64,000 bases of DNA from an uncultured Thermoleophilia bacterium (GCA_963702475.1 CAVPCT010000003.1:736001-800000), one strand, 5' to 3'; counted from the first letter of the stretch, positions 1-64,000 are shown. Made by a program: numbers and translations. Notes: generated from the letters alone by a model not told the origin.

Positions 1-2
1 TC

Positions 3-1508
3 AGCCGCACCCTGGTCCGCCTTCTCCTGCTGGCGGCCGCGCTGGCCGGGCTTCTGGCCGCCGTCGCCGCTTCCGCGGGGGCGCGTCCCGGCCCGACGGG
101 CTCCGGTCTGCAGGAGACGCCCAAGATCCTGATCATCAGTGCTTCGGCGACGGGGGCCGGCAGCATCCAGCCGTCCGGGGACATCCAGGTGTCCTTCGGG
201 CGCAACATGACGTTCACGATGAAGGCCGACGCCGGCAGCCACCTGGCCGACGTGCGCGTTGACGGCGTGTCGGTGGGCACTCCGAGCACGTACACGTTCT
301 ACGAGGTCACACGGAACCACAGCATCTACGCGCAGTTCATCCCGGACGGGGTGGTCATCAAGGCCAGCGCCGGGCCTCACGGGTCCATCTCGCCCTCAGG
401 CGACGTGGTCGTCCCGCTCGGCGCCGACCAGGTGTTCACGATCACTCCCGACGCCGGCTACAAGGTGGCCGACGTGCTCGTCGACGGCAAATCCGTGGGT
501 GCAGTGGTCACGTACACCTTCACGAAGGTGGCGGTGGCGCACACCATCGCCGCCTCATTCACCCAGGCGAAGGTGGTCATCACCGCCAGCGTCGGGCCGC
601 ACGGCACGATCGCCCCTTCGGGGCAGGTGGAGGTGACCGCCGGCGCCGACCAGACCTTCACGATCACGCCGGACGCCGGCTACGAGGTGGCCGACGTGCT
701 GGTCGACGGCGCGTCGGTGGGCGCCGTGACCACGTACACTTTCGTGGCCGTCACGGCGCCGCACACCATAGCTGCGTCGTTCGCCGCCGTGCCTCCGCCC
801 GTCGTCAAGCTGAGCCCCTTCCTGACGCCCGGCCTGATCATCGGCAAGGGCTTCGAGGAGCAGGTGCTCTTCACCGTGCGGCAGACCCCGGGCGCGCAGG
901 CGCGCCCGCACCTGCCGCTTCTCGCGGCCGTCTCGCCGCCGCTCGACGTCACGGTGACGGTGCTGGAGCCGGGCGCCACAGCGGCCACGGCGGTCGCGGT
1001 GACGTGGTCCACGCTTCCGGACGGCAGCGTCGCGGCCTCGGGCACGCTGCCCGCCGAGCACAGCGGCGAGCACGTCCTCACCGTCGCCTACGACAGCCCG
1101 GGCGGCAGCGGGACCGCCTCTGTCAGCTACGCCGTCTCCGGGTACTTCGCGCCCGTCGACGGCCTCCCGTCCAGCGGCAGCGTCGACGTGAGCAGCACCT
1201 CGAGCACGGCCAAGAAGTCGTTCCCTCTGCGCATCAGGCTGCGCAACAACAAGGGCGGTCCGGTCCTCACCGCGAAGCCCAAGCTGTACATCTTCGATCT
1301 CGCCACCGGCGTGCGCGTCTTCAAGGCCACGGCCTTCTTCAAGCACCTCGGCAAGGGCAGGTACGGGTTCACGTGGTACCCCAAGAAGATGAAGCCGTTC
1401 CCCGCGTGGAAGGGCACGACGCGCACGGCGCAGCTGGTGATCCCGCTCTACACCTCGGGGGTGAAGAAGGGCAGCAAGACGATGGGCGACATCGTGGTCA
1501 AGTGGTGA
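3..1508 (+). CDS. Secreted/surface protein with three InlB B-repeat-like beta domains and a C-terminal PxKF-like Ig domain; 5' end lies outside the window
   Basis: Frame of ORF 189..1508 is open back to the window start and encodes a signal-peptide-like LLLLAAALAGLLAAVAASA. Three repeats of I-x-ASAGxxGxIxPSG...FTITPDAGYxVADVLVDG..YTF..V...HTIxAxF. Confidence 0.7.
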   Translation, partial: SRTLVRLLLLAAALAGLLAAVAASAGARPGPTGSGLQETPKILIISASATGAGSIQPSGDIQVSFGRNMTFTMKADAGSHLADVRVDGVSVGTPSTYTFYEVTRNHSIYAQFIPDGVVIKASAGPHGSISPSGDVVVPLGADQVFTITPDAGYKVADVLVDGKSVGAVVTYTFTKVAVAHTIAASFTQAKVVITASVGPHGTIAPSGQVEVTAGADQTFTITPDAGYEVADVLVDGASVGAVTTYTFVAVTAPHTIAASFAAVPPPVVKLSPFLTPGLIIGKGFEEQVLFTVRQTPGAQARPHLPLLAAVSPPLDVTVTVLEPGATAATAVAVTWSTLPDGSVAASGTLPAEHSGEHVLTVAYDSPGGSGTASVSYAVSGYFAPVDGLPSSGSVDVSSTSSTAKKSFPLRIRLRNNKGGPVLTAKPKLYIFDLATGVRVFKATAFFKHLGKGRYGFTWYPKKMKPFPAWKGTTRTAQLVIPLYTSGVKKGSKTMGDIVVKW

Positions 1509-1513
1509 GCTGA

Positions 1514-1557
1514 CGGCCGGGGGCGGCGGGCGCTCTTGCGCCCGCCGCCCCCGGCCG
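1514..1557. terminator. Perfect 20-bp GC hairpin between convergent genes
   Basis: cggccgggggcggcgggcgc-tctt-gcgcccgccgcccccggccg. Confidence 0.75.
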
Positions 1558-1586
1558 ACGTCAGACACCGGTGCTTCTCGCCCGCA

Positions 1587-3467
1587 TCACTCCTCGACCG
1601 CGCGCCCGCGCCCGCGTCGCATCAGCAGCGCGATCACGACGATGACGACGATCGCCGCGACGACGCCGACGATGATCCACGTCGTGGTGCTCGACCCGCC
1701 GCTCGTCTCAGTGGACGCCGTCTCCGCCACCTTGGGCTGTACCTCGAGGTAGGTGAACACCCCGGTCGTCTGGTTCAGCACGTTGCCGAACTCCGCCGGC
1801 GACCTGACCCAGCCGGTCCACTCGGCGGTGTTCCAGCCTTCGGTGTCGTTGTTGTAGGCGAGCAGCAGGTACGGCGACTGCTCGTAGATGATCTGCTGCA
1901 TCTTGTCGAGGATCGCCTTGCGCTCCACCGGGTCGATGGCGTGCAGCTGCTCCGTGTACAGCTCGTCGTACTCGGGGTTGGAGTAGGCGCAGTCGCTCCA
2001 GCCGCCGATCTGGTCGGTGGTGAAGTAGCTGGTCGCCTGTCCTGGGTCGATGGAGTTGTACCAGCCCCAGATGCACAGGTCGAAGTCCGGCAGGAACTGG
2101 TCGCCCTTCGTGTTATAGAGCTTGTCCATGAGGGCGCCGTTGTCCATGGTCTCGAGCTCGACCTTGATGCCGAGCTGGCGCAGCCAGCCGGACAGCATCT
2201 TGCCCTCCTGCTGGCTCTCGGCGCTCGACTGGCGCGACCAGAGTCTCAGCGTGATGGGCTCGCCCTGCTTGTCGACGCGCACCCCGTCTTCGAGCGGGTA
2301 GCCGGCGGCGGTAAGGGCTGCGTCGGCCTTGGCGAGGTCGAAGGCGTAGGCCTGGTCGGCTGGCGGGGTCCAGTGCCAGTCCGGATCGGTGTAGTACCCC
2401 GCGGTGATGATGGTGTCGGCCGGCCTGGCGTTGCCGTAGTAGACGATGGAGACGATCTTCTCGCGGTCCACGGCGTACTGCAGCGCCTGGCGGAACCTCC
2501 AGTCCTGTAGCACCGGGTTACCGAGGCTCTCGACGCCCTCGGGCGGGACGTAGCAGTTGAGCACCACGTCGTCGTAGCCGTTGTTGCGGATGGACTCGAC
2601 GGTGACGCCGGGGTCGTTCTCGAACAGCTGGATCTGCGAGTTGAGCATCTGGACGGCGCCGTCGAGCGTGCCGGCCTTGAGGTCCTGCGCCAGCGTGTCG
2701 TCGTTGGTGTAGCACTGGAAGATCAGCTCGTCGATGTGAGGAGCGCCCCGCCAGTAGTCCTTGTTGGCCTCCATGATCACGTAGCTGCTCTTCTTGTACT
2801 CCACACACTCGAACGCGCCGCTGCCGACGATGGGCGGCTTGTTGGAGTACGTCGTGCCGGCGAGCTCGGGCGAGACGTCCTTCCAGATGTGCTCGGGCAG
2901 GATGGGGATGGCGTTGAGCGCCAGCAGCATGTCGGCCTTGGGCTTGTCCGTGACGAACTCGACGGTCTTCGGGCCGACGGCGGTGACCTCGCTGATGCCG
3001 GCCGTGTAGCTCGTGTAGGCCGTCATGTCGTTCTCGATGATGTAGTCGTACATGAACTCGACGTCGGCGGACGTGACCGGCTGGCCGTCGTCCTGCCAGG
3101 TGGGGCCGTCGCGCAATGTGAACGTCCAGGTGAGGCCGTCGTCGCTCACCGACCAGTCCTCCGCCAGGCCGGTCTCTCTGGACGGCGCGAGCGTGGCCGG
3201 ATCGACCCCGACGAGGAAGTCGTAGTTGGTGGCGAAGATCAGGTACGACCCCATGACCTGGGCGACGAAGGGGTTGAGGTTGTCGGGCTCGCCGACGTAG
3301 CCGATGCGGAGGACGATCTTCTCGGACGACGCCGACGGGGTGGGGCTGGACGCGGCGGCCTGTCCCAGCCCGGCCGCCAGGCAGGCCGCGAGCAGCAACA
3401 GAAGCAGGACGACAGTGACGCTGAGCGACCGTCCGGTGTGGACGCGGTGACGAGTGCGACGACCCAT
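1587..3467 (-). CDS. ABC transporter family-5 (peptide/nickel) substrate-binding protein with C-terminal TM anchor
   Basis: Signal peptide, LAEDWSVSDDGLTWTFTLRDG..W.DG.PVTSADV signature, C-terminal hydrophobic helix plus Arg tail; GGAGG RBS. No permease genes adjacent. Confidence 0.9.
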   Translation of the reverse strand: MGRRTRHRVHTGRSLSVTVVLLLLLLAACLAAGLGQAAASSPTPSASSEKIVLRIGYVGEPDNLNPFVAQVMGSYLIFATNYDFLVGVDPATLAPSRETGLAEDWSVSDDGLTWTFTLRDGPTWQDDGQPVTSADVEFMYDYIIENDMTAYTSYTAGISEVTAVGPKTVEFVTDKPKADMLLALNAIPILPEHIWKDVSPELAGTTYSNKPPIVGSGAFECVEYKKSSYVIMEANKDYWRGAPHIDELIFQCYTNDDTLAQDLKAGTLDGAVQMLNSQIQLFENDPGVTVESIRNNGYDDVVLNCYVPPEGVESLGNPVLQDWRFRQALQYAVDREKIVSIVYYGNARPADTIITAGYYTDPDWHWTPPADQAYAFDLAKADAALTAAGYPLEDGVRVDKQGEPITLRLWSRQSSAESQQEGKMLSGWLRQLGIKVELETMDNGALMDKLYNTKGDQFLPDFDLCIWGWYNSIDPGQATSYFTTDQIGGWSDCAYSNPEYDELYTEQLHAIDPVERKAILDKMQQIIYEQSPYLLLAYNNDTEGWNTAEWTGWVRSPAEFGNVLNQTTGVFTYLEVQPKVAETASTETSGGSSTTTWIIVGVVAAIVVIVVIALLMRRGRGRAVEE

Positions 3468-3761
3468 GGTGGCCCTCCCTCCACTGGTGTCTGAGCGGGC
3501 GGCTCCGGGCGGAGTGACTTGGCTCCGGTCGGATCCGGAAGCCGCCCGTCAGTTCTGTATCGGCAGCTGGCGGCGGACGTATCACCCGGAGTGGGTGAAA
3601 CTGGGGCCGGGGGCCGGTGAGACGCGCCCCTCGAGCGACTGTTGTCAGTCCCCGGGGCGCGGACTAGCATCGGTCCCGGAGACAGGGTGGCGCCGGGCGG
3701 CAGGGCTTGACGCTGCGCCCGGCGCCCAGGAGGGGGTCCGCGTGGCGCAGCGAGCAGGACG

Positions 3762-6700
3762 GTGAGCGAGGTCCTCGTCTGCCCGTCCTGCCGGGCCGAG
3801 AACCCGCCGCGGGCGAAGTTCTGCATGGAGTGCGCCGCGCCGCTGGCCGCGCCGCGCCCCAGGCCGGCCGAGGAGCGCAAGGTCGTCAGCATCCTGTTCT
3901 GCGACCTCGTCGGCTTCACGGCCATGAGCGAGGCCGCCGACCCGGAGGACGTCGAGGCCGTGCTCGGTCGCTACCACGAGGTCGCGCGCCGCGAGATCGA
4001 GCACCACGGCGGCGTCGTGGAGAAGTACATCGGCGACGCCGTGGTAGGCGTCTTCGGGGTGCCGGCCGTGCACGAGGACGACCCCGAGCGCGCCGTGCGC
4101 GCCGGCCTGCGCGTCCTCCGGTCCTTGGCCGGCATCACGCGCCCGGACGGGACCCCGCTCGAGGCGCGCGTGGGCGTCAATACCGGCGAGGCCCTCGTGC
4201 GCCTGGACGTGGACCCGGCCTCGGGTCGCGGGTTCCTCACCGGCGACGCGGTGAACACCGCGGCGCGCCTGCAGGCGGCCGCTGCGCCGATGACGGTCCT
4301 CATCGGTGAGGCAACGCGCGCCCTGACCGATGGCCAGTTCGTCCTCGAGGGCCCGGAAGAGATCGCGGTCAAGGGCAAGAGGGACCGGCTCACCGTGTGG
4401 CGCGCGCTCGCTCCCGTCTCCTTCGCCGGCACCCGAGTCAGCCCCGGCGCCCTCTCTCCCTTCACCGGGCGCGAGGAGGACGTGGCAACCCTGACGGCGC
4501 TGTTCGAATCGGCCTGTTCCTCCGGGACGCCGCGTTTCGTGTCGATCGTCGGCGAACCGGGCATCGGCAAGACGCGCCTTGTGCACGAACTGCTTGCCTA
4601 CGTCGACGCCCGCCCCGGGCTCACGACCTGGCGTCAGGGGCGATGCCCGCCGTATGGGGAGGGTGTCAGCTTCTGGGCGCTCGCCGAAATCGTTCGGGCG
4701 CAGTGCGGGATCGTGGAGGCCACCGATGTGGAGGCGGCTCGCGCGCGCCTCGAGGACGCGGTGGCCGAAGGGCCGGACCACGACTGGCTCGTCGAGCGCC
4801 TGGGAGCGCTTCTCGGTGTCCCGGCTCCCTCCGCGTCCTTACCGGAGAGCTTCGCGGCGTGGTCACGGTTCCTGGAGTCACTGGCTGTCTCGCACCCGGC
4901 GGTCGTGGTCGTCGAGGACCTCCACTGGGCCGACGAGGCTCTGCTGGAGTTCCTGGGGCACCTGCGGGCACGGGCGACCTCGGTACCGCTGGTCGTGGTC
5001 GCGACATCGCGTCCCGAGGCCTCTCGTCGCCGCCCGTCGATCGGCGCTGAGGACGGCGGCGTGGAAGTCCTGACGCTCCGACCTCTCAGCCACTCGCAGA
5101 CCGCGACGCTCATCGGCAGCATCGCGGCAGGGTCGGCGGCTGTGGGTGCCGCCACGGAGGACATCGTCGAGCGCTCCGGCGGCAACCCGCTGTTCGTCGA
5201 GGAGTGTGTGCGGCTGCTCAGCGCGACAGCGGACGTGTCCGCCGTGCCGGCGTCGCTCGGTGCCGTCATCGCTGCCAGGCTCGACAGGCTTGGTCGTGAC
5301 GAGAAGGCCCTGCTGGCCGACGCCGCGGTGGTCGGGACCGTCTTCTGGGACGGTGCGCTGCGGGCGCTGGGGTCCAGGGAGTCGGGCGAGACGGACCGAC
5401 TGCTCCGCGCGCTCATGGCGCAGCGACTCGTCCGCTGTTCGACGGTCTCGACGCTCCCGGGTGAGCGCGAGTTCGCGTTCGCGCACGCACTCACCCGTGA
5501 GGTCGCGTATCGGCAGCTGCCGCGCACCTCGCGAGCGCACAAGCATGCCGCCGTCGCGCGCTGGCTGGGCGCTGAGGTCGATGACCGGCGCGGTGAGCTC
5601 GCCGATGTGCTGGCGTATCACTACTCCACCGCTCTCGAGCTGGCCACGGCCGTGCGCGACCCCGGCACAGCCGGGGAACTCACGGATCCGGCCCGCCGTG
5701 CGCTCGTCGCGGCCGGCGATCGCGCCGCCGACATCGACCTGCAGGCGGCGCGCCGGCACTACGAAGCGGCTCTGGATCTGACGCCGGCCGACGACCCGGG
5801 ACGTGGAGATATCGAGTCGAAGCTCGGCGAGGCTCTGCTGTGGAGCGGGCAGGTCCGGGAGGCGGCGCAGCACCTGACGATGGCGGCCGATCTGCTGCGG
5901 GCTGCCGGAGATCGTCGGCGAGCGGCCATCGCACTCGCCAGGCTCGCTCGCGCGCAGCACACACTGTTGAGCGACTCACAGGAGCGCGAGCTCTACGAGG
6001 AGGCCGTCGAGCTTCTCGCAGACGATCCCTGCGACGAGCTCGTCACCGTCCTCACCGAGCTGGGCCGCCAGCTCGGCAACGTGGGGCACAGAGAGAGGTC
6101 TCTCGATCTCCTGCAGGGCGCTCTCGACGTCGCCGCGTCGCTGGGTCTGCCTGTCCCGCCCCTGGCCCTGAACCTCCGAGGGATCGAGCGGATGGAGATG
6201 GGCGACCCAGCCTGCTTGGACGACTTCCGGGAGTCGCTGCGGCTGGCCGAGGAGCAGGGGCTCGTCGTCGTGCGGGAGAGGGTGTGGGGCAACTACGCGA
6301 GTCTGCTGACCGTCACCGAGGGGCCGCGGCGCGCCTTGGAGGAGTACGAGAAGGAGTTCGCGTTCGGGGTGTCTCACGGTCTCGTCGAATCGGTGACGTT
6401 CGGCCGGGTGAACCGGCTCGACCCGCTCGTGGCGGGCGGGCACTGGGACGAGGCGCTGCGCGAAGCCGAAGTCCTCAGGCTCGACGACAGCGTGATCGAC
6501 AGGGAATGGACGCGCCTGATGGTCGTCATGCCCTTGGTTTGGCGTGGCGACCTCGACACCGCCTCGGAGATGCTCGCTCAGGTCGGGACGGCGGGATGCC
6601 GCTACCAGGACGACGTCGTCCTTGCGAAACTCGGCGCGGCCACTCTGGCCGCTGCAGCCGACCTCGGGAGAGCAGCGGCGCTCCTCTGGGAGTTGCTCGG

Positions 6701-7154
6701 CGCGCATCCTCCCGGAGAGGATGCCGGGGAGATAGACATCGCCTGGCTCTACTCGCTGGTGCCTGATGCCGGCCGCATGGCCGTCGCCGCCGGCGACGTC
6801 GCGCTCGCCGACGCGATCCGCCGCCGAGCCGGCGGGGAGTTCCGCGGGAACCAGCTTGCGACCGAGACCCTGGACGCCCAGGTGAGCGAAGCGGAGGGCG
6901 AGCTCGAGTCGGCGGCGGCCGGCTTCTCCGCGGCCGCCGCCGACTGGCACGACTTCGGCGTGCCCTACGAAGAGGGGCACGCCCACTTCGGTCGGGGGCG
7001 CTGCCTGATGGCGCTCGGACGAGCGCCTGAGGCGGCAGCGCCTCTGGCCGCGGCCCGCGAGCTCTTCGCGCGACTCGGGGCGAAGCCGGCGCTGGCGGAG
7101 ACGGAGGAGTGGCTCGTGCGGGCCCTTGGCGGACCGTCTGGGGCGACGGGATGA
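3762..7154 (+). CDS. Class III adenylate/guanylate cyclase with double zinc ribbon, STAND/AAA ATPase and TPR region (copy 1)
   Basis: CPSC..FCMECA, ILFCDLVGFT, EKYIGDAV, GDAVNTAARLQ, Walker A GEPGIGKT, VVEDLHWAD, SGGNPLF, helical repeats. Confidence 0.92.
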   Translation: MSEVLVCPSCRAENPPRAKFCMECAAPLAAPRPRPAEERKVVSILFCDLVGFTAMSEAADPEDVEAVLGRYHEVARREIEHHGGVVEKYIGDAVVGVFGVPAVHEDDPERAVRAGLRVLRSLAGITRPDGTPLEARVGVNTGEALVRLDVDPASGRGFLTGDAVNTAARLQAAAAPMTVLIGEATRALTDGQFVLEGPEEIAVKGKRDRLTVWRALAPVSFAGTRVSPGALSPFTGREEDVATLTALFESACSSGTPRFVSIVGEPGIGKTRLVHELLAYVDARPGLTTWRQGRCPPYGEGVSFWALAEIVRAQCGIVEATDVEAARARLEDAVAEGPDHDWLVERLGALLGVPAPSASLPESFAAWSRFLESLAVSHPAVVVVEDLHWADEALLEFLGHLRARATSVPLVVVATSRPEASRRRPSIGAEDGGVEVLTLRPLSHSQTATLIGSIAAGSAAVGAATEDIVERSGGNPLFVEECVRLLSATADVSAVPASLGAVIAARLDRLGRDEKALLADAAVVGTVFWDGALRALGSRESGETDRLLRALMAQRLVRCSTVSTLPGEREFAFAHALTREVAYRQLPRTSRAHKHAAVARWLGAEVDDRRGELADVLAYHYSTALELATAVRDPGTAGELTDPARRALVAAGDRAADIDLQAARRHYEAALDLTPADDPGRGDIESKLGEALLWSGQVREAAQHLTMAADLLRAAGDRRRAAIALARLARAQHTLLSDSQERELYEEAVELLADDPCDELVTVLTELGRQLGNVGHRERSLDLLQGALDVAASLGLPVPPLALNLRGIERMEMGDPACLDDFRESLRLAEEQGLVVVRERVWGNYASLLTVTEGPRRALEEYEKEFAFGVSHGLVESVTFGRVNRLDPLVAGGHWDEALREAEVLRLDDSVIDREWTRLMVVMPLVWRGDLDTASEMLAQVGTAGCRYQDDVVLAKLGAATLAAAADLGRAAALLWELLGAHPPGEDAGEIDIAWLYSLVPDAGRMAVAAGDVALADAIRRRAGGEFRGNQLATETLDAQVSEAEGELESAAAGFSAAAADWHDFGVPYEEGHAHFGRGRCLMALGRAPEAAAPLAAARELFARLGAKPALAETEEWLVRALGGPSGATG

Positions 7155-7681
7155 GCGAGGTCCTCGTCTGCCCGTCCTGCCGGGCCGAGAACCCGCCGCG
7201 GGCGAAGTTCTGCATGGAGTGCGCCGCGCCGCTGGCCGCGCCGCGCCCCAGGCCGGCCGAGGAGCGCAAGGTCGTCAGCATCCTGTTCTGCGACCTCGTC
7301 GGCTTCACGGCCATGAGCGAGGCCGCCGACCCGGAGGACGTCGAGGCCGTGCTCGGTCGCTACCACGAGGTCGCGCGCCGCGAGATCGAGCACCACGGCG
7401 GCGTCGTGGAGAAGTACATCGGCGACGCCGTGGTAGGCGTCTTCGGGGTGCCGGCCGTGCACGAGGACGACCCCGAGCGCGCCGTGCGCGCCGGCCTGCG
7501 CGTCCTCCGGTCCTTGGCCGGCATCACGCGCCCGGACGGGACCCCGCTCGAGGCGCGCGTGGGCGTCAATACCGGCGAGGCCCTCGTGCGCCTGGACGTG
7601 GACCCGGCCTCGGGTCGCGGCTTCCTCACCGGCGACGCGGTGAACACCGCGGCGCGCCTGCAGGCGGCCGCTGCGCCGATG
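3763..7681 (+). repeat. ~530-bp near-identical direct repeat (3763-4292 vs 7152-7681) encoding the zinc ribbon and cyclase domain
   Basis: Direct comparison found one synonymous difference (ggg/ggc, Gly codon before FLTGD); identity ends abruptly after gctgcgccgatg. Confidence 0.95.
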
Positions 7682-10585
7682 GGTGTCGCCGCCGGGGCGC
7701 TGACCCACGCCCTCACCGGCGCCGTCATCGTCTACGAGGCGCTCCCGCCTCTTACCGCGAAGGGCAAGGCGGAGCCGCTCGAGGCCTGGCGTGCGGTCGA
7801 GGCGCGCTCGCGCACGGGGCTGCGGACGGCGGGCTCCACGCGCGGTCCGTTCCTGGGCAGGGAGCGCGAGCTGCAGACGCTTCTCGCCACCGCGCACTCC
7901 ACCTGGGAGACCGGCCTCGATCACTTCGTCCTGGTGGTCGGGGAACCCGGCATGGGCAAGAGCAGGCTTGTCCTGGAGTTCTCACGCGCGGTGGAGGCGT
8001 CCACAGAGCTCATCACGTGGCGGCAGGGGCGGTGTCTCGCCTACGGGGACGGCATCGCGTTCTGGGCGCTCGGAGAGGTGGTCAAGGAGCACGCCGGCAT
8101 CCTCGACTCGGACGACGTTCTGACCGTCGAGGAGAAGCTGGAGCAAGTGCTACCCCTGGGTACCGACCGGGCCTGGCTGCGCCAGCGCTTGCGGCCCTTG
8201 CTGGGGCTCGAGGCGTCGCAAGCCGAGCGAGAGGAGAACTTCGCCGCCTGGACCCGGTACCTCGAGGTCATGGCCGCGGACAGGCCCATGGTCCTGGTGC
8301 TCGAGGACCTGCACTGGGCGGGTGAGGCGATGCTCGGCTTCGTCGAGCACCTCCTTGCCCAGGACCTCTACGTCCCCCTGCTCGTGGTGGTCACGACGAG
8401 GCCGGAGCTGCTGCACAGGCACGAAGGGGCCCTGTGCCACCTCGGCGAGGGAGCCGGCCGCAAGGTCAGGCTGGATGTGCCCGCCCTCACGGCCGAGTCG
8501 GCCCGGCTGCTCATGGCCGAGTTGCTGGATGCGCCGCCCTCACCCGGTCTCGAGCGCCTGACCCGGCTGGTAGGAGGCAACCCCCTGTACGCCGAGCAGT
8601 ACGTGCGTCTGCTGCTGGACGCAGGGCATGTGGTACGGACCCACGCCGGCGTCCGCGTGCGGGAGGATGCGGACATCCCGATGCCCGCGACGCTGCAAGC
8701 CGTCCTGGCGGCCCGTCTCGATGCCCTGCCCGGCGACCTCAAGTCGTTGCTCTGTGACGCCGCCGTGATCGGCGAGTCGTTCTGGCGTGGCGGCGTGGCG
8801 GAGCTGTCCGGGGGCAATCCGGAGCGGGTCGAAGAGGCGATGGCGGCACTCGCCGCCCGCGACCTGGTGCGGCCGGTCGTCGCACGCTCCATCGAGGGCG
8901 AGCCGGAGTACCTGTTCTGGCACGCCCTCGCCCGCGACGTCGCGTACAGCGAGCTCCCGAGGCGGCGGCGGGCCCACAAGCACGCCGCCGCCGCCCGGTG
9001 GCTGGAGGACCGGTCCGGCGCGCGTCGGGACGATTTCAGCGAGATCATCGTGCACCACTACGAGACGGCACTGGAGCTGGCCGAGGCGGCGCAGGACGCC
9101 GAGCTCGCCGCTTCTCTGGCGGCGCCGACTGCCCGCGCCCTCGTGCGGGCCGGCGAGCGCGCCCTGCGTCTCGACGTCGCAGCGGCGGAGCGCTACTGCG
9201 CGCGCGGCCTGGTGCTCGTGAGCCCGGACGCGCCCGAGCGGGCGCGCTTGACTCAGTACTGGGCTCAAGCGCTCTGGCTCCGCCGCCGCTACAGCGATGC
9301 AGCGGCTGCCTACCGCGAGGCGATCGCCGGGTACCGCGAGCAGGGGGAGATACGCGCCGCGGCGGTGGCCATGTGTCACCTGGTGAGCGTCCTCACGTGG
9401 ATGGGCGAACCCTGCTTCGACATCACTCGAGCCGCCGTGGAGCTGCTCGAGCACGATGGGCTGTCGGCGGAGAAGGCGGAGGTCCTGGGGCTGTACGCGC
9501 TCGGGCTGGTCCTGACGGACGCCGAGCCCGGCGATGTGATCGAGGCGGCGGACGGCGCGCTGGAGATCTGCGCCCGGCTGGGCCTCCCCGACCCCGCGAT
9601 GGCCCTGAGCTGCCGGGGTGGCGCCCGGCTGCAGCAAGGCGACATCGACGGCTTCGAGGATTGGCGGCGCGCCGTCGAGGCCGCGCGGGAGCAGGGGCTC
9701 GGCGTGGAGCGCACGACCATCGAGATGAACTCCGCAGACTTCACGTTCGTAGCGCGCGGCGCGCAGGCCCGTGTGGACGTCCTCGAGCAGGGCGTGGAGT
9801 TCGCCCGCCTGCACGGGCTGGAGTCGTACGTCCTGAGTTGTCGAGAGGCCTTTGTCGGAGCCTGGATGGGTTCCGGTGAGTGGGATCGGGCGCTTGGCGA
9901 GGCGGAGGAGCTCATCAGGGAGTTCGACGAGCACGAGGAGCTGTGGGATGCGGTGGTGGTGCGGGCTCTCTGGGCCGTGCTCGAGTCGCTCCGCGGGGCT
10001 TCGGCCGACGCATTGCCGTTCGTGCCCTGGATGCTGGAAAAGGGCCGGGAGAGCGAGATCGGCTGGACCCGGGCCTACGCCGTCTGGGCCGCCGCTGTGG
10101 TCTATCTGAGCCTGGGGCGCGACCGGGAAGGCCTGGAACTGCTGGCCGAGGCGCACTCCTCACCGCAGTCCGCCGCGGTCGACCCCGACGACCTGCCTCA
10201 GACGGCCAGGCTGGCGCTGGCTGCCGGCGACGCCGAACTGGCGCGCCGTCTGGTGGCCGGCATCGAGGCGCACCTGCCGGCGACGCTGCTGCCCCTGCAA
10301 GAGCACGTGATGGTCACCGTCCGCGCGCTGCTGGCCGAGGCGGACGGCGGGCTTGAGGCGGCGGCGGCCGGCTTCGCTGACGCCGCCCGCCGCTGGCACG
10401 ACTTCGGCGTGCCCTACGAAGAGGGGCACGCCCTGCTGGGTCGGGGGCGCTGCCTGGTGGCGCTCGGCAGAGCGCCCGAGGCAGCAGCGCCCCTCGCCGC
10501 GGCCCGGGAGATCTTCGCGCGGCTCGGGGCGAAGCCGGCGCTGGCGGAGACGGAGGAGTGGCTGGCGAGGGCCGCCGGCAGCTGA
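7151..10585 (+). CDS. Class III adenylate/guanylate cyclase with double zinc ribbon, STAND/AAA ATPase and TPR region (copy 2)
   Basis: ATG at 7151 overlaps TGA of copy 1 (ATGA); same motifs, Walker A GEPGMGKS, LEDLHWA, GGNPLY. Confidence 0.92.
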   Translation: MSEVLVCPSCRAENPPRAKFCMECAAPLAAPRPRPAEERKVVSILFCDLVGFTAMSEAADPEDVEAVLGRYHEVARREIEHHGGVVEKYIGDAVVGVFGVPAVHEDDPERAVRAGLRVLRSLAGITRPDGTPLEARVGVNTGEALVRLDVDPASGRGFLTGDAVNTAARLQAAAAPMGVAAGALTHALTGAVIVYEALPPLTAKGKAEPLEAWRAVEARSRTGLRTAGSTRGPFLGRERELQTLLATAHSTWETGLDHFVLVVGEPGMGKSRLVLEFSRAVEASTELITWRQGRCLAYGDGIAFWALGEVVKEHAGILDSDDVLTVEEKLEQVLPLGTDRAWLRQRLRPLLGLEASQAEREENFAAWTRYLEVMAADRPMVLVLEDLHWAGEAMLGFVEHLLAQDLYVPLLVVVTTRPELLHRHEGALCHLGEGAGRKVRLDVPALTAESARLLMAELLDAPPSPGLERLTRLVGGNPLYAEQYVRLLLDAGHVVRTHAGVRVREDADIPMPATLQAVLAARLDALPGDLKSLLCDAAVIGESFWRGGVAELSGGNPERVEEAMAALAARDLVRPVVARSIEGEPEYLFWHALARDVAYSELPRRRRAHKHAAAARWLEDRSGARRDDFSEIIVHHYETALELAEAAQDAELAASLAAPTARALVRAGERALRLDVAAAERYCARGLVLVSPDAPERARLTQYWAQALWLRRRYSDAAAAYREAIAGYREQGEIRAAAVAMCHLVSVLTWMGEPCFDITRAAVELLEHDGLSAEKAEVLGLYALGLVLTDAEPGDVIEAADGALEICARLGLPDPAMALSCRGGARLQQGDIDGFEDWRRAVEAAREQGLGVERTTIEMNSADFTFVARGAQARVDVLEQGVEFARLHGLESYVLSCREAFVGAWMGSGEWDRALGEAEELIREFDEHEELWDAVVVRALWAVLESLRGASADALPFVPWMLEKGRESEIGWTRAYAVWAAAVVYLSLGRDREGLELLAEAHSSPQSAAVDPDDLPQTARLALAAGDAELARRLVAGIEAHLPATLLPLQEHVMVTVRALLAEADGGLEAAAAGFADAARRWHDFGVPYEEGHALLGRGRCLVALGRAPEAAAPLAAAREIFARLGAKPALAETEEWLARAAGS

Positions 10586-10621
10586 GGCCGGCAGCCGATC
10601 TCGGCGCCGCCCGGGCGCCGG

Positions 10622-10835
10622 TCAGGCCTGCTCCGCCGCCCCCATCCGCGCCCGCGCCGTGCTCTCCACCAGCGCCAGCGCCTCCGGCGAGCGCCTGAGG
10701 GCGACCGCCAGCAGCTCGGGCGTGAGCCCGAGCACGGTCCCGGCGGTCTCGGCCTGCACCTCGGCGTTGCGCAACGTGCCGTAGCCGGCGCCCCAGTCGA
10801 GCGCGGCCAGCTCGCCGACGAAAGACGGCAGACTC
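10622..10835 (-). pseudogene. C-terminal fragment of a cyclic-nucleotide-binding domain protein
   Basis: SFVGELAALDWGAGYGTLRNAEVQAET matches the phosphate-binding cassette GELA...R.A.V.A; the upstream sequence is not cNMP-like. Confidence 0.6.
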
Positions 10836-11186
10836 TCTGTGGAGCGGTCCAGCAGAAGAGTCACTATTCAAGATGACGCTTTCGGATGAGCCTTGACATT
10901 CGAAACGCGCCGCCAGTCGCAGTTCCCGGAGCTGCACGTCGCCGCTGCCGGCTCGCTCGGGTCGAACCGGCAGTGGTCCGTGGTCCGTCATGGATCGTCC
11001 GCGCCCACAGCCCCTGCCGCGAGATCCAGCATGATCGTCAGGGCCTCCCGCTCGGTCGCGGTGAGGGTCAGGCCGTTAGGCCTGCCGCCGTGGCGCTCGC
11101 TCGCTCCCGCCCAAGGGTCAGCGGACTCTCGTCGTCCGGCCGTGTGAGGCATAGAGTTGCGGTGCGTCCGGACCTGGAGGGGTCTG

Positions 11187-12842
11187 ATGGGAGCAGACGG
11201 CGAGAGTCGCCTGCGGGCGACGTTCGGGGTGTTCGGTACCGCGTTCCGCAACCGCTCGTTGCTGCTGGTGGAGCTGTCGTGGCTGGCGTTCAACAGCGCC
11301 GAGTGGGGCGTGTGGCTCGCGCTCATGGTGTGGGCCTACACGAGCGGCGGCGCGGCGGCCGCCAGCCTCATCGTGCTCGTCCAGCTGATCCCGTGCATCT
11401 TCATCTCGCCGTACCTCGGCGCGATCACGGACAGGGCCCGCGCCGGGCGGGTGCTCTTCCTCGGGCTCCTCATCATGGGCGGCACCATGGGGGCGCTCGG
11501 CGCGGCCATGGCCGCCGGAGCGCCGGACTGGCTCGTCTACGTCCTGGCGCCGATCATGAACCTCGCGCTCTCCGTCCCGCGGCCGGCGCAGGCGGCGCTG
11601 CTGCCCGGCGTGGTCCGCACGCCGCTCGAGCTGACGGCCGCCAACGTGGTGTCGAGCTGGATGGAGAACGTCAGCGTGCTCCTGGCGCCGGCGCTCACCG
11701 GCGTGCTGCTCGGAGTCGGGGGGCCGGCGCTCGCGGCCGGCGTGCTCGCCGCTTTCACGCTCGCCGGCGCCTTCATGGTCATCGGCGTGCCGGGGCCGAG
11801 GCCGATGACCGCGCGCGACACGACGGTCTCGCTCACGGCGGAGGTCAAGGAGAGCGTCGCCGCCGTGTGGAAGGTCCCCGCGGCCCGCACCCTCGTCGGC
11901 GTGGTGGGCTCGCAGTACATCCTGGTGGGGGCGCTCGATGTGCTGTACGTCGTGCTCGCCATCACGACGCTGGGCATGGGCGAGTCCTATGCCGGCTACT
12001 TCAACTCCGCGTTCGGCGCCGGCGGGCTCATCGGCGTGGCCCTGACGGCGGCCCTCGTGGCGCGCCGGCGCCTCGCGCCGGCCCTCATCGGCGGCATCGT
12101 CACCGCCGCGTTCGCGCTCGCCATCCTGGGCGTCTTCCCGAGCGTGGTCGGCGCCTTCGCCCTTCTGGCCATGGCCGGCCTGAGCCGGTCGGTGTTCGAC
12201 GTCACCGGCCGCATCCTGCTGCAGCGTGCGGCGCCGCCGCAGGTGCTCGGTCAGGTCTTCGCCCTGCTCGAGTCGCTCATGGATGCCGGCCTCGCCCTGG
12301 GCGCCATCTTCGTCCCCATCCTGGTGGGCCTCAGTGGCGCCCGTGCTGCACTCGTCGGTACGGCGCTGCTGCTGCTGGTCATTGTGGCGGTGGTCTGGCG
12401 GCGGCTGCGCAGCATCGACGACAGTGCCGACGTGCCGCAGGTCCAGATCCAACTGCTGCGGCTCAACCCGATCTTCGCGCCGCTGCCCGCGCCCGAGCTG
12501 GAGGGGCTGGCGCGGGCGCTCGTCCCTGTGGACGTCGCGGCCGGCGCCGTCGTCATCCGCGAGGGTGACGAGGGCGACTGTTTCTACGCCATCGCCGCCG
12601 GCGAGATGCAGGTGACGAAGAGAGGCCAAGAGGTCGCCGTACTGCGTCGCGGCGCCGGCTTCGGCGAGATCGCCCTCATCGAGGACGTGCCGCGCACCGC
12701 CACCGTCACCGCGCTCACCGACGCGCACCTGTTCTCGCTCGAGAAGGAGCCGTTCGTCCTCGCGCTCACCGGCCACGCCTCGGCCTCGCACGCCGCAGGT
12801 GACCTCGTGTCGAAGCGCCTCGGCGAGCTCGAGGTGCTCTGA
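11187..12842 (+). CDS. MFS transporter fused to a C-terminal cNMP-binding domain
   Basis: Many TM helices followed by VIREGDEGDCFYAIAAG...FGEIALIEDVPRTATV; GGAGG RBS before ATG 11187. Confidence 0.88.
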   Translation: MGADGESRLRATFGVFGTAFRNRSLLLVELSWLAFNSAEWGVWLALMVWAYTSGGAAAASLIVLVQLIPCIFISPYLGAITDRARAGRVLFLGLLIMGGTMGALGAAMAAGAPDWLVYVLAPIMNLALSVPRPAQAALLPGVVRTPLELTAANVVSSWMENVSVLLAPALTGVLLGVGGPALAAGVLAAFTLAGAFMVIGVPGPRPMTARDTTVSLTAEVKESVAAVWKVPAARTLVGVVGSQYILVGALDVLYVVLAITTLGMGESYAGYFNSAFGAGGLIGVALTAALVARRRLAPALIGGIVTAAFALAILGVFPSVVGAFALLAMAGLSRSVFDVTGRILLQRAAPPQVLGQVFALLESLMDAGLALGAIFVPILVGLSGARAALVGTALLLLVIVAVVWRRLRSIDDSADVPQVQIQLLRLNPIFAPLPAPELEGLARALVPVDVAAGAVVIREGDEGDCFYAIAAGEMQVTKRGQEVAVLRRGAGFGEIALIEDVPRTATVTALTDAHLFSLEKEPFVLALTGHASASHAAGDLVSKRLGELEVL

Positions 12843-13354
12843 GACCCAGAGCCCTGCGTCCGGGAGCGATGCCGAGAAGCGAGGCTCTCTCGATCCCGCA
12901 CGCGCGCGGCCGGACCTGTCCCCCGACTCGTCGGCGAGCTGGCCCTTGCCTGGGGCACCCCCGGCCGCAAGGTCATGCACTCTCGCTTCCTGAGTGTGCC
13001 GCCGCGCCGCTGACGAGCGCTGTGGGCTCCGGCCGGTCTGCCGCCGGGCCGTGACCAGGGGCCGGGCCGCCCGGTCGTACACCCGGCCGAAAGCCGCTCC
13101 ACGTTGGCCAGCACGCCGGGCTTGCCCGCTCCCTCGTGCCCGGCCTATGATTCGACTGCTGCACACATGACCGCAGCCGGGCGCCGTCTCCGCCCCCTGC
13201 ACCCAGGTCATGGACCCCCAGCGCGCGCATCCGCGCGTCCCCTGGGGGTCTTCGCGTTTTCCAGGGGGACTCTCACGACGCGCCGGTACCGCCGCTTCGC
13301 GGCCCCGCCGGCGCGCAGATACCGGCACGCACCGGTCCCGAAGGAGGGAACTGC

Positions 13355-14587
13355 ATGGACTTCCGCTACACCACCGAGCAGGAGATGTACCGCCAGGCCA
13401 TCCGCGAGTGGCTCACCAAGAACGTGGAGCCGCGTTCGCGCGCCATCGACGAGGCCGAGGACGGCATCCCCGACGACATCACCGCGGGCATGGCCGAGAT
13501 GGGCATGTTCGGCACCACCATCCCCGAGGAGTACGGCGGCATGCCGCTCCCGGATGAAGAGCGCCTCATCTACGCCATGATCACGGTCCACGAGATCGCC
13601 CGCGCCGAGCTCAGCATGAGCCTTCCCGTGTACACGCTGCTCACCATCGGCTGGTCGTACATCGTGAACCGCTACGGCACTGAGGAGCTCAAGCAGGAGC
13701 TGTTCCCGGCCGTGGCCGCCGGCAAGGCGTTCGCAGGCATCAACACCACCGAGCCCGGCGGCGGCTCCGACCTCGCCGCCATCAAGACCGTCGCCCCGTG
13801 GAACGAGGAGAAGCAGGCGTACATCCTCAACGGCGAGAAGGCCTACGTCAGCGGCCCCAAGGAGTGCGAGAAGTGGGGCGCCCCGAGTGGCCACTGCTCC
13901 CTCGTCAAGACCGATCCCACGCAGACGTACAAGGGCATGACCTTCATCTGGATCCCAGCCCACCTGGACGGCATCAGCTACACGACCTACAAGGACATGG
14001 GCCGCATGGGCCTCAGCACCGGCGGCTGGATCTACAAGGACGTCGAGCTGCCCAGGAAGTACCTGCTCGGCGAAGAGGGCAAGGGTTTCTACGTCGTGAT
14101 GGACGGCTTCAACGCCGCCCGCGTACTGGTGGCGGCGGCCTGCCTCGGCGGCGCCGAGAAGGCGCTCGAGATCAGCGGTGAGTACACGGCTCAGCGCACC
14201 ACGTTCGGCAAGCCGCTCGGCAAGTACGAGGGCATCAGCTTCGAGATGGCCGGCGACTGGATGCAGCTGGACATGCTCAAGCTCAACCTGCTGCGCGGCG
14301 CCTGGATGATCGGCCAGGAGCACACGAATCCAGGCCAGTTCGGGCGCAAGGAGATCAACAAGGTCATCAGCACCTGCAAGTGCCTCAGCCCGGCGCTGGC
14401 TCACGACATCGCCCGCCACGGCATGATGTACCACGGCGCCTTCGGCTACACCAAGGAGACCCCGCTCGAGATGTTCCTGCGCGGCGTCATGAGCTACGAG
14501 GTGGGCGCCGAGGGCGGCCTCATGATCATGCGCGGCGTGATCGCCCGCGACGAGTGGGGCGAGACGCACAACCCGTTCAAGGATTGA
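13355..14587 (+). CDS. Acyl-CoA dehydrogenase
   Basis: IPEEYGG, TEPGGGSD, LNGEKAYVS, RTTFGKPL, HGAFGY, C-terminal AEG; AGGAGG RBS. Confidence 0.92.
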   Translation: MDFRYTTEQEMYRQAIREWLTKNVEPRSRAIDEAEDGIPDDITAGMAEMGMFGTTIPEEYGGMPLPDEERLIYAMITVHEIARAELSMSLPVYTLLTIGWSYIVNRYGTEELKQELFPAVAAGKAFAGINTTEPGGGSDLAAIKTVAPWNEEKQAYILNGEKAYVSGPKECEKWGAPSGHCSLVKTDPTQTYKGMTFIWIPAHLDGISYTTYKDMGRMGLSTGGWIYKDVELPRKYLLGEEGKGFYVVMDGFNAARVLVAAACLGGAEKALEISGEYTAQRTTFGKPLGKYEGISFEMAGDWMQLDMLKLNLLRGAWMIGQEHTNPGQFGRKEINKVISTCKCLSPALAHDIARHGMMYHGAFGYTKETPLEMFLRGVMSYEVGAEGGLMIMRGVIARDEWGETHNPFKD

Positions 14588-14660
14588 CGCGGAGTGAGCT
14601 CGAGCCGGTCGTCACGGCAACCGGGCGGCGAGGCACGCGAGGGTCAGAAGCCAGAGTGAC

Positions 14661-15950
14661 ATGGAGACAGTGGAGTGCATCGTCGTCGGTGGCGGCCTCG
14701 CCGGCCTCTCCGCGGCCTACGGCCTGGCTCAGGCCGGCATGGAGGTCATGGTCCTCGAGCGCGGGGACTACTCCGGCGCCAAGAACGTAACGGGCGGGCG
14801 CCTGTACGTGAAGCCCATCAGGCGCTTCTACCCCGAGCTGTGGGACGAGGCGCCGTTCGAGCGGCCCATCGCCCGCGAGCTCGTCACCATGATGGCCGGC
14901 GGGCGGCAGACGACCATCGAGATCGCCTCGGAGCGGTTCACGGCCGAGTCGCCGCAGAGCTACTCGGTGGTGCGCGCCAGGCTCGACCAGTACCTGGCCG
15001 ACAGGGTCACCGCGCAGGGCGCCATGGTCGTGCCCAACATGAAGGTGGACGAGCTCCTGCGCAAGGAGGGCCGGATCATCGGCATCCGCGCCGGCGAGGA
15101 CGAGATCGGCGCGCAGGTCGTGGTCGTGGCGGAGGGCGTGCTGCGGCTGCTCAGCGCGGAGGCGGGCCTGGCGGCGAAGCCCGAGGCCCGGCACCACGCG
15201 CTCGGCTACAAGGAGATCATCGAGCTGCCCCAAGGCGTGATCGAGGACCGCTGGCACCTGAACCCGGGCGAGGGCGCCGCGCAGCTCTTCATGGGCGAGT
15301 GCACCAGGGGCATGATGGGCGGCGCCTTCCTGTACACGAACAAGGACAGCATCTCGCTGGGCATCGTCGTGGGGATGGACGACATGCGCCGCCGGCGCGA
15401 CGGCACCGAGAGCTGGCAGCTGCTGGACGAGTTCAAGGAGCTGCCCGCGGTCCGGCCGCTGGTCGCCGGCGGCACCGTGGCCGAGTACTCGGCGCACGCC
15501 ATCCCCGAGGGCGGCATCAGCCAGGTGCCGCGGCTGTCCGGCGACGGCTACGTCGTCGCCGGCGACACCGCGGGGCTCAGCCTGAACGCCCTCATCACCG
15601 TGCGCGGCATGGACTTCGCCATCGCCTCGGGCTACTTCGCGGCCGAGGCGGTCAAGGCCGCCAAGGAGGCCGGGGACTTCTCGGCCGCCGGCCTCGCCTC
15701 CTACGAAGCGAGGCTGCGCGACAGCTTCGTGCTCAGGGACCTGGAGACGGCCAGGGCCATCCCCGGCGTCATGGAGAACCCTCGCCTGTTCACGCACTAC
15801 CCCGAGGCCGTGGGACGGCTGCTCGAGAGCATCTGGACGGTCGACGACCAGCCGCAGGCCGGCCACGTCAAGAAGGCCTGGAAGGCGGCGCGCCGCGACT
15901 TCATGAGCCTGGCGACCGTCAAGGACGCCTGGTCCCTGAGAAAGATATAG
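14661..15950 (+). CDS. fixC: FixC-type FAD-dependent ETF-quinone oxidoreductase
   Basis: IVVGGGLAG, LERGDYSGAKNVTGGRLY, EYSAHAIPEGG, GDTAG, RGMDFAIASG. Confidence 0.9.
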   Translation: METVECIVVGGGLAGLSAAYGLAQAGMEVMVLERGDYSGAKNVTGGRLYVKPIRRFYPELWDEAPFERPIARELVTMMAGGRQTTIEIASERFTAESPQSYSVVRARLDQYLADRVTAQGAMVVPNMKVDELLRKEGRIIGIRAGEDEIGAQVVVVAEGVLRLLSAEAGLAAKPEARHHALGYKEIIELPQGVIEDRWHLNPGEGAAQLFMGECTRGMMGGAFLYTNKDSISLGIVVGMDDMRRRRDGTESWQLLDEFKELPAVRPLVAGGTVAEYSAHAIPEGGISQVPRLSGDGYVVAGDTAGLSLNALITVRGMDFAIASGYFAAEAVKAAKEAGDFSAAGLASYEARLRDSFVLRDLETARAIPGVMENPRLFTHYPEAVGRLLESIWTVDDQPQAGHVKKAWKAARRDFMSLATVKDAWSLRKI

Positions 15951-15967
15951 GAGCCTGAGGAGGAGCC

Positions 15968-16249
15968 ATGCCGATGAAGATCGACGCCAAGCTCGGCCTC
16001 GACGTCTTCAAGCTCGACAAGGAGCCGCACATCGTCATCGACACCGACGTGTGCGCCAAGGTCTGCACCGACGAGGCCTGCGTGTACGTGTGCCCGGCCG
16101 ACCTGTACGAGCGCGACGACCAGGGCCGCATGACGGTCAACTGGGAGGGGTGCCTGGAGTGCGGCACCTGCATGATCTGCTGCGACCCCCGCGCGCTCTC
16201 GTGGGAGTACCCGAGCGGGCCGTACGGGGTGCAGTACCGGATGAGCTGA
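15968..16249 (+). CDS. fixX: FixX-type ferredoxin
   Basis: CVYVCPADLY, EGCLECGTC, WEYP.G..GV.YR. Confidence 0.9.
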   Translation: MPMKIDAKLGLDVFKLDKEPHIVIDTDVCAKVCTDEACVYVCPADLYERDDQGRMTVNWEGCLECGTCMICCDPRALSWEYPSGPYGVQYRMS

Positions 16250-16262
16250 CGGAGGTGACGGC

Positions 16263-17036
16263 GTGGACATCGTGGTCTGCGTGAAGACCAACCCGGACCT
16301 GCAGATGGTCCGCATCAAGGACCGAGTGGCGCAAACCGAGGGCGTGCCGTACAAGATCGGCGACCTCGAGAGGAACGCGCTCGAGGCTGCCGTCGTGCTG
16401 CGCGACGCGGTCGGCGGCAAGGTCGTCGCACTGTGCCTGGCCGAGGGCAACCGCAAGGCGGCCGAGGACATCAAGTACGCCTTGGCGATGGGCGCCGACG
16501 AGGCCGTGGTCGTGGACGACCCGGCCCTCTCGGCGCCGGACCAGGCGGCGGTGGCGGCAGCGCTCGCCGCCGCCGTCAAGAAGATCGGCACCTGCGACCT
16601 GCTGCTGTTCGGCGAGGGCTCCAGCGACAACTACACCGGGCAGGTGGGGTCGCGCGTTGCCGAGCTGCTCGGCGTCCCGCAGATCGGCTACGCCCGCAAG
16701 GTCCAGGCGGAGGACGGTGTGGTGCGCTGCGAGCGCAGCATGGACGACATGCTCGAGACCGTGGAGGCGCCGCTGCCGGCCGCCGTCACCGTGGTCAGCG
16801 AGATCAACGAGCCGCGCATCCCCGGGCTCATGCACATCATGAAGGCCAAGAGCAAGCCCATGCAGACGTGGTCGCTGGCCGACCTGGGCGTCGACGCGCC
16901 GGCGCCGGTACGGGAGATCGTGAGCAACCTGGCGGAGGAGCAGGACCGCAAACACGTCCTGTTCGAGGGCTCGGCGGCCGAGCAGGCCGACGCCTTCGTC
17001 AACGCGCTCATCAAAGAAGGCGTCCTGGGGAGGTAA
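16263..17036 (+). CDS. etfB: Electron transfer flavoprotein beta subunit (FixA/EtfB)
   Basis: MDIVVCVK, ALAMGADEA, GEGSSDNYTGQVG, INEPRIP. Confidence 0.92.
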   Translation: MDIVVCVKTNPDLQMVRIKDRVAQTEGVPYKIGDLERNALEAAVVLRDAVGGKVVALCLAEGNRKAAEDIKYALAMGADEAVVVDDPALSAPDQAAVAAALAAAVKKIGTCDLLLFGEGSSDNYTGQVGSRVAELLGVPQIGYARKVQAEDGVVRCERSMDDMLETVEAPLPAAVTVVSEINEPRIPGLMHIMKAKSKPMQTWSLADLGVDAPAPVREIVSNLAEEQDRKHVLFEGSAAEQADAFVNALIKEGVLGR

Positions 17037-17038
17037 CG

Positions 17039-17986
17039 ATGGCCGAGCTGCTTGTGTACAGCGAGAAGATCGAGACCGCCCGCGAGCTGGTCGCCGGCGG
17101 CAAGGAGATAGCGGCGGCCCTCGGCCTCGGCCTGGCGGCCGCGGCACTGGGGCCGGGCGCCGGAGCCGCGGCGAGCGAGCTCGCCGCCGCCGGCGCCGAC
17201 AAGGTGTACGTGAGCGAGGACCCGGCTCTGGAAGGCTGGCCGGCCGACGCAGTGGCCGCCGGCCTCGCGCAGATCGTCGAGCAGGCCGGCGCGACCGTCG
17301 TGCTCGTCGGCTCCACGCGGCGCGGCAAGGAGACGGCGCCGCGGCTGGCGCAGAAGCTCGGCGCCGGCTGCGTCACCGACGTCAACAGCTGCGCCATCGA
17401 GGACGGCGACGTCGTGGCCGGCCGCTACGCGTTCGGCGGCGCGACCGTCGCGCGAGAGAAGGTGACCACGCCGGTCAAGGTCTTCGCCGTGATGCCCAAG
17501 ACCTTCAGCGCCGAGAACGCAACGCCCGGCGCGGGGGCTGTGGAGAACGTAAGCCTCACCCTCGAGTCGAAGGTGAAGGTCGTCGACAGGCGCGCCAAAG
17601 AAGGCGACCACGTGAACCTCGACGCCGCACCGCTCATCGTCGGCGTCGGGCGCGGCTTCAACAAGCGCGAGGACCTGGCGCTCGGCGACGACCTGGCGGC
17701 AGCGCTGGGCGCCGTGGTCGGCTGCACCAAGAGCCTCGCCGACTTCGAGTGGCTGGGCGAGGACCGCATCATCGGCCTCTCCGGCGCCAAGACGGCGCCC
17801 GACCTGTACCTGGGCGTCGGCGTCTCCGGCCAGATCCAGCACACGGTGGGCGTGGCCGGCGCCAAGCTGATCGCGGCCGTCAACAAGGACAAGGAGGCGC
17901 CGCTCTTCGCGATGGCCGACTACGGCATCGTCGGCGACCTCTACGAGGTGCTGCCCGCGCTCGTCGAGCGCCTGAAGTCCGTGTGA
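17039..17986 (+). CDS. etfA: Electron transfer flavoprotein alpha subunit (FixB/EtfA)
   Basis: ATG 17039 just after the etfB stop; VGVGRG, IGLSG, GVSGQIQHTVG, AVNKDKEAPLF..ADYGIVGDL. Confidence 0.92.
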   Translation: MAELLVYSEKIETARELVAGGKEIAAALGLGLAAAALGPGAGAAASELAAAGADKVYVSEDPALEGWPADAVAAGLAQIVEQAGATVVLVGSTRRGKETAPRLAQKLGAGCVTDVNSCAIEDGDVVAGRYAFGGATVAREKVTTPVKVFAVMPKTFSAENATPGAGAVENVSLTLESKVKVVDRRAKEGDHVNLDAAPLIVGVGRGFNKREDLALGDDLAAALGAVVGCTKSLADFEWLGEDRIIGLSGAKTAPDLYLGVGVSGQIQHTVGVAGAKLIAAVNKDKEAPLFAMADYGIVGDLYEVLPALVERLKSV

Positions 17987-18088
17987 CTGATTGCCGGGGG
18001 CGCGGCCACCGGCCAGTGGCCGCGTCGCCCCCGGCGAGTCGCACACCAGCTGCCCCGCCGGTGAGAGACGGCTCCGGCGGGCGCACCC

Positions 18089-18121
18089 GGGCCGGGGCCC
18101 GCCTTGCGGCGGCCCCGGCCC
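18089..18121. terminator. GC hairpin downstream of the etf operon
   Basis: gggccggggcc(c)gcc-ttgc-ggcggccccggccc followed by ttcctctt. Confidence 0.55.
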
Positions 18122-18329
18122 TTCCTCTTCTCACGCCGTCTCCGCCGGCTGGTCGTCCGCGAGCTGCTCCATCTCGGCCGGCTGCGTTTCGTCGCGCTGG
18201 GTGCGGCGGCGCGTGCCGGTCGGGATGAGTCCCGCGGCGACGGGTCTGCGCGATGCTGTCGGTTGGAGCGCTACGAGGATGTACGGCACAGGCGTGGCGG
18301 CGGCTTCGGACGTGGAGGGGGCGCGAGGA

Positions 18330-18405
18330 GGGCCAGGTGTCAGCTGATCGTCGGAGCCGACTCGTGATCGGCGGGTCGCCAGTTCGAGTCCAGTTTGGCC
18401 CACCA
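18330..18405 (+). pseudogene. Degenerate full-length copy of tRNA-Ile2(CAT)
   Basis: 18355-18405 matches 33963-34013 at 44/51 nt. Acceptor and anticodon stems still pair, T stem has 2 mismatches, D arm is decayed, anticodon is changed to CGT; ends in CCA. Confidence 0.75.
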
Positions 18406-18491
18406 CGTTGTCACTGCGCACATACATCGCACGGTGAATGAGCGCCCTCCTCCTGCCCGAACACGCGGAGTCCGGCAGCCCGGAGCGCCCT

Positions 18492-19733
18492 TCACGCCCA
18501 CAGACAGCAGATTGGGAGTGCCAACAGGCGATCCCCGAGCGAGTACGGACGTGGGCCGCTATGGAGGACCAGCCCGGCGACGAAGCGATCGTCGAACTCG
18601 TCTCTCAGCCAGCGAAGGTGACGCGCACTGGCGGGCGCGGGAGCAGCCTCTGCCTTCACTTCGATTGCGATGAGGCGACCGTCGGGGCTCTCCAGCAGGA
18701 GGTCGATCTCGTGGCGGCCGCCTTCGAGCCGCACGTGGTGGGCTCGCAACTCCAGGTCGTCTGTGTGTATCTCAGCTCTGACTTGGCTCATGACGTACGT
18801 ATCGAGCACCCTGCCCATCAGATCGCCGTCACGGAGCACTCCCTCCCCGTCCACCTGGAGCGCAGCGCCGACGAGTGCCGGGTCGACCACATATCGCTTG
18901 GGGGTGCGAGCAAGGCGCTTGAGACGATTGGTCGACCATGCCGGTATGGAGTCGACGATGAACAGATTGGTGAGGAGGCCATCGTAGGCCGCGGCGGTTC
19001 GGGCGTTGATGCCCGCGGCATCGTAGAGCTTCTTTGCTTCGGCAAGGCCCGATGTGCTCACGGCCAGCGTTTCGAAATACCTTCTGAGGCGGGCCGGGTC
19101 ACGGCCGACGTCGATCTGCGAGGCATCACGCGTGAGAACCTGGTCGAGGTAGGCACGGAGCCAGCGACGACGCCCTGCCCCGGAAAGGTGAAGCCGTGGT
19201 GAAGGGAACGACCCCGCCAGAGCCGCGTCGATGTAGCCGCGCAGGTCGGGGACGTCACTCGGCACGGAGAGGGCCGCGTCGATGCCCTCGAGGAGCAGAC
19301 GGCGGAAGAGGCCAGGCACATGCGTCCGTCCGGTGAGCTCGCGAGTCACCAGGCCGTCCATGACGACGCGCATGAGCCGTCCGGTCCCGGGCCAGGTCTC
19401 GGTATCAAGATCTGCGCGCACCGAGCCTGTCAGCAGGAAGCGACCGGGTCGCGCGTCCTCATCGACCGCACGCTTGACGGCACCCAGTACAGACGGCACC
19501 GCTTGCCATTCGTCGATGAGGACCGGTTCCTTGAGGCCGCGGAGTGCGACGTCGGGGTCGGCGCGGAAGACCGCGGCATCGGCCTCTCGATCAAGCCGGA
19601 CGACATCTTTGGCGTGACGAACGGCCGTCGTTGTCTTCCCGACTGCCCTGGCTCCGACGAGCAGGACGGCCGGAAGCTCGCTCAGGACATCGGTGAGGAG
19701 GGGGTCAAGAAGCCTCTGCACGTAGCCTGACAT
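18492..19733 (-). CDS. ATP-binding protein, AAA_14 plus DUF4143 (restriction-endonuclease-like C-terminus)
   Basis: MSGYVQRLLD, GARAVGKTT, LIDEWQ, FLLTGS, TPKRYVVDPAL, EIDLLLE...IAIEVK; TACTAT -10 box 6 nt before ATG suggests a leaderless mRNA. Confidence 0.88.
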   Translation of the reverse strand: MSGYVQRLLDPLLTDVLSELPAVLLVGARAVGKTTTAVRHAKDVVRLDREADAAVFRADPDVALRGLKEPVLIDEWQAVPSVLGAVKRAVDEDARPGRFLLTGSVRADLDTETWPGTGRLMRVVMDGLVTRELTGRTHVPGLFRRLLLEGIDAALSVPSDVPDLRGYIDAALAGSFPSPRLHLSGAGRRRWLRAYLDQVLTRDASQIDVGRDPARLRRYFETLAVSTSGLAEAKKLYDAAGINARTAAAYDGLLTNLFIVDSIPAWSTNRLKRLARTPKRYVVDPALVGAALQVDGEGVLRDGDLMGRVLDTYVMSQVRAEIHTDDLELRAHHVRLEGGRHEIDLLLESPDGRLIAIEVKAEAAPAPASARHLRWLRDEFDDRFVAGLVLHSGPRPYSLGDRLLALPICCLWA

Positions 19734-19743
19734 GCCATAATAG

Positions 19744-19805
19744 TACCAAGATTCCGCACAACATGCTACCAAGATCTCGCACTCTGCGATACCACCATAC
19801 CGCAC
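19744..19805. promoter_or_regulatory. Three direct repeats TACCA-N6-CGCAC at exact 23-bp period in the promoter of the AAA/DUF4143 gene
   Basis: taccaagattccgcac (19744), taccaagatctcgcac (19767), taccaccataccgcac (19790). Confidence 0.6.
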
Positions 19806-19834
19806 GATCTGAGGCCTCGGCGCCGGCCCGCGGC

Positions 19835-20476
19835 TCAGCCCAGCAGCGCCCTGACGATCCCGAGCCCGCGGGCCGCGTCGTCGCACCAGCCGTCGGCGCC
19901 GAGTCGCTCGCTGACCATCGCGTCCACGGCGCCTCCGCCGATCACGATGGGCAGGTGCGGGTGCCAGCTCGCCGACGCGACGCGCACCAGGTCGATGGTC
20001 TCGCGCAGGCTCTCGTACCCGGACGTGAGCAGGCACGAGAGCCCGACGACGTCCGGGCGTTCGCGCTGTACGACCTCGGCGACCTGCTCCGGCGGCACGT
20101 TGACGCCGAGGTCCACGATGGTGAACCCGTCGGCGTCGAGCAGCGCGACCACGATGTTCTTGCCGATGTCGTGCATGTCGCCGCGCACGGTGGCGACGAC
20201 CATCTTGCCGCCGCTCGCCTCGCCGCGGGCGGCCTCGAGGCGCGGCACGATGAGCTCGGCCGCCTCGCGCAGGATCTCCCCGGCCATGATGAGCGCGGAG
20301 ATGTAGTAGGTCCGCTCCTCGTAGAGCCGGCCGACGCGTGCCATCCCCGCGCGGCATTCGTCGAGCAGGACCGCGGGGTCGTCGCCGCCGGCGAGGCGTT
20401 CGCGGACCTGCGTGAGGGCGCCGCGCTCGTCCATGCGCACGATCAGCTCGTCCAGGCTCTCGCGGCCATCGTTCAC
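19835..20476 (-). CDS. Cobalamin-binding (corrinoid) protein of a methyltransferase system
   Basis: ATVRGDMHDIGKNIV (DxHxxG), DLGVNVP, VGLSCLLT, IGGG. Confidence 0.9.
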   Translation of the reverse strand: MNDGRESLDELIVRMDERGALTQVRERLAGGDDPAVLLDECRAGMARVGRLYEERTYYISALIMAGEILREAAELIVPRLEAARGEASGGKMVVATVRGDMHDIGKNIVVALLDADGFTIVDLGVNVPPEQVAEVVQRERPDVVGLSCLLTSGYESLRETIDLVRVASASWHPHLPIVIGGGAVDAMVSERLGADGWCDDAARGLGIVRALLG

Positions 20477-20480
20477 GGCG

Positions 20481-21119
20481 TCACCTGAAGCTCAGGCGGT
20501 CGGCGCGGCCCACGAAGCGGCCCCAGCTCTCGGGGCGGTCGTCGAAGTCGTAGAAGAGGTGCTCCACCACCCAGGCGAGCGTGACGGCGGCGTCGCCCAG
20601 GTACGCCGCCTCGGCCTCCGTGAGGGCGGAGGCGTGCAGGGTGAGGCGCCCGTACTTGAGGTCGGAGCCGGCCGCGCCGGAGAAGAGGTCGCGCAGCGCC
20701 GTCATCTCGAGCTGGGCCTCGACCAGCGGCCGGGCGGGATCGAACACAAGGTACTCGCTGTGGCAGAAGACCGGCTCCTCGCCGGGCAGCAGAAGGCGCT
20801 TGATGGCAATCACGCGGTCGTCCTCGGCGACGGCGAGCTTCTCGACCACCCGAGGCGCGGGCGTGACGATGCGCGCCTCCAGGATGCGCGCCTCGATGCT
20901 GGGGTCGGCGATGTAGCTCATCAGGTCGCTGAGGTCGAACGACGCCGCGGCGAGCTGCGGTGGCTTCACGAAGGTACCGCGCCCGTGCTCGGTGTACACG
21001 ACGTCCTTGCGCACGAGCTCGGCGATGGCACGGCGGACCGTCATGGGGCTCACGTCGAACGCCGCGCAGAGCTCCGCCTCCGAGGGCAGACGGTCGCCGG
21101 GCCGATGGTCGCCGTTCAC
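20481..21119 (-). pseudogene. GntR/HutC (UTRA) family regulator, N-terminally truncated
   Basis: PGDRLPSEAEL...VSPMTVRRAI..L...GRGTFV plus UTRA domain; first wHTH helix is missing and the gene runs directly into the URO-D gene fragment. Confidence 0.7.
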
Positions 21120-21894
21120 GGCGCCGTTCTTCGCCGGCATCTCGGCGCCGCCGGTCAAGGAGATGCTGCTCAAGCCGGCCGAGGCCGGCGACGCCGCCAT
21201 GGAGTGGCTGCAGGTGGCCATGGCCGCCGACGGCAGGGTCATGACCACCCTCGGCATCCCGCAGACCGCCGCCGGCGCCACCAAGGCGCCGTACGACACG
21301 CTCGGCGACACCATGCGCGGCACGCGCGGGCTGATGCTCGACAAGTTCCGTCAGCCAGAGAACGTCAAGGCGGCCATGGAGCGGCTCGTGCCGCAGTCGA
21401 TCGACTGGGCGGTGCGGTCCAACAACATGACCGGCAACCCCATCGTGTTCATCCCCATCCACAAGGGCGCCGACGGCTTCATGAGCGACGCCGACTTCAA
21501 GGAGCTGTACTGGCCGACCTTCAAGGCCGTGCTGCTGGGCCTGATCGAGCAGGGTCTGGTGCCGTGGGTCTTTGTGGAGGGTTCGTACAACGAGCGACTC
21601 GAGGTCATCGCCGACGAGGATATCCCGGCGCACCGCATGATCTGGATGTTCGACGCCACCGACATGGAGCGCGCCAAGGCGACCGTCGGCAAGCGCCGGT
21701 GCACCGGCGGCAACGCGCCGGCCGCGCTGTTCGCGATGGGCACCCAACAGGAGATGGACGACTACGTCAAAGACCTGCTCGGCAAGACGGCCACGGACGG
21801 TGGCTTCATCCTCAGCAGCGGCATCGTGCTGGACGAGGCCGACCCGGCGGCCTACCGGGCCTTCATCGAGGCCGGCCGCAAGTACGGGGCCTGA
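21120..21894 (+). pseudogene. Uroporphyrinogen decarboxylase (URO-D/MtaA) family methyltransferase, 5'-truncated
   Basis: APYDTLGDTMRG..GLMLD, FIPIHKG..GFMS...F..LYWP, EG.YN.RLE, GGFILS; the N-terminal part is absent. Confidence 0.75.
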
Positions 21895-22038
21895 CGGCGC
21901 GGCGTCGGGCAGGCCATCCGGGCCTTTCAGGGGCGCCGGCGGGGGACCGTCGGCGCGCCTCGGCGGCTCTGCTACCATGCGGCCCAGGCGAGCGAGCGGC
22001 AGGAGGGTGACGTGGTCGACGAGGCTGGTGTGGCTGAC

Positions 22039-22685
22039 ATGGCGGAGGACCTCCTCGGGCGGTACGAAGAGTTGCCGTTCCCACTCGCCCGCGTGGCGAC
22101 CGTGGACACCGTGCGCATCGGGATCACGCGGCACCACATCCCCGTGCTTTTGGAGGTCGACGTGACGGCGGCGAGCGCGTCCCCATGCCGTTCGTGGTGC
22201 GGCGCGCCGACCGTAAGACAGTGGAGGAGATCGGCGAGGAGATCCGCCGCGCGCAGACGCGTGTGCTCGCGCCCGGCGAGCAGTGGTTGGCAAGCGGCGG
22301 CCGCGTCCCGCTGCCGCGCCTCATGCGCCTCGCGTTCTCCGCGCCGTTCCTCCTGCGCAAGTGGCCTTTCTGGGACCGGCTGCTCGGCGACCCCTTCCGC
22401 GTCAAGCGCACGATGGGCACCGTGATGGTGACCTCCGTGCCGCTCTCCACGCGCTCGGGCACGCGGGCCTGGGCCGCGCCCGTGGGCATCCATCCGCTGT
22501 GGGTCGCGCTCGGCGCGGTCGCGCAACTGCGCGACCCGGAGCGCGAGCTGCTCAGCATGACGGTGCTCTTCGACCACGACGTCACCGACGGCGTGCCCGT
22601 CGCCCTGTTCCTGCGGCGCCTCACCGAGCTGATGGAGATGGCCTGGGGGCTCGACGCGGAGGCGCCGGCCTCGGTGCCGGCATGA
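22039..22685 (+). pseudogene. 2-oxoacid dehydrogenase acyltransferase-like protein, frameshifted/internally deleted
   Basis: HHIPVLLEVDVT in one frame; PFVVRRADRKTVEEI...GTVMVTSV...LSMTVLFDHDVTDGVP in another; break near 22170-22185. Confidence 0.7.
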
Positions 22686-24832
22686 GTGGGAGCGCGACGT
22701 CCGTGCCGGGCGGCGCGGCGACCCTCCCGGTCTCCTGCAACCGCGACTGCGGCGGCGGCTGCCCCTTGCTCGCGCACGTCGAGGGCGGCCGGGTCGCGCG
22801 CATCACGCACAACCCGGCCGGCGGGCCGTACCTCAAAGGCTGCATCCGCGGCTACCTGGCCGCCGAGCAGCTGTACGACCCGGCGCGGCTGACGAAGCCG
22901 CTGGTGCGCACCGGGCCGCGGGGGTCGGGCCAGTTCCGCGAGGTCTCCTGGCCCGAGGCGGTGCGTCTGGTCGCCGACGGCCTCGCGTGGGTGCGCGAGA
23001 AGCACGGCGACGGCGCCGTCCTCGGCCTCGGCGGCTCCGGCTCGTGCCGCGGCGCCCTGCATCACACCGGCCGCCTGCGCTCGCGCTTCCTGAACCTCGC
23101 CGGCGGTCACGTGAGCGAGTCGGACAGCTACAGCTCGGCGGCCATCCGGTTCACGGAACAGGTCGTGCTCGGCACGAACGACGGCGGCGTCGACGCGGGC
23201 ACCGTGCCGCACGCGGAGATGCTCGTGCTGTGGGGCGCGAACCTTATGGACTGCATCATGGGCTGCGAGTGGCGCGCGCGCGTGCGTGAGGCGAAGCGGA
23301 ACGGCGTCCCGGTGGTCGTGATCGACCCGCGGCGCACGGCGACGGCGAAACAGCTCGGCACCGAGTGGCTGCCGGTGCGGCCGGGCACCGATAGCACGCT
23401 CCTGCTCGGCCTGCTGCACGTGCTCGTCACGGAGGACCTCGTCGACGAGGCCTTCGTCGCCACGCACGCCACGGGGTTCGACCAGCTTCGCGCCCGGGTG
23501 CTCGGCGAGGGAGGCGCCGCGCCGGGGCTGCCCAGCGGCGGCCCGACGACTCCCGAGTGGGCCGAGACGGTCTGCGGGACTCCGACGCCGCGCATCGTCG
23601 CGCTGGCGCGCGCGTGGGCGTGCCGCCGGCCCACCATGCTCGTCCAGGGCCTGGCTGCCCAGCGCACGGTCGGCGGGGAGGAGGCCTCGCGCCTGGCTAT
23701 CGCCCTGCAGGTCGCGACCGGCAACCTCGGCCGCCTCGGCGGCTCCTCGGGCGGGCGCGTGTGGGACGCGCTGCCGCGCCCGCGCACGGGGCGCATGCCC
23801 GTCCCCGACGCCCCGGCGTCCACGACGATTGCCGTCAACGACTGGGCGCGCGTCCTGCTCGAGGGTCCGGCCGGCGGGTACCCGGAGGTGCACGCCGTCT
23901 ACAACGTCGGCGGCAACTACGTCGTCCAGGGTGCGGACGTCGGCTTGAACATGCGTGCCCTGCAGGCCTCGGAGTTCTCCGTGTGCCACGACCTCTTCCT
24001 CACGGCCACTGCACGGCAATGCGACGTCGTACTGCCGGCCACCCACTGGCTCGAGCGCGACGACGTCGTCGATTCGTGGGCCGACTTCCTGCTGTACTCG
24101 CACAAGGTCGCGGAGCCGCCGGGCGAGGCGCGTCACGACTACGACATCTTCGCGGAGATAGCCGAACGCATGGGGTTCGGCGAGGCGTTCACGGAGGGCA
24201 AGGGCGAGGCGGCCTGGCTCAGCGAGTTCCTGGCCGCCTCGGACGTCGAGGATGCGGACGAGTTCCGCCGGACAGGCATCTCGCTGTGCCCGGAGCGCGG
24301 GCGGGTCGGCCTGGAGGAGTTCGCGGCCGACCCGGAGCGGCACCCGCTGCCCACGCCGAGCGGCAAGGTCGAGCTGGCCGGCGCGGTCTGCGCGGCCGCC
24401 GGCCTCAGCGAAGCGCCCGAGGCGCGCCCGCAGCTTGTCGACCGGGCGCGCCCCCTCCGTCTCGTCACGCCCAAGTCGCGCGTGCGCATCCACTCCCAGC
24501 TGGCGGACCTGCCGGCGTTCCGGGCGCGCGACGATCGCGCGCTGTGTCTGAACCTTGAGGACGCGGCCGCGCGGCGCATCTCCGACGGCGACGCCGTCCT
24601 GATCGACAGCGCGCAGGGGCGCGTGCGCTGCGCCTGCCGCGTGACCGACGACGTCATGCCCGGCGTCGTCTCGGTGCTGGCGGGCGTCTCGCCCGAGTTC
24701 GCGGCCGACGGGGTCGACGAGGCCGGCTCGGCCAACGTGCTCACCTGCAGTGAGCCCACCCTGCCGAGCCGGGGCTGCCGCCTGCACTCCACGTGGGTGG
24801 AGGTCGAGCCCGTGGCGGGTCAGCGGTCCTGA
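22682..24832 (+). CDS. Molybdopterin-dependent oxidoreductase, DMSO reductase family catalytic subunit (no Tat signal)
   Basis: CNRDCGGGC...KGC.RG Fe-S motif, RLTKPL, VIDPRRT, PGTD, DVVLPATHWLE, TPSGKVEL, RIHSQ. Confidence 0.88.
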   Translation: MSGSATSVPGGAATLPVSCNRDCGGGCPLLAHVEGGRVARITHNPAGGPYLKGCIRGYLAAEQLYDPARLTKPLVRTGPRGSGQFREVSWPEAVRLVADGLAWVREKHGDGAVLGLGGSGSCRGALHHTGRLRSRFLNLAGGHVSESDSYSSAAIRFTEQVVLGTNDGGVDAGTVPHAEMLVLWGANLMDCIMGCEWRARVREAKRNGVPVVVIDPRRTATAKQLGTEWLPVRPGTDSTLLLGLLHVLVTEDLVDEAFVATHATGFDQLRARVLGEGGAAPGLPSGGPTTPEWAETVCGTPTPRIVALARAWACRRPTMLVQGLAAQRTVGGEEASRLAIALQVATGNLGRLGGSSGGRVWDALPRPRTGRMPVPDAPASTTIAVNDWARVLLEGPAGGYPEVHAVYNVGGNYVVQGADVGLNMRALQASEFSVCHDLFLTATARQCDVVLPATHWLERDDVVDSWADFLLYSHKVAEPPGEARHDYDIFAEIAERMGFGEAFTEGKGEAAWLSEFLAASDVEDADEFRRTGISLCPERGRVGLEEFAADPERHPLPTPSGKVELAGAVCAAAGLSEAPEARPQLVDRARPLRLVTPKSRVRIHSQLADLPAFRARDDRALCLNLEDAAARRISDGDAVLIDSAQGRVRCACRVTDDVMPGVVSVLAGVSPEFAADGVDEAGSANVLTCSEPTLPSRGCRLHSTWVEVEPVAGQRS

Positions 24833-24872
24833 GCCGCCCTGAGGATGAGGCCGCCGGCCTCGTCCCGGCCGC

Positions 24873-25874
24873 TCAGAGCACGCCGAGCAGCAGCAGAGCC
24901 GCGACGACCACGGCGAGCCCGATGCGGTACCAGCCGAAGATCGCCAGGCTGTGCCGGTTCAGGTAGCCCACCATCCACTTGATGGAGAGAGCCGCGGCGA
25001 CGAAGGCCGCGACGATGCCGATCACGGGCGCCACGATCCCCAGCGTGTCGACGATGGCGCCGCCCTCCTTGGCCGTCTCGTACAGTGATGCTCCTGTCAG
25101 GGTCACCAGACCGAGCAGGAAGCTGTACTCCACCGCCGCCTGCGTACTCAGTCCGACCAGGCGGCCGCCGAGGATGGTGATGAGGCTGCGGCTCACGCCG
25201 GGCCACATGGCGACGCACTGCAGCAGGCCGATCACGAGAGCCTGGCGGGCGGTGAGGTCCTCCAGGGCGTTGCCCTGCGCCGAGGTGCGCCCGGAGCGAT
25301 TGTCGTGACGGGCGACCGCGAGGATGACGAGACCGCCTGCCAGCCACGCAGCGGTGATCGGCCACAGGTCGAAGAGGTACTCCTTGAGCAGCTGCTCGCC
25401 GAGCACGCCGATGATGACGGCGGGGATCACCGAGGCGATGAGGGCGATCGCCACCTTGCGGCCGTCGGCGTCGCGTCCCACGACGCCGCGCAGGATGCTC
25501 CAGATGCGTCTCGCGTAGAGCACGAGCACGGCGAGGATGGCGCCGAACTGGATGACGATGACGTAGGCGTCGGTCGCGTCCTTGCTCTCCTGGGTGTCGG
25601 TGAGCCCCAGCGCCTCGGCGGCGAGCAGCAAATGGCCGGTGGAGCTCACCGGCAGGTACTCGGTGACGCCCTCCACGATGCCGAGGATCACGGCGTCGAC
25701 GTACGAGAGGACGGGCGGGCCGTCGTCGTTCTCCTGCGGCGACGGCGAAGGCTCCGCCGACGGCGTGCCGCTCGCGGATGCCGTGGCCGGGGCGGTCGCT
25801 ACGCAGGCCCCGGCCGTGACGACGAGGAACAGTGCGACAACGGCGAGCAGGGAGAGGACGGGTGGGCGTCGCAT
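24873..25874 (-). CDS. uppP: Undecaprenyl-diphosphate phosphatase with N-terminal extension
   Basis: LGIVEGVTEYLPVSSTGHL, IQFGAILAV, PGVSRS, AVEYSFLL, FGWYRI. Confidence 0.9.
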   Translation of the reverse strand: MRRPPVLSLLAVVALFLVVTAGACVATAPATASASGTPSAEPSPSPQENDDGPPVLSYVDAVILGIVEGVTEYLPVSSTGHLLLAAEALGLTDTQESKDATDAYVIVIQFGAILAVLVLYARRIWSILRGVVGRDADGRKVAIALIASVIPAVIIGVLGEQLLKEYLFDLWPITAAWLAGGLVILAVARHDNRSGRTSAQGNALEDLTARQALVIGLLQCVAMWPGVSRSLITILGGRLVGLSTQAAVEYSFLLGLVTLTGASLYETAKEGGAIVDTLGIVAPVIGIVAAFVAAALSIKWMVGYLNRHSLAIFGWYRIGLAVVVAALLLLGVL

Positions 25875-26027
25875 CCGCCGTACTTTATGTGACGGCGTGG
25901 CCGCGTGCACCTTGCGCGCAGATCCCCGCGTTCCGCGCCGCGACGTCCCCATCGCCCACTCACACGCCGGTCACAGCGCCTGAACGTGCGCCCGTCATCG
26001 TGTCCTCCCCGACCGCGAGGAGGACCC

Positions 26028-26255
26028 GTGGCCAGACTGTACGCCCTCGGAGTGAGGTTGTGCGGCCCGGTCTGCGGCGCGACCACAGCCGTCCAGCACG
26101 TCCTCGTCCAGCGTCAGCGGGTGGTCCATTGCGCGGCGTGCGGCGCCCGCGTCGATCTCCAGTCCGTCGAGATGCGGCGCGAGGCGGCGAGGGTCGAGCG
26201 CGACTGGACCAGGTTCTGGGAGGACATGCGCGACGGGGCCGGGCCGCTGACCTGA
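26028..26255 (+). CDS. Small zinc-ribbon-like hypothetical protein
   Basis: AGGAGG RBS plus GTG; CGPVC...HCAACG; similar to 28018-28257. Confidence 0.6.
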   Translation: MARLYALGVRLCGPVCGATTAVQHVLVQRQRVVHCAACGARVDLQSVEMRREAARVERDWTRFWEDMRDGAGPLT

Positions 26256-26276
26256 CGCGGCTCGGGCGGGCGCCTC

Positions 26277-27713
26277 TCACTCCAGTCTGTGCGCCTTGAT
26301 CAGGTTCGTCTTGCCGGGCAGGTTCGCCTGGAGGCCTGCCGTGATGACCACCACGTCACCGCGGCACGCGAACGTGCGCTCGAGCACGAGCTCCACGGCC
26401 TCCCGGACGACCTCCTCGAAGCTGCCGCGCTGCGCCCCCAGGAGCGGTGTGACCCCCCAGACGAGGGCGAGCTGGTTCACTACCCGCGGGTTCGGGCTGA
26501 TCGCTACGACCGGCTGTGCGGGGAGGTTGCGGGCGACGGCGCGGGCGGTGGCGCCCGAGTACGTAGGGCTCACGATCGCCGCGGCGCCCACCCGGTGCGC
26601 GACTTCGCAGGCACCGTAGCTGATGGCGTCGGAGATGCCGGCGCCCCCCGAGGCCCACGGCTGCGGGGCGCGGCCCACCCGGGCGATGTCTGCCTCCACT
26701 GCCAGGGCGATGCACGCCATGGTGCGCACGGCCTCCACCGGGTAGGCGCCCACGGCCGTTTCGCCGGACAGCATGACCGCGCCGGTGGCATCGTAGATCG
26801 CGTTGGCCACGTCGCTGGCCTCGGCGCGGGTGGGACGCGGCGAGGAGACCATCGACTGCAGCATCTGCGTCGCCGTGATGACCGGCTTGCCGGCGACGTG
26901 ACAGGCGTGGATCAGCCGTTTCTGCCAGATGGGTACATCCCCCGGGTCGATCTCCACGCCGAGGTCGCCTCGGGCCACCATCACGGCGTCGGCCTCCGCC
27001 ACGATCTCCTGGTGGGCGGCCAGTGCCTCCTTCTTCTCGATCTTGGCCACCACGAGCTGGTCGCCGCCCTCGGCTGCGATGAGGTCCTTGAGCTCGCGCA
27101 CGTCGCCGGCGCTCCTCACGAACGACAGGGCGAAGTAGTCGACTCCCTGCTCGACGCCCCAGGCCACCGATGCGCGATCGGCCTCCGTGAGCGCGGTGAT
27201 GGGCAGCCGGGTGTCCGGCGCGTTGATCCCCTTGCGCGACTCCAGGACGCCGTCGTCGAGCGCCTCCAGCGCCACCGACCGCGCGGAGACGGCGCACACG
27301 CGAAAAGCCACGGCGCCGTCGTCGACGAGCACGAGATCGCCCGAGCGGAAGTGGCCGAGCAGGTCGGGGTAGTTGACTGAGGCGTGTGTATCGCTGCCCG
27401 CTCCGACGGGCACCACCTGGCCGCGCCGGACCTGGAGCGGGGCGGGCAGGTCTCCCAACCGCAGCTTGGGGCCCGGGAGGTCGACGAGCACGGCGACGGG
27501 CACGCCGCGGCGCCCGGCGGCGCTGCGCACGTCCTCGAGCGATGCCTCGTGGTCGCGCCGTGTGCCGTGTGACAGGTTGAGTCGCGCCACGTCCATGCCG
27601 GCGTCCACGAGCTCCGCGACTGCGTGCAGCCCCCTGGTGGCGGGCCCGAGGGTGGCGACGATCTTGGTCCTGCGCAGGGCGCCGTCGCGCCCAGTGCCGT
27701 CGGCCTGACTCAT
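26277..27713 (-). CDS. pyk: Pyruvate kinase
   Basis: RRTKIVATLGPAT, ARLNLSHG, DLPGPKLR, AKIEK, MVARGDLGVE, ATQML.SM, DAVMLSGETA-like. Confidence 0.95.
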   Translation of the reverse strand: MSQADGTGRDGALRRTKIVATLGPATRGLHAVAELVDAGMDVARLNLSHGTRRDHEASLEDVRSAAGRRGVPVAVLVDLPGPKLRLGDLPAPLQVRRGQVVPVGAGSDTHASVNYPDLLGHFRSGDLVLVDDGAVAFRVCAVSARSVALEALDDGVLESRKGINAPDTRLPITALTEADRASVAWGVEQGVDYFALSFVRSAGDVRELKDLIAAEGGDQLVVAKIEKKEALAAHQEIVAEADAVMVARGDLGVEIDPGDVPIWQKRLIHACHVAGKPVITATQMLQSMVSSPRPTRAEASDVANAIYDATGAVMLSGETAVGAYPVEAVRTMACIALAVEADIARVGRAPQPWASGGAGISDAISYGACEVAHRVGAAAIVSPTYSGATARAVARNLPAQPVVAISPNPRVVNQLALVWGVTPLLGAQRGSFEEVVREAVELVLERTFACRGDVVVITAGLQANLPGKTNLIKAHRLE

Positions 27714-27991
27714 CGCGCCACAGGGAGGACGAGGTCGGCGTCGGCAGTGCGCCTGAGCCGCTCGCGGAAGCCGTCGAGGCGAACGACGAAGTCGCCCTTC
27801 GCGAGGGACTCCTCGTCGGCGAGGTGGGGCGCTTCGTCGGCCTTGTACCGGGCGGCAGAGTGACCGAGGGCGTTGTGGCCCACGCGAGTCGCCTCGCCGT
27901 ACTGGTGCCCGCAGAGCACGAGGAAGACCTGGTCCCGCAGGCTGATGAAGTCGTCCCACACGCTCTGCGCGTCGTTGTCGGACCTCTCCAC
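27710..27991 (-). pseudogene. Short remnant resembling part of a calcineurin-like metallophosphoesterase
   Basis: VWDDFI...QVFLVLCGHQYGE motif only; far too short for the fold. Confidence 0.35.
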
Positions 27992-28017
27992 CTCTCCTCC
28001 TTGTCGCGACGGGGTCG

Positions 28018-28257
28018 TCACTGGTCCGTGCCCGTGGGGAACTCGGCGTTCCTGCGAAGCTCCTCCCACAGGAGCGCGCAGGCGAGGTCATCGCGGGGGA
28101 CGGCGCGTCTCACTTCGACCGCGTGCGGCTCGACGCCGGCGCCGCAGTGTCTGCAGGTGAAGGAGCACTGACCGCCTGTCCACGATGGCCTGGCCTCGAC
28201 CACGGTCTCGCACCGCGGGCAGCGCATCCTGAGCATCACCGAGTAGAGTGCCGGCAT
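28018..28257 (-). CDS. Small zinc-ribbon-like hypothetical protein
   Basis: GGAGG RBS; RCPRC...TCRHCG; paralog of 26028-26255. Confidence 0.6.
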   Translation of the reverse strand: MPALYSVMLRMRCPRCETVVEARPSWTGGQCSFTCRHCGAGVEPHAVEVRRAVPRDDLACALLWEELRRNAEFPTGTDQ

Positions 28258-28470
28258 CCCTCCCCCTTTCGACTGTACGCTGGCAGGGCCGTGTGTGGAC
28301 GGCGCGACCAGGGGGTTAGGGGAGTGCTCGTCGCCACGCCTTGCGCACGCCACTGCGGCCAGCCGTTGTTCGCGGCCGGGCCCTCCCGGCCGGTTTCCCC
28401 GGCTCATGAGCGAGGAAGGAAAAAGGTAGGCCCGTTTGACGGACAACGGAGCGGCACTCGGAGGTGCATC

Positions 28471-28776
28471 ATGAGACTCTCCAAGCTGAAGGGCCTCGTC
28501 GTGGCAGTGGCGGCCGGCGTCTCGACGCTCGCGTTCGGAGTGTCGAGCGCGTGGGCGACGACCACGCCGCCCGGAGCCTACCTGTGGCCGGGGGACGCCC
28601 CCGGTGATACGGCATCGCTCGTCTTCGCAGCGATCGCGGTGGCCGTGACGGCGGCCGTGGCTGCCGTGTACGGCGTCCTGACGCTTCGCTCGCGGCGCTC
28701 TCCGGGAGAGCTGGCCGACGTGCACGAGATCGGTACGACCCGGCGCGCCTCCGGCGACCAGCGCAAGGCGGCGTGA
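28471..28776 (+). CDS. Small membrane/secreted hypothetical protein
   Basis: GGAGG RBS; signal-like N-terminus plus one TM helix. Confidence 0.6.
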   Translation: MRLSKLKGLVVAVAAGVSTLAFGVSSAWATTTPPGAYLWPGDAPGDTASLVFAAIAVAVTAAVAAVYGVLTLRSRRSPGELADVHEIGTTRRASGDQRKAA

Positions 28777-28919
28777 CGCCCAACGAGACCCGGCGGGCGG
28801 GACTGCGTGAGCAGCCCGCCCGCCGTTCTGCATGCCCGCCTGCCCGGTCCCCATGCGCGTGAACGCGCCGCCGGAACGGCGACGCCGCGCCGGCGCGCAG
28901 CACGAGACGCCAGGCCTCC

Positions 28920-30122
28920 TCACCGCCCGCCTGGACCGTCCGCCAGCCCAGCCTCGGGCGGCGGCACGCGAGGCAGGTCGCCGGGAAGCATCACGTCGCC
29001 GTCCTTGCCGGGCCCGGTCTCGCCGGCCCGCTGTGCCGTGCGCAGCGCGATGAGGTCCCGCCCCAGCACCCAGGCCGCCGAGGCCAGCGGGATCGCCAGC
29101 AGCACGCCGACGATCCCGCCGAGGCTGGCGCCGACCAGAGCGGCGACGAACACCACCAGCGGGCTCAGCGCCACGGTCTTGGAGTACACGAGGGCCTGCA
29201 GCACGTTGTTCTCGAACTGCTGGTAGAGCACGAAGAACACCACCAGCACCACGCCGTCCACGACGCCGCCGGTGGCGAATCCGACGATGCAGACGATCAC
29301 CGCGCCGATGGTGGCCCCGACCAGCGGGATGATGTCGAGGATGGCCACGAGCACGGCCAGGGTCTCCGCGTAAGGGACCCCCAGGACCTTGAGGACGATG
29401 TACGACGTGATGCCCGCGACGATGCTGATGGCGAGGTTGCCACGCACGTAGCCGCCGGTGGCGCGCAGGAAGTTCTGGCCGATACGCTCGGCCCACACGC
29501 GCTGCTCGCCGACCAGCATCGTCGTGAAGGAGAGCCAGGCGCGCGGCCCTTCGATGAGCATCATCACCATGATCGTGAGGATGGTGATGGTGGCGGCGAT
29601 GATGGAGGCCGCCCGCGTGAGTGCGCTCACGATGGTCGCCTGGCTGCCCATGAGCACCTTGCCGACCTGCTCCGGCGTCACGTCGCGCAAGCGCTCGACC
29701 ACGTGCAGGTTGACCTCCATCCAGCGCAGCGCGCCGCCGGGGCCGAACAGCGAATCCACGAGTCCGGGCAGCGCTCTGATGAAGTCGTCCGCCTGCGTGA
29801 TGACCGGCCAGGCGATGGCCACCGCGGCGCCGGCGATGAGGAGCACCGTGGCGAGTGACACCACGAGCGAGGCCAGGACACGGTGCCAGCGATGCCGCTC
29901 GAGCCAGCCCACGGCCGGCTGCAGCGCGACGGCGAGCACGATGCCGATGAGCACCCAGAGCAGGATGCTGCGGATCTGCCACAGCACGATCACCAGCCCG
30001 ACGACCGCGAGGACCGTCACCGTCACGATCCCCGCGCGGCGGATGAGCTCCGTCGCAGGTACCTTGGGCGGCTGTGGCTGTCGCTGCGGCGTTGGGCTGT
30101 CCACCTGCGGGTGCCCCTTCAC
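28920..30122 (-). CDS. AI-2E family transporter
   Basis: LAVALQPAV..LE, GYVRG, IPLVGATIG, QQFENNVL, LLAIPLA. Confidence 0.88.
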   Translation of the reverse strand: MKGHPQVDSPTPQRQPQPPKVPATELIRRAGIVTVTVLAVVGLVIVLWQIRSILLWVLIGIVLAVALQPAVGWLERHRWHRVLASLVVSLATVLLIAGAAVAIAWPVITQADDFIRALPGLVDSLFGPGGALRWMEVNLHVVERLRDVTPEQVGKVLMGSQATIVSALTRAASIIAATITILTIMVMMLIEGPRAWLSFTTMLVGEQRVWAERIGQNFLRATGGYVRGNLAISIVAGITSYIVLKVLGVPYAETLAVLVAILDIIPLVGATIGAVIVCIVGFATGGVVDGVVLVVFFVLYQQFENNVLQALVYSKTVALSPLVVFVAALVGASLGGIVGVLLAIPLASAAWVLGRDLIALRTAQRAGETGPGKDGDVMLPGDLPRVPPPEAGLADGPGGR

Positions 30123-30308
30123 GTGCGGTCTACTGCCCCTGCGGCAGAGAGCGTATCACCGGACGCTCTGTGTCCGGGCGCAGCCGACCACTGACGAGTG
30201 CGCCTGCGGTCCACCCCTCGCGGCGCTCTTCATGACATGCAGCGTGCGGTGTGCCTGAAGGTGCACCGCGCGTCGACCGCCTTCCGGCCGTCGCGCCGCC
30301 TGCCGCGG

Positions 30309-31061
30309 TCAGTCACGCCCGCAGACCGGGCAGGGGCGCATGCCCAGCGGCCGCTCGAGCCCGCTGTCCGCGAGCAGTCCGTCGTCGCGGAACACGTCGC
30401 CGGTGGCTCGATCGGCCACGATCCGTCCCCGGCTCATCACGATCGTGCGCTCGCACAGCTCGGCGGCCAGGTCGAGATCGTGCGTCGCGATGATGCGCGT
30501 GTGCTCGAACGAGGTCAGAAGGCCGATGAGCCGGCGGCGCGCGCGAGCGTCGAGTCCGCTGGAAGGCTCGTCCAGGACGAGGATGCTCGACTCCATGGCG
30601 AGCACGGTGGCGATCGCCACCACGCGCTTCTCGCCGCCCGACAGGTGGTAGGGGGGGCGTTCCCTCAGGTGGTCGGCGCCCACGCGCGCGAGCGCCTGGT
30701 CGACGCGGGCCGCGACGTCGGCCGGCGGCAGCCCGAGGTTCAGCGGCCCGAAGGCCACATCCTCGGCCACCGTCGGCATGAAGAGCTGGTCGTCGGGGTC
30801 CTGGAAGACCATGCCGACGGTGCGGCGGATGTCGGGCAGGGTGCCCTTGGTCACGGGGATGCCGCCGATGTCGACGGAGCCGTGCTCCGGGGTGAGCAGG
30901 CCGTTGAGGTGCAGCAGCAGGGTCGACTTGCCCGCGCCGTTGGCGCCGACGACGGCGATCGCCTCGCCGTGCCCGACCTCGAACGAGACGCCCTCCAGGG
31001 CTCGCGTCCCATCCGGATACTCGAAGCTCAGGTCGCGGACGCTGATGGTGTGGTGGCTCAT
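30309..31061 (-). CDS. cbiO: ECF Ni/Co transporter ATPase (CbiO/NikO)
   Basis: GANGAGKST, FQDPDDQLF, LSGGEKR, LDEP, THD. Confidence 0.9.
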   Translation of the reverse strand: MSHHTISVRDLSFEYPDGTRALEGVSFEVGHGEAIAVVGANGAGKSTLLLHLNGLLTPEHGSVDIGGIPVTKGTLPDIRRTVGMVFQDPDDQLFMPTVAEDVAFGPLNLGLPPADVAARVDQALARVGADHLRERPPYHLSGGEKRVVAIATVLAMESSILVLDEPSSGLDARARRRLIGLLTSFEHTRIIATHDLDLAAELCERTIVMSRGRIVADRATGDVFRDDGLLADSGLERPLGMRPCPVCGRD

Positions 31062-31870
31062 CCGGCGAGCTCCGTCACGAGACGGCCCACGAACAGCGGC
31101 AGGTCGACGAGGCGGAACACCACGAACGCGGCCGACCAGGCGAGCAGGAAGACGAGGTCGGCCGCTCCGAAGTGCAGCTGCCGCGCCACGCGGATGCGGC
31201 CGTCGAAGCCGCGCGACTTCATGGCGAGGTACAGGCGCTGGGCGCGCGCCAGGGTCCGCAGCAGGAGCTGGCCGAGCATCTGCCCGTACACACGCCAGCC
31301 CATCCCGCGCCGCCCGAAGCTGCGCAGGCGGCGCGCCTGGCTCATCCTGGTCGCCTCTTCGCCCAGCACGAAGATGTAGCGGAAGAGAAGGAGAAGCTGC
31401 GTGACCAGCACGTCCGGCACGCGCAGCTGCTGCAGCGCCAGGCAGATGCCGGTGAACCCGGTCGTGGCGGTGAGCACCAGGGCCGCCCCGGCGGTGAGCA
31501 GGAAGCGCAGGACGATGGAGGCGTATGAGACCCAGCCGCCGCTGATGCCCCAGCTGCCGATGTAGACGATGATCTCGCGGTCGAAGAAGGGGTTGAACGC
31601 GCCCATGACGAGGGCGAACGGCGAGACGACCAGGAGCAGGCGGCCGAGGAAGCCGAGAGGCAGGCCGCCCTCCGTCGCCAGGACCACGGGGAAGACGGCG
31701 AACGGCAGCAGGCCGAGCAGGTCGTACTTGCCGTAGGAGACGACGCAGACGATGTAGACGGCGGTGGCGAGGACTTTGGAGCGGGGGTCGACGCGGTGGA
31801 CGGGGGTGTCGAGCCGCGACAGCCTGTCGAGCCGGTCGAGGGCGGAGAGGCCGGTGGCGACGGACGACAC
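31058..31870 (-). CDS. cbiQ: ECF Ni/Co transporter T component (CbiQ/NikQ)
   Basis: HRVDPRSK, FRYIFVL.EE, AMKSRGF. Confidence 0.88.
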   Translation of the reverse strand: MSSVATGLSALDRLDRLSRLDTPVHRVDPRSKVLATAVYIVCVVSYGKYDLLGLLPFAVFPVVLATEGGLPLGFLGRLLLVVSPFALVMGAFNPFFDREIIVYIGSWGISGGWVSYASIVLRFLLTAGAALVLTATTGFTGICLALQQLRVPDVLVTQLLLLFRYIFVLGEEATRMSQARRLRSFGRRGMGWRVYGQMLGQLLLRTLARAQRLYLAMKSRGFDGRIRVARQLHFGAADLVFLLAWSAAFVVFRLVDLPLFVGRLVTELAG

Positions 31871-31883
31871 GGTCTCGCCGGCC

Positions 31884-32300
31884 TCAGACGATCTCGCCCG
31901 TGGTGGTCGCCACGAACTTGCCGTGCTTGACGCCCTTGGTGCCGATCAGGCCGTCGGCGATGCGCTTGATGTCGCGGGCGACGCCGCGCAGCACGACGAC
32001 CTCGAGGCAGTGGTCGGCGTCGAGGTGCACGTGAAGGGACGAGACGATCTCCTGGTGGTGCGTGTGCTGGCTCTCGGTGAGCTTGTCGGCCAGGTCGTGG
32101 GAGTGGTGGTCGTAGACGAGCGTCACCGTACCCACGGCCTCCGCGTCGCCGAGCTCCCACTGCTCCTCGACCAGGGCGCCGCGGATGAGGTCCCGCAAGG
32201 CTTCCGAACGGTTGACGTAGGCCTTCTCGGCGATGAGACGGTCGTAGCGGTCGAGCAGGCGCTCGTCGATGGAGACCCCGAAGCGCGCGAGGTTCGACAT
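31884..32300 (-). CDS. nikR: Nickel-responsive regulator NikR
   Basis: RFGVSI (RHH), [27 protein letters not shown]. Confidence 0.93.
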
Positions 32301-32360
32301 GTCGTCATCCCTCCAGTGTCCGCAGTGTGCCACTCAATGGTCGCAAGAATAGCACGGAAC

Positions 32361-32479
32361 ATGCTACGGATCTCAAGGACGTAGTACCAACCGCGAGTGG
32401 CGTTGACACCTGCCGCAGGCTTCTCTAAAGTACCCAGCTGCGGGGTAGCACGAGTTCACAGTCCGTAACATCGTAGCAC
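32361..32479 (+). promoter_or_regulatory. Sigma70 promoter TTGACA-17-TAAAGT (32403-32431) with candidate NikR operator ATGCTAC-N13-GTAGTAC (32361-32387) and extra GTAGCAC half-sites
   Basis: Motifs read directly between divergent nikR and nikM; the NikR assignment is inferred. Confidence 0.6.
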
Positions 32480-32524
32480 GTCACGGGCTGCTGCACAGGA
32501 ATCATGCGGGGAGGAGCTCTCGCG

Positions 32525-33589
32525 ATGCACATGGCCGATGCGTTGATCTCTCCGGCCGTGGGCGGCGCCATGTGGGCCGCCACCGGCGTGACGATCGCCT
32601 ATAGCGCGCGCAAGGTGCGCAACGAGCTGGACGAGAGCAAGATCCCCCTGATGGGCGTCGCCGGCGCCTTCGTCTTCGCTGCCCAGATGATCAACTTCAC
32701 CATCCCCGGCACGGGCTCCAGCGGCCACCTCGGAGGGGCGCTGATGCTGGCCATACTCCTGGGGCCCGAGGCCGCGTTCCTCGTGATGGCCTCCATACTC
32801 GCGGTGCAGGCGCTGTTCTTCGCCGACGGGGGGCTCCTCGCGCTCGGCTGCAACATCTTCAACCTCGGCTTCTTCCCGGCGTTCGTCGCCTACCCGCTCA
32901 TCTACCGCAAGATGGTGGGAGACGGACCCGAGCTGGGCACAGGCCGCGTGTTCGGCGGCAGCATCCTGGCGGCCATCGTGGGCCTTCAGCTCGGTGCCTT
33001 CGCCGTCGTCCTCGAGACCACCGCCTCCGGTATCACCGAGCTGCCTTTCTCCACCTTCGTGCTGCTGATGCAGCCCATCCACCTTGCGATCGGCGTCGTC
33101 GAGGGCCTCGTGACGGCGGCGGTGGTGCTGTTCGTCTACCGCGCGCAACCCGAGCTGCTGGTCCGCAACGCGGCCCGCAAGCCTCTCGGCGGGCTGCGCC
33201 TCAAGCCGGTGATCATCGGGCTTGCCGTCGCCGCCGTCGTCACCGGCGTCGCCCTCTCGTGGTTCGCCTCCACCAACTCCGACGGCCTCGAGTGGGCCAT
33301 CGCCAGGGTCACGGGCACCGAGGAGGAGCTGCAGACCAGCTCGGCGGCGCACGAAGCCGCCGCCGGCGCGCAGGCACGCACGGCCATCTTGCCGGACTAC
33401 GCCCTGAAGACCGATGCGGCCGCCGAAGAGGCGGTCGTCGAAGAAGAGGGGCCGGTCTGGCCGGCGGTCGACGCCGGCACGAGCCTGTCGGGCGTGGTCG
33501 GCGGAGCCATCGTCGCGGGCATCGTCATGCTCATCGGCTTCCTGCTGTACCGGCGCTCGGCCGCGCGGCGCGCGAGGGCCGGCGCCTAG
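32525..33589 (+). CDS. cbiM: ECF nickel transporter S component NikM/CbiM fused to a PDGLE (NikN) domain
   Basis: MHMADAL N-terminus, QMINF.IPGTGSSGH.GG, FAS..SDGLEW, LPDY. Confidence 0.9.
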   Translation: MHMADALISPAVGGAMWAATGVTIAYSARKVRNELDESKIPLMGVAGAFVFAAQMINFTIPGTGSSGHLGGALMLAILLGPEAAFLVMASILAVQALFFADGGLLALGCNIFNLGFFPAFVAYPLIYRKMVGDGPELGTGRVFGGSILAAIVGLQLGAFAVVLETTASGITELPFSTFVLLMQPIHLAIGVVEGLVTAAVVLFVYRAQPELLVRNAARKPLGGLRLKPVIIGLAVAAVVTGVALSWFASTNSDGLEWAIARVTGTEEELQTSSAAHEAAAGAQARTAILPDYALKTDAAAEEAVVEEEGPVWPAVDAGTSLSGVVGGAIVAGIVMLIGFLLYRRSAARRARAGA

Positions 33590-33936
33590 CCTGGCCCGGC
33601 CGGCGGGCACGGCGCGCGCCGACCTCGCGCCGAGCGGGCCTTCGCCGCTGAGCCCCCGGCTGTGGTCGGGAGCCGGGCTGCGCAACGGTGTTGCACCCGG
33701 GCCGATCCTCGCGCGCCGGACGAGCAGCTCGTGGCAGGAGCCTCCCGCGGCTCCGCACCGCGTGTGCACGAAGCGATGACGGGCAGTGGACGCGGCGCCG
33801 CCCGGACGCGGACGCGCCGCCACGGGAGCCGGTGGCGTTGCCGGTCCTGATACGATTGGCTCCAGCTGCGCGTGATTGGTCAGGGCGGGGCGGGGCGCCT
33901 GCCGCGTCTCGAACGGCCCCGGACGTATGCACACGT

Positions 33937-34013
33937 GGGCCTATAGCTCAGTTGGTTAGAGCAGCCGACTCATAATCGGCCGGTCGCTGGTTCGAGTCCA
34001 GCTGGGCCCACCA
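33937..34013 (+). tRNA. tRNA with CAT anticodon, most likely tRNA-Ile2 (lysidine type)
   Basis: Cloverleaf: gggccta/tgggccc acceptor, gccga-ctCATaa-tcggc anticodon arm, gctgg-ttcgagt-ccagc T arm, encoded CCA; sequence resembles bacterial ileX. Confidence 0.93.
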
Positions 34014-34022
34014 GCCCACCAG

Positions 34023-34094
34023 CGTTGTCACAATGACAACGTTTCTCCCTGCAAAACAGCGTAGTCTGCGTACCCGTTCGTCCATCCGGATGGA
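34023..34094 (+). repeat. Cassette leader copy 1
   Basis: cgttgtca-caa-tgacaacg tttctccctgcaaaac...tacccgttcg tccatccggatgga. Confidence 0.9.
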
Positions 34095-34194
34095 GAGGTG
34101 TATGCCCGCCTCCGGGCACGCGATGTCCGTGCCCGAGGGCGTAAGATGCAATCACCGGGAGTGAGGAGCCTTACGGAGTGGGAGGAGGCTTGAG

Positions 34195-34494
34195 GTGAGT
34201 CTTCAGATCGACGTGGATGCAGAGGGACTGGCTGCCTTCTGCCGGCGCAACGGCATCGGTCGCCTCTCCTTCTTCGGCTCCGTCTTGCGTGAAGACTTCG
34301 GTCCCGAGAGCGACGTCGATGTACTGGTCGAGTTCGTCCCCGACGCCAGGGTCGGGCTCTTCGAGTTCGTCGATCTGCAGCGCCAGCTCGGCGAACTGCT
34401 TGGACGCGACGTCGACCTGCACACGCCCGCGAGCCTCAGCCACTTCTTCCGCGATGACGTGATCGATTCCGCCGAGGTCGCCTATGCCGCATAG
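34195..34494 (+). CDS. MNT (minimal nucleotidyltransferase) antitoxin, MntA-like
   Basis: FGSVLREDFGPESDVDVLVEF (GSx10DxD), LGRDVDL. Confidence 0.9.
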   Translation: MSLQIDVDAEGLAAFCRRNGIGRLSFFGSVLREDFGPESDVDVLVEFVPDARVGLFEFVDLQRQLGELLGRDVDLHTPASLSHFFRDDVIDSAEVAYAA

Positions 34495-34834
34495 GCGCGA
34501 CACTGTCTTCATCGCGCCGATGATCGAGGCGGCCGAGGCGGCAGTCGAGTTCTGCGACGGGCAGACTCCAGAGAGCCTCGCCGGCGACCGCCTCGTCGGC
34601 TTCGCCGTCGTGCGCGCCGTCCAGCTCGTAGGGCAGGCAGCACGCGGCGGATCCGAGGAGCTGCAGGCGGCTCACCCCGAGATCCCTTGGCGCGAGATGA
34701 TCGGCATGCGCAACGTCGTCGTGCACGACTACGCCGATGTCGACATGGCGCTCGTCTGGAAGACAGTGCACGACGACCTGCCTGGGCTCGTCGAACGGTT
34801 GAGGGTGATCATCGCCGAGGACGGCGGCGCCTGA
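34484..34834 (+). CDS. HEPN (DUF86, HepT-like) ribonuclease toxin
   Basis: HPEIPWREMIGMRNVVVHDY (Rx4HxY); overlaps the MNT stop. Confidence 0.9.
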   Translation: MPHRRDTVFIAPMIEAAEAAVEFCDGQTPESLAGDRLVGFAVVRAVQLVGQAARGGSEELQAAHPEIPWREMIGMRNVVVHDYADVDMALVWKTVHDDLPGLVERLRVIIAEDGGA

Positions 34835-34894
34835 AGCAGTCCTTGCGGCGGCGAGGTCAGCCGGCGCCATCGTTCCCTCGGCAGACGGGGCCGC

Positions 34895-35000
34895 AGAAGC
34901 TCGAAAGCTGTCTCCTTAGGTCCACCAACCGTTGTCACAATGACAACGTTTCTCCTGCAAAACGGCGAAGTCCGCCTACCCGTTCTTCCATCCGCATGGA
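34895..35000 (+). repeat. Cassette junction: tail 1 plus leader copy 2
   Basis: agaagctcgaaagctgtct..ggtccacca then cgttgtcacaatgacaacgtttctcctgcaaaac...tacccgttcttccatccgcatgga. Confidence 0.9.
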
Positions 35001-35051
35001 GCGACTGGGAAGACAGCGCGCCTGTGGCCAGTCGAGGCGCTCCCGGGTAGC

Positions 35052-35381
35052 ATGAGCGAAGGAGGTGCCGAAGTGGTCGAGATCCTGGAGGACAAGCGTG
35101 AGGCTATTGCAGAGCTGTGTGCTCGCCACGGCGTCGTGCGTCTCGACGTGTTCGGATCTGCCCTGCGCGACGACTACCGTCCCGGCGAGAGCGATGTGGA
35201 CCTGCTCGTAGAGTTTGGGCCCATGGACGGCTACGCGAAAGCGGTCGCCTACTTCGACCTGCTCGAAGACCTGCGCAGCCTCCTCGGCGTCGAGGTCGAC
35301 CTCGTCATGGCCAGTGCCGTCAAGAACCGCTACATCGCGCGCGACATCGAACGCACGCGGCAGCTGCTCTATGCCGCGTAG
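35052..35381 (+). CDS. MNT antitoxin (second family member); alternative start GTG 35073
   Basis: VFGSALRDDYRPGESDVDLLVEF, LGVEVDLV. Confidence 0.9.
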   Translation: MSEGGAEVVEILEDKREAIAELCARHGVVRLDVFGSALRDDYRPGESDVDLLVEFGPMDGYAKAVAYFDLLEDLRSLLGVEVDLVMASAVKNRYIARDIERTRQLLYAA

Positions 35382-35724
35382 CACCGCTGCCTACCTCGCT
35401 GACGTGGTCGATGCGTGCGACTCGATCAGCGAAGTACTCGAGGGTGTCGATCTCGAGACCTACCGCGCCAGGCGTCCGATCCGCTCTGCTGTGGAGCGCG
35501 AGTTCGTCATCATCGGTGAGGCCGTGTCGGCGCTGACCCGCCAAGCTCCCGAGGTCGCGGCCGGCATCTCCCGTGCGCGCCTCATCGTCGGCTTCCGCAA
35601 CCAGGTCGTGCACGAGTATGCGACCATCGATGACGAGGCCGTGTTTGCGATCGCCCGGCATGACGTGTCAGTCCTCCGTGATGAGTGCGCGGCGCTCCTC
35701 GGCCAGATCGCAGGGGAGGACTGA
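35371..35724 (+). CDS. HEPN (DUF86) ribonuclease toxin
   Basis: AVEREFVIIGEA, GFRNQVVHEY (Rx4HxY). Confidence 0.9.
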   Translation: MPRSTAAYLADVVDACDSISEVLEGVDLETYRARRPIRSAVEREFVIIGEAVSALTRQAPEVAAGISRARLIVGFRNQVVHEYATIDDEAVFAIARHDVSVLRDECAALLGQIAGED

Positions 35725-35775
35725 CACGACACCACTGGTCTCTTCAGGGGCATCCATGCTGCCTGAACCCCGCCG

Positions 35776-35874
35776 AGAAGTTCGAAAGCTGTCTGGTCCA
35801 CCAACGTTGTCAGAATGACAACGTTTCTCCCTGCAAACGGCCGATCTCTGCCTACCCGTTCGACCATGCGCATG
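35776..35874 (+). repeat. Cassette junction: tail 2 plus leader copy 3
   Basis: agaagttcgaaagctgtctggtccacca then acgttgtcagaatgacaacgtttctccctgcaaac...tacccgttcgaccatgcgcatg. Confidence 0.9.
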
Positions 35875-36020
35875 CGCCCACGATCAGCGGCGCCCCCCCC
35901 AGCGTCTTGCGAGCGGACCGCCGCCGGGGGAGACTGGACACCTCAGCGCAGGAGGCCACGGACGCACCAAGGTCCCGCTACGGGAACTACGCCGCTTGGC
36001 TGCGGGGACGGAGGTCATGC

Positions 36021-36233
36021 ATGTCGGTCACCTTCATGATCGAACTGGAGCAAGAGGCCGATGGCCGCTGGATCGCCGAAGTGGTCGAGTTGCCGGGGGT
36101 GCTCGCCTACGGCGCCACCGACAGCGAAGCCATCGCGCGCGTGCAGGCGCTCGCCCTGCGGGTCGTGGCGGACCGCCTGGAGCACGACGAGACCGATCGC
36201 TCCCTGCTGGACATCTCCTTCAAGGCTGCATGA
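36021..36233 (+). CDS. hicB: HicB family antitoxin (short, no DNA-binding domain)
   Basis: IELEQEADGRWIAEVVELPGVLAYG.T..EA. Confidence 0.85.
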   Translation: MSVTFMIELEQEADGRWIAEVVELPGVLAYGATDSEAIARVQALALRVVADRLEHDETDRSLLDISFKAA

Positions 36234-36442
36234 CGGAGTGGCCGAGCACGCGAGCGCGGCTCGTGCTCGCCGCGCTGCTCCGCATCGGCTGGGAGGTCAA
36301 GCGCCAGTCGGGCTCGCACAAGGTACTCGCTCGCCCCGGCCGGCCCGACGTGGTCTTCGCCTTCCACGACGGTGACGAGATCGGGCCACGCATGCTCGCG
36401 AGGATCGCGAAGCACACGGGGCTGAGACCGGAAGACCTGTAG
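36230..36442 (+). CDS. hicA: HicA family mRNA interferase toxin
   Basis: LLRIGWEVKRQSGSH, FHDGDEIGPRML..I.K..GL. Confidence 0.88.
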   Translation: MTEWPSTRARLVLAALLRIGWEVKRQSGSHKVLARPGRPDVVFAFHDGDEIGPRMLARIAKHTGLRPEDL

Positions 36443-36481
36443 GACCACTCTCCTCACTCTCGCCGTCCAATCTGGCTCGAG

Positions 36482-36513
36482 GAGTCCGAAAGCTGTCTTG
36501 TCAGGCTCACCAA
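36482..36513 (+). repeat. Terminal cassette tail with no following leader
   Basis: gagtccgaaagctgtct-tgtca-ggctcaccaa. Confidence 0.7.
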
Positions 36514-36689
36514 ACCCCCCGTGCCACCGCGCGCCACGACGCTCTCTGCTCGCGCCACACGCCGCGCCGAAGCTCACACCGAGGTGAGCACGTCGTCGTG
36601 GCGGCGAGGCGCCCGTGACGGGATCGGCGAGGACGGTCCCTTGGCCAGGGTCGCCACAGACGCGGTGCCGTGCTCACGCGTGAAGTCCG

Positions 36690-37287
36690 CGCGCACCTGA
36701 CGGTTGAGACGCGTGTTCTTCCTGTAGCCAGGTTGCTGACGAGATTGCGGAGAGGCTGGCGGCCGCTCCACATGCCTCCGCCCACCCGCTCCGCTATGCG
36801 GGGCAGGGAGTAGAACCGCCGCGTGCACGGGTCCATCTCGGCGACGATCTGCGCGGTCGACAGCTGAGCCTACCGGGCGACGGGGAGGGCCAGTGTGTAG
36901 TGCTGCCAGTCCTCCGGCGAGCGGTCGAGAAGCACGCGGTCGTCCGCTTTCATCCGGTCCCAGAGGCGAGTACCCGGCAGCGGCGTCAGGAACAGTGCGT
37001 TGAGCGTGTCACACGGCAGACGCTCGCCGTCGTGGCGACACGCCGGCCGATGCCGGGTCGGTCCACGTCCAGGCCGATCACGAAGGACCCGGCCACGAGG
37101 ATCCTGTGCCGCTGGATGCGTCGCGCGGAGGCCCGGAAGTCGCGATCTCCCTGGGCATTCAATCTCTTGCCGAGCTCCCTGAGCCCCTCGGGAGAGGGGG
37201 ACTCGAAGCCGATGAACTCCAGCGGTTCTCTTTGACGCGCAGGATGCTGCCCTGCGGGTCGGACGGGTCGATCAGGAGGAGACGCAT
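36690..37287 (-). pseudogene. Decayed B12-binding radical SAM gene
   Basis: MRLLLIDPS start is fused directly to FIGFES...GSFVIGLDVD, then LTPLPGTRLWDRM and FYSLPRI in shifted frames with a stop; CxxxCxxC region deleted. Confidence 0.65.
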
Positions 37288-37348
37288 GGCGTGTCACGCA
37301 CCTTCCGCCGCGCATGCTCACCGGAGCCATGTCGGCGGTGAAGCCCGG

Positions 37349-37543
37349 TCAGGTCCGGCGCCTGTTCGCCGGCGACGGGCACAAGGCGTCGTGCACCGAG
37401 CAGCAAGGTCCGGGGTTGTAGGCCGAGAGCAGGGTCGTGCAGCCGGGTGACGCGCACACGCGCCCGTACCCGTACTCGGCGATCCGGTCGCCGGCCTTGC
37501 CGGTTGCAGGGGGCAAGAAGCTCCCTGGGGTGCGGGACTTCAA
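37349..37543 (-). CDS. Small Cys/His-rich hypothetical protein
   Basis: YGYGRVCASPGCTTLLSAYNPGPCCSVH; start uncertain. Confidence 0.45.
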   Translation of the reverse strand: MKSRTPGSFLPPATGKAGDRIAEYGYGRVCASPGCTTLLSAYNPGPCCSVHDALCPSPANRRRT

Positions 37544-37607
37544 GAGATCGGGGGGGCGAGGCGACGACAGTCCATGGGGACCCTTCTGTTGGCGGGGACG
37601 GAGCCGG

Positions 37608-39002
37608 TCAGCCGGCCGTGGGGGCGGGCGGTGTCGGGCGACGAACGGCCGCGAGCGTGCGCAGGTACTCGCGGTTGCAGCGGTCTCTGGCCCAGCGACG
37701 CGCGTACCACCAGCACCAGGTGTGGTCGCGCAGGCTGAGCCAGCGGCGTTCTGCGAGGCACGTGAGCCACTGGCGCGTGGAGTAGAAGCGTCGGTACCCC
37801 TCCAGCACGGCCGCCTGGAGCGTGGACGGATCCATGGCGGCGGGCGTGATGACGACGTGCTGCCCGTCGTAGAGCTGCCAGCGCCTGTCGAAGATGCGAC
37901 CTGCGCCGTCCACCTCGTCGAACCAGCCGGTGCCCGGCGCCGGGGTGAGCACGTTCAGCATGACCGTGTCGATGCGGTGGTGCAGGGCGAAGTCCACGGT
38001 GCGGCGCATGGTGGCCGCGTCGTCGCCGTCGGCTCCGAGGACGAACATGCCGTGCACGCGGATGCCGTGGCGGTGGATGGCGTCGATGGCCGCCACGATG
38101 TCGGTGACGGTTTGCGACTTGTGCAGCGCGTCCAGGGTGGCCTGGTCCACCGACTCCAGGCCCAGGCCCAGGGTCTCGCAGCCGGAACGTCGCATGAGAT
38201 CGAGCAGCTCACCGTCCCTCGCGGCATCCGTTCGCACCTGCGCCTGCCAGGGGATCACGAGACCGCGCCCGATCAGGGCGCGCAGCAGGGTCTTGAGGCG
38301 TCCGCGGTCGGCGGCGAAGTTGTCGTCGTAGAAGAAGATGTGCGACGGGCGCTTGCGCTCGATCTCGTCGACCACGCTCGCCGCGCTGCGGAAGCGGTAC
38401 TTGCGCCCGAACATCGCCGTGACCGAGCAGAAGCTGCAGGCGAAGGGGCAGCCCAGGCTGGTCATGATGGGGGTGGAGCGCATGCGTTCGTGCCCGACGA
38501 TGAGGGACAGGTCGGGCACGGGCAGGTCGTCGAGGTCCTCGCAGGCGGGCCGCACCGCGTTGTGGACGTGCCGCCCGTGGCGCGTGAACGAGAGGCCGGC
38601 GATCGATGCCAGATCGCGCTCGCCGCGCAGCGCGGCGAGCAGCTCGATCACGAGCTGGTCGCCGCCCTCGCCGCGCGCCACGTAGTCGGCGTGCGCGAGC
38701 GCCTCGTCGGCCATGAACGTGACGTGCGAGCCGCCGATGATCACCGGCACGCCCCGGCTGCGGAGGCGGTCGGCCATCGCGTACGCGGCCGGGGCCGTGG
38801 ACGTGGTCGTCGAGAACCCGACGATGCCCGCACCGAGCACGTCGTCCCAGTCTACGGGGGCCAGCTGCTCGCAGTAGATGCGCACGTCGTGGCCTGCGTC
38901 GGCAAGTGCGGCGCCGATGATCGGCAGCCCGAGACGTGGGTAGCGCCAGGGCGACATGAGGTGGACGCTCGGCGCCCTCGGCTCGATCAGGCGGATCTTC
39001 AC
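37608..39002 (-). CDS. B12-binding domain radical SAM protein
   Basis: IGGSHVT, GEG, TSLGCPFACSFC, FYDDNF, GLES, TPAPGT. Confidence 0.9.
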   Translation of the reverse strand: MKIRLIEPRAPSVHLMSPWRYPRLGLPIIGAALADAGHDVRIYCEQLAPVDWDDVLGAGIVGFSTTTSTAPAAYAMADRLRSRGVPVIIGGSHVTFMADEALAHADYVARGEGGDQLVIELLAALRGERDLASIAGLSFTRHGRHVHNAVRPACEDLDDLPVPDLSLIVGHERMRSTPIMTSLGCPFACSFCSVTAMFGRKYRFRSAASVVDEIERKRPSHIFFYDDNFAADRGRLKTLLRALIGRGLVIPWQAQVRTDAARDGELLDLMRRSGCETLGLGLESVDQATLDALHKSQTVTDIVAAIDAIHRHGIRVHGMFVLGADGDDAATMRRTVDFALHHRIDTVMLNVLTPAPGTGWFDEVDGAGRIFDRRWQLYDGQHVVITPAAMDPSTLQAAVLEGYRRFYSTRQWLTCLAERRWLSLRDHTWCWWYARRWARDRCNREYLRTLAAVRRPTPPAPTAG

Positions 39003-39041
39003 GGCGCTCCTCTCGCGGTCACCTGCAACGTACCCGCCACG

Positions 39042-40166
<1,125 letters not shown>

Positions 40167-40520
40167 GGGTGTCTCCTGCCGTTGGTCCCGCGCCCTGGGT
40201 GATGGACGGTACGCGCACGGTGGGGCCGGGGCGCCGACATCCGCCGCTCGCGACGGGCGACGCGGGCGCCGAGTCTGATGGTAGAGACGTCAGGCGACGT
40301 TCGGAGCGAGATAGTAAGTGTAACAGGCCGGCGCGTGCGGCGCTGTGTCGGTCGTCTTGCCGCATGACGGCGTGAAGCCTGGGAAGGGTACCATCCTGCG
40401 TGCTATACTGCCGGCGACGGGTCGAGTGGGCCCGCGGAATGTCGACGTGTCGAGCCGCACGTTCGGAGCGGATCTCACGTCATTTCTTGTCCCCGCATGG
40501 GGCGGAAGGAACAGATCAGC

Positions 40521-40727
40521 ATGGCGACAGGCAAAGTGAAGTGGTTCAACGCCGAAAAGGGCTACGGGTTCATCGAGCAGGAAGGCGGCGACGACCTCTT
40601 CGTTCACTTCTCGGCGATCCAGGGTGACGGCTACAAGTCCCTCCAGGAGGGGCAGGCCGTATCCTTCGAGTCCGGCACCGGCCGGAACGGCAAGCCTCAG
40701 GCGACGGAGGTCCGCGTCATCTCCTGA
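40521..40727 (+). CDS. cspA: Cold-shock protein
   Basis: [27 protein letters not shown]. Confidence 0.95.
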
Positions 40728-40746
40728 GCGCCACCGCTTGTACTGC

Positions 40747-40792
40747 AACGGGGCGCGTGCGGCTCACCGAGCCGCACGCGCCCCGTTCGTTT
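40747..40792 (+). terminator. Intrinsic terminator
   Basis: aacggggcgcgtgcggctc-acc-gagccgcacgcgccccgtt followed by cgttt. Confidence 0.8.
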
Positions 40793-40988
40793 GCGCGATC
40801 CCCACGCGCCTCAGGGCCCCGGCCCGTTCCCACACCGGCTGTAGAGACCGCGCCTCTCGGTCAGATGGCGCCCATCACAGCCACGGGTCCGCCCGCGGCC
40901 GTCGTGGCGCCTGCTCGGAGATCTCCGCCAGCGCCTGCCCGACGCGGTGCCGGTGGCACCTCAGGCCGGGGTGTCGATAGCGGAGCGG

Positions 40989-42425
40989 TCAGGTGTCGAG
41001 GCGTTCGAGCTCCTCTTGCAGGACCGTCTCGATCTCCCGCCGCCGCTCGACGACGAGCTCGGCGGCGGCGGCCGCGAACGTGCTCCAGGGCGGCGTGTCC
41101 GCTCCGATAAGGCCGCGCAGCCGGTCGGCGAGCTCCCCGGCGCGGCCGTCGACCGTCTCGACGGCGATGCGCCACTCCGCGGGATCGGCGGTCTGCTGGT
41201 ACATGCGCACCAGGGCCACATCCAGGTCGTCGCTGATGAGGGCCACCGCGCCGCCCACGAACGGTCGTGGTTCGTGGTGGTCGACGACCCAGCCGCCCGC
41301 GTCGTACACGTCGAGCCCGCCCCCCGGCCAGGCCTCGTCGGCCCACCTCTCGGCGAAGGGCTTGTGCGTGTGGCCGAGGATCAAGGAGGCCTGAGCCGGC
41401 AGCCCGCCCAGGTCGGTCTCGACGCGTTGCCGAAGGGCGCCGATGTAGGTCCCGAGCGCCTTGCGGGCGCCGGCGCTCAGCACCCCGCCCTGGTCGCCGC
41501 GTTCGCGTGACGCCGCGAGCTTGCCGACGAGCCCTCCGGCCAGGTGTCTTATCGCCCAGCGCTCGGCAGCGCCCTTCAGGCGTCCCTGGTCGATCGTCAC
41601 GTTGCGCGCCACGGTGTCGATGAGCCGGTCGAACGCCGTGTCGTCCTGCAGCGCTTCGTAGACCAGTTCGACCAGGGCGCCCGGTTTGCCGGAGCGCGTC
41701 ATCGAGGAGAAGAAGAAGTCGATCCAGGGCCAGTTCTCGCGCTCCAGGGTCTCGGCGTCTCTGGGGAGCTGGGCGTGTGGAGCGAAGAGCCTGGCGAACT
41801 CGGACATGCTGATGCAGACCGGATCGATGTAGTGGCCGTGGGTCACCAGTACGAGCCGGCGGCCGTCGGCGGAGGGCAGGGCGAGGTCGGGGTAGAGCAC
41901 CCTGACGCGCGCGCCGCTGCGCTGCGTCGACGCCCGCAGCAGCGCGCTGAGCGCGGTCGAGGCAATGGCCGGCTCCCGGTCGAGCAGCATGGGGCCGGTA
42001 CGACTGCTGAAATCCCCGCCCATGCGTCCGCCGCCGGCCACGAGCTGATCCTCGAGCCACCGTTGCCTCGCGTACTCCCACAGCAGGTGATCGTGGTTGC
42101 CCGGGAGGAGGATCACTTCATCGGTGATGACCGGGTCTTCGCTCGTCAGGAGCGCGCGGGCGAACAGGCCGAAGACGGGCAGCGCCCGCTCCGGCGGCGA
42201 GAGCGCCAGGTCGATGAGGTCGCCGGCTGCGACGAGCGTCGGTGGTCGCCCGGGTCCGTTGCAGCCGGCGACCAGAGCCCTCATGCAGTCGGCCAGGGCG
42301 AGCAGCGCCGGGCTGGCCTCGTGGGTGTCCGCGACCGTCTGCCCCGGCGTGAGGCCGGTGAGGATGCTGTTGCCGGCACCCAGGTGCACGTCGGTGAGCA
42401 CGATGTAGCGGATCCTGGCGCTCAT
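40989..42425 (-). CDS. Calcineurin-like metallophosphoesterase
   Basis: TDVHLG, GDLID, PGNHD, THGH, GHTH. Confidence 0.8.
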   Translation of the reverse strand: MSARIRYIVLTDVHLGAGNSILTGLTPGQTVADTHEASPALLALADCMRALVAGCNGPGRPPTLVAAGDLIDLALSPPERALPVFGLFARALLTSEDPVITDEVILLPGNHDHLLWEYARQRWLEDQLVAGGGRMGGDFSSRTGPMLLDREPAIASTALSALLRASTQRSGARVRVLYPDLALPSADGRRLVLVTHGHYIDPVCISMSEFARLFAPHAQLPRDAETLERENWPWIDFFFSSMTRSGKPGALVELVYEALQDDTAFDRLIDTVARNVTIDQGRLKGAAERWAIRHLAGGLVGKLAASRERGDQGGVLSAGARKALGTYIGALRQRVETDLGGLPAQASLILGHTHKPFAERWADEAWPGGGLDVYDAGGWVVDHHEPRPFVGGAVALISDDLDVALVRMYQQTADPAEWRIAVETVDGRAGELADRLRGLIGADTPPWSTFAAAAAELVVERRREIETVLQEELERLDT

Positions 42426-42528
42426 GGCTCGGTCTCCTCAGTCACGCCGGACGCGTGGTACGTGGTCGACACGGGGGAATGCTACGCGAGAACGACGGCG
42501 CCGGGGAGCCCCATCGCTTGCGCGTGAA

Positions 42529-42570
42529 GGACGGTGGGGCGGGGCCGCAGAAGGCCCCGCCCCACCGTCC
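42529..42570. terminator. Hairpin downstream of katG
   Basis: ggacggtggggcggggcc-gcagaa-ggccccgccccaccgtcc. Confidence 0.7.
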
Positions 42571-42654
42571 CCGCGCTGCCGTCACTGCGCCGCGACCTTC
42601 GCGGTCGATGGCCCCCGGCGAGCATCGCTCCCGTCGCCATCGTCTCCGCTGCGG

Positions 42655-44868
<2,214 letters not shown>

Positions 44869-45354
44869 TCACGTGGGCCTCGCTCTCGCCGATCGCTCGG
44901 CGGTCGTCTCGTTGGTCTGGCACGCGGCACAGACGCCGCGGAACTGGACGGTCACCGTGTCCGGGCGTCCGATGCGGGAGACATCCGCCGTCGGACCGAT
45001 GGCGTCGAGTCCGCCGTCTTCAACGTCCCGGATGAGCCCGCAGCGTGTACACACGAAGTGGTGGTGCCGGGCCGTGTTGGGGTCGTAGCGCGCCGGCCCG
45101 GCCGTGAACAGTACCCGAGTGACGAGCCCTCGCTCCGTGAGCGTCGCCAGCGTGCGGTACACGGTGTCGAGCGAGATGGTCGGCACCCTCTCGCGCACCG
45201 CCCGGTAGACGCTCTCGACGTCCGGGTGCGTGTCGTCGGCGGCGAGGACGCGGACGATCTCGAGCCGCTGGTGGGTGAGGCGGAGGCCGGCCTCGCGAAG
45301 TGCCTGCGAGAGCTGCTCGACGCGTCGAGCGATCTCGTCGGACCGCAACGCCAT
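44869..45354 (-). CDS. Fur family regulator (PerR/FurA-like) upstream of katG
   Basis: GLRLTHQR, HP, ISLDTVYRTL, HHHFVCTRCG, GVCAAC. Confidence 0.9.
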   Translation of the reverse strand: MALRSDEIARRVEQLSQALREAGLRLTHQRLEIVRVLAADDTHPDVESVYRAVRERVPTISLDTVYRTLATLTERGLVTRVLFTAGPARYDPNTARHHHFVCTRCGLIRDVEDGGLDAIGPTADVSRIGRPDTVTVQFRGVCAACQTNETTAERSARARPT

Positions 45355-45747
45355 CGCACTCCTCTCTCCCCGGTTTCGCCTGGATTGCCGCACCGGCGAC
45401 CGTGGTCCGGTCCCCGCTCGCGCCCGCCGGCGTTCCTGCCAGTCATTCTTATATGGGAACAAGGCGACGATAACAAACGTCGAGCCCCGTTGCGGCCGGG
45501 GAGGGTCGTGCCCGGCGCGAGTGCCGGCTTTCCTTGCCCGGCGATGGGGGGTCGCCCACCGGCGCGACCGGCGTATCATCGGTTGAGCGGACGCGCTCCG
45601 GCTCGCTGTCCGGGGACGGCCACTCGCGCGGGCTGGACACTCCATGAGGGCCGGGCCGGCGAGGTCGCGCGAACGCGCCGGTCAAGTCGCGAGGGCGATG
45701 CCGGCCGGACCTGCCACACCCGGCCGAACCGCGGGGAGGGATCGACG

Positions 45748-47199
45748 ATGGACCGATCTGGCACGCCAGTGGGCGGGCGGGCGTTCGGGCGGCGGCACCG
45801 GGCCGTCTTCTGGCAGGGAGGCGACCCGCGGTGGCAGCCGCAGGGTCTCCGGCCGCTGACCACGGCGGAGCGGGCGGACGTCTGTGTCGTCGGAGGCGGC
45901 TTCACCGGCCTGTGGACCTCGCTGTACCTCAAGAGACTCGATCCCGGCGCCGACGTCGTGCTGATCGAGCGCGAGTACTGCGGCGCCGGCGCCAGCGGCC
46001 GCAACGGTGGCTGGGTGGACGGGTGGGACCGCTCTCTCCCCACTCTTGTGGCGCGGTTCGGCCGCGACGCCGGCCTGTGGTTGCTGGACGCGTCGCGGCA
46101 CAGCGTCGACGAGATCCGCCGGGTCGTGGATGAAGGCGCCATCGACTGCGACCTCCGCCTCGCCGGCGGTCTGGTCGTCGCCGAGTCGCCGGCGCAGGTG
46201 GAGGGCGTGCTGCGGCCCGCCAGGCTGGCCCGGGAGCTGGGCCGGGAAGGCCTGTTCCGGGAGCTGGACAGGGAGGAGGCCCGTGAGCTCTCGGGATCGC
46301 CGGCGGCCGAGGCGGCGGTGATCATGGAGCACGCCGGCGGCGTGCAGCCGGCGCTGCTGGCACAGGGCTTGCGCCGGCTCGCCCTCGCCGCGGGCGTCCG
46401 GGTCTACGAGTGCACGCCCCTGCTGGACCTCGAGCGTGGGCTGCCGGCGGTGGTCAAGACCCCGTCGGGGTCCGTGGTCGCCGACAGGGTCGTGCTCGGC
46501 AGCGGGGCGTGGCTCGCGCGGGTGCCGGAGCTCTGCCGCACGGTCTTCCTCATCCCCTCGCACATCGTCGCCACCGCCACGTCGCGCGAACGGCTCGACG
46601 TCCTCGGGTGGCCCGCCGGGCGACCGTATGCAGATGGACGCACGGCCGTGCACTACGCGCAGCGTACGGGTGACCATCGCCTCGTCTTCGGGAGGGGCGG
46701 AGGCCGCCTTGGATTCGGCGGACGCATCATCCCGGCGCACTACCACGACCCCCGGCAGACCGAGCAGATCGTGGGGGACATGCACGCGCTGTTCCCGGCG
46801 ACGCGTGGCCTCGCCGTGGAGTGGTCCTGGGGCGGTCCGGTGGAACGCACCCAGCACGGGCTGCCCTGGGTGGGCGTGCTCGGCCGGTACCGCAACGTCC
46901 ACTACGGTATCGGCTACTGCGGGAACGGCGTGGCGCCCTCCAACCTGATCGGGCGGACGCTGGCGTCGGTCGTCCTGGAGGCCGGCGACGACTACGCCCG
47001 GTCACCGCTTGTGTCGGAGGCGCCCACGTACCTGCCGCCGGAGCCGCTGCGATCGGCCGGCGCGCGGCTGGTGCGCACCGCGATCGAGCACTGCGAGGTG
47101 CTCGAGGACCAGGGCCGGAGGCCCGACCCCGTCTCGCGCGTCCTGCGGCGCGGCCTCGGGCTGTCCGTGCCCAGGGGCATCACCTGGCGGCGCGGGTGA
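45748..47199 (+). CDS. FAD-dependent oxidoreductase (DadA/PuuB-like)
   Basis: ADVCVVGGGFTGLWT, GASGRNGG, WGGP, GYCGNGV. Confidence 0.85.
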   Translation: MDRSGTPVGGRAFGRRHRAVFWQGGDPRWQPQGLRPLTTAERADVCVVGGGFTGLWTSLYLKRLDPGADVVLIEREYCGAGASGRNGGWVDGWDRSLPTLVARFGRDAGLWLLDASRHSVDEIRRVVDEGAIDCDLRLAGGLVVAESPAQVEGVLRPARLARELGREGLFRELDREEARELSGSPAAEAAVIMEHAGGVQPALLAQGLRRLALAAGVRVYECTPLLDLERGLPAVVKTPSGSVVADRVVLGSGAWLARVPELCRTVFLIPSHIVATATSRERLDVLGWPAGRPYADGRTAVHYAQRTGDHRLVFGRGGGRLGFGGRIIPAHYHDPRQTEQIVGDMHALFPATRGLAVEWSWGGPVERTQHGLPWVGVLGRYRNVHYGIGYCGNGVAPSNLIGRTLASVVLEAGDDYARSPLVSEAPTYLPPEPLRSAGARLVRTAIEHCEVLEDQGRRPDPVSRVLRRGLGLSVPRGITWRRG

Positions 47200-47256
47200 G
47201 GGCGACGCGGCGGCCGGAGCGCCGGAGGTGCGGGGAGTGCCGGCGGTAGCGTCGCC

Positions 47257-48258
47257 TCAGACCGCCGGCACCTGCTGGGTGATGCAGTGGATGCCGCCGC
47301 CGCCGTAGCCGATCACAGGACACGGCACGCCGACGACCTCGCGGTCGGGGACGACGGCGCGCAGGTGCTCGAGCGCCGCCTCGTCGTCGGCAGTGCCGCC
47401 GGTCGGCACGATGAGCGCGCCGTTGGCGAAGTAGGAGTTGATGTACGTCTCCACGATCGGCGTGTCGCCGACAAGGACCGGCCGGCTGCGCGCATCGAGA
47501 TCGCTGACCTCGAGCGGCCGGCCGAGGGCGTCTGTGGTCGCGAGCCTCCGCCGGTTCTCGCGCAGGTTCTCGAAGTCGGGATGGCCAGGGTCTCGCACCA
47601 TGTGCAGGAGCACCCGACCCGGTCCCACGAACGCGGCGACGCCGTCGACGTGCCCGTCCGTGTCGGGGTCATCGTCGAGGCCGAGCCCCGACACCAGCCA
47701 GATCACCTTCTCGACGCCGAGGTAGTCCCTGAGCATCTGAGTCATGTCGTCTTTGGTGAGATCGGGATTGCGCGAGGGGTGCAGGCGGCAGCTCTCCGTG
47801 GTGATCAGCGTGCCCTCGCCGTCGACCGTGATCGAGCCGCCCTCGAGCACCATGGGGGCCGCGAACCGCTCCACGCCGAAGTGCTCGGCCAGGCGCCGTC
47901 CGATGGCCGCGTCGGCGTCGTAGGGCACGTACTTCTCGCCCCACGAGTTGAACCTGAAGTCGCTGACCGCGAGGCGCCCGTCGGGGTGCGTGACGAAGAT
48001 GGGGCCGCTGTCGCGCAGCCAGGAGTCGTCGAGGGGCATCTCGACGACCTTGATGTCCGAGCCGCAGTAGCTCCGCGCGACGGCGCCCTCGCCAGGACGG
48101 GCGAGCATCAGCACGGGCTCGAAACGAGCGATGGCGTGGGCGACCGCGGCGTAGCTCGCCATGGCGAGCAGGTAGCGCTCCCCCCAGACGGTCGGTACGC
48201 GGAGCCCTGTGGGCCACCCCATGATGCAGCGCTGGTACGGCTCCCACTCGGCGGGCAT
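47257..48258 (-). CDS. aguA: Agmatine deiminase family protein
   Basis: MPAEW, DDSWLRDSGP, LEGGSI..DGEGT, DTDGHVD, GGGGIHCITQQ. Confidence 0.9.
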   Translation of the reverse strand: MPAEWEPYQRCIMGWPTGLRVPTVWGERYLLAMASYAAVAHAIARFEPVLMLARPGEGAVARSYCGSDIKVVEMPLDDSWLRDSGPIFVTHPDGRLAVSDFRFNSWGEKYVPYDADAAIGRRLAEHFGVERFAAPMVLEGGSITVDGEGTLITTESCRLHPSRNPDLTKDDMTQMLRDYLGVEKVIWLVSGLGLDDDPDTDGHVDGVAAFVGPGRVLLHMVRDPGHPDFENLRENRRRLATTDALGRPLEVSDLDARSRPVLVGDTPIVETYINSYFANGALIVPTGGTADDEAALEHLRAVVPDREVVGVPCPVIGYGGGGIHCITQQVPAV

Positions 48259-48429
48259 GGCCGACTCCTTCGCCGGGGACTGGGATCCGGAAGCCAAGGG
48301 GTCAAGCTATCGTGTCGACCTGCCGGGCACCGGCAGGCTCTGCGTCCTGTTCGCGATCGGGGCCGCCGCGCCGGGTAGAATGGGCAGCGGTACACGGACG
48401 AGCCGCCAGGCTCGGAAAGGTCGGACACC

Positions 48430-49170
48430 ATGGCGATCCTCGCACTCGAGGACGTGTCCCTGGAGCTCGGCGGCAAGCACATCCTCAACGGCTTGAGCGT
48501 CGAGTTCTGGGAGGGCCACGTCCACGCGCTCATCGGACCCAACGGAGCCGGCAAGTCGACGCTCGCCAGCACCATCATGGGCCTGCCCGGCTACACGCAC
48601 TACACCGGGCACGTCAGGCTCGACGGCGAGCCGCTGGACGACGTGCCGGTGGACGAGCGGGCGCGCCGGGGCATCACGCTCGCGTGGCAGGAGCCGGCGC
48701 GCTTCGAGGGCCTTCGAATGGACCGCTTCATAGCCGCCGGGGCCAGGGACAAGTCGACCGCCGGAGTGCGGAACATGCTGGCCCGGGTGGGCCTGGATCC
48801 CGACCGCTACATCACGCGCAAGGTGGATAAGACCCTTTCCGGAGGCGAGCGCAAGCGTGTGGAGCTCGCCTCCATCCTGGCCATGGAGCCGCGCATCGTG
48901 CTCATGGACGAGCCCGATTCGGGCATCGACGTGGAGGCGCTGCAGCGCATCTTCGACGCGCTCGCCGACTTCAAGGCCATGGGTACCACGGTGATCATGA
49001 TCACGCACAGCATGGCCGTGCTCGAGCACGCGGAGCACGCCTTCCTCCTCTGCAACGGCCAGATCATCGACAAGGGCACGGTGGACAAGATCCGTGGCTA
49101 CTTCTCGCACAACTGCATACCGTGCGGCCACGAGAACGTGCCTGGCCTGGAAGAGCTGGTGCAGGCATGA
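48430..49170 (+). CDS. smsC: SufC-like ATPase of the SMS Fe-S assembly system (SmsC)
   Basis: GPNGAGKSTLA, LAWQEPARFEG, LSGGERKR.EL, DEPDSGID, C-terminal FSHNCIPC (Fx3Cx2C). Confidence 0.85.
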   Translation: MAILALEDVSLELGGKHILNGLSVEFWEGHVHALIGPNGAGKSTLASTIMGLPGYTHYTGHVRLDGEPLDDVPVDERARRGITLAWQEPARFEGLRMDRFIAAGARDKSTAGVRNMLARVGLDPDRYITRKVDKTLSGGERKRVELASILAMEPRIVLMDEPDSGIDVEALQRIFDALADFKAMGTTVIMITHSMAVLEHAEHAFLLCNGQIIDKGTVDKIRGYFSHNCIPCGHENVPGLEELVQA

Positions 49171-50153
49171 GCGGGCCACGCAGGCGACCCGTCGAGGGGG
49201 GCGCCGGAGGGACGCCCCTCAGCGACGTCGCCACCGCCCGCGCCCTGCTGGAGTCGCTCGGCTCCTACGGCCACCACTTCACCGGCGACGACGTCGCCCA
49301 CCTGGAGGTCAGCGGCAACGAGGTCGTCGGCTCGCACCTCGTGCCCGGCCTCGAGATGGACATCGAGCAGCTCGACGACGGCATCGAGGCGCACATCCGC
49401 CTGCGCGAGGGCGTCAGGCTCGCCAACCCCGTGCATATCTGCTTCGGGATGCTGCCGACGGAGGGCCTGCAGCACATCGTCATGAAGGTCGACGTGGAGC
49501 CGGACTCGTTCGCCTCGGTGCAGGCGCACTGCACCTTCCCCAACGCCGTCGAGATCACGCACAAGATGGACGCCGTGGTGGACATCCAGCCGGGCGGCAC
49601 CTACGAGTACTTCGAGCGGCACCTGCACGGCAAGGAGGGCGGCGTCATCGTCGTCCCCAAGACGCGCGTGCACATCGGCGAGGGCGCCCGCTTCAAGACC
49701 GAGTTCGAGCTCATCAAGGGTCAGGCCGGCGTCATCGACTTCGACTACGACGTGGACTGCGACGCGCAGAGCACCCTGCAGATGATCGCCCGCATCATCG
49801 GGCGCGGGGACGACACCGTCACCATCCGCGAGAGCGGCCACCTCAACGGTGAGGGCGCCCGCGCCGTGCTCAACTCGTATCTGGCGCTCAAGGACGAGGC
49901 CCGGGCGGAGGTCTACAACACGCTCACCGCCTCCGCCCCGTACGCCCGCGGGCACGTGGACTGCAAGGAGATCGTGCAGGGGCACGCGCTCGCCAAGGCC
50001 GTGCCCGTGGTCGAGGTCAGCCACCCGCTCGCGCACGTGACGCACGAGGCGGCGATCGGCTCCGTCGACTCCAAGCAGCTGCAGACGCTGATGAGCCGTG
50101 GGCTCACGGAGGACGAGGCGACCGACCTCATCATCGAGGGGCTGCTGAGCTGA
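49167..50153 (+). CDS. smsB: SufB/D-like scaffold (SmsB)
   Basis: PVHICFG, HCTFPNA, ARGHVDCKEI, HVTHEAAIGSVD..QL.TLM.RGL. Confidence 0.88.
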   Translation: MSGPRRRPVEGGAGGTPLSDVATARALLESLGSYGHHFTGDDVAHLEVSGNEVVGSHLVPGLEMDIEQLDDGIEAHIRLREGVRLANPVHICFGMLPTEGLQHIVMKVDVEPDSFASVQAHCTFPNAVEITHKMDAVVDIQPGGTYEYFERHLHGKEGGVIVVPKTRVHIGEGARFKTEFELIKGQAGVIDFDYDVDCDAQSTLQMIARIIGRGDDTVTIRESGHLNGEGARAVLNSYLALKDEARAEVYNTLTASAPYARGHVDCKEIVQGHALAKAVPVVEVSHPLAHVTHEAAIGSVDSKQLQTLMSRGLTEDEATDLIIEGLLS

Positions 50154-50206
50154 CGGTCTGAAGGACCCGCGGGCCGGCAGCTGCGCCCGGAGCCCGACGC
50201 GCGGCG

Positions 50207-51136
50207 TCAGCCGAGCCGGGCGCCGAGTGTCAGGCCCGCCTGCGCCGCCCACTCGCCGGCCGGGAGCTTGCTTCCGCCGGCCGGCTTCACCCGCGCGATG
50301 CGGATGCGGCCGTCCGCACAGGCGACCACGACGCCCTCCGGGGTCACCTCGAGGACCTCGCCGGGGGCGCCGCCGAGGCCCGCGAGGTCGCGGGCCGGCT
50401 GCGGCGCCGTCCCGAACAGCTGCACGACGTCTTCACCGTGTGTCGTCCACGCGCCCGGCTGGGGGTCGCACCCGCGGATCAGATCGTGGATCTGCTTCCA
50501 CGGCTTGCCCCAGTCGACGCGCGCGTTGCCGCGCTCGCAGGGCCCTTCGTAGGTGGCCAGCGCGTCGTCCTGCGCGATCCGCGGCGCCCCGCCGGACTTC
50601 ACCAGGTCCACCGCCTCGAGGAGCGCCTCGACGCCCATCGGGAAGAGCCGCCGGAAGTACACCGTGCCGAGCGTCTCGTCGGGCCCGATGGGCGTCGTCT
50701 TGTGCAGCAGCACGTCGCCGGTGTCGAGCCCGGCGTCGGGCCAGAAGACGGTGAGTCCCGTCTCGGAATCACCGGCGATGATCGGCCAGTTGATGGCGCT
50801 GCGGCCGCGGTGCCGCGGCAGCAGGGAGGGGTGGTACTGGATCGTGCCGTGCGTCGGGATGCCGAGGAACGACTCGGGAATGACCAGGGTGACGAACGCC
50901 ATGACCTGGAGGTCGGGCGCCAGGGCGCGCAACTCGTCGTGCACCTGGGGGTCCCGGAACGTGGTCGGCTGGAAGGCGGGCAACCCCGCGGCCGCGGCGG
51001 CCTCCGCCAGCGGGTCGCGCCCGCCGCCCGGCCCGTCGGGTGCCGTGAACACGGCGACCACGTCGTCGCCGCGCGCCAGCAGCGCCTCCAGCACCGCCTT
51101 GCCGAACGCCTGCTGGCCGTGCACCACGATACGCAT
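50207..51136 (-). CDS. Formyltransferase (Fmt-like / 10-formyl-THF-dependent)
   Basis: YHPSLLPRHRG..AINW, D.GLDTGD, IRGCDPQPGAW; QYHPS rather than NxHxS suggests it is not canonical fmt. Confidence 0.8.
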   Translation of the reverse strand: MRIVVHGQQAFGKAVLEALLARGDDVVAVFTAPDGPGGGRDPLAEAAAAAGLPAFQPTTFRDPQVHDELRALAPDLQVMAFVTLVIPESFLGIPTHGTIQYHPSLLPRHRGRSAINWPIIAGDSETGLTVFWPDAGLDTGDVLLHKTTPIGPDETLGTVYFRRLFPMGVEALLEAVDLVKSGGAPRIAQDDALATYEGPCERGNARVDWGKPWKQIHDLIRGCDPQPGAWTTHGEDVVQLFGTAPQPARDLAGLGGAPGEVLEVTPEGVVVACADGRIRIARVKPAGGSKLPAGEWAAQAGLTLGARLG

Positions 51137-51347
51137 CTGCCCCTCCCGGTCTCGTTCGTGGTCCGATGCTACCGAAGGACACGCGCTGAGTCCCGCCGGT
51201 GCCGCTCGACGCGTCGTTCTGGCGTATGCTCGGAAAAGCGCGTCGTGGTGGGGGTAGCGGCCAGCGCGCGGGGGCGCGCGGGCGTCCGGGCAGGATGCTC
51301 AAGGCGCCCATGGAGCACGGATCGGCCGCAGCGAGAGGAGAGGGCTC

Positions 51348-52361
51348 GTGGGCAGTGTCGTCACGACGGAGTCCCTGACCAAGTCGTTCGGCCCAACGCG
51401 TGCGCTCGACGGTCTGACGTTCTCGGTGGAGCAGGGAGAGGTCCACGGCTTCCTCGGTCCGAACGGCGCCGGCAAGACGACGACCTTGCGCATCCTGCTG
51501 GGACTGGTGAGAGCGGACGGCGGGCGCGCGAGCCTCCTGGGCGGCGATCCTTGGCGCGACGCCGTGGACCTGCACCGGCGGCTGGCGTACGTGCCCGGCG
51601 ACGTCGCGCTCTGGCCGAACTTCACCGGCGGCGAGATCATCGACCTTCTGGGCCGCCTCCGCGGCGGCCTCGACACGAGGCGCCGGGCGGCGCTGCTGGA
51701 GCGTTTCGCCCTCGACCCGTCCAGGAAGGGACGTTCCTACTCCAAGGGCAATCGTCAGAAGGTCGCGCTCGTCGCCGCGCTCGCCTCCGACGCGGAGTTG
51801 CTGCTGCTGGACGAGCCGACCTCGGGTCTGGACCCGTTGATGGAAGCGTCGTTCCGCGAGTGCGTGCGCGAGGAGCGCGAGCGCGGCCGCAGCGTCCTGC
51901 TGTCCAGCCACATCCTCGCCGAGGTCGAGGCGGTGTGCGACCGGGTGACGATCGTCCGGAGCGGCCGGGTGGTGGAGAGCGGCGCGCTCGCCGACCTGCG
52001 CCACCTGGCGCGCACCTCGGTCACCGCGGAAGTGGACGGGGATCCTGCGGGGCTTGTCGGCCTGCCGGGTGTCGCTGCCCTGCGGCTCGATGGCCGGGTC
52101 TTGCACGCCGAGGTGGAGACGGCGCATCTGGGCGCGTTTCTGCCGCGGCTCGCGGACCTGGGAGTGCACAGCCTCACAAGTCAGCCGCCCACTCTCGAGG
52201 AGCTGTTCCTCCGCTACTACGCCGAGCCTGGGAAGCCTGCGGGATCTCGCGGCCGGACGACCGCGGACTCCGCCGCGGACGGCCTCCTTTGGGCGGCGGG
52301 GGGACCCGACTCCGCCGCGGGTCCGGGAGATGCTGACGACCCGGTCGCGGACGACCGATGA
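51348..52361 (+). CDS. ABC-2 exporter ATP-binding protein
   Basis: [30 protein letters not shown]. Confidence 0.9.
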
Positions 52362-53959
52362 ACACGTTCACGGGCACCGGCGCCCTCGTCCGGGTCGCCC
52401 TGCGCCGCAGCCGGCTGCTGCTGGCGGGATGGGTCGCCGTGTTCGTCGCGATGGCGGCGTACTCGGCCAAGGCCACGATCGACTTGTATCCGACGCTCGC
52501 GTCACGCGTGGAGGCCGCCGCCGCCGTCAACCGCTCGCAGGCGCTCGTCGCACTGTACGGTCGCGTGTACGACCCGGCCTCACTCGGATCGCTGGCGCTG
52601 ATCAAGACGGGCGGGTTCGGCGCTGTCTTCGTGGCCATGCTCAGCGTCGTCGTCGTGGTGCGGCACACCCGCGCCGACGAGGAGTCGGGCCGCACGGAGT
52701 TGGCCGGCGGCGGCGTCGTGGGCCGAGCTGCGCCGCTTGCTGCGGCACTCGTCGTCGCCCTCGGTGCGGATCTCGTGCTCGCGGCCCTCACCGCCGCCGG
52801 ACTGACCGCCGCCGGCCTGCCGGCCGCCGGCTCGATCGCGTTCGGCCTGGCGTGGGCGGGGGTCGGACTTGCCTTCGCGGCTGTGGCGGCTGTGGCGGCA
52901 CAGGCCGCCGTGAGCGCCCGCACGGCCACGGCCATCTGCGCCGCTGTCCTCGCCGCGGTGTACCTGCTTCGCGCCGTGGGAGATGCGGCCGGGGAGTCTG
53001 GTCTGCGCTGGCTCACCTGGCTTTCGCCGATCGGCTGGTCCCAGCAGTTTCGGCCTTACGCGGGCGATCGCTGGTGGGTGCTGTCGATCACGCTCGCCTT
53101 CGCCCTCGTGACGTCGGTCGCCGCGCTGGCGCTGGCGATGCGGCGTGACCTGGGCACGGGGCTCGTGCGCCACAGCGCCGGACCCGTCGCTGCCGGGCGG
53201 TCGCTGCGCGGTCCCTTCACGCTGGCCTGGCGGCTGCACCGCGGGGCGCTGGCCGGATGGGGCTTGGGATTCGTCGTGGCCGGGGTCGTTTTCGGCGCTC
53301 TCGCGGCGAACGTCGGCGACTTCGTCAACAACGCCGGCGCGCGCGAGCTTCTCGCCAGACTCGGAGGAGAGAAGGGTCTCACCGACTCCTTCTTGGCCAT
53401 GGAGTTCGCGGTGGCTGGGATCGTCGCTTCTGCGTTCGGTATCCAGGTCGTGCTGCGCTTGCAGTCCGAGGAGACGGGGCTGCGCGCCGAGCCGGTGCTC
53501 GCCGCCGCCGTGGGGCGCGTGCGGTGGGCGACGAGCCACGTCGCCGTCGCGGTCGGCGGCACCACGCTCCTGCTGGCTCTGGCCGGCGCCGCGGCCGGTG
53601 TCGCGCGCGCCGCCCAGAGTGGCGCGCCCTCAGAGACCGGCCGTATGGTAGCGGCGGCGCTCGTGCAGGTGCCGGCGGCCTGGGTGCTCGCAGGCGTGGT
53701 GGTCGCGCTCTTCGGCCTTGCGCCGCGGTTCGTGTCCCTTGGCTGGATGGCCCTCGCGGCGTTCGTGCTGGTCGGCGAGCTTGGCCCCCTGCTCGGGCTC
53801 GACCGGTGGGTCATGGATCTCTCACCCTTCGCCCACGTGCCCAGGTTGCCCGGTTCGCCGTTCAGCGCTGCGCCTCTCTTCGCGCTGACCGCGGTGGCGC
53901 TCACGCTCGCCGTCGCCGGTCTGATAGGGCTGCGTCGTCGCGATGTCGGCGGCGCCTGA
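52358..53959 (+). CDS. ABC-2 exporter permease (actinobacterial polyketide-exporter type)
   Basis: [31 protein letters not shown]; many TM helices. Confidence 0.85.
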
Positions 53960-54206
53960 CTGTCGCGCCGTCCCGGCCGCCGGCGACCTGCGAGTGGGCG
54001 GCGCACCCGTGCTGCGGCACGCGGGCCGACCGGCGACGACCGCTGCGCCGGCGTCTGGCGGGGAGATCCACGTCTCCCCGCCCGTGCTGCCTCACGCCGA
54101 GCTGCCCGTCCTCAGCCGTGCCGCGGCCGAGCGTGAGGTAGGCTGTCACCGGGCGGCGGACGGGCGAGGGCCGCACACAGCTCAGTGACACTGAGAGGAG
54201 TCCCCG

Positions 54207-54755
54207 ATGAACGCCGTCGTCGTCTACGAGTCCCTGTGGGGCAACACTGCCGCGGTCGCCGCGGCCATCGCCGAAGGCATCGGGCACGGTGCCCGCGCGC
54301 TCTCGACCGCCGGGGCCACCCCCGAGGTCGTGGCCGGCGCCGATCTGCTGGTCGCCGGGTCGCCGGTGCTGGGCTTCAAGCTGCCGACCGAGAAGATGCG
54401 CGAGGGCGCCCTGAAGAACCCGGGCGGGATGCCGCCGCGGCCGGCCGATCTCTCGCACCCCTCCGTGCGCTCCTGGCTGGAGACGGTGCCGCGGGGGCAG
54501 GGGATGGCCGCGGCGTTCGACACGCAGGTCCGCGGCCCCTTCGGCAAGGCCGCGCCCGCCATCGCCGAGGCCCTCGAGGCGGCCGGCTACCGTCGGGCCG
54601 CCGACCCGGAGGGCTTCGTCGTCTCCGGCAGGTTCGGGCCTCTGCGCGAGGGCGAGCTCGAGCGTGCGCGTCGCTGGGGGGCGGACCTGGCGGCGGCCGT
54701 CGAGGCCGCGACCGCCGAGGCGGCCGGCGGCGCGGGGTCCTCAGCCGCCGGCTGA
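54207..54755 (+). CDS. Flavodoxin-like protein
   Basis: VVYESLWGNT..VA.AIAEG, GSP, AAFDT, GPLREGELERA..WG. Confidence 0.85.
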   Translation: MNAVVVYESLWGNTAAVAAAIAEGIGHGARALSTAGATPEVVAGADLLVAGSPVLGFKLPTEKMREGALKNPGGMPPRPADLSHPSVRSWLETVPRGQGMAAAFDTQVRGPFGKAAPAIAEALEAAGYRRAADPEGFVVSGRFGPLREGELERARRWGADLAAAVEAATAEAAGGAGSSAAG

Positions 54756-54943
54756 CCACAGCAGTCCGGCTGCCGGCGGCGTCGGGTCCGCGGCAACAGG
54801 CCGGATGCCGCCGCGGTATGACCTCCGGCGCAGCCCTCAGGATCCTCCCGGTCGGCCTCGTCCTCTCCAGCACAGGCGCCTGCCGCGGCGGGGTCCGCCG
54901 TGCAGTCCGCATCGTCATGAAATACAGAAAATCAATTTTCCTC

Positions 54944-54988
54944 TTGACTTTAATGATGTTATGACGCACAATGACCGAAGTAAGTCAA
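54944..54988 (+). promoter_or_regulatory. Promoter TTGACT-17-CACAAT bracketed by inverted repeat TTGACTT...AAGTCAA
   Basis: AT-rich island upstream of the DUF2089 operon. Confidence 0.6.
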
Positions 54989-55005
54989 CGAGTCAGGAGG
55001 TCGAT

Positions 55006-55380
55006 ATGTCGCACGAGTGGCACGAGCTGACCGACCTCACCGGTGACCTCCGGTTCCTGGTGACGCGGGTGCGTCTCGACTCCGGTGTCTCCGTCGAGGG
55101 TGAGTTCGAGCTGCCCCCGCTGGCCCGGTTGCGCTACGAGGACCAGGTCTTCGTGAGCGCCTTCGTCCGCAGCCACGGCTCCATCAAGGAGATGGAGAAG
55201 GCCTTCGGGGTGAGCTATCCGACCGTCAAGAACCGCCTCAACCGCATCACCGAGCAGCTGGGTCTGGTGGAGGCGGTGCCGGTGTCCGAGATCCCGTCGG
55301 AAGAGCGAGCCGAGGTGCTGGATCTTCTGGAGAGCGGCGAGATCTCCGCCGACGAAGCGGCCGAGAGGCTGCGGCGATGA
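55006..55380 (+). CDS. DUF2089 family HTH protein
   Basis: IEGEF-like, F...HGSIKEMEK.FGVSYPTVKNRL, C-terminal LESGEISADEA (SHOCT-like). Confidence 0.85.
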   Translation: MSHEWHELTDLTGDLRFLVTRVRLDSGVSVEGEFELPPLARLRYEDQVFVSAFVRSHGSIKEMEKAFGVSYPTVKNRLNRITEQLGLVEAVPVSEIPSEERAEVLDLLESGEISADEAAERLRR

Positions 55381-55658
55381 GCGTGCCGCCACTGGTCCTC
55401 GACCTCAGGGTCGCACAGGCGGACCGTCGCCCCTTCCGCCTGTGGCTGCCCCTGTTCCTGCTGTGGCCCCTTGTGCTGGTGGCGTTCGTCGTGGCCGTCG
55501 CTGTGGCGGCCGCGATGGACGCCGTGGCGCTGGCCGGCGGCCGCCCGCACCACACCACCGCGTTCGTGATCGGCGTGTTCTCCGCGCTCACGGACGCGCG
55601 GGGCACCGAGTTCGACATCGAGAACGAGAAGACCACCGTCCACCTGACGGTCCACTGA
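55377..55658 (+). CDS. Small membrane hypothetical protein of the DUF2089 operon
   Basis: FRLWLPLFLLWPL; ATGA overlap with the upstream gene. Confidence 0.7.
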   Translation: MSVPPLVLDLRVAQADRRPFRLWLPLFLLWPLVLVAFVVAVAVAAAMDAVALAGGRPHHTTAFVIGVFSALTDARGTEFDIENEKTTVHLTVH

Positions 55659-55752
55659 CCAACGAAGCAGAGTCAGCTGGCGGTGCAGCGGAGTGGCACC
55701 GACTACTGACCGACGAAGCAGAGTCAGCTGGCGGTGCAGCGGAGTGGCACCG
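55654..55752 (+). repeat. Two tandem copies of a 51-bp unit
   Basis: actgacc(a/g)acgaagcagagtcagctggcggtgcagcggagtggcaccg at 55654 and 55705. Confidence 0.9.
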
Positions 55753-55776
55753 CCCAGTGAGAGAGGAGAGTCACCG

Positions 55777-56235
55777 ATGAGTGAAGACAGGACCCGCATC
55801 CTCAACCTGCTTGCCGCAGGCAAGATCAGCGCCGACGAGGCGGAGCGGCTGCTCGATGCGCTGGACGCGCACGCGCACGCGGCGACGCCGGACGCCGGCG
55901 CACCGGGCATGCCCGCGCCGGGCATCAGCGGTGACCCGGCGCCACTGATCGCCGCGCTCCCCAAACACCTCTACGTGAAGGTCGACGCGGCGAACGGCGA
56001 CAACGTCAACATCAAGATCCCCATCGCCCTGGTGCGCTCCGGCCTGAAGCTCACGTCGCTCATCCCGCCGCTGGCCATGGACAAGATCAACGACTCCATG
56101 TCCGAGCACGGCATCTCCGTCGACCTCAACAACTTCAAGCCTGAGGACGTCGACGAGCTGGTGACGGCGCTCCGCGACATGGAGGTCAACGTCGACGCCA
56201 AGAACGGCGATACGGTGCGGGTGTACTGCGCGTGA
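55777..56235 (+). CDS. SHOCT-like domain protein (YvlB N-terminus-like)
   Basis: MSEDRTRILNLLAAGKISADEAERLLDAL, VNIKIPIALV. Confidence 0.8.
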   Translation: MSEDRTRILNLLAAGKISADEAERLLDALDAHAHAATPDAGAPGMPAPGISGDPAPLIAALPKHLYVKVDAANGDNVNIKIPIALVRSGLKLTSLIPPLAMDKINDSMSEHGISVDLNNFKPEDVDELVTALRDMEVNVDAKNGDTVRVYCA

Positions 56236-56295
56236 CACCCTGACGGCCGTGCGCCCGGCGGCGCGGTCGCGCGCCGCCGGGCGCACGGCGCGGGA

Positions 56296-56925
56296 TCAGG
56301 GTGTCTGACTCGGGTCGAGGGGCCCGAGGGCCGCGAGCAGCACGCTGTGTGCGAGCGGCTCCAGTCCGTCTGCGGCTTGCGGCAGCTGCGCCAGCAGGCC
56401 GGTCCGCCACAGCTCGGCGAGGCCGTGGACGAGCGACCATAGGTAGGCGCCGAGTATGGCGGCATCGCCCCGTGGCAGCACGCCGTCGGCCTGGGCTGCG
56501 ACCACCGCGTCGAGCAGCCGGCTCCAGGCAGTGGCGCCGTAGGCGGCCGTCTCCCGGAGCCCTCCGCTCTCCGGGGCGGTCCTCGGCGACGCCGTGAAGG
56601 CCGCGTACTGCTCGGGGTGGTCGACGGCGAAGCTCACGTAGGCCGTGCCGAGAGCGAGCAGGCGCTGCCGGGCGCCGTCGCCCGCCCGCGCCTCGGCCGC
56701 GGCCATCCACTCGTCAAGCGCGGCCGCGGCTTCGCCGGCAAGGGCATCCACGAGCGCTGCCTTGTCCCTGAAGTGGTGGTACGGCGCGGCGTGGCTCACG
56801 CCGGCCCGCGCCGCCACGGCGCGCAGTGACAGGCCGTCGATGCCCTGTTCCCTGATGACTGCGACGGCCTCGTCGAGGAGCGCCCGTCGCAGGTTGCCGT
56901 GGTGATAGGCGTCTTTGGGGCTCAT
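56296..56925 (-). CDS. TetR/AcrR regulator (WHG-type C-terminal domain)
   Basis: YHHGNLRRAL, LSLRAVAARAGVSHAAPYHHF, WSLVHGLA. Confidence 0.9.
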   Translation of the reverse strand: MSPKDAYHHGNLRRALLDEAVAVIREQGIDGLSLRAVAARAGVSHAAPYHHFRDKAALVDALAGEAAAALDEWMAAAEARAGDGARQRLLALGTAYVSFAVDHPEQYAAFTASPRTAPESGGLRETAAYGATAWSRLLDAVVAAQADGVLPRGDAAILGAYLWSLVHGLAELWRTGLLAQLPQAADGLEPLAHSVLLAALGPLDPSQTP

Positions 56926-57923
56926 GACCGGGAATATGACACGTCCTCGCGTCCGGTCAGGCCGCCGCGGGCCACCGGCTCCGGCACGGCGTCCGTCCTG
57001 AACCAGTCCACGGTGTGCACCATGCCCTCCTCGAGCGACGTCGCAGTCAGCCCCAGCATCCGCTCGATACGACCGGAGTCCACCGTGAACGGCCGCGTGA
57101 ACTCGTACATCAGCTCCACCATCTCGCGCGCTCCTTTGTCGAAGAGGGCGGCGAGCCTCATCATGCCCGGTCTCACCACCTTGAACCGCGGCTGCCGGCC
57201 GGCGAGCGCGAAGACGCCGCCGAGAGCGTCGCGCTGCGTGACGGCAGGGGCGTGCGGCGCGATCCACACGCCGCCGGCGGCTTCGTCGGAGGAGCCGAGC
57301 ACGACGGCTGCGCGAGCGACGTCCTCGATGTATGCGTAGGAGTGGGGAATGTCGAGCGAGCCGAGGGCCTCACCGGCCTTGCCCGCAAGGATCGGCGGGA
57401 ACACGCGTTCTCCGAATGCCGATGCCGTGACACCCGGGCCGTAGTAGTCGGACGAGCGCAGGATCGAAGCACACACCTCCCCGCGCTCGTGTGCGGCGAG
57501 CACCGCTGCCGCCATCCTCGCGCGCAACTCGCCCTTGCGTGATCGCGGCTGGACCGCCGTGTCTTCGGAGATGGGACCGGAGAACGAGTCGTACATGTAG
57601 AGATTGTCGATGGAGACGTAACGAGCTTCGGCGGCCTTCGCTGCCGCCAACGCGCCGTCCTGGAGCGCGGGGAAGAGCTCGTGCCACCTGTGGTATGGCG
57701 GGTTGAGCGCCTGGTAGACGACCGAAGCGCCGTCGGCGGCGGCAGCGGCAGCGATCGCGTCACTCACGTCGGCGGCCACGATCTGGGCCTCGCCTCGGAG
57801 GAGCGCCGGGCGCTTGCCGGATCTGTTGACGAGACGCACGCGGTCTCCTCGTGCGATGACCGTGTTCGCGATCCAGGTCCCGACCGGGCCGGTCCCGAGT
57901 ATCACATGCAGGCTGTCGGACAT
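56922..57923 (-). CDS. NAD-dependent epimerase/dehydratase family protein
   Basis: ILGTGPVG, VNRSG, DNLYMY, RSSDYYGPG. Confidence 0.85.
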   Translation of the reverse strand: MSDSLHVILGTGPVGTWIANTVIARGDRVRLVNRSGKRPALLRGEAQIVAADVSDAIAAAAAADGASVVYQALNPPYHRWHELFPALQDGALAAAKAAEARYVSIDNLYMYDSFSGPISEDTAVQPRSRKGELRARMAAAVLAAHERGEVCASILRSSDYYGPGVTASAFGERVFPPILAGKAGEALGSLDIPHSYAYIEDVARAAVVLGSSDEAAGGVWIAPHAPAVTQRDALGGVFALAGRQPRFKVVRPGMMRLAALFDKGAREMVELMYEFTRPFTVDSGRIERMLGLTATSLEEGMVHTVDWFRTDAVPEPVARGGLTGREDVSYSRS

Positions 57924-57958
57924 CGTGACGCTCCTTTCCTGAGCGTGGTCATGAGGAT

Positions 57959-57991
57959 ATCTTGACACTGTCAACTTGACGATGTCAAGAT
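57959..57991. promoter_or_regulatory. Tandem palindromic operator TTGAC-N3-GTCAA x2, likely for the adjacent TetR
   Basis: atcttgacactgtcaacttgacgatgtcaagat upstream of the epimerase-tetR operon. Confidence 0.7.
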
Positions 57992-58158
57992 TGCATGGGA
58001 GCCACGGGCCCAAACATGCCTCACTTCGCGAGGTGCTCTGCTGCGGGCCAGCCCGCGCGCCGCCCTGCCTCCGGAACCTCCCAAGGAGTAGGCTTGCGGG
58101 GTAGCCGCCGGGTGGAGGCGAGGGGCTCCCCCGGGCGGGACGACCGGAGCAGAGAGGG

Positions 58159-59625
58159 GTGGCACAGGTGGTCGACGAGGGCATCACGCAGCTGCTGGGC
58201 GATCTCTACCCGTACCGCACGACGACGGAGACCTACCGCAGGGTGCCGCCGGACCCGGTCGGGCGCGCCGCCATCCTCGACGAGCTGTCGGCGATGGCGC
58301 ACAGGGAGGACGAGCTCGGCGACGAGGGCCGGGTCTCGGGAAGCATCTACGCCGGCGACCACGCCCACTACCACTTCCTGGGCGAGGTCTTCGACCTGTA
58401 CTCCCACGCCAACGTGCTGCAGCGCGACATGTACCCAAGCGCCACCAAGTTCGAGGGCGAGATCATCGCCATGACGTCGGACCTGCTGCACGGCACCGGG
58501 GTCGGGGTGGTCACCAGCGGAGGATCCGAGAGCCTCATCACGGCACTGTACTCGTACCGCGAACAGGCCAGGGCCAAGAAGAAGGTGACGAAGCCCAACG
58601 TCGTCATGCCGGTGACGGCGCACTGCTCGCTGGACAAGGGTGCCCACTGGATGGACGTGGAGATGCGCCACGCGCCGCTCACCGACGGCTACGTGGCCGA
58701 CGTCGAAGCCATGGCCGACATGGTGGACGACCAGACGGTGTGCATCGTCGGCAGCGCCGGCAACTACGCCCACGGGCTCATCGATCCGATCGAGGAGCTC
58801 GGCGAGCTGGCGCGGTCACGCGGCATCGGTCTGCACGTGGACGGCTGCCTGGGCGGCTGGCTGCTGCCCTGGATCGAGCGTCTCGGCTATGACGTGCCGC
58901 CGTGGGACTTCCGCGTGCCTGGCGTGACCTCCATCTCGGCCGACACGCACAAGTACGGGTACGCGCTCAAGGGCTCGAGCGTGCTGCTGTACCGCGACAA
59001 GGAGGTGCGCAAGTACCAGTACTTCACGTATCCCACGTGGCCCGGCGGCATGTACGTCTCCCCGGGCTTCGTCGGCTCCCGCAGCGGCGGCATCCTGGCG
59101 TCGACGTGGGCGGCTCTCGTGGCGACCGGGGAGTCGGGGTACCTGGCCGGTGCCGAGGCGATCATGAAGACGGCGACGACCATCAAGGAGGGAGTCGAGG
59201 GGATCCCTGAGCTGGAGGTCATCGGCGACCCGCTGTTCCTCGTCGCCTTCAAGTCCGCCGGCGACCTCGACATCTACCTGGTCAACGACTCGCTGATCGC
59301 CCAGGGCTGGCGCATGATCGCGCTGCAGTACCCGGCCGCGCTGCACTTCTGCGTCACGCGGCCGAACACGGCGCCGGGACTCGCCGAGCGCTTCTTGGAG
59401 GCCTTGCGCACGGCCGTCGCGTACGCGACCGAGCACAAGGGCAAGAAGTCCCGGTCGGGCGCAGTGTACGGGTTCGGCACGTACCAGCTGGCGCAGGACA
59501 TGGTGAAGTTCACCATGGTGCGCGTGCTGGACGCGTTCCACGAGGCGGCGCCGGAGCCCGAGGGCGAGGAGGCGGCCGCCTCACCGGGCGCCGCGGACGG
59601 CGAGGCCGTGACCACGGCGCCCTGA
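58159..59625 (+). CDS. PLP-dependent sphingosine-1-phosphate lyase-like / group II decarboxylase
   Basis: GRVSGSIY, TSGGSES, HVDGCLGG, DFRVPGVTSISADTHKYGY..KG.SV, GSRSGG. Confidence 0.85.
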   Translation: MAQVVDEGITQLLGDLYPYRTTTETYRRVPPDPVGRAAILDELSAMAHREDELGDEGRVSGSIYAGDHAHYHFLGEVFDLYSHANVLQRDMYPSATKFEGEIIAMTSDLLHGTGVGVVTSGGSESLITALYSYREQARAKKKVTKPNVVMPVTAHCSLDKGAHWMDVEMRHAPLTDGYVADVEAMADMVDDQTVCIVGSAGNYAHGLIDPIEELGELARSRGIGLHVDGCLGGWLLPWIERLGYDVPPWDFRVPGVTSISADTHKYGYALKGSSVLLYRDKEVRKYQYFTYPTWPGGMYVSPGFVGSRSGGILASTWAALVATGESGYLAGAEAIMKTATTIKEGVEGIPELEVIGDPLFLVAFKSAGDLDIYLVNDSLIAQGWRMIALQYPAALHFCVTRPNTAPGLAERFLEALRTAVAYATEHKGKKSRSGAVYGFGTYQLAQDMVKFTMVRVLDAFHEAAPEPEGEEAAASPGAADGEAVTTAP

Positions 59626-59626
59626 G

Positions 59627-61234
59627 ATGGGCGCCCGCTGGATCCTCGCCGTCGACTTCGGCAACGGCGGCCCCAAGGTCGCCGTGTGCTCGCTCGACGG
59701 CGAGGTCCTCAGCACGGCCATCCGCGGCGTACAGGTCAAGGTCGGGCGCGACGGCCTCGCCACACAGGACGCCGTGGAGTGGTGGGATACGCTGCTGGAG
59801 GCGGCGCGGGAGGCGATAGCCTCGGCCGCCGCCGCACCCGACCGGCTGCACGCCGTCGCCGTCACCGGGCAGTGGGCCTCCACCGTACCGGTCGGCGCCG
59901 ACGGGCGCCCCGCCGGCGACGTGCTGCTGTGGGCCGACACCCGCGCCCGCGACCTCACGCGCCCGGTCATCGGTGGGCCGCTGACGGTGTCCGGTTTCGC
60001 GCCGCAGAAGGTGCTGCCCTTCGTGCGCTACACCGGCGGCGCCCCGTCGCCGAGCGGGGCCGACCCGACCGGGCACTCGCTCCTGCTGCAGCGGCGACTC
60101 ACCGACGTCTACGCCAGGACGAAGGTCCTGCTCGAGCCGGTGGACTACCTCGGGCTCCGCTTCACCGGCCGGGCCGCTGCGACGCCGGCCTCCATCATGG
60201 GCTGGTGGCTCACGGACAATCGGCCAGGGGCCCCTTTGGGCTATGTGGACGGCTTGGTCGCGCGCACGCGGCGCGACCGCGACCGCCTGCCCGAGCTGCT
60301 GCCCACCGGCTCGGTGCTCGGCGCACTGCTGCCCGAGGTGGCGGACGCCCTCGGCGTGGCCCCGGGCGCGCCGGTGCTGTGCGGCGTGCCCGACATGCAC
60401 GCCGCCATCGTCGGCTCGGGCGCGGTGGCTCCGTACGAGACCCACGTCGCCGTCTCCACCACCTCGTGGCTCAGCGCCCGCGTGCCGTTCAAGCGCACCG
60501 ACATCTTCCACCAGATCGCTACGCTGCCGGGACTCGACCCCGCGTTCCCCATCGTCGCCAACAACCAGGAGACGGGCGGCGCCGCGCTGCGCTGGCTGCG
60601 CGAGCAGATCGTGGCCCCGAACGACGGGCTGCTGGGCGGCGGCAGCGGCATCGGCGCCGAGGGGGCGGCTGAGGAGTCGCTGGCACCGTCGTACGACGAT
60701 CTGCTCCGCCTCGCCGCGCGTGCGCCTGCCGGCTGCGAAGGTCTGTTGTTCACGCCCTGGCTGGACGGAGAGCGCAGCCCCCAGGAGGACAAGGTCGTGC
60801 GCGCCGCCTGGCTCAACCTCTCGCTGCGCTGCGACCGGTCCATGCTGGTGCGCTCGGTGCTGGAGGGCGTCGCCTTCAACGCGCGCTGGCTGTTCGACGC
60901 GTACCAGAAGTTCCTGCGGCGGCCGGTGCCCAGGGTCCGCATCCTCGGCGGCGGCGCGCAGAGCGACCTGTGGTGCCAGATCTACGCCGACGTGCTGGGG
61001 CGGCCGGTGGAGCAGGTCGCCGACCCGCGCAACGCCCAGCTGCGCGGCGTCGCCCTGTGGGCGCGCATGTGCCTGGGCGAGCTCAATCTGGAGGACGTGC
61101 CGGCGCTCGTGCCCGTGGCCGGGACGTTCGTGCCCTCCGCCGACGCCGCGACCTACGCTCGCCTGTACGGTGAGTACCGCCAGCTGTTCGGCTCTCTCAA
61201 AGGGCTCTATCACCGGCTCAACCGCAGGAGGTGA
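59627..61234 (+). CDS. FGGY family carbohydrate kinase (xylulokinase-like)
   Basis: AVDFG, TGQW, W.DTR, PWLDGERSP, RSVLEGVA, GGGAQSDLWCQI.ADV. Confidence 0.88.
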   Translation: MGARWILAVDFGNGGPKVAVCSLDGEVLSTAIRGVQVKVGRDGLATQDAVEWWDTLLEAAREAIASAAAAPDRLHAVAVTGQWASTVPVGADGRPAGDVLLWADTRARDLTRPVIGGPLTVSGFAPQKVLPFVRYTGGAPSPSGADPTGHSLLLQRRLTDVYARTKVLLEPVDYLGLRFTGRAAATPASIMGWWLTDNRPGAPLGYVDGLVARTRRDRDRLPELLPTGSVLGALLPEVADALGVAPGAPVLCGVPDMHAAIVGSGAVAPYETHVAVSTTSWLSARVPFKRTDIFHQIATLPGLDPAFPIVANNQETGGAALRWLREQIVAPNDGLLGGGSGIGAEGAAEESLAPSYDDLLRLAARAPAGCEGLLFTPWLDGERSPQEDKVVRAAWLNLSLRCDRSMLVRSVLEGVAFNARWLFDAYQKFLRRPVPRVRILGGGAQSDLWCQIYADVLGRPVEQVADPRNAQLRGVALWARMCLGELNLEDVPALVPVAGTFVPSADAATYARLYGEYRQLFGSLKGLYHRLNRRR

Positions 61235-61238
61235 GGGT

Positions 61239-62447
61239 GTGACGCAGGCATACCGCGTGTACGGCTACCGCTGGGTCGTGCTGATGGCGGTCATGTTCGT
61301 GAACCTCACGATCCAGATGCTGTGGATCGCGTACGCGCCCGTCACCAGCCTCTCCTCCGCGTACTACGGCGTCTCGGACCTGGCGATCGGCTTCCTCGCC
61401 ATGTCGTTCATGATCGTCTTCATCGTGATGTCGCTGCCGGCGGCGTGGCTCATCGACACGCGCGGGTTCCGCGTGGCGGTGGGCTTCGGCGCCGTGCTCG
61501 CGGCCGCGGGCGGGATCGCCCGCGGCCTGGCCGGCGACAGCTACACTCTGGTGCTGCTGGCGACGATCGCGATCGCCGTCGCGCAGCCGTTCCTGCTCAA
61601 TGCGTGGACCAAGATGCCGGCGCACTGGTTCGATCGGCGCCAGCGGGCCACGGCGGTGGGCCTCACCACGCTGGCCAGCATGCTCGGCATCGCCGTGGGC
61701 ATGGCGCTCACTCCGCCGCTGGCGGAGTCGCTCTCCATCCCCACCGTGCAGTTGGTGTACGGGCTTCTGGCCGCGGTCGCCGCGGTCGTGTTTCTCGCGG
61801 TGGCTCGCGAGCGCCCGGCGACGTCGCCGGGACCGCCCGGCGAGGACGAGCGCGTGCTCATGTTCGACGGCCTCAAGCACGCGCTCAGGCTGCGCCCGTT
61901 CCTCGTCATGCTGCTCGTGGCGTTCATCGTCATGAGCACGTTCAACGGCGTGACGACCTGGGTCGAGCAGATCATCAAGCCGCGAGGGTTCACGCCGACG
62001 GAGGCCGGCACGATGGGGGCCTTGATGCTGGTGGCCGGCGTGATCGGCGCCGTGGTGCTGTCGGCGCTCTCCGACCGCAGTGGTCGCCGGGTGCGGTACA
62101 TGGTGATCGCACTGGCGGCGTCCATCCCCGGCATCCTCGGCGTGGCGTTCGCCTCGTCGGCGCTGCTGCTGTACGCGTTCGCCGCGCTGCTCGGCTTCTT
62201 CGTGGTCGCGGTGCTCCCCCTGGGCATGCAATACGCGGCCGAGATCGCCAACCCGACACCCGAGGGCACGTCCACGGGCCTCATCCAGCTGTGCGGGCAG
62301 GTGTCGGTGGTAAGCGTGTACATCATGGCGGCGCTGCGCACGGCGAACGGCTCGTTCACCGTGTCCCTGCTCCTCGCCGCCGGCCTGTTCGCGGTGATGG
62401 CGGTGGTACTGTCGCGGCTCAAGGACCCGGGGGCGGACGCCGGATGA
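61239..62447 (+). CDS. MFS transporter (FLVCR-like)
   Basis: YRVYGYRWVVL, HWF...QRATAVG, AAEIA.PTPEGTS.G. Confidence 0.85.
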   Translation: MTQAYRVYGYRWVVLMAVMFVNLTIQMLWIAYAPVTSLSSAYYGVSDLAIGFLAMSFMIVFIVMSLPAAWLIDTRGFRVAVGFGAVLAAAGGIARGLAGDSYTLVLLATIAIAVAQPFLLNAWTKMPAHWFDRRQRATAVGLTTLASMLGIAVGMALTPPLAESLSIPTVQLVYGLLAAVAAVVFLAVARERPATSPGPPGEDERVLMFDGLKHALRLRPFLVMLLVAFIVMSTFNGVTTWVEQIIKPRGFTPTEAGTMGALMLVAGVIGAVVLSALSDRSGRRVRYMVIALAASIPGILGVAFASSALLLYAFAALLGFFVVAVLPLGMQYAAEIANPTPEGTSTGLIQLCGQVSVVSVYIMAALRTANGSFTVSLLLAAGLFAVMAVVLSRLKDPGADAG

Positions 62448-63280
62448 CGGCTGCGCCGCAGGGTGACCGGCCGCGCTTCTCCCACCATCGCGGCCTCGGT
62501 CGCGTGCTCGCCGTCATGGATTTCGACGGCACCCTGACGACGGGCGACTGCATGCTCGAGGTGCTCGACCGCTTTCTCGACGACTGGCCCGCCGTGTTCG
62601 CCGCCGCACGCGCCGAGGGTCTCGGCGACGTCGCCTGCGTCGGCCGCGGCCTGGCGCTCCTGCGCACGCCGCCGGAGCAGATCGTGGCGGCGTTCGTCGA
62701 CGCGGCCGAGCTGCGCCCGGGGCTCGGCCGCCTTCTCGAGCGGCTGCTGGCCGACGGGGGAGAGGCGGCCGTGGTGAGCGCCGGCATCCGCGCGGCGATC
62801 GAGGCGGTCCTCGCCGCCGCCGGCGTGCCCGCCGTCCCGGTGTACGCAGGGGAACTGACCGGCGACGCGGCGCACGGGTACGGCCTGGTCCTTCACGAGC
62901 GCTTCGGCGACTGCCCGGTGTGCGGCGCTGGCCGCTGCAAGGGGGCGCTCACGCGGTGGCTCCGCCGTCCCGGGCAGGTCGTGGTCGCGTTCGGCGACGG
63001 TGGCCGCGACCTGTGCATGGCTCGCGAGGCCGACCTCGTCTTCGCGCGCGGCCGCCTGCTGGAGCTGTGCGCGCGAGAAGGTCTACCGGCCGTCGAGCTG
63101 ACCGACTTCGACGCCGCCGCTGGCGCAGCTGACCGCGAGGCTCGGCGGCGATGGCCCCGGCGCCCCCGATCCTGCTCCTCCCGCCGGGGCCGGCCCGATT
63201 CGATAAGCTGTCTGTCCGGCGCGCCCGCCGCCGCGTCCGGCGCGCCCCAGTCGAGGCCACCATCCCGAGGGAGACCATGA
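62444..63280 (+). CDS. HAD-IB family phosphatase (MtnX-like)
   Basis: DFDGTLT, VSAG, CPVCG.GRCK, FGDG..D...A..AD.VFAR. Confidence 0.8.
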   Translation: MTAAPQGDRPRFSHHRGLGRVLAVMDFDGTLTTGDCMLEVLDRFLDDWPAVFAAARAEGLGDVACVGRGLALLRTPPEQIVAAFVDAAELRPGLGRLLERLLADGGEAAVVSAGIRAAIEAVLAAAGVPAVPVYAGELTGDAAHGYGLVLHERFGDCPVCGAGRCKGALTRWLRRPGQVVVAFGDGGRDLCMAREADLVFARGRLLELCAREGLPAVELTDFDAAAGAADREARRRWPRRPRSCSSRRGRPDSISCLSGAPAAASGAPQSRPPSRGRP

Positions 63281-64000
63281 GCACCGCCGACACCATCGCC
63301 GTCGAGAACGCCCACATGGCGCCGTTCTTCAGCAAGACGCCCATCTCCATCGCGCGCGGGGAGGGCGTGTGGGTGTGGGACGAGGAGGGCGAGAAGTACC
63401 TCGACCTCACCGCCGGCTGGGGAGTGACCTCGATCGGGCACGCGCACCCGGCCATCCAGCGGGCGCTGGCGGAGCAGGGCGCCCTCATCCTGCAGAACCC
63501 TGACTCGGGACTGACGTACGCACCGGCGAGAGCGCGCCTGCTGGCGCTGCTCGCCGGCCTGCTGCCCGACGGCCTCACCCGCGTCTTCTTCACGAACAGC
63601 GGGGCCGAGGCGAACGACGCGGCCGTCAAGCTCGCGCGCAAGGTCACCGGCCGCGAGGGCGTGGTGGCCACCGACAACAGCTTCCACGGCCGCACCATCA
63701 GCATGGTCTCGGCCACCGGGCAGGCGAAGCACCGCGCCCAGTTCCAGCCCCAGATGCCGGGCTACAGCTTCATCCCGTACGCCGACCTGAAGGCGCTGGC
63801 GGCGGCGCTCGACGCAGACACCGCCGCCTTCATCGTCGAGCCGGTGCAGGGCGAGGGCGGTGTGAACGTGCCACCCGGGGACTACCTGCGGCGTGCGGCC
63901 GAGCTGTGCCACGAGAACGGCTCGTTGCTCATCGTCGACGAGGTGCAGACCGGTTTCTGCCGCACCGGCCCGATGTTCGCGACCGGGCCGACCGGCGCGC
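63277..64000 (+). CDS. Class III aminotransferase (acetylornithine aminotransferase-like), 3' end outside the window
   Basis: ARGEG..VWDEEG..YLD, NSGAEAND, FHGRT, EPVQGEGG, DEVQTGF.RTG. Confidence 0.88.
   Translation, partial: MSTADTIAVENAHMAPFFSKTPISIARGEGVWVWDEEGEKYLDLTAGWGVTSIGHAHPAIQRALAEQGALILQNPDSGLTYAPARARLLALLAGLLPDGLTRVFFTNSGAEANDAAVKLARKVTGREGVVATDNSFHGRTISMVSATGQAKHRAQFQPQMPGYSFIPYADLKALAAALDADTAAFIVEPVQGEGGVNVPPGDYLRRAAELCHENGSLLIVDEVQTGFCRTGPMFATGPTGA

Follow-up and report, generated by a model that had tools for sequence, protein, structure and literature searches.

The locus raises the question of how three small gene units with the same non-coding ends came to lie one behind another at the 3' end of a tRNA gene. 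A single tRNA gene was found by ARAGORN in the window, which is the whole 64,000-nucleotide stretch of DNA analysed here. This gene (33937–34013, on the plus strand, as are all features of the three units given below) is intact, has the anticodon CAT and ends GGGCCCACCA, and an Rfam scan returned nothing above threshold apart from this tRNA (72.6 bits). The earlier note, made from the sequence alone, had named it tRNA-Ile2. As the genome includes three CAT tRNAs, the window tRNA among them, and one of the three carries initiator hallmarks, this identity is plausible, and probably correct, by elimination, although ARAGORN labels the tRNA as Met. On inspection of the sequence, the final 8 nt of this tRNA (GCCCACCA) were found duplicated in tandem at 34014–34021, as had been claimed; the duplicate was absent at the 26 readable orthologous tRNA loci of relatives.

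The tRNA is followed, in order, by a unit with an MNT-HepT gene pair, one with a second MNT-HepT pair and one with a HicB-like gene and hicA. Every unit has a leader of ~75 nt, which includes the hairpin CGTTGTCA-N3-TGACAACG, and a tail ending CACCA, and the head-to-tail arrangement with shared ends described in the earlier note was recovered using ARAGORN, a repeat search of the window and Pfam. The repeat search identified a 77-nt repeat that starts from CCACCA (three copies, at 34016, 34922 and 35798) and a tail core (three copies, at 34893, 35774 and 36478). Leader 1 (34023–34096; nhmmer E 1e-15) begins with the hairpin (34023–34041), followed by TTTCTCCCTGCAAAA, CTACCCGTTCG and the palindrome TCCATCCGGATGGA at 34081–34094. 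Leader 2 (34930–35004; repeat search and nhmmer) has its hairpin at 34930–34948, then TTTCT, and its palindrome at 34987–35000, and leader 3 (35805–35880; nhmmer E 3e-16) has its hairpin at 35805–35823 and the palindrome-like CCATGCGCATG at 35864–35874. Tail 1 (34868–34927; nhmmer E 1e-11, repeat family D2) and tail 2 (35755–35803; nhmmer E 6e-9, repeat search) both end GGTCCACCA. Tail 3 (36478–36512; repeat families D2 and D7) ends GGCTCACCA; the claim that it is the same tail holds in the repeat search, but this copy is diverged and was not detected by nhmmer at E 0.01. It forms the distal end of the recognisable array and, as had been stated, no leader follows it.

The distal repeat has only GTTCGA-like and CACCA blocks in common with the window tRNA, and it resembles the 3' part of tRNA-Arg(CCG) over GGTCGAAGGTTCGAA. 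The tail is a single conserved sequence common to arrays at different tRNAs, not a fragment of the local tRNA. Using the leader pattern with up to 3 mismatches, 4 forward matches were obtained in the 4.3-Mb genome against 0 for a backwards control pattern, which excludes a chance origin of the leader copies. The fourth leader and a second, decayed array are found in the same genome (C3:1123442–1136274).

Cassette 1 encodes an antitoxin-type MNT nucleotidyltransferase (34195–34494; 99 aa; PF01909, E 7.1e-13) and a toxin-type HepT/HEPN ribonuclease (34484–34834; 116 aa; PF01934, E 5.8e-23), the gene for which overlaps the MNT gene by 11 nt. Proteins 83–87% identical to this MNT are encoded after the same tRNA in L102 and L088, and further homologues were found at the DNA level in L114, L208, L183 and others. 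The MNT nucleotidyltransferase of cassette 2 (35052–35381; 102–109 aa depending on the start codon; PF01909, E 2.7e-13) is 41% identical to that of cassette 1, and is accompanied by a HepT/HEPN protein (35371–35724; 116–117 aa; gene call and PF01934, E 1.7e-15). The genes of both pairs are adjacent or overlapping, and all four exceed the Pfam cut-offs, in agreement with the MNT-HEPN identity proposed earlier; cassettes 1 and 2 are predicted to be MNT-HepT (MntA/HepT) type II/VII toxin-antitoxin pairs. In cassette 3, the HicBA pair of the earlier note stands for HicA (36230–36442; 70 aa; PF07927, E 8.9e-15, 55 bits), the start of which is overlapped by the stop of the gene for a HicB-like antitoxin candidate (36021–36233; 70 aa). 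As the sole domain match of the latter, to the UPF0150-like PF21748, is below the cut-off (E 0.031), with nothing at E 0.01, the name HicB is based on position and size. A 78% identical hicBA is inverted in a tRNA-Arg array of another genome.

Many further gene cassettes in related bacteria from soil and sediment have the same frames, which point to a possible common cut-and-paste enzyme. The leader model R1 matched 37 of the 54 genomes of the genus, with 1–8 copies each, and in a class-wide sample it matched 26 of 151 genomes. A scan with the exact leader pattern returned 39 stretches, all from Thermoleophilia/Actinomycetota MAGs, and the pattern was present in at least 120 metagenome stretches. 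In the 119 loci collected there are 158 leaders and 125 tails, and 60 cassettes are complete (875–13081 nt). Among the genes carried as cargo are those for MNT-HEPN pairs, ParE, MerR, Fur with a peroxidase, Arr, an AAA/DUF4143 ATPase and a methyltransferase. Even cassettes down to 0.9 kb have both ends intact, conserved across families of the class, and the cassette family, with its many small members, spans three families of that class. This supports the window units being members of a widespread integrase-free cassette family with shared ends and varied cargo, found at several tRNAs.

The content at the orthologous tRNA also varies between relatives. In G061 and G072 there is no cassette, and the orthologue of the window gene at 40989 comes immediately after tRNA-CAT; in G022 the site holds the MNT-HepT cassette alone, and in G018 a different cargo. 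The same cargo everywhere in an unvarying order, without empty sites, would have spoken against mobile cassettes and was not seen. As it is the tRNA-proximal MNT-HepT cassette that is shared most widely, the two distal units look like additions at a tail, and the stepwise insertion at the tRNA envisaged in the earlier note is not required.

A leader adjoins either a tail or a tRNA, the latter at its CCA end, and at least seven tRNA species are used in this way. A complete tRNA precedes 22 of 45 unique junctions (CAT, 8; Arg-CCG, 7; Ala with three anticodons, 5; Glu, 1; Lys, 1), and the 106 leaders in 80 metagenome loci come after a tail (62), tRNA-CAT (13), tRNA-Arg (6), tRNA-Ala (3), something else (21) or the contig start (1). 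A cassette with a 432-aa gene, 98% identical in two genomes, follows a tail in the first of them and tRNA-CAT in the second, with identity starting from CCACCA, and a MerR cassette duplicated in one genome is 98.3% identical over 1076 nt from the same starting point. As near-identical cassettes in different contexts share homology from exactly the CCA, this is the apparent recombination junction. On the right-hand side, identity in both near-identical pairs stops just past the cargo gene and not at the tail CCA. The Fur-peroxidase cassette likewise switches away from CCA, at GGTTCGAG within the tail. The distance from CCA to hairpin is 2 bases in 104 of 153 junctions and otherwise 1 to 5, which is looser than a usual recombinase site and counts against the reading favoured below.

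Among the tails of anchored arrays, CCACCA is the end of 11 of the 12 that lie behind tRNA-CAT, while five of six behind tRNA-Arg or tRNA-Glu end GCACCA and the sixth ends GCGCCA, with no cross-type tails. The tails fall into subfamilies, as the terminal G/C position co-varies with other tail positions, and a match between tail and anchor is the outcome to be expected from a required identity in the overlap region.

The absence of a recombinase from the window was corroborated, as PF00589, PF00239, PF01797 and PF00078 all gave no match there, and the whole 93.8%-complete assembly contains no match to PF00239 (Resolvase), PF01797 (Y1_Tnp) or PF00078 (RVT_1). The PF00589 matches of 15 further genomes, listed in full, include none inside any array; the closest are 6 and 13 kb away, the latter belonging to a tRNA-Cys island. 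When recombinase queries were compared with the 80 metagenome loci using tblastn, the one match was an N-terminal fragment 5 kb from a leader, and across ~0.97 Mb of array loci with 158 leaders a single integrase fragment was seen, outside the cassettes. The earlier note had suggested looking elsewhere for a recombinase with the same ends, but no such helper element or recombinase was found in the genomes searched; mobilisation in trans is what we infer. Excised circles joined at CCACCA, also proposed there, and cassette-boundary joints or deletions were likewise not found in the Logan contigs of four public runs, which are short and of low depth, so that this result says little.

At least two copies of a CCGGTCGC-type repeat motif are present in 88 of 158 leaders, compared with 42 of 2000 random 100-nt segments. 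With 0–1 mismatch this arm-repeat motif occurs almost only within leaders, its places do not coincide with those of integrases among the matches listed, and the arm-repeat word has no match in the viral contigs, plasmids and phages. One viral contig does carry a leader; there, at the end of a prophage, it follows a displaced tRNA fragment. Full-length integrases of the candidate family are also present in leader-free genomes (e.g. G007, G026 and G073), so that integrase and leader show no signal of co-occurrence. The integrase islands of this genus have the order tRNA CCA, (hairpin), YYCCTGCAAA, two direct repeats and an integrase gene on the opposite strand, and their arms share the leader layout but with other repeat words. 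The leader, with its putative arm-type direct repeats beside a tRNA, has the layout of the tRNA-proximal attachment arm of these islands.

Among known systems, additive tRNA islands, tycheposon arrays and CIMEs come closest. CIMEs are att-bounded elements without recombination genes that accrete in tandem with ICEs and IMEs, the recombinase being encoded elsewhere, and their definition includes a known helper ICE next to them whose att sites are the same. The cassettes are like CIMEs in their att-like bounds, their lack of recombination and transfer genes and their tandem accretion at one site, but here no helper was found and many small cassettes are spread across three families of the class. 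Islands of tRNA-targeting tyrosine integrases integrate on the 3' side, keep the tRNA intact and have a direct-repeat arm beside it. The intact tRNA and adjoining arm are shared with the window locus, and islands of this genus have the same layout. However, the cassettes lack an integrase, tails appear to act as further targets, and the shared core is ~6–7 nt plus a T-loop-like motif, not a 30–50-nt copy of the tRNA end. Identity with such an island was rejected, as an integrase of its own is absent from the three window units and from the arrays examined elsewhere.

Additive cassette islands anchored at tRNAs have already been described in Actinomarinales. In the part of that account drawn on here, small cassettes are likewise added at several tRNA genes in an actinobacterial lineage, with a partial tRNA-like repeat at the distal end of each cassette, exchange of cassettes between genera and no mobile-element genes nearby. 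Unlike those islands, the arrays studied here have a conserved ~75-nt leader with hairpin and direct repeats on every cassette, their distal repeat is a family-wide ~60-nt tRNA-like tail and not a local tRNA copy, and they are rich in toxin-antitoxin cargo. Given the leader layout like that of integrase-island arms and the islands already described, the earlier suggestion of a possibly undescribed system was too strong. Tandem accretion beside tRNAs has also been described for Prochlorococcus tycheposons (bioRxiv 10.1101/2020.12.28.424599). In the portion of that preprint used here, cargo elements similarly integrate at a set of tRNAs, newer integrations push older elements outward, partial tRNA copies lie between elements and degenerate remnants pile up. 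Tycheposons have their own tyrosine recombinase and each subfamily uses one tRNA, whereas no recombinase was found in the cassettes examined, a single leader/tail family is used with seven or more tRNA species, and units can be under 1 kb. A tycheposon, which would contain a tyrosine recombinase of its type or a small serine recombinase together with a replication module, was rejected on the lack of a recombinase in the cassettes and of a PF00239 match in the genome. An IS200/IS605-type single-strand transposon or non-autonomous derivative would require a genomic Y1 HUH transposase and subterminal hairpins that are alike at the two ends; it was also rejected, as there is no PF01797 match in the genome and the leader hairpin and tail stem are unrelated in sequence.

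The ends are neither attC nor dif sites, as had been supposed, and matched no Rfam family. An attC site is an imperfect palindrome with R''/L''...L'/R' boxes (RYYYAAC ... GTTRRRY); the junction hairpin, GTTGTCA/TGACAAC, fits this consensus only in GTT/AAC, and its arms are 3–5 nt apart, which is not an attC-length spacer. The cassettes of an integron are mostly single ORFs without a promoter, all oriented the same way. An integron was rejected, since a tRNA gene heads the array, PF00589 is absent from the window and from within and beside the arrays of 15 further genomes, and the 60 complete cassettes have 0–16 genes each, with 114 on the plus and 90 on the minus strand, only those of small cassettes (≤1300 nt) being co-oriented from leader to tail (18 to 2). 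As far as the text of Cury et al. 2016 (PMC4889954) drawn on here extends, the arrays resemble integrons and CALINs in their head-to-tail cassettes, conserved recombination-site-like junction, toxin-antitoxin cargo and lack of a neighbouring integrase. Unlike integrons they have no attC architecture, IntI or attI/Pc platform, they are anchored at the 3' end of a tRNA, and cassettes often have several genes, on either strand. According to the same part of that paper, none of the Actinobacteria genomes searched there had a complete integron.

The reading we favour, at a probability of roughly 0.55, is that the units, part of a large family in the Thermoleophilia, are integrative but non-autonomous cassettes, which site-specific recombination has stacked at tRNA 3' ends and which move in trans. 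Its direct basis is their anatomy, the cassette family, the cargo variation, the CCA junctions, the absence of recombinase genes in cis and the likeness to the attachment arms of integrase islands; from these we infer that recombination occurs in trans, where the crossover lies and which kind of enzyme is responsible. Besides the variable distance from CCA to hairpin, this reading is weakened by the right-hand boundaries described above, by the lack of a helper in the genomes searched and of a co-occurrence signal, and by cargo genes lying on either strand, with hicBA inverted elsewhere. Cassettes would accrete at tRNA 3' ends by conservative site-specific recombination, and in a circular cassette the leader and tail together would form an attP-like site. 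The tail would be the P arm, ending as a mimic of the tRNA 3' end (T-loop-like GGTTCGA, acceptor-like stem, (G/C)CACCA), and the leader the P' arm, in which the hairpin is followed by TTCYCCCTGCAA and two CCGGTCGC-type direct repeats of the kind predicted to serve as arm-type integrase-binding sites. As the crossover would lie in or beside the terminal (G/C)CACCA, the tRNA would stay intact, and as every tail would be a new pseudo-target, arrays could grow. The recombinase acting in trans would most likely be a tyrosine integrase, from the tRNA-targeting family that is common in this genus; the lack of Resolvase, Y1_Tnp and RVT_1 matches in this genome agrees with that.

An alternative without a dedicated recombinase is that leader and tail are RNA or regulatory modules, the leader a terminator or 5' stabiliser hairpin and the tail a tRNA-like 3' processing or stabilising element. 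Such modules would accompany accessory genes in tRNA-side hot spots, and cassettes would be shuffled by homologous recombination after DNA uptake, through exchange between the ~70-nt repeats and the conserved tRNA. The hairpin 0–4 nt past the CCA and the TTTCT behind it fit a terminator, and the hairpin of leader 2 is the sole terminator-like site in the region, but one site is no more than the average of 1.1 in shuffled sequence. Similarly, the acceptor-like stem of the tail is 76% paired in register against 24–56% in shifted registers, yet two of four tail-region folds were not better than shuffles (z +0.13 and +0.23) and only one was clearly better (z −2.36). The co-orientation of genes in small cassettes also agrees with regulatory modules, though overall orientation is nearly random and hicBA is inverted elsewhere. 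Homologous exchange is further favoured by the arrays having no linked recombinase, by the right-hand homology that stops short of the tail, and by the 432-aa-gene cassette, in which identity along the length is 98%, then 55–75%, then ~90%. However, it cannot put a leader exactly past the CCA of seven unrelated tRNA species, it leaves the match of tail subtype to anchor end unexplained, and the leader layout is that of integrase attachment arms; we consider it unlikely. It is distinctly unlikely that the cassettes are remnants of autonomous islands that each lost its own integrase, with no mobilisation in trans ever. Although the genus does have integrase islands whose tRNA-side arm is similar, integrase fragments lie beside tRNAs in this genome, and some leaders elsewhere are preceded by true tRNA 3' fragments, one at a prophage end, the single integrase fragment among all 158 leaders is not within a cassette. 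Cassettes of 0.9 kb with both ends conserved across families would be unexpected from random decay, and the canonical tail is conserved across different tRNAs rather than being a fragment of each.

The two conserved hairpin-forming elements at each junction suggest a different possibility, a dedicated capture system in which an unrecognised recombinase, other than an ordinary heterobivalent integrase, reads folded single-stranded sites (tail minihelix and leader hairpin). Cargo rich in toxin-antitoxin genes in integrase-free arrays, as in CALINs as far as the source cited above goes, and one compensatory G-C/C-G pair in the tail stem (39 versus 34 sequences) are in keeping with this. However, this covariation reflects a single event that sets two subfamilies apart, the inner pairs of the leader hairpin vary without compensation, and neither an attC signature nor an integron integrase was found. 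The most frequent recurring gene clusters at the arrays are flanking housekeeping genes and cargo, and no conserved gene of unknown kind accompanying the arrays is among them. We consider such a system very unlikely. Stacking could also be mediated by RNA, for which template switching in retroplasmids is a parallel: a reverse transcriptase would copy CCA-ended cassette transcripts and jump to the CCA of a tRNA or another cassette RNA, the concatenated cDNA then being fixed by recombination. A junction exactly at CCA, a spacer varying from 1 to 5 bases before GTTGTCA and tails that mimic a tRNA 3' end would suit this route, but it is hardly credible for cassettes of up to 13 kb with genes on both strands, in a genome with no RVT_1 match, where the tail subtype fits the anchor and the leader has integrase-arm features.

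If cassettes are stacked by an integrase acting in trans, the window array is probably frozen in this genome, since the closest copy of that integrase family, beside tRNA-Cys, is a fragment. In a frozen array, the toxin-antitoxin cargo would help the cassettes persist. Between this tRNA-Cys and the integrase fragment lies a leader that has no hairpin.

The window, with a G+C content of 70%, holds a single tRNA gene, with anticodon CAT (33937–34013, plus strand; labelled Met by ARAGORN), and repeat analysis, the tRNA call and Pfam searches confirmed the earlier note's claim that three units with shared ends follow it head-to-tail. Unit 1 (34022–34927) encodes an MNT (PF01909) and a HepT (PF01934) protein, unit 2 (34928–35803) a second MNT-HepT pair of the same families, with the MNT proteins of the two units sharing ~41% identity, and unit 3 (35804–36512) a 70-aa HicB-like protein and HicA (PF07927). 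In each unit, the leader starts 0–2 nt past CCACCA and runs from a hairpin (CGTTGTCA-N3-TGACAACG) through TTTCTCC(C)TGCAAA and CTACCCGTTCG to a short palindrome, and the unit is closed by a tail, GA(A/G)G(C/T)(T/C)CGAAAGCTGTCT...GG(TC/CT)CACCA. The 8-nt duplicate GCCCACCA right behind the tRNA is real, the leader is absent beyond the last tail, and the window was found to encode no recombinase, with none of the six PF00589 matches in the genome falling there, all as originally described.

Three CAT tRNAs are present in the genome. As one of the other two (contig C3, position 522512) shows what we take to be initiator hallmarks and the other stands beside Tyr/Thr tRNAs in relatives, it is plausible, by elimination, that the window tRNA is Ile2. 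An Rfam scan of 33000–37500 identified nothing but the tRNA above threshold, and sub-threshold matches to Plastid-ycf2 (antisense of the tRNA) and a plant miRNA were dismissed. Promoter and terminator scanning of the region found no promoter-like sites and one terminator-like site, no excess over shuffles. When the three tail-leader junctions and one from a relative were folded as RNA, the hairpin alone proved robust (z-scores +0.13, -2.36, +0.23 and -1.31). A leader peptide beginning MTTFLPA was rejected, as its ATG belongs to the hairpin loop, a variable stretch, and many copies lack it.

The window gene at 28920–30122 directly precedes tRNA-CAT in most relatives. Here, a cobalt/nickel uptake cluster (30309–33589), consisting of CbiM with a PDGLE domain (Pfam) and three neighbouring genes, sits between them, and therefore DNA has also been gained upstream of the tRNA. 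Downstream, a 4.5 kb region (36514–40988) separates the array from the gene found directly beside the tRNA in two relatives, G061 and G072. It includes genes for a B12-binding radical SAM protein (37608–39002, minus strand), a full-length sigma-70 factor (39042–40166, minus strand) and a cold-shock-like protein (40497–40727), and no leader or tail was detected in it. A contig from public sequencing run X1 joins 36311 to 37316, a skip of 1004 nt (depth 4.9; at least 147 nt on each side with 1–2 mismatches), and is therefore attributed to a near-identical strain without the 3' part of hicA, tail 3 and ~800 nt of flank. These breakpoints do not coincide with cassette ends.

The leader pattern matched four times in the genome itself, with no matches to the backwards control. 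Among one genome per species from ~186,000 species, the exact pattern was found in 39 stretches, all in Thermoleophilia/Actinomycetota MAGs, and metagenomes contained at least 120 further stretches. When the search was extended to related genomes, as the earlier note had proposed, a covariance model built from CCA and the leader (A1/R1) matched 37 of the 54 genus genomes, each with 1–8 copies. In a sample of the class, 26 of 151 genomes matched, including 16/25 in family f1, 8/25 in f4 and 1/23 in f3, and no matches were found in the sampled members of f2, f5, f6 and f7. Among high-copy genomes, G145 holds 14 leaders and G023 eight.

A complete tRNA precedes the leader in 22 of 45 unique junctions (CAT 8, Arg-CCG 7, Ala-CGC/GGC/TGC 5, Glu-TTC 1 and Lys-CTT 1), and a tail or tRNA 3' fragment in the remainder. 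The 106 leaders in 80 metagenome loci were preceded by a tail (62), tRNA-CAT (13), tRNA-Arg (6), tRNA-Ala (3), other sequence (21) or the contig start (1). A census of 119 loci (0.97 Mb) yielded 158 leaders, 125 tails and 60 cassettes complete from leader to tail, the last ranging from 875 to 13081 nt (median 2582) with 0–16 genes each. The cargo includes two kinds of MNT-HEPN pairs, ParE, MerR, a Fur and peroxidase operon, an Arr-type rifampin ADP-ribosyltransferase homologue, an AAA/DUF4143 ATPase, a methyltransferase, transporters and dehydrogenases, and in small cassettes the genes read from leader to tail in 18 cases and in the opposite direction in two. The Arr-type gene (PF12120, E 2e-48) lies beside leaders in locus L065 (10502–10930), and homologues of it are found in loci L069, L124, L195 and L204 of environmental genomes.

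A beta-helix-protein cassette is 98% identical in two relatives, being third and behind a tail in G077 and first and behind tRNA-CAT in G013, and the identity starts precisely at CCACCA|AATGTTGTCA. G013 also carries a MerR cassette twice, once behind a tail and once behind a different tRNA-like end, with 98.3% identity over 1076 nt starting at CCACCA. The Fur-peroxidase cassette in a second array of the own genome has a ~95% identical counterpart in G069, within the array at tRNA-CAT. Relatives of the window MNT-HepT cassette (67–71% DNA identity) were found in two arrays, one at tRNA-Arg and one at tRNA-Glu, and an inverted hicBA, 78% identical to that in the window, in another tRNA-Arg array.

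A leader stands right after CCA in 14 of the 27 orthologous tRNA loci read; two loci have a degenerate leader and ten none, and one ends at a contig edge. At the tRNA-CAT site, G004 has only a degenerate leader, G022 an MNT-HepT cassette alone, G034 a decayed copy and G018 other cargo, and in both G061 and G072 ~60 nt or less separates the tRNA from the downstream gene, which is orthologous to the one at window position 40989. The cassette content at this tRNA bore out the expectation of varied cargo and empty sites and, like the shared cassettes above, is evidence that the units are, or once were, mobile. As G022, G034, G025 and some metagenome contigs share the tRNA-proximal MNT-HepT cassette with the window, units 2 and 3 were probably added later, at tail 1. 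Public reads (4 runs, short contigs) yielded one contig spanning the tail 1/leader 2 junction, and the outward-read check that had been suggested found no circle or cassette-boundary joints in the covered parts of these runs.

As the beta-helix and MerR cassettes provide two clean left boundaries, the alignments place the exchange point at or slightly before the CCA end. The tails form two subfamilies differing at several positions. Behind tRNA-CAT, which ends CCACCA, 11 of 12 tails end CCACCA, and behind tRNA-Arg or tRNA-Glu, which end GCACCA, five of six end GCACCA and one GCGCCA, counts that are not independent because arrays share ancestry. No cross-type pairs of tail and anchor were seen, though the tail types are near-equal overall (45 vs 37), and a recombinase needing partner identity over a short overlap that includes (G/C)CACCA would give such a match. 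Several features count against this simple picture, namely double tails, a second leader type, the spacing from CCA to GTTGTCA, which is 2 bases in 104 of 153 junctions and ranges from 1 to 5, and the right-hand homology in near-identical cassette pairs, which ends just past the cargo gene. In the Fur-peroxidase pair, the tails are alike in their 5' part up to GGTTCGAG, past which one genome has the tRNA-CAT 3' end and the other a canonical tail. A crossover in the T-loop (GGTTCGA) does fit this pair, which stands as an unexplained exception; it was rejected for the array as it would destroy the window tRNA, the window tails not being of tRNA type.

In the own genome, C3:835765–836268 (L010/L129) contains tRNA-Gly, tRNA-Cys, a hairpin-less leader and, on the opposite strand, an integrase fragment. 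The fragment covers ~100 aa at the C terminus of a tyrosine integrase, and the interval between it and tRNA-Cys, ACTC|TTTCTTCCTGCACAGGGCCAACTTC, equals a leader lacking only the hairpin. At the same tRNA-Cys locus, G145 carries a full-length integrase (L280; 8597–10045, minus strand) with two long ORFs between it and the tRNA. This integrase family matches 43 of 54 genus genomes, and intact members next to a tRNA were seen at Asn, Cys, Arg-CCG, Met, Thr and Ser. In these islands, CCA is followed by a hairpin in some cases, a YYCCTGCAAA-like segment, two direct repeats of 7–8 nt (GTACTCC, GTCCTCC, TTGGTGCC) and the integrase 3' end on the other strand. Cassette leaders are arranged likewise, the repeat word being their own, CCGGTCGC(C)TACCCG(G/A)TCGC, and at least two copies of the CCGGTCGC word are present in 88 of 158 leaders vs 42 of 2000 random segments. 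The tail has GGTCGAAGGTTCGAA in common with the 3' part of tRNA-Arg(CCG), and its acceptor-like inverted repeat is 76% paired in register vs 24–56% out of register, with one G-C/C-G swap in the stem separating the two subfamilies. Given the shared arm order and repeats and the tRNA-like tail, leader and tail look like the two attP arms that served a heterobivalent, tRNA-targeting integrase, the gene for which has been lost. The palindrome TCCATCCGGATGGA and its variants (34081–34094, 34987–35000 and 35864–35874) replace the second arm repeat in leaders of the own genome; this palindrome type is missing from most relatives' leaders and could be an operator.

The six PF00589 matches in the own genome are two Xer-like genes, one full-length integrase beside tRNA-Asn (C3:719488–720759) and three fragments. 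RVT_1, Resolvase and Y1_Tnp were not matched, an absence that is not proven as the assembly is 93.8% complete. Full listings of 15 other array-bearing genomes placed no PF00589 match inside an array, tblastn with integrase and neighbouring-gene queries against the 80 metagenome loci returned, for the recombinases, a single N-terminal fragment 5 kb from a leader, and clustering of 998 array-locus proteins identified no recurrent unknown gene fit to be the enzyme. Plasmid and phage collections gave no matches, and viral contigs scanned with leader, tail and repeat patterns gave one, a prophage end (L108). The earlier note's expectation of a tyrosine recombinase elsewhere with the same ends was not realised, as scanning of the genus and viral contigs revealed no integrase with the cassette repeat word in its own arm. 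Neither the PF00589 matches listed over the genus nor any other recombinase search pointed to a cognate enzyme. Integrase-family presence does not track leader presence among the genus genomes, and with no repeat-word match no single enzyme is assigned. As the closest integrase family is left only as a fragment, the array in the own genome is probably immobile now. Other candidates were rejected, namely XerC/D, since the junction is unlike what we take to be the form of a dif site, a third Xer-like gene, which is missing from the own genome and present in leader-free genomes among the matches listed, and target-site duplication by a DDE transposase, as terminal inverted repeats are absent.

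The family with the same ends and the CCA junctions partly support the cassette-capture interpretation put forward previously, in which mobilisation in trans is an inference. In the most likely mechanism, a circular cassette joined as tail-(G/C)CACCA-leader would recombine with any target that terminates in this heptamer behind a T-arm-like sequence, be it a tRNA or the tail of an earlier cassette. The tRNA would stay intact, and every insertion would supply one more tail as a possible target. Hairpin and T-run may also block read-through from the tRNA or upstream cassette, and toxin-antitoxin cargo would stabilise the array. Were the ends RNA-level punctuation instead, they would represent a new kind of operon insulation. 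A bolder proposal, which we regard as unlikely, is a lineage-wide gene-cassette capture system of Thermoleophilia, integron-like in function but different in build. Any tRNA or tail ending (G/C)CACCA would then provide docking, a tRNA-acceptor-like minihelix plus hairpin would form the recombination site, and a so far unrecognised recombinase acting in trans, either dedicated or a domesticated tRNA-island integrase, would stock arrays with toxin-antitoxin, resistance and metabolic genes. Such a system would take the place of the integrons reported to be absent from Actinobacteria.

CIMEs are att-bounded and integrase-less, and their accretion is known. The suggestion of a possibly undescribed system did not hold in that form, as another actinobacterial order, Actinomarinales, is already described as having tRNA-anchored 'additive' islands of small cassettes, each closed by a partial tRNA repeat. 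Tycheposons are described as tandem integrations with partial tRNAs between them and their own recombinases (bioRxiv 10.1101/2020.12.28.424599). The differences from both rest on main-text descriptions, and tandem or cassette examples in those sources might narrow them. As far as described, integron arrays and CALINs are alike in their head-to-tail, toxin-antitoxin-rich and integrase-free appearance, whereas the site architecture in the window differs, and the account of Cury et al. (2016, PMC4889954) gives no complete integrons in the Actinobacteria searched. A keyword-based literature search met no description of the leader/tail family itself, which is not proof of its being unpublished. What is new is the combination of a family-wide two-part frame (hairpin leader and tRNA-mimic tail), many tRNA species, very small units and a linked recombinase missing across three families.

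If the cassettes move in trans, they represent compact modular gene exchange in an abundant, poorly studied soil/sediment class, and would show how minimal units can build tRNA-side 'additive islands'. A single pair of ends serves many tRNA targets. The system would hint at an integrase with relaxed tRNA choice, a possible recombination tool. The arrays house addiction modules, a rifampin ADP-ribosyltransferase homologue, regulators and metabolic operons, and the ~150-nt tail plus leader junction is a searchable marker of cassette boundaries in metagenomes.

The second array in the own genome (C3:1123442–1136274; L109 3442–16274) is decayed and headed by the fourth leader, opening at a tRNA-like fragment plus leader without a tRNA. 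Its tails are at C3 1132798 and 1136221, the leaders after them have a lost or degraded hairpin, and its cassettes are 9 kb and 3.4 kb, the latter carrying Fur and a split catalase-peroxidase-like gene. A lone tail of the GGTTCGAGCGTTGTCCACTGAGGTGCACCA type, with no leader behind it, is located at C3:952007–952070. A pseudo-tRNA at window 18300–18410, in the same orientation as the real tRNA and 15.6 kb upstream, is a 51-nt copy, 86% identical to positions 27–77 of the CAT tRNA, that ends GGCCCACCA and directly abuts CGTTGTCAC, the start of the leader hairpin, and is possibly an old junction.

The second leader type, found in G077 (L058, G077:C12; oriented coordinates 5298 and 14091), is a ~70-nt conserved AGCAYTAGCATKATAGT...GGCCGT...TCACCCCT that follows two tails in place of the hairpin leader. 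Double tails, two tails 3–90 nt apart with one leader after them, occur in metagenome loci L168, L159, L219, L210, L218, L167 and L190, as if from a tail-only cassette or one with leader and cargo lost. The last 100 nt of L108, a phage-like IMG/VR contig with gene sizes suggesting portal and terminase, consist of a tRNA 3' fragment and then a leader, indicating that the prophage had entered the anchor tRNA ahead of an array. As this prophage end shows, some 'tRNA fragment plus leader' junctions arose secondarily, when another element inserted into the anchor tRNA ahead of a leader already in place.
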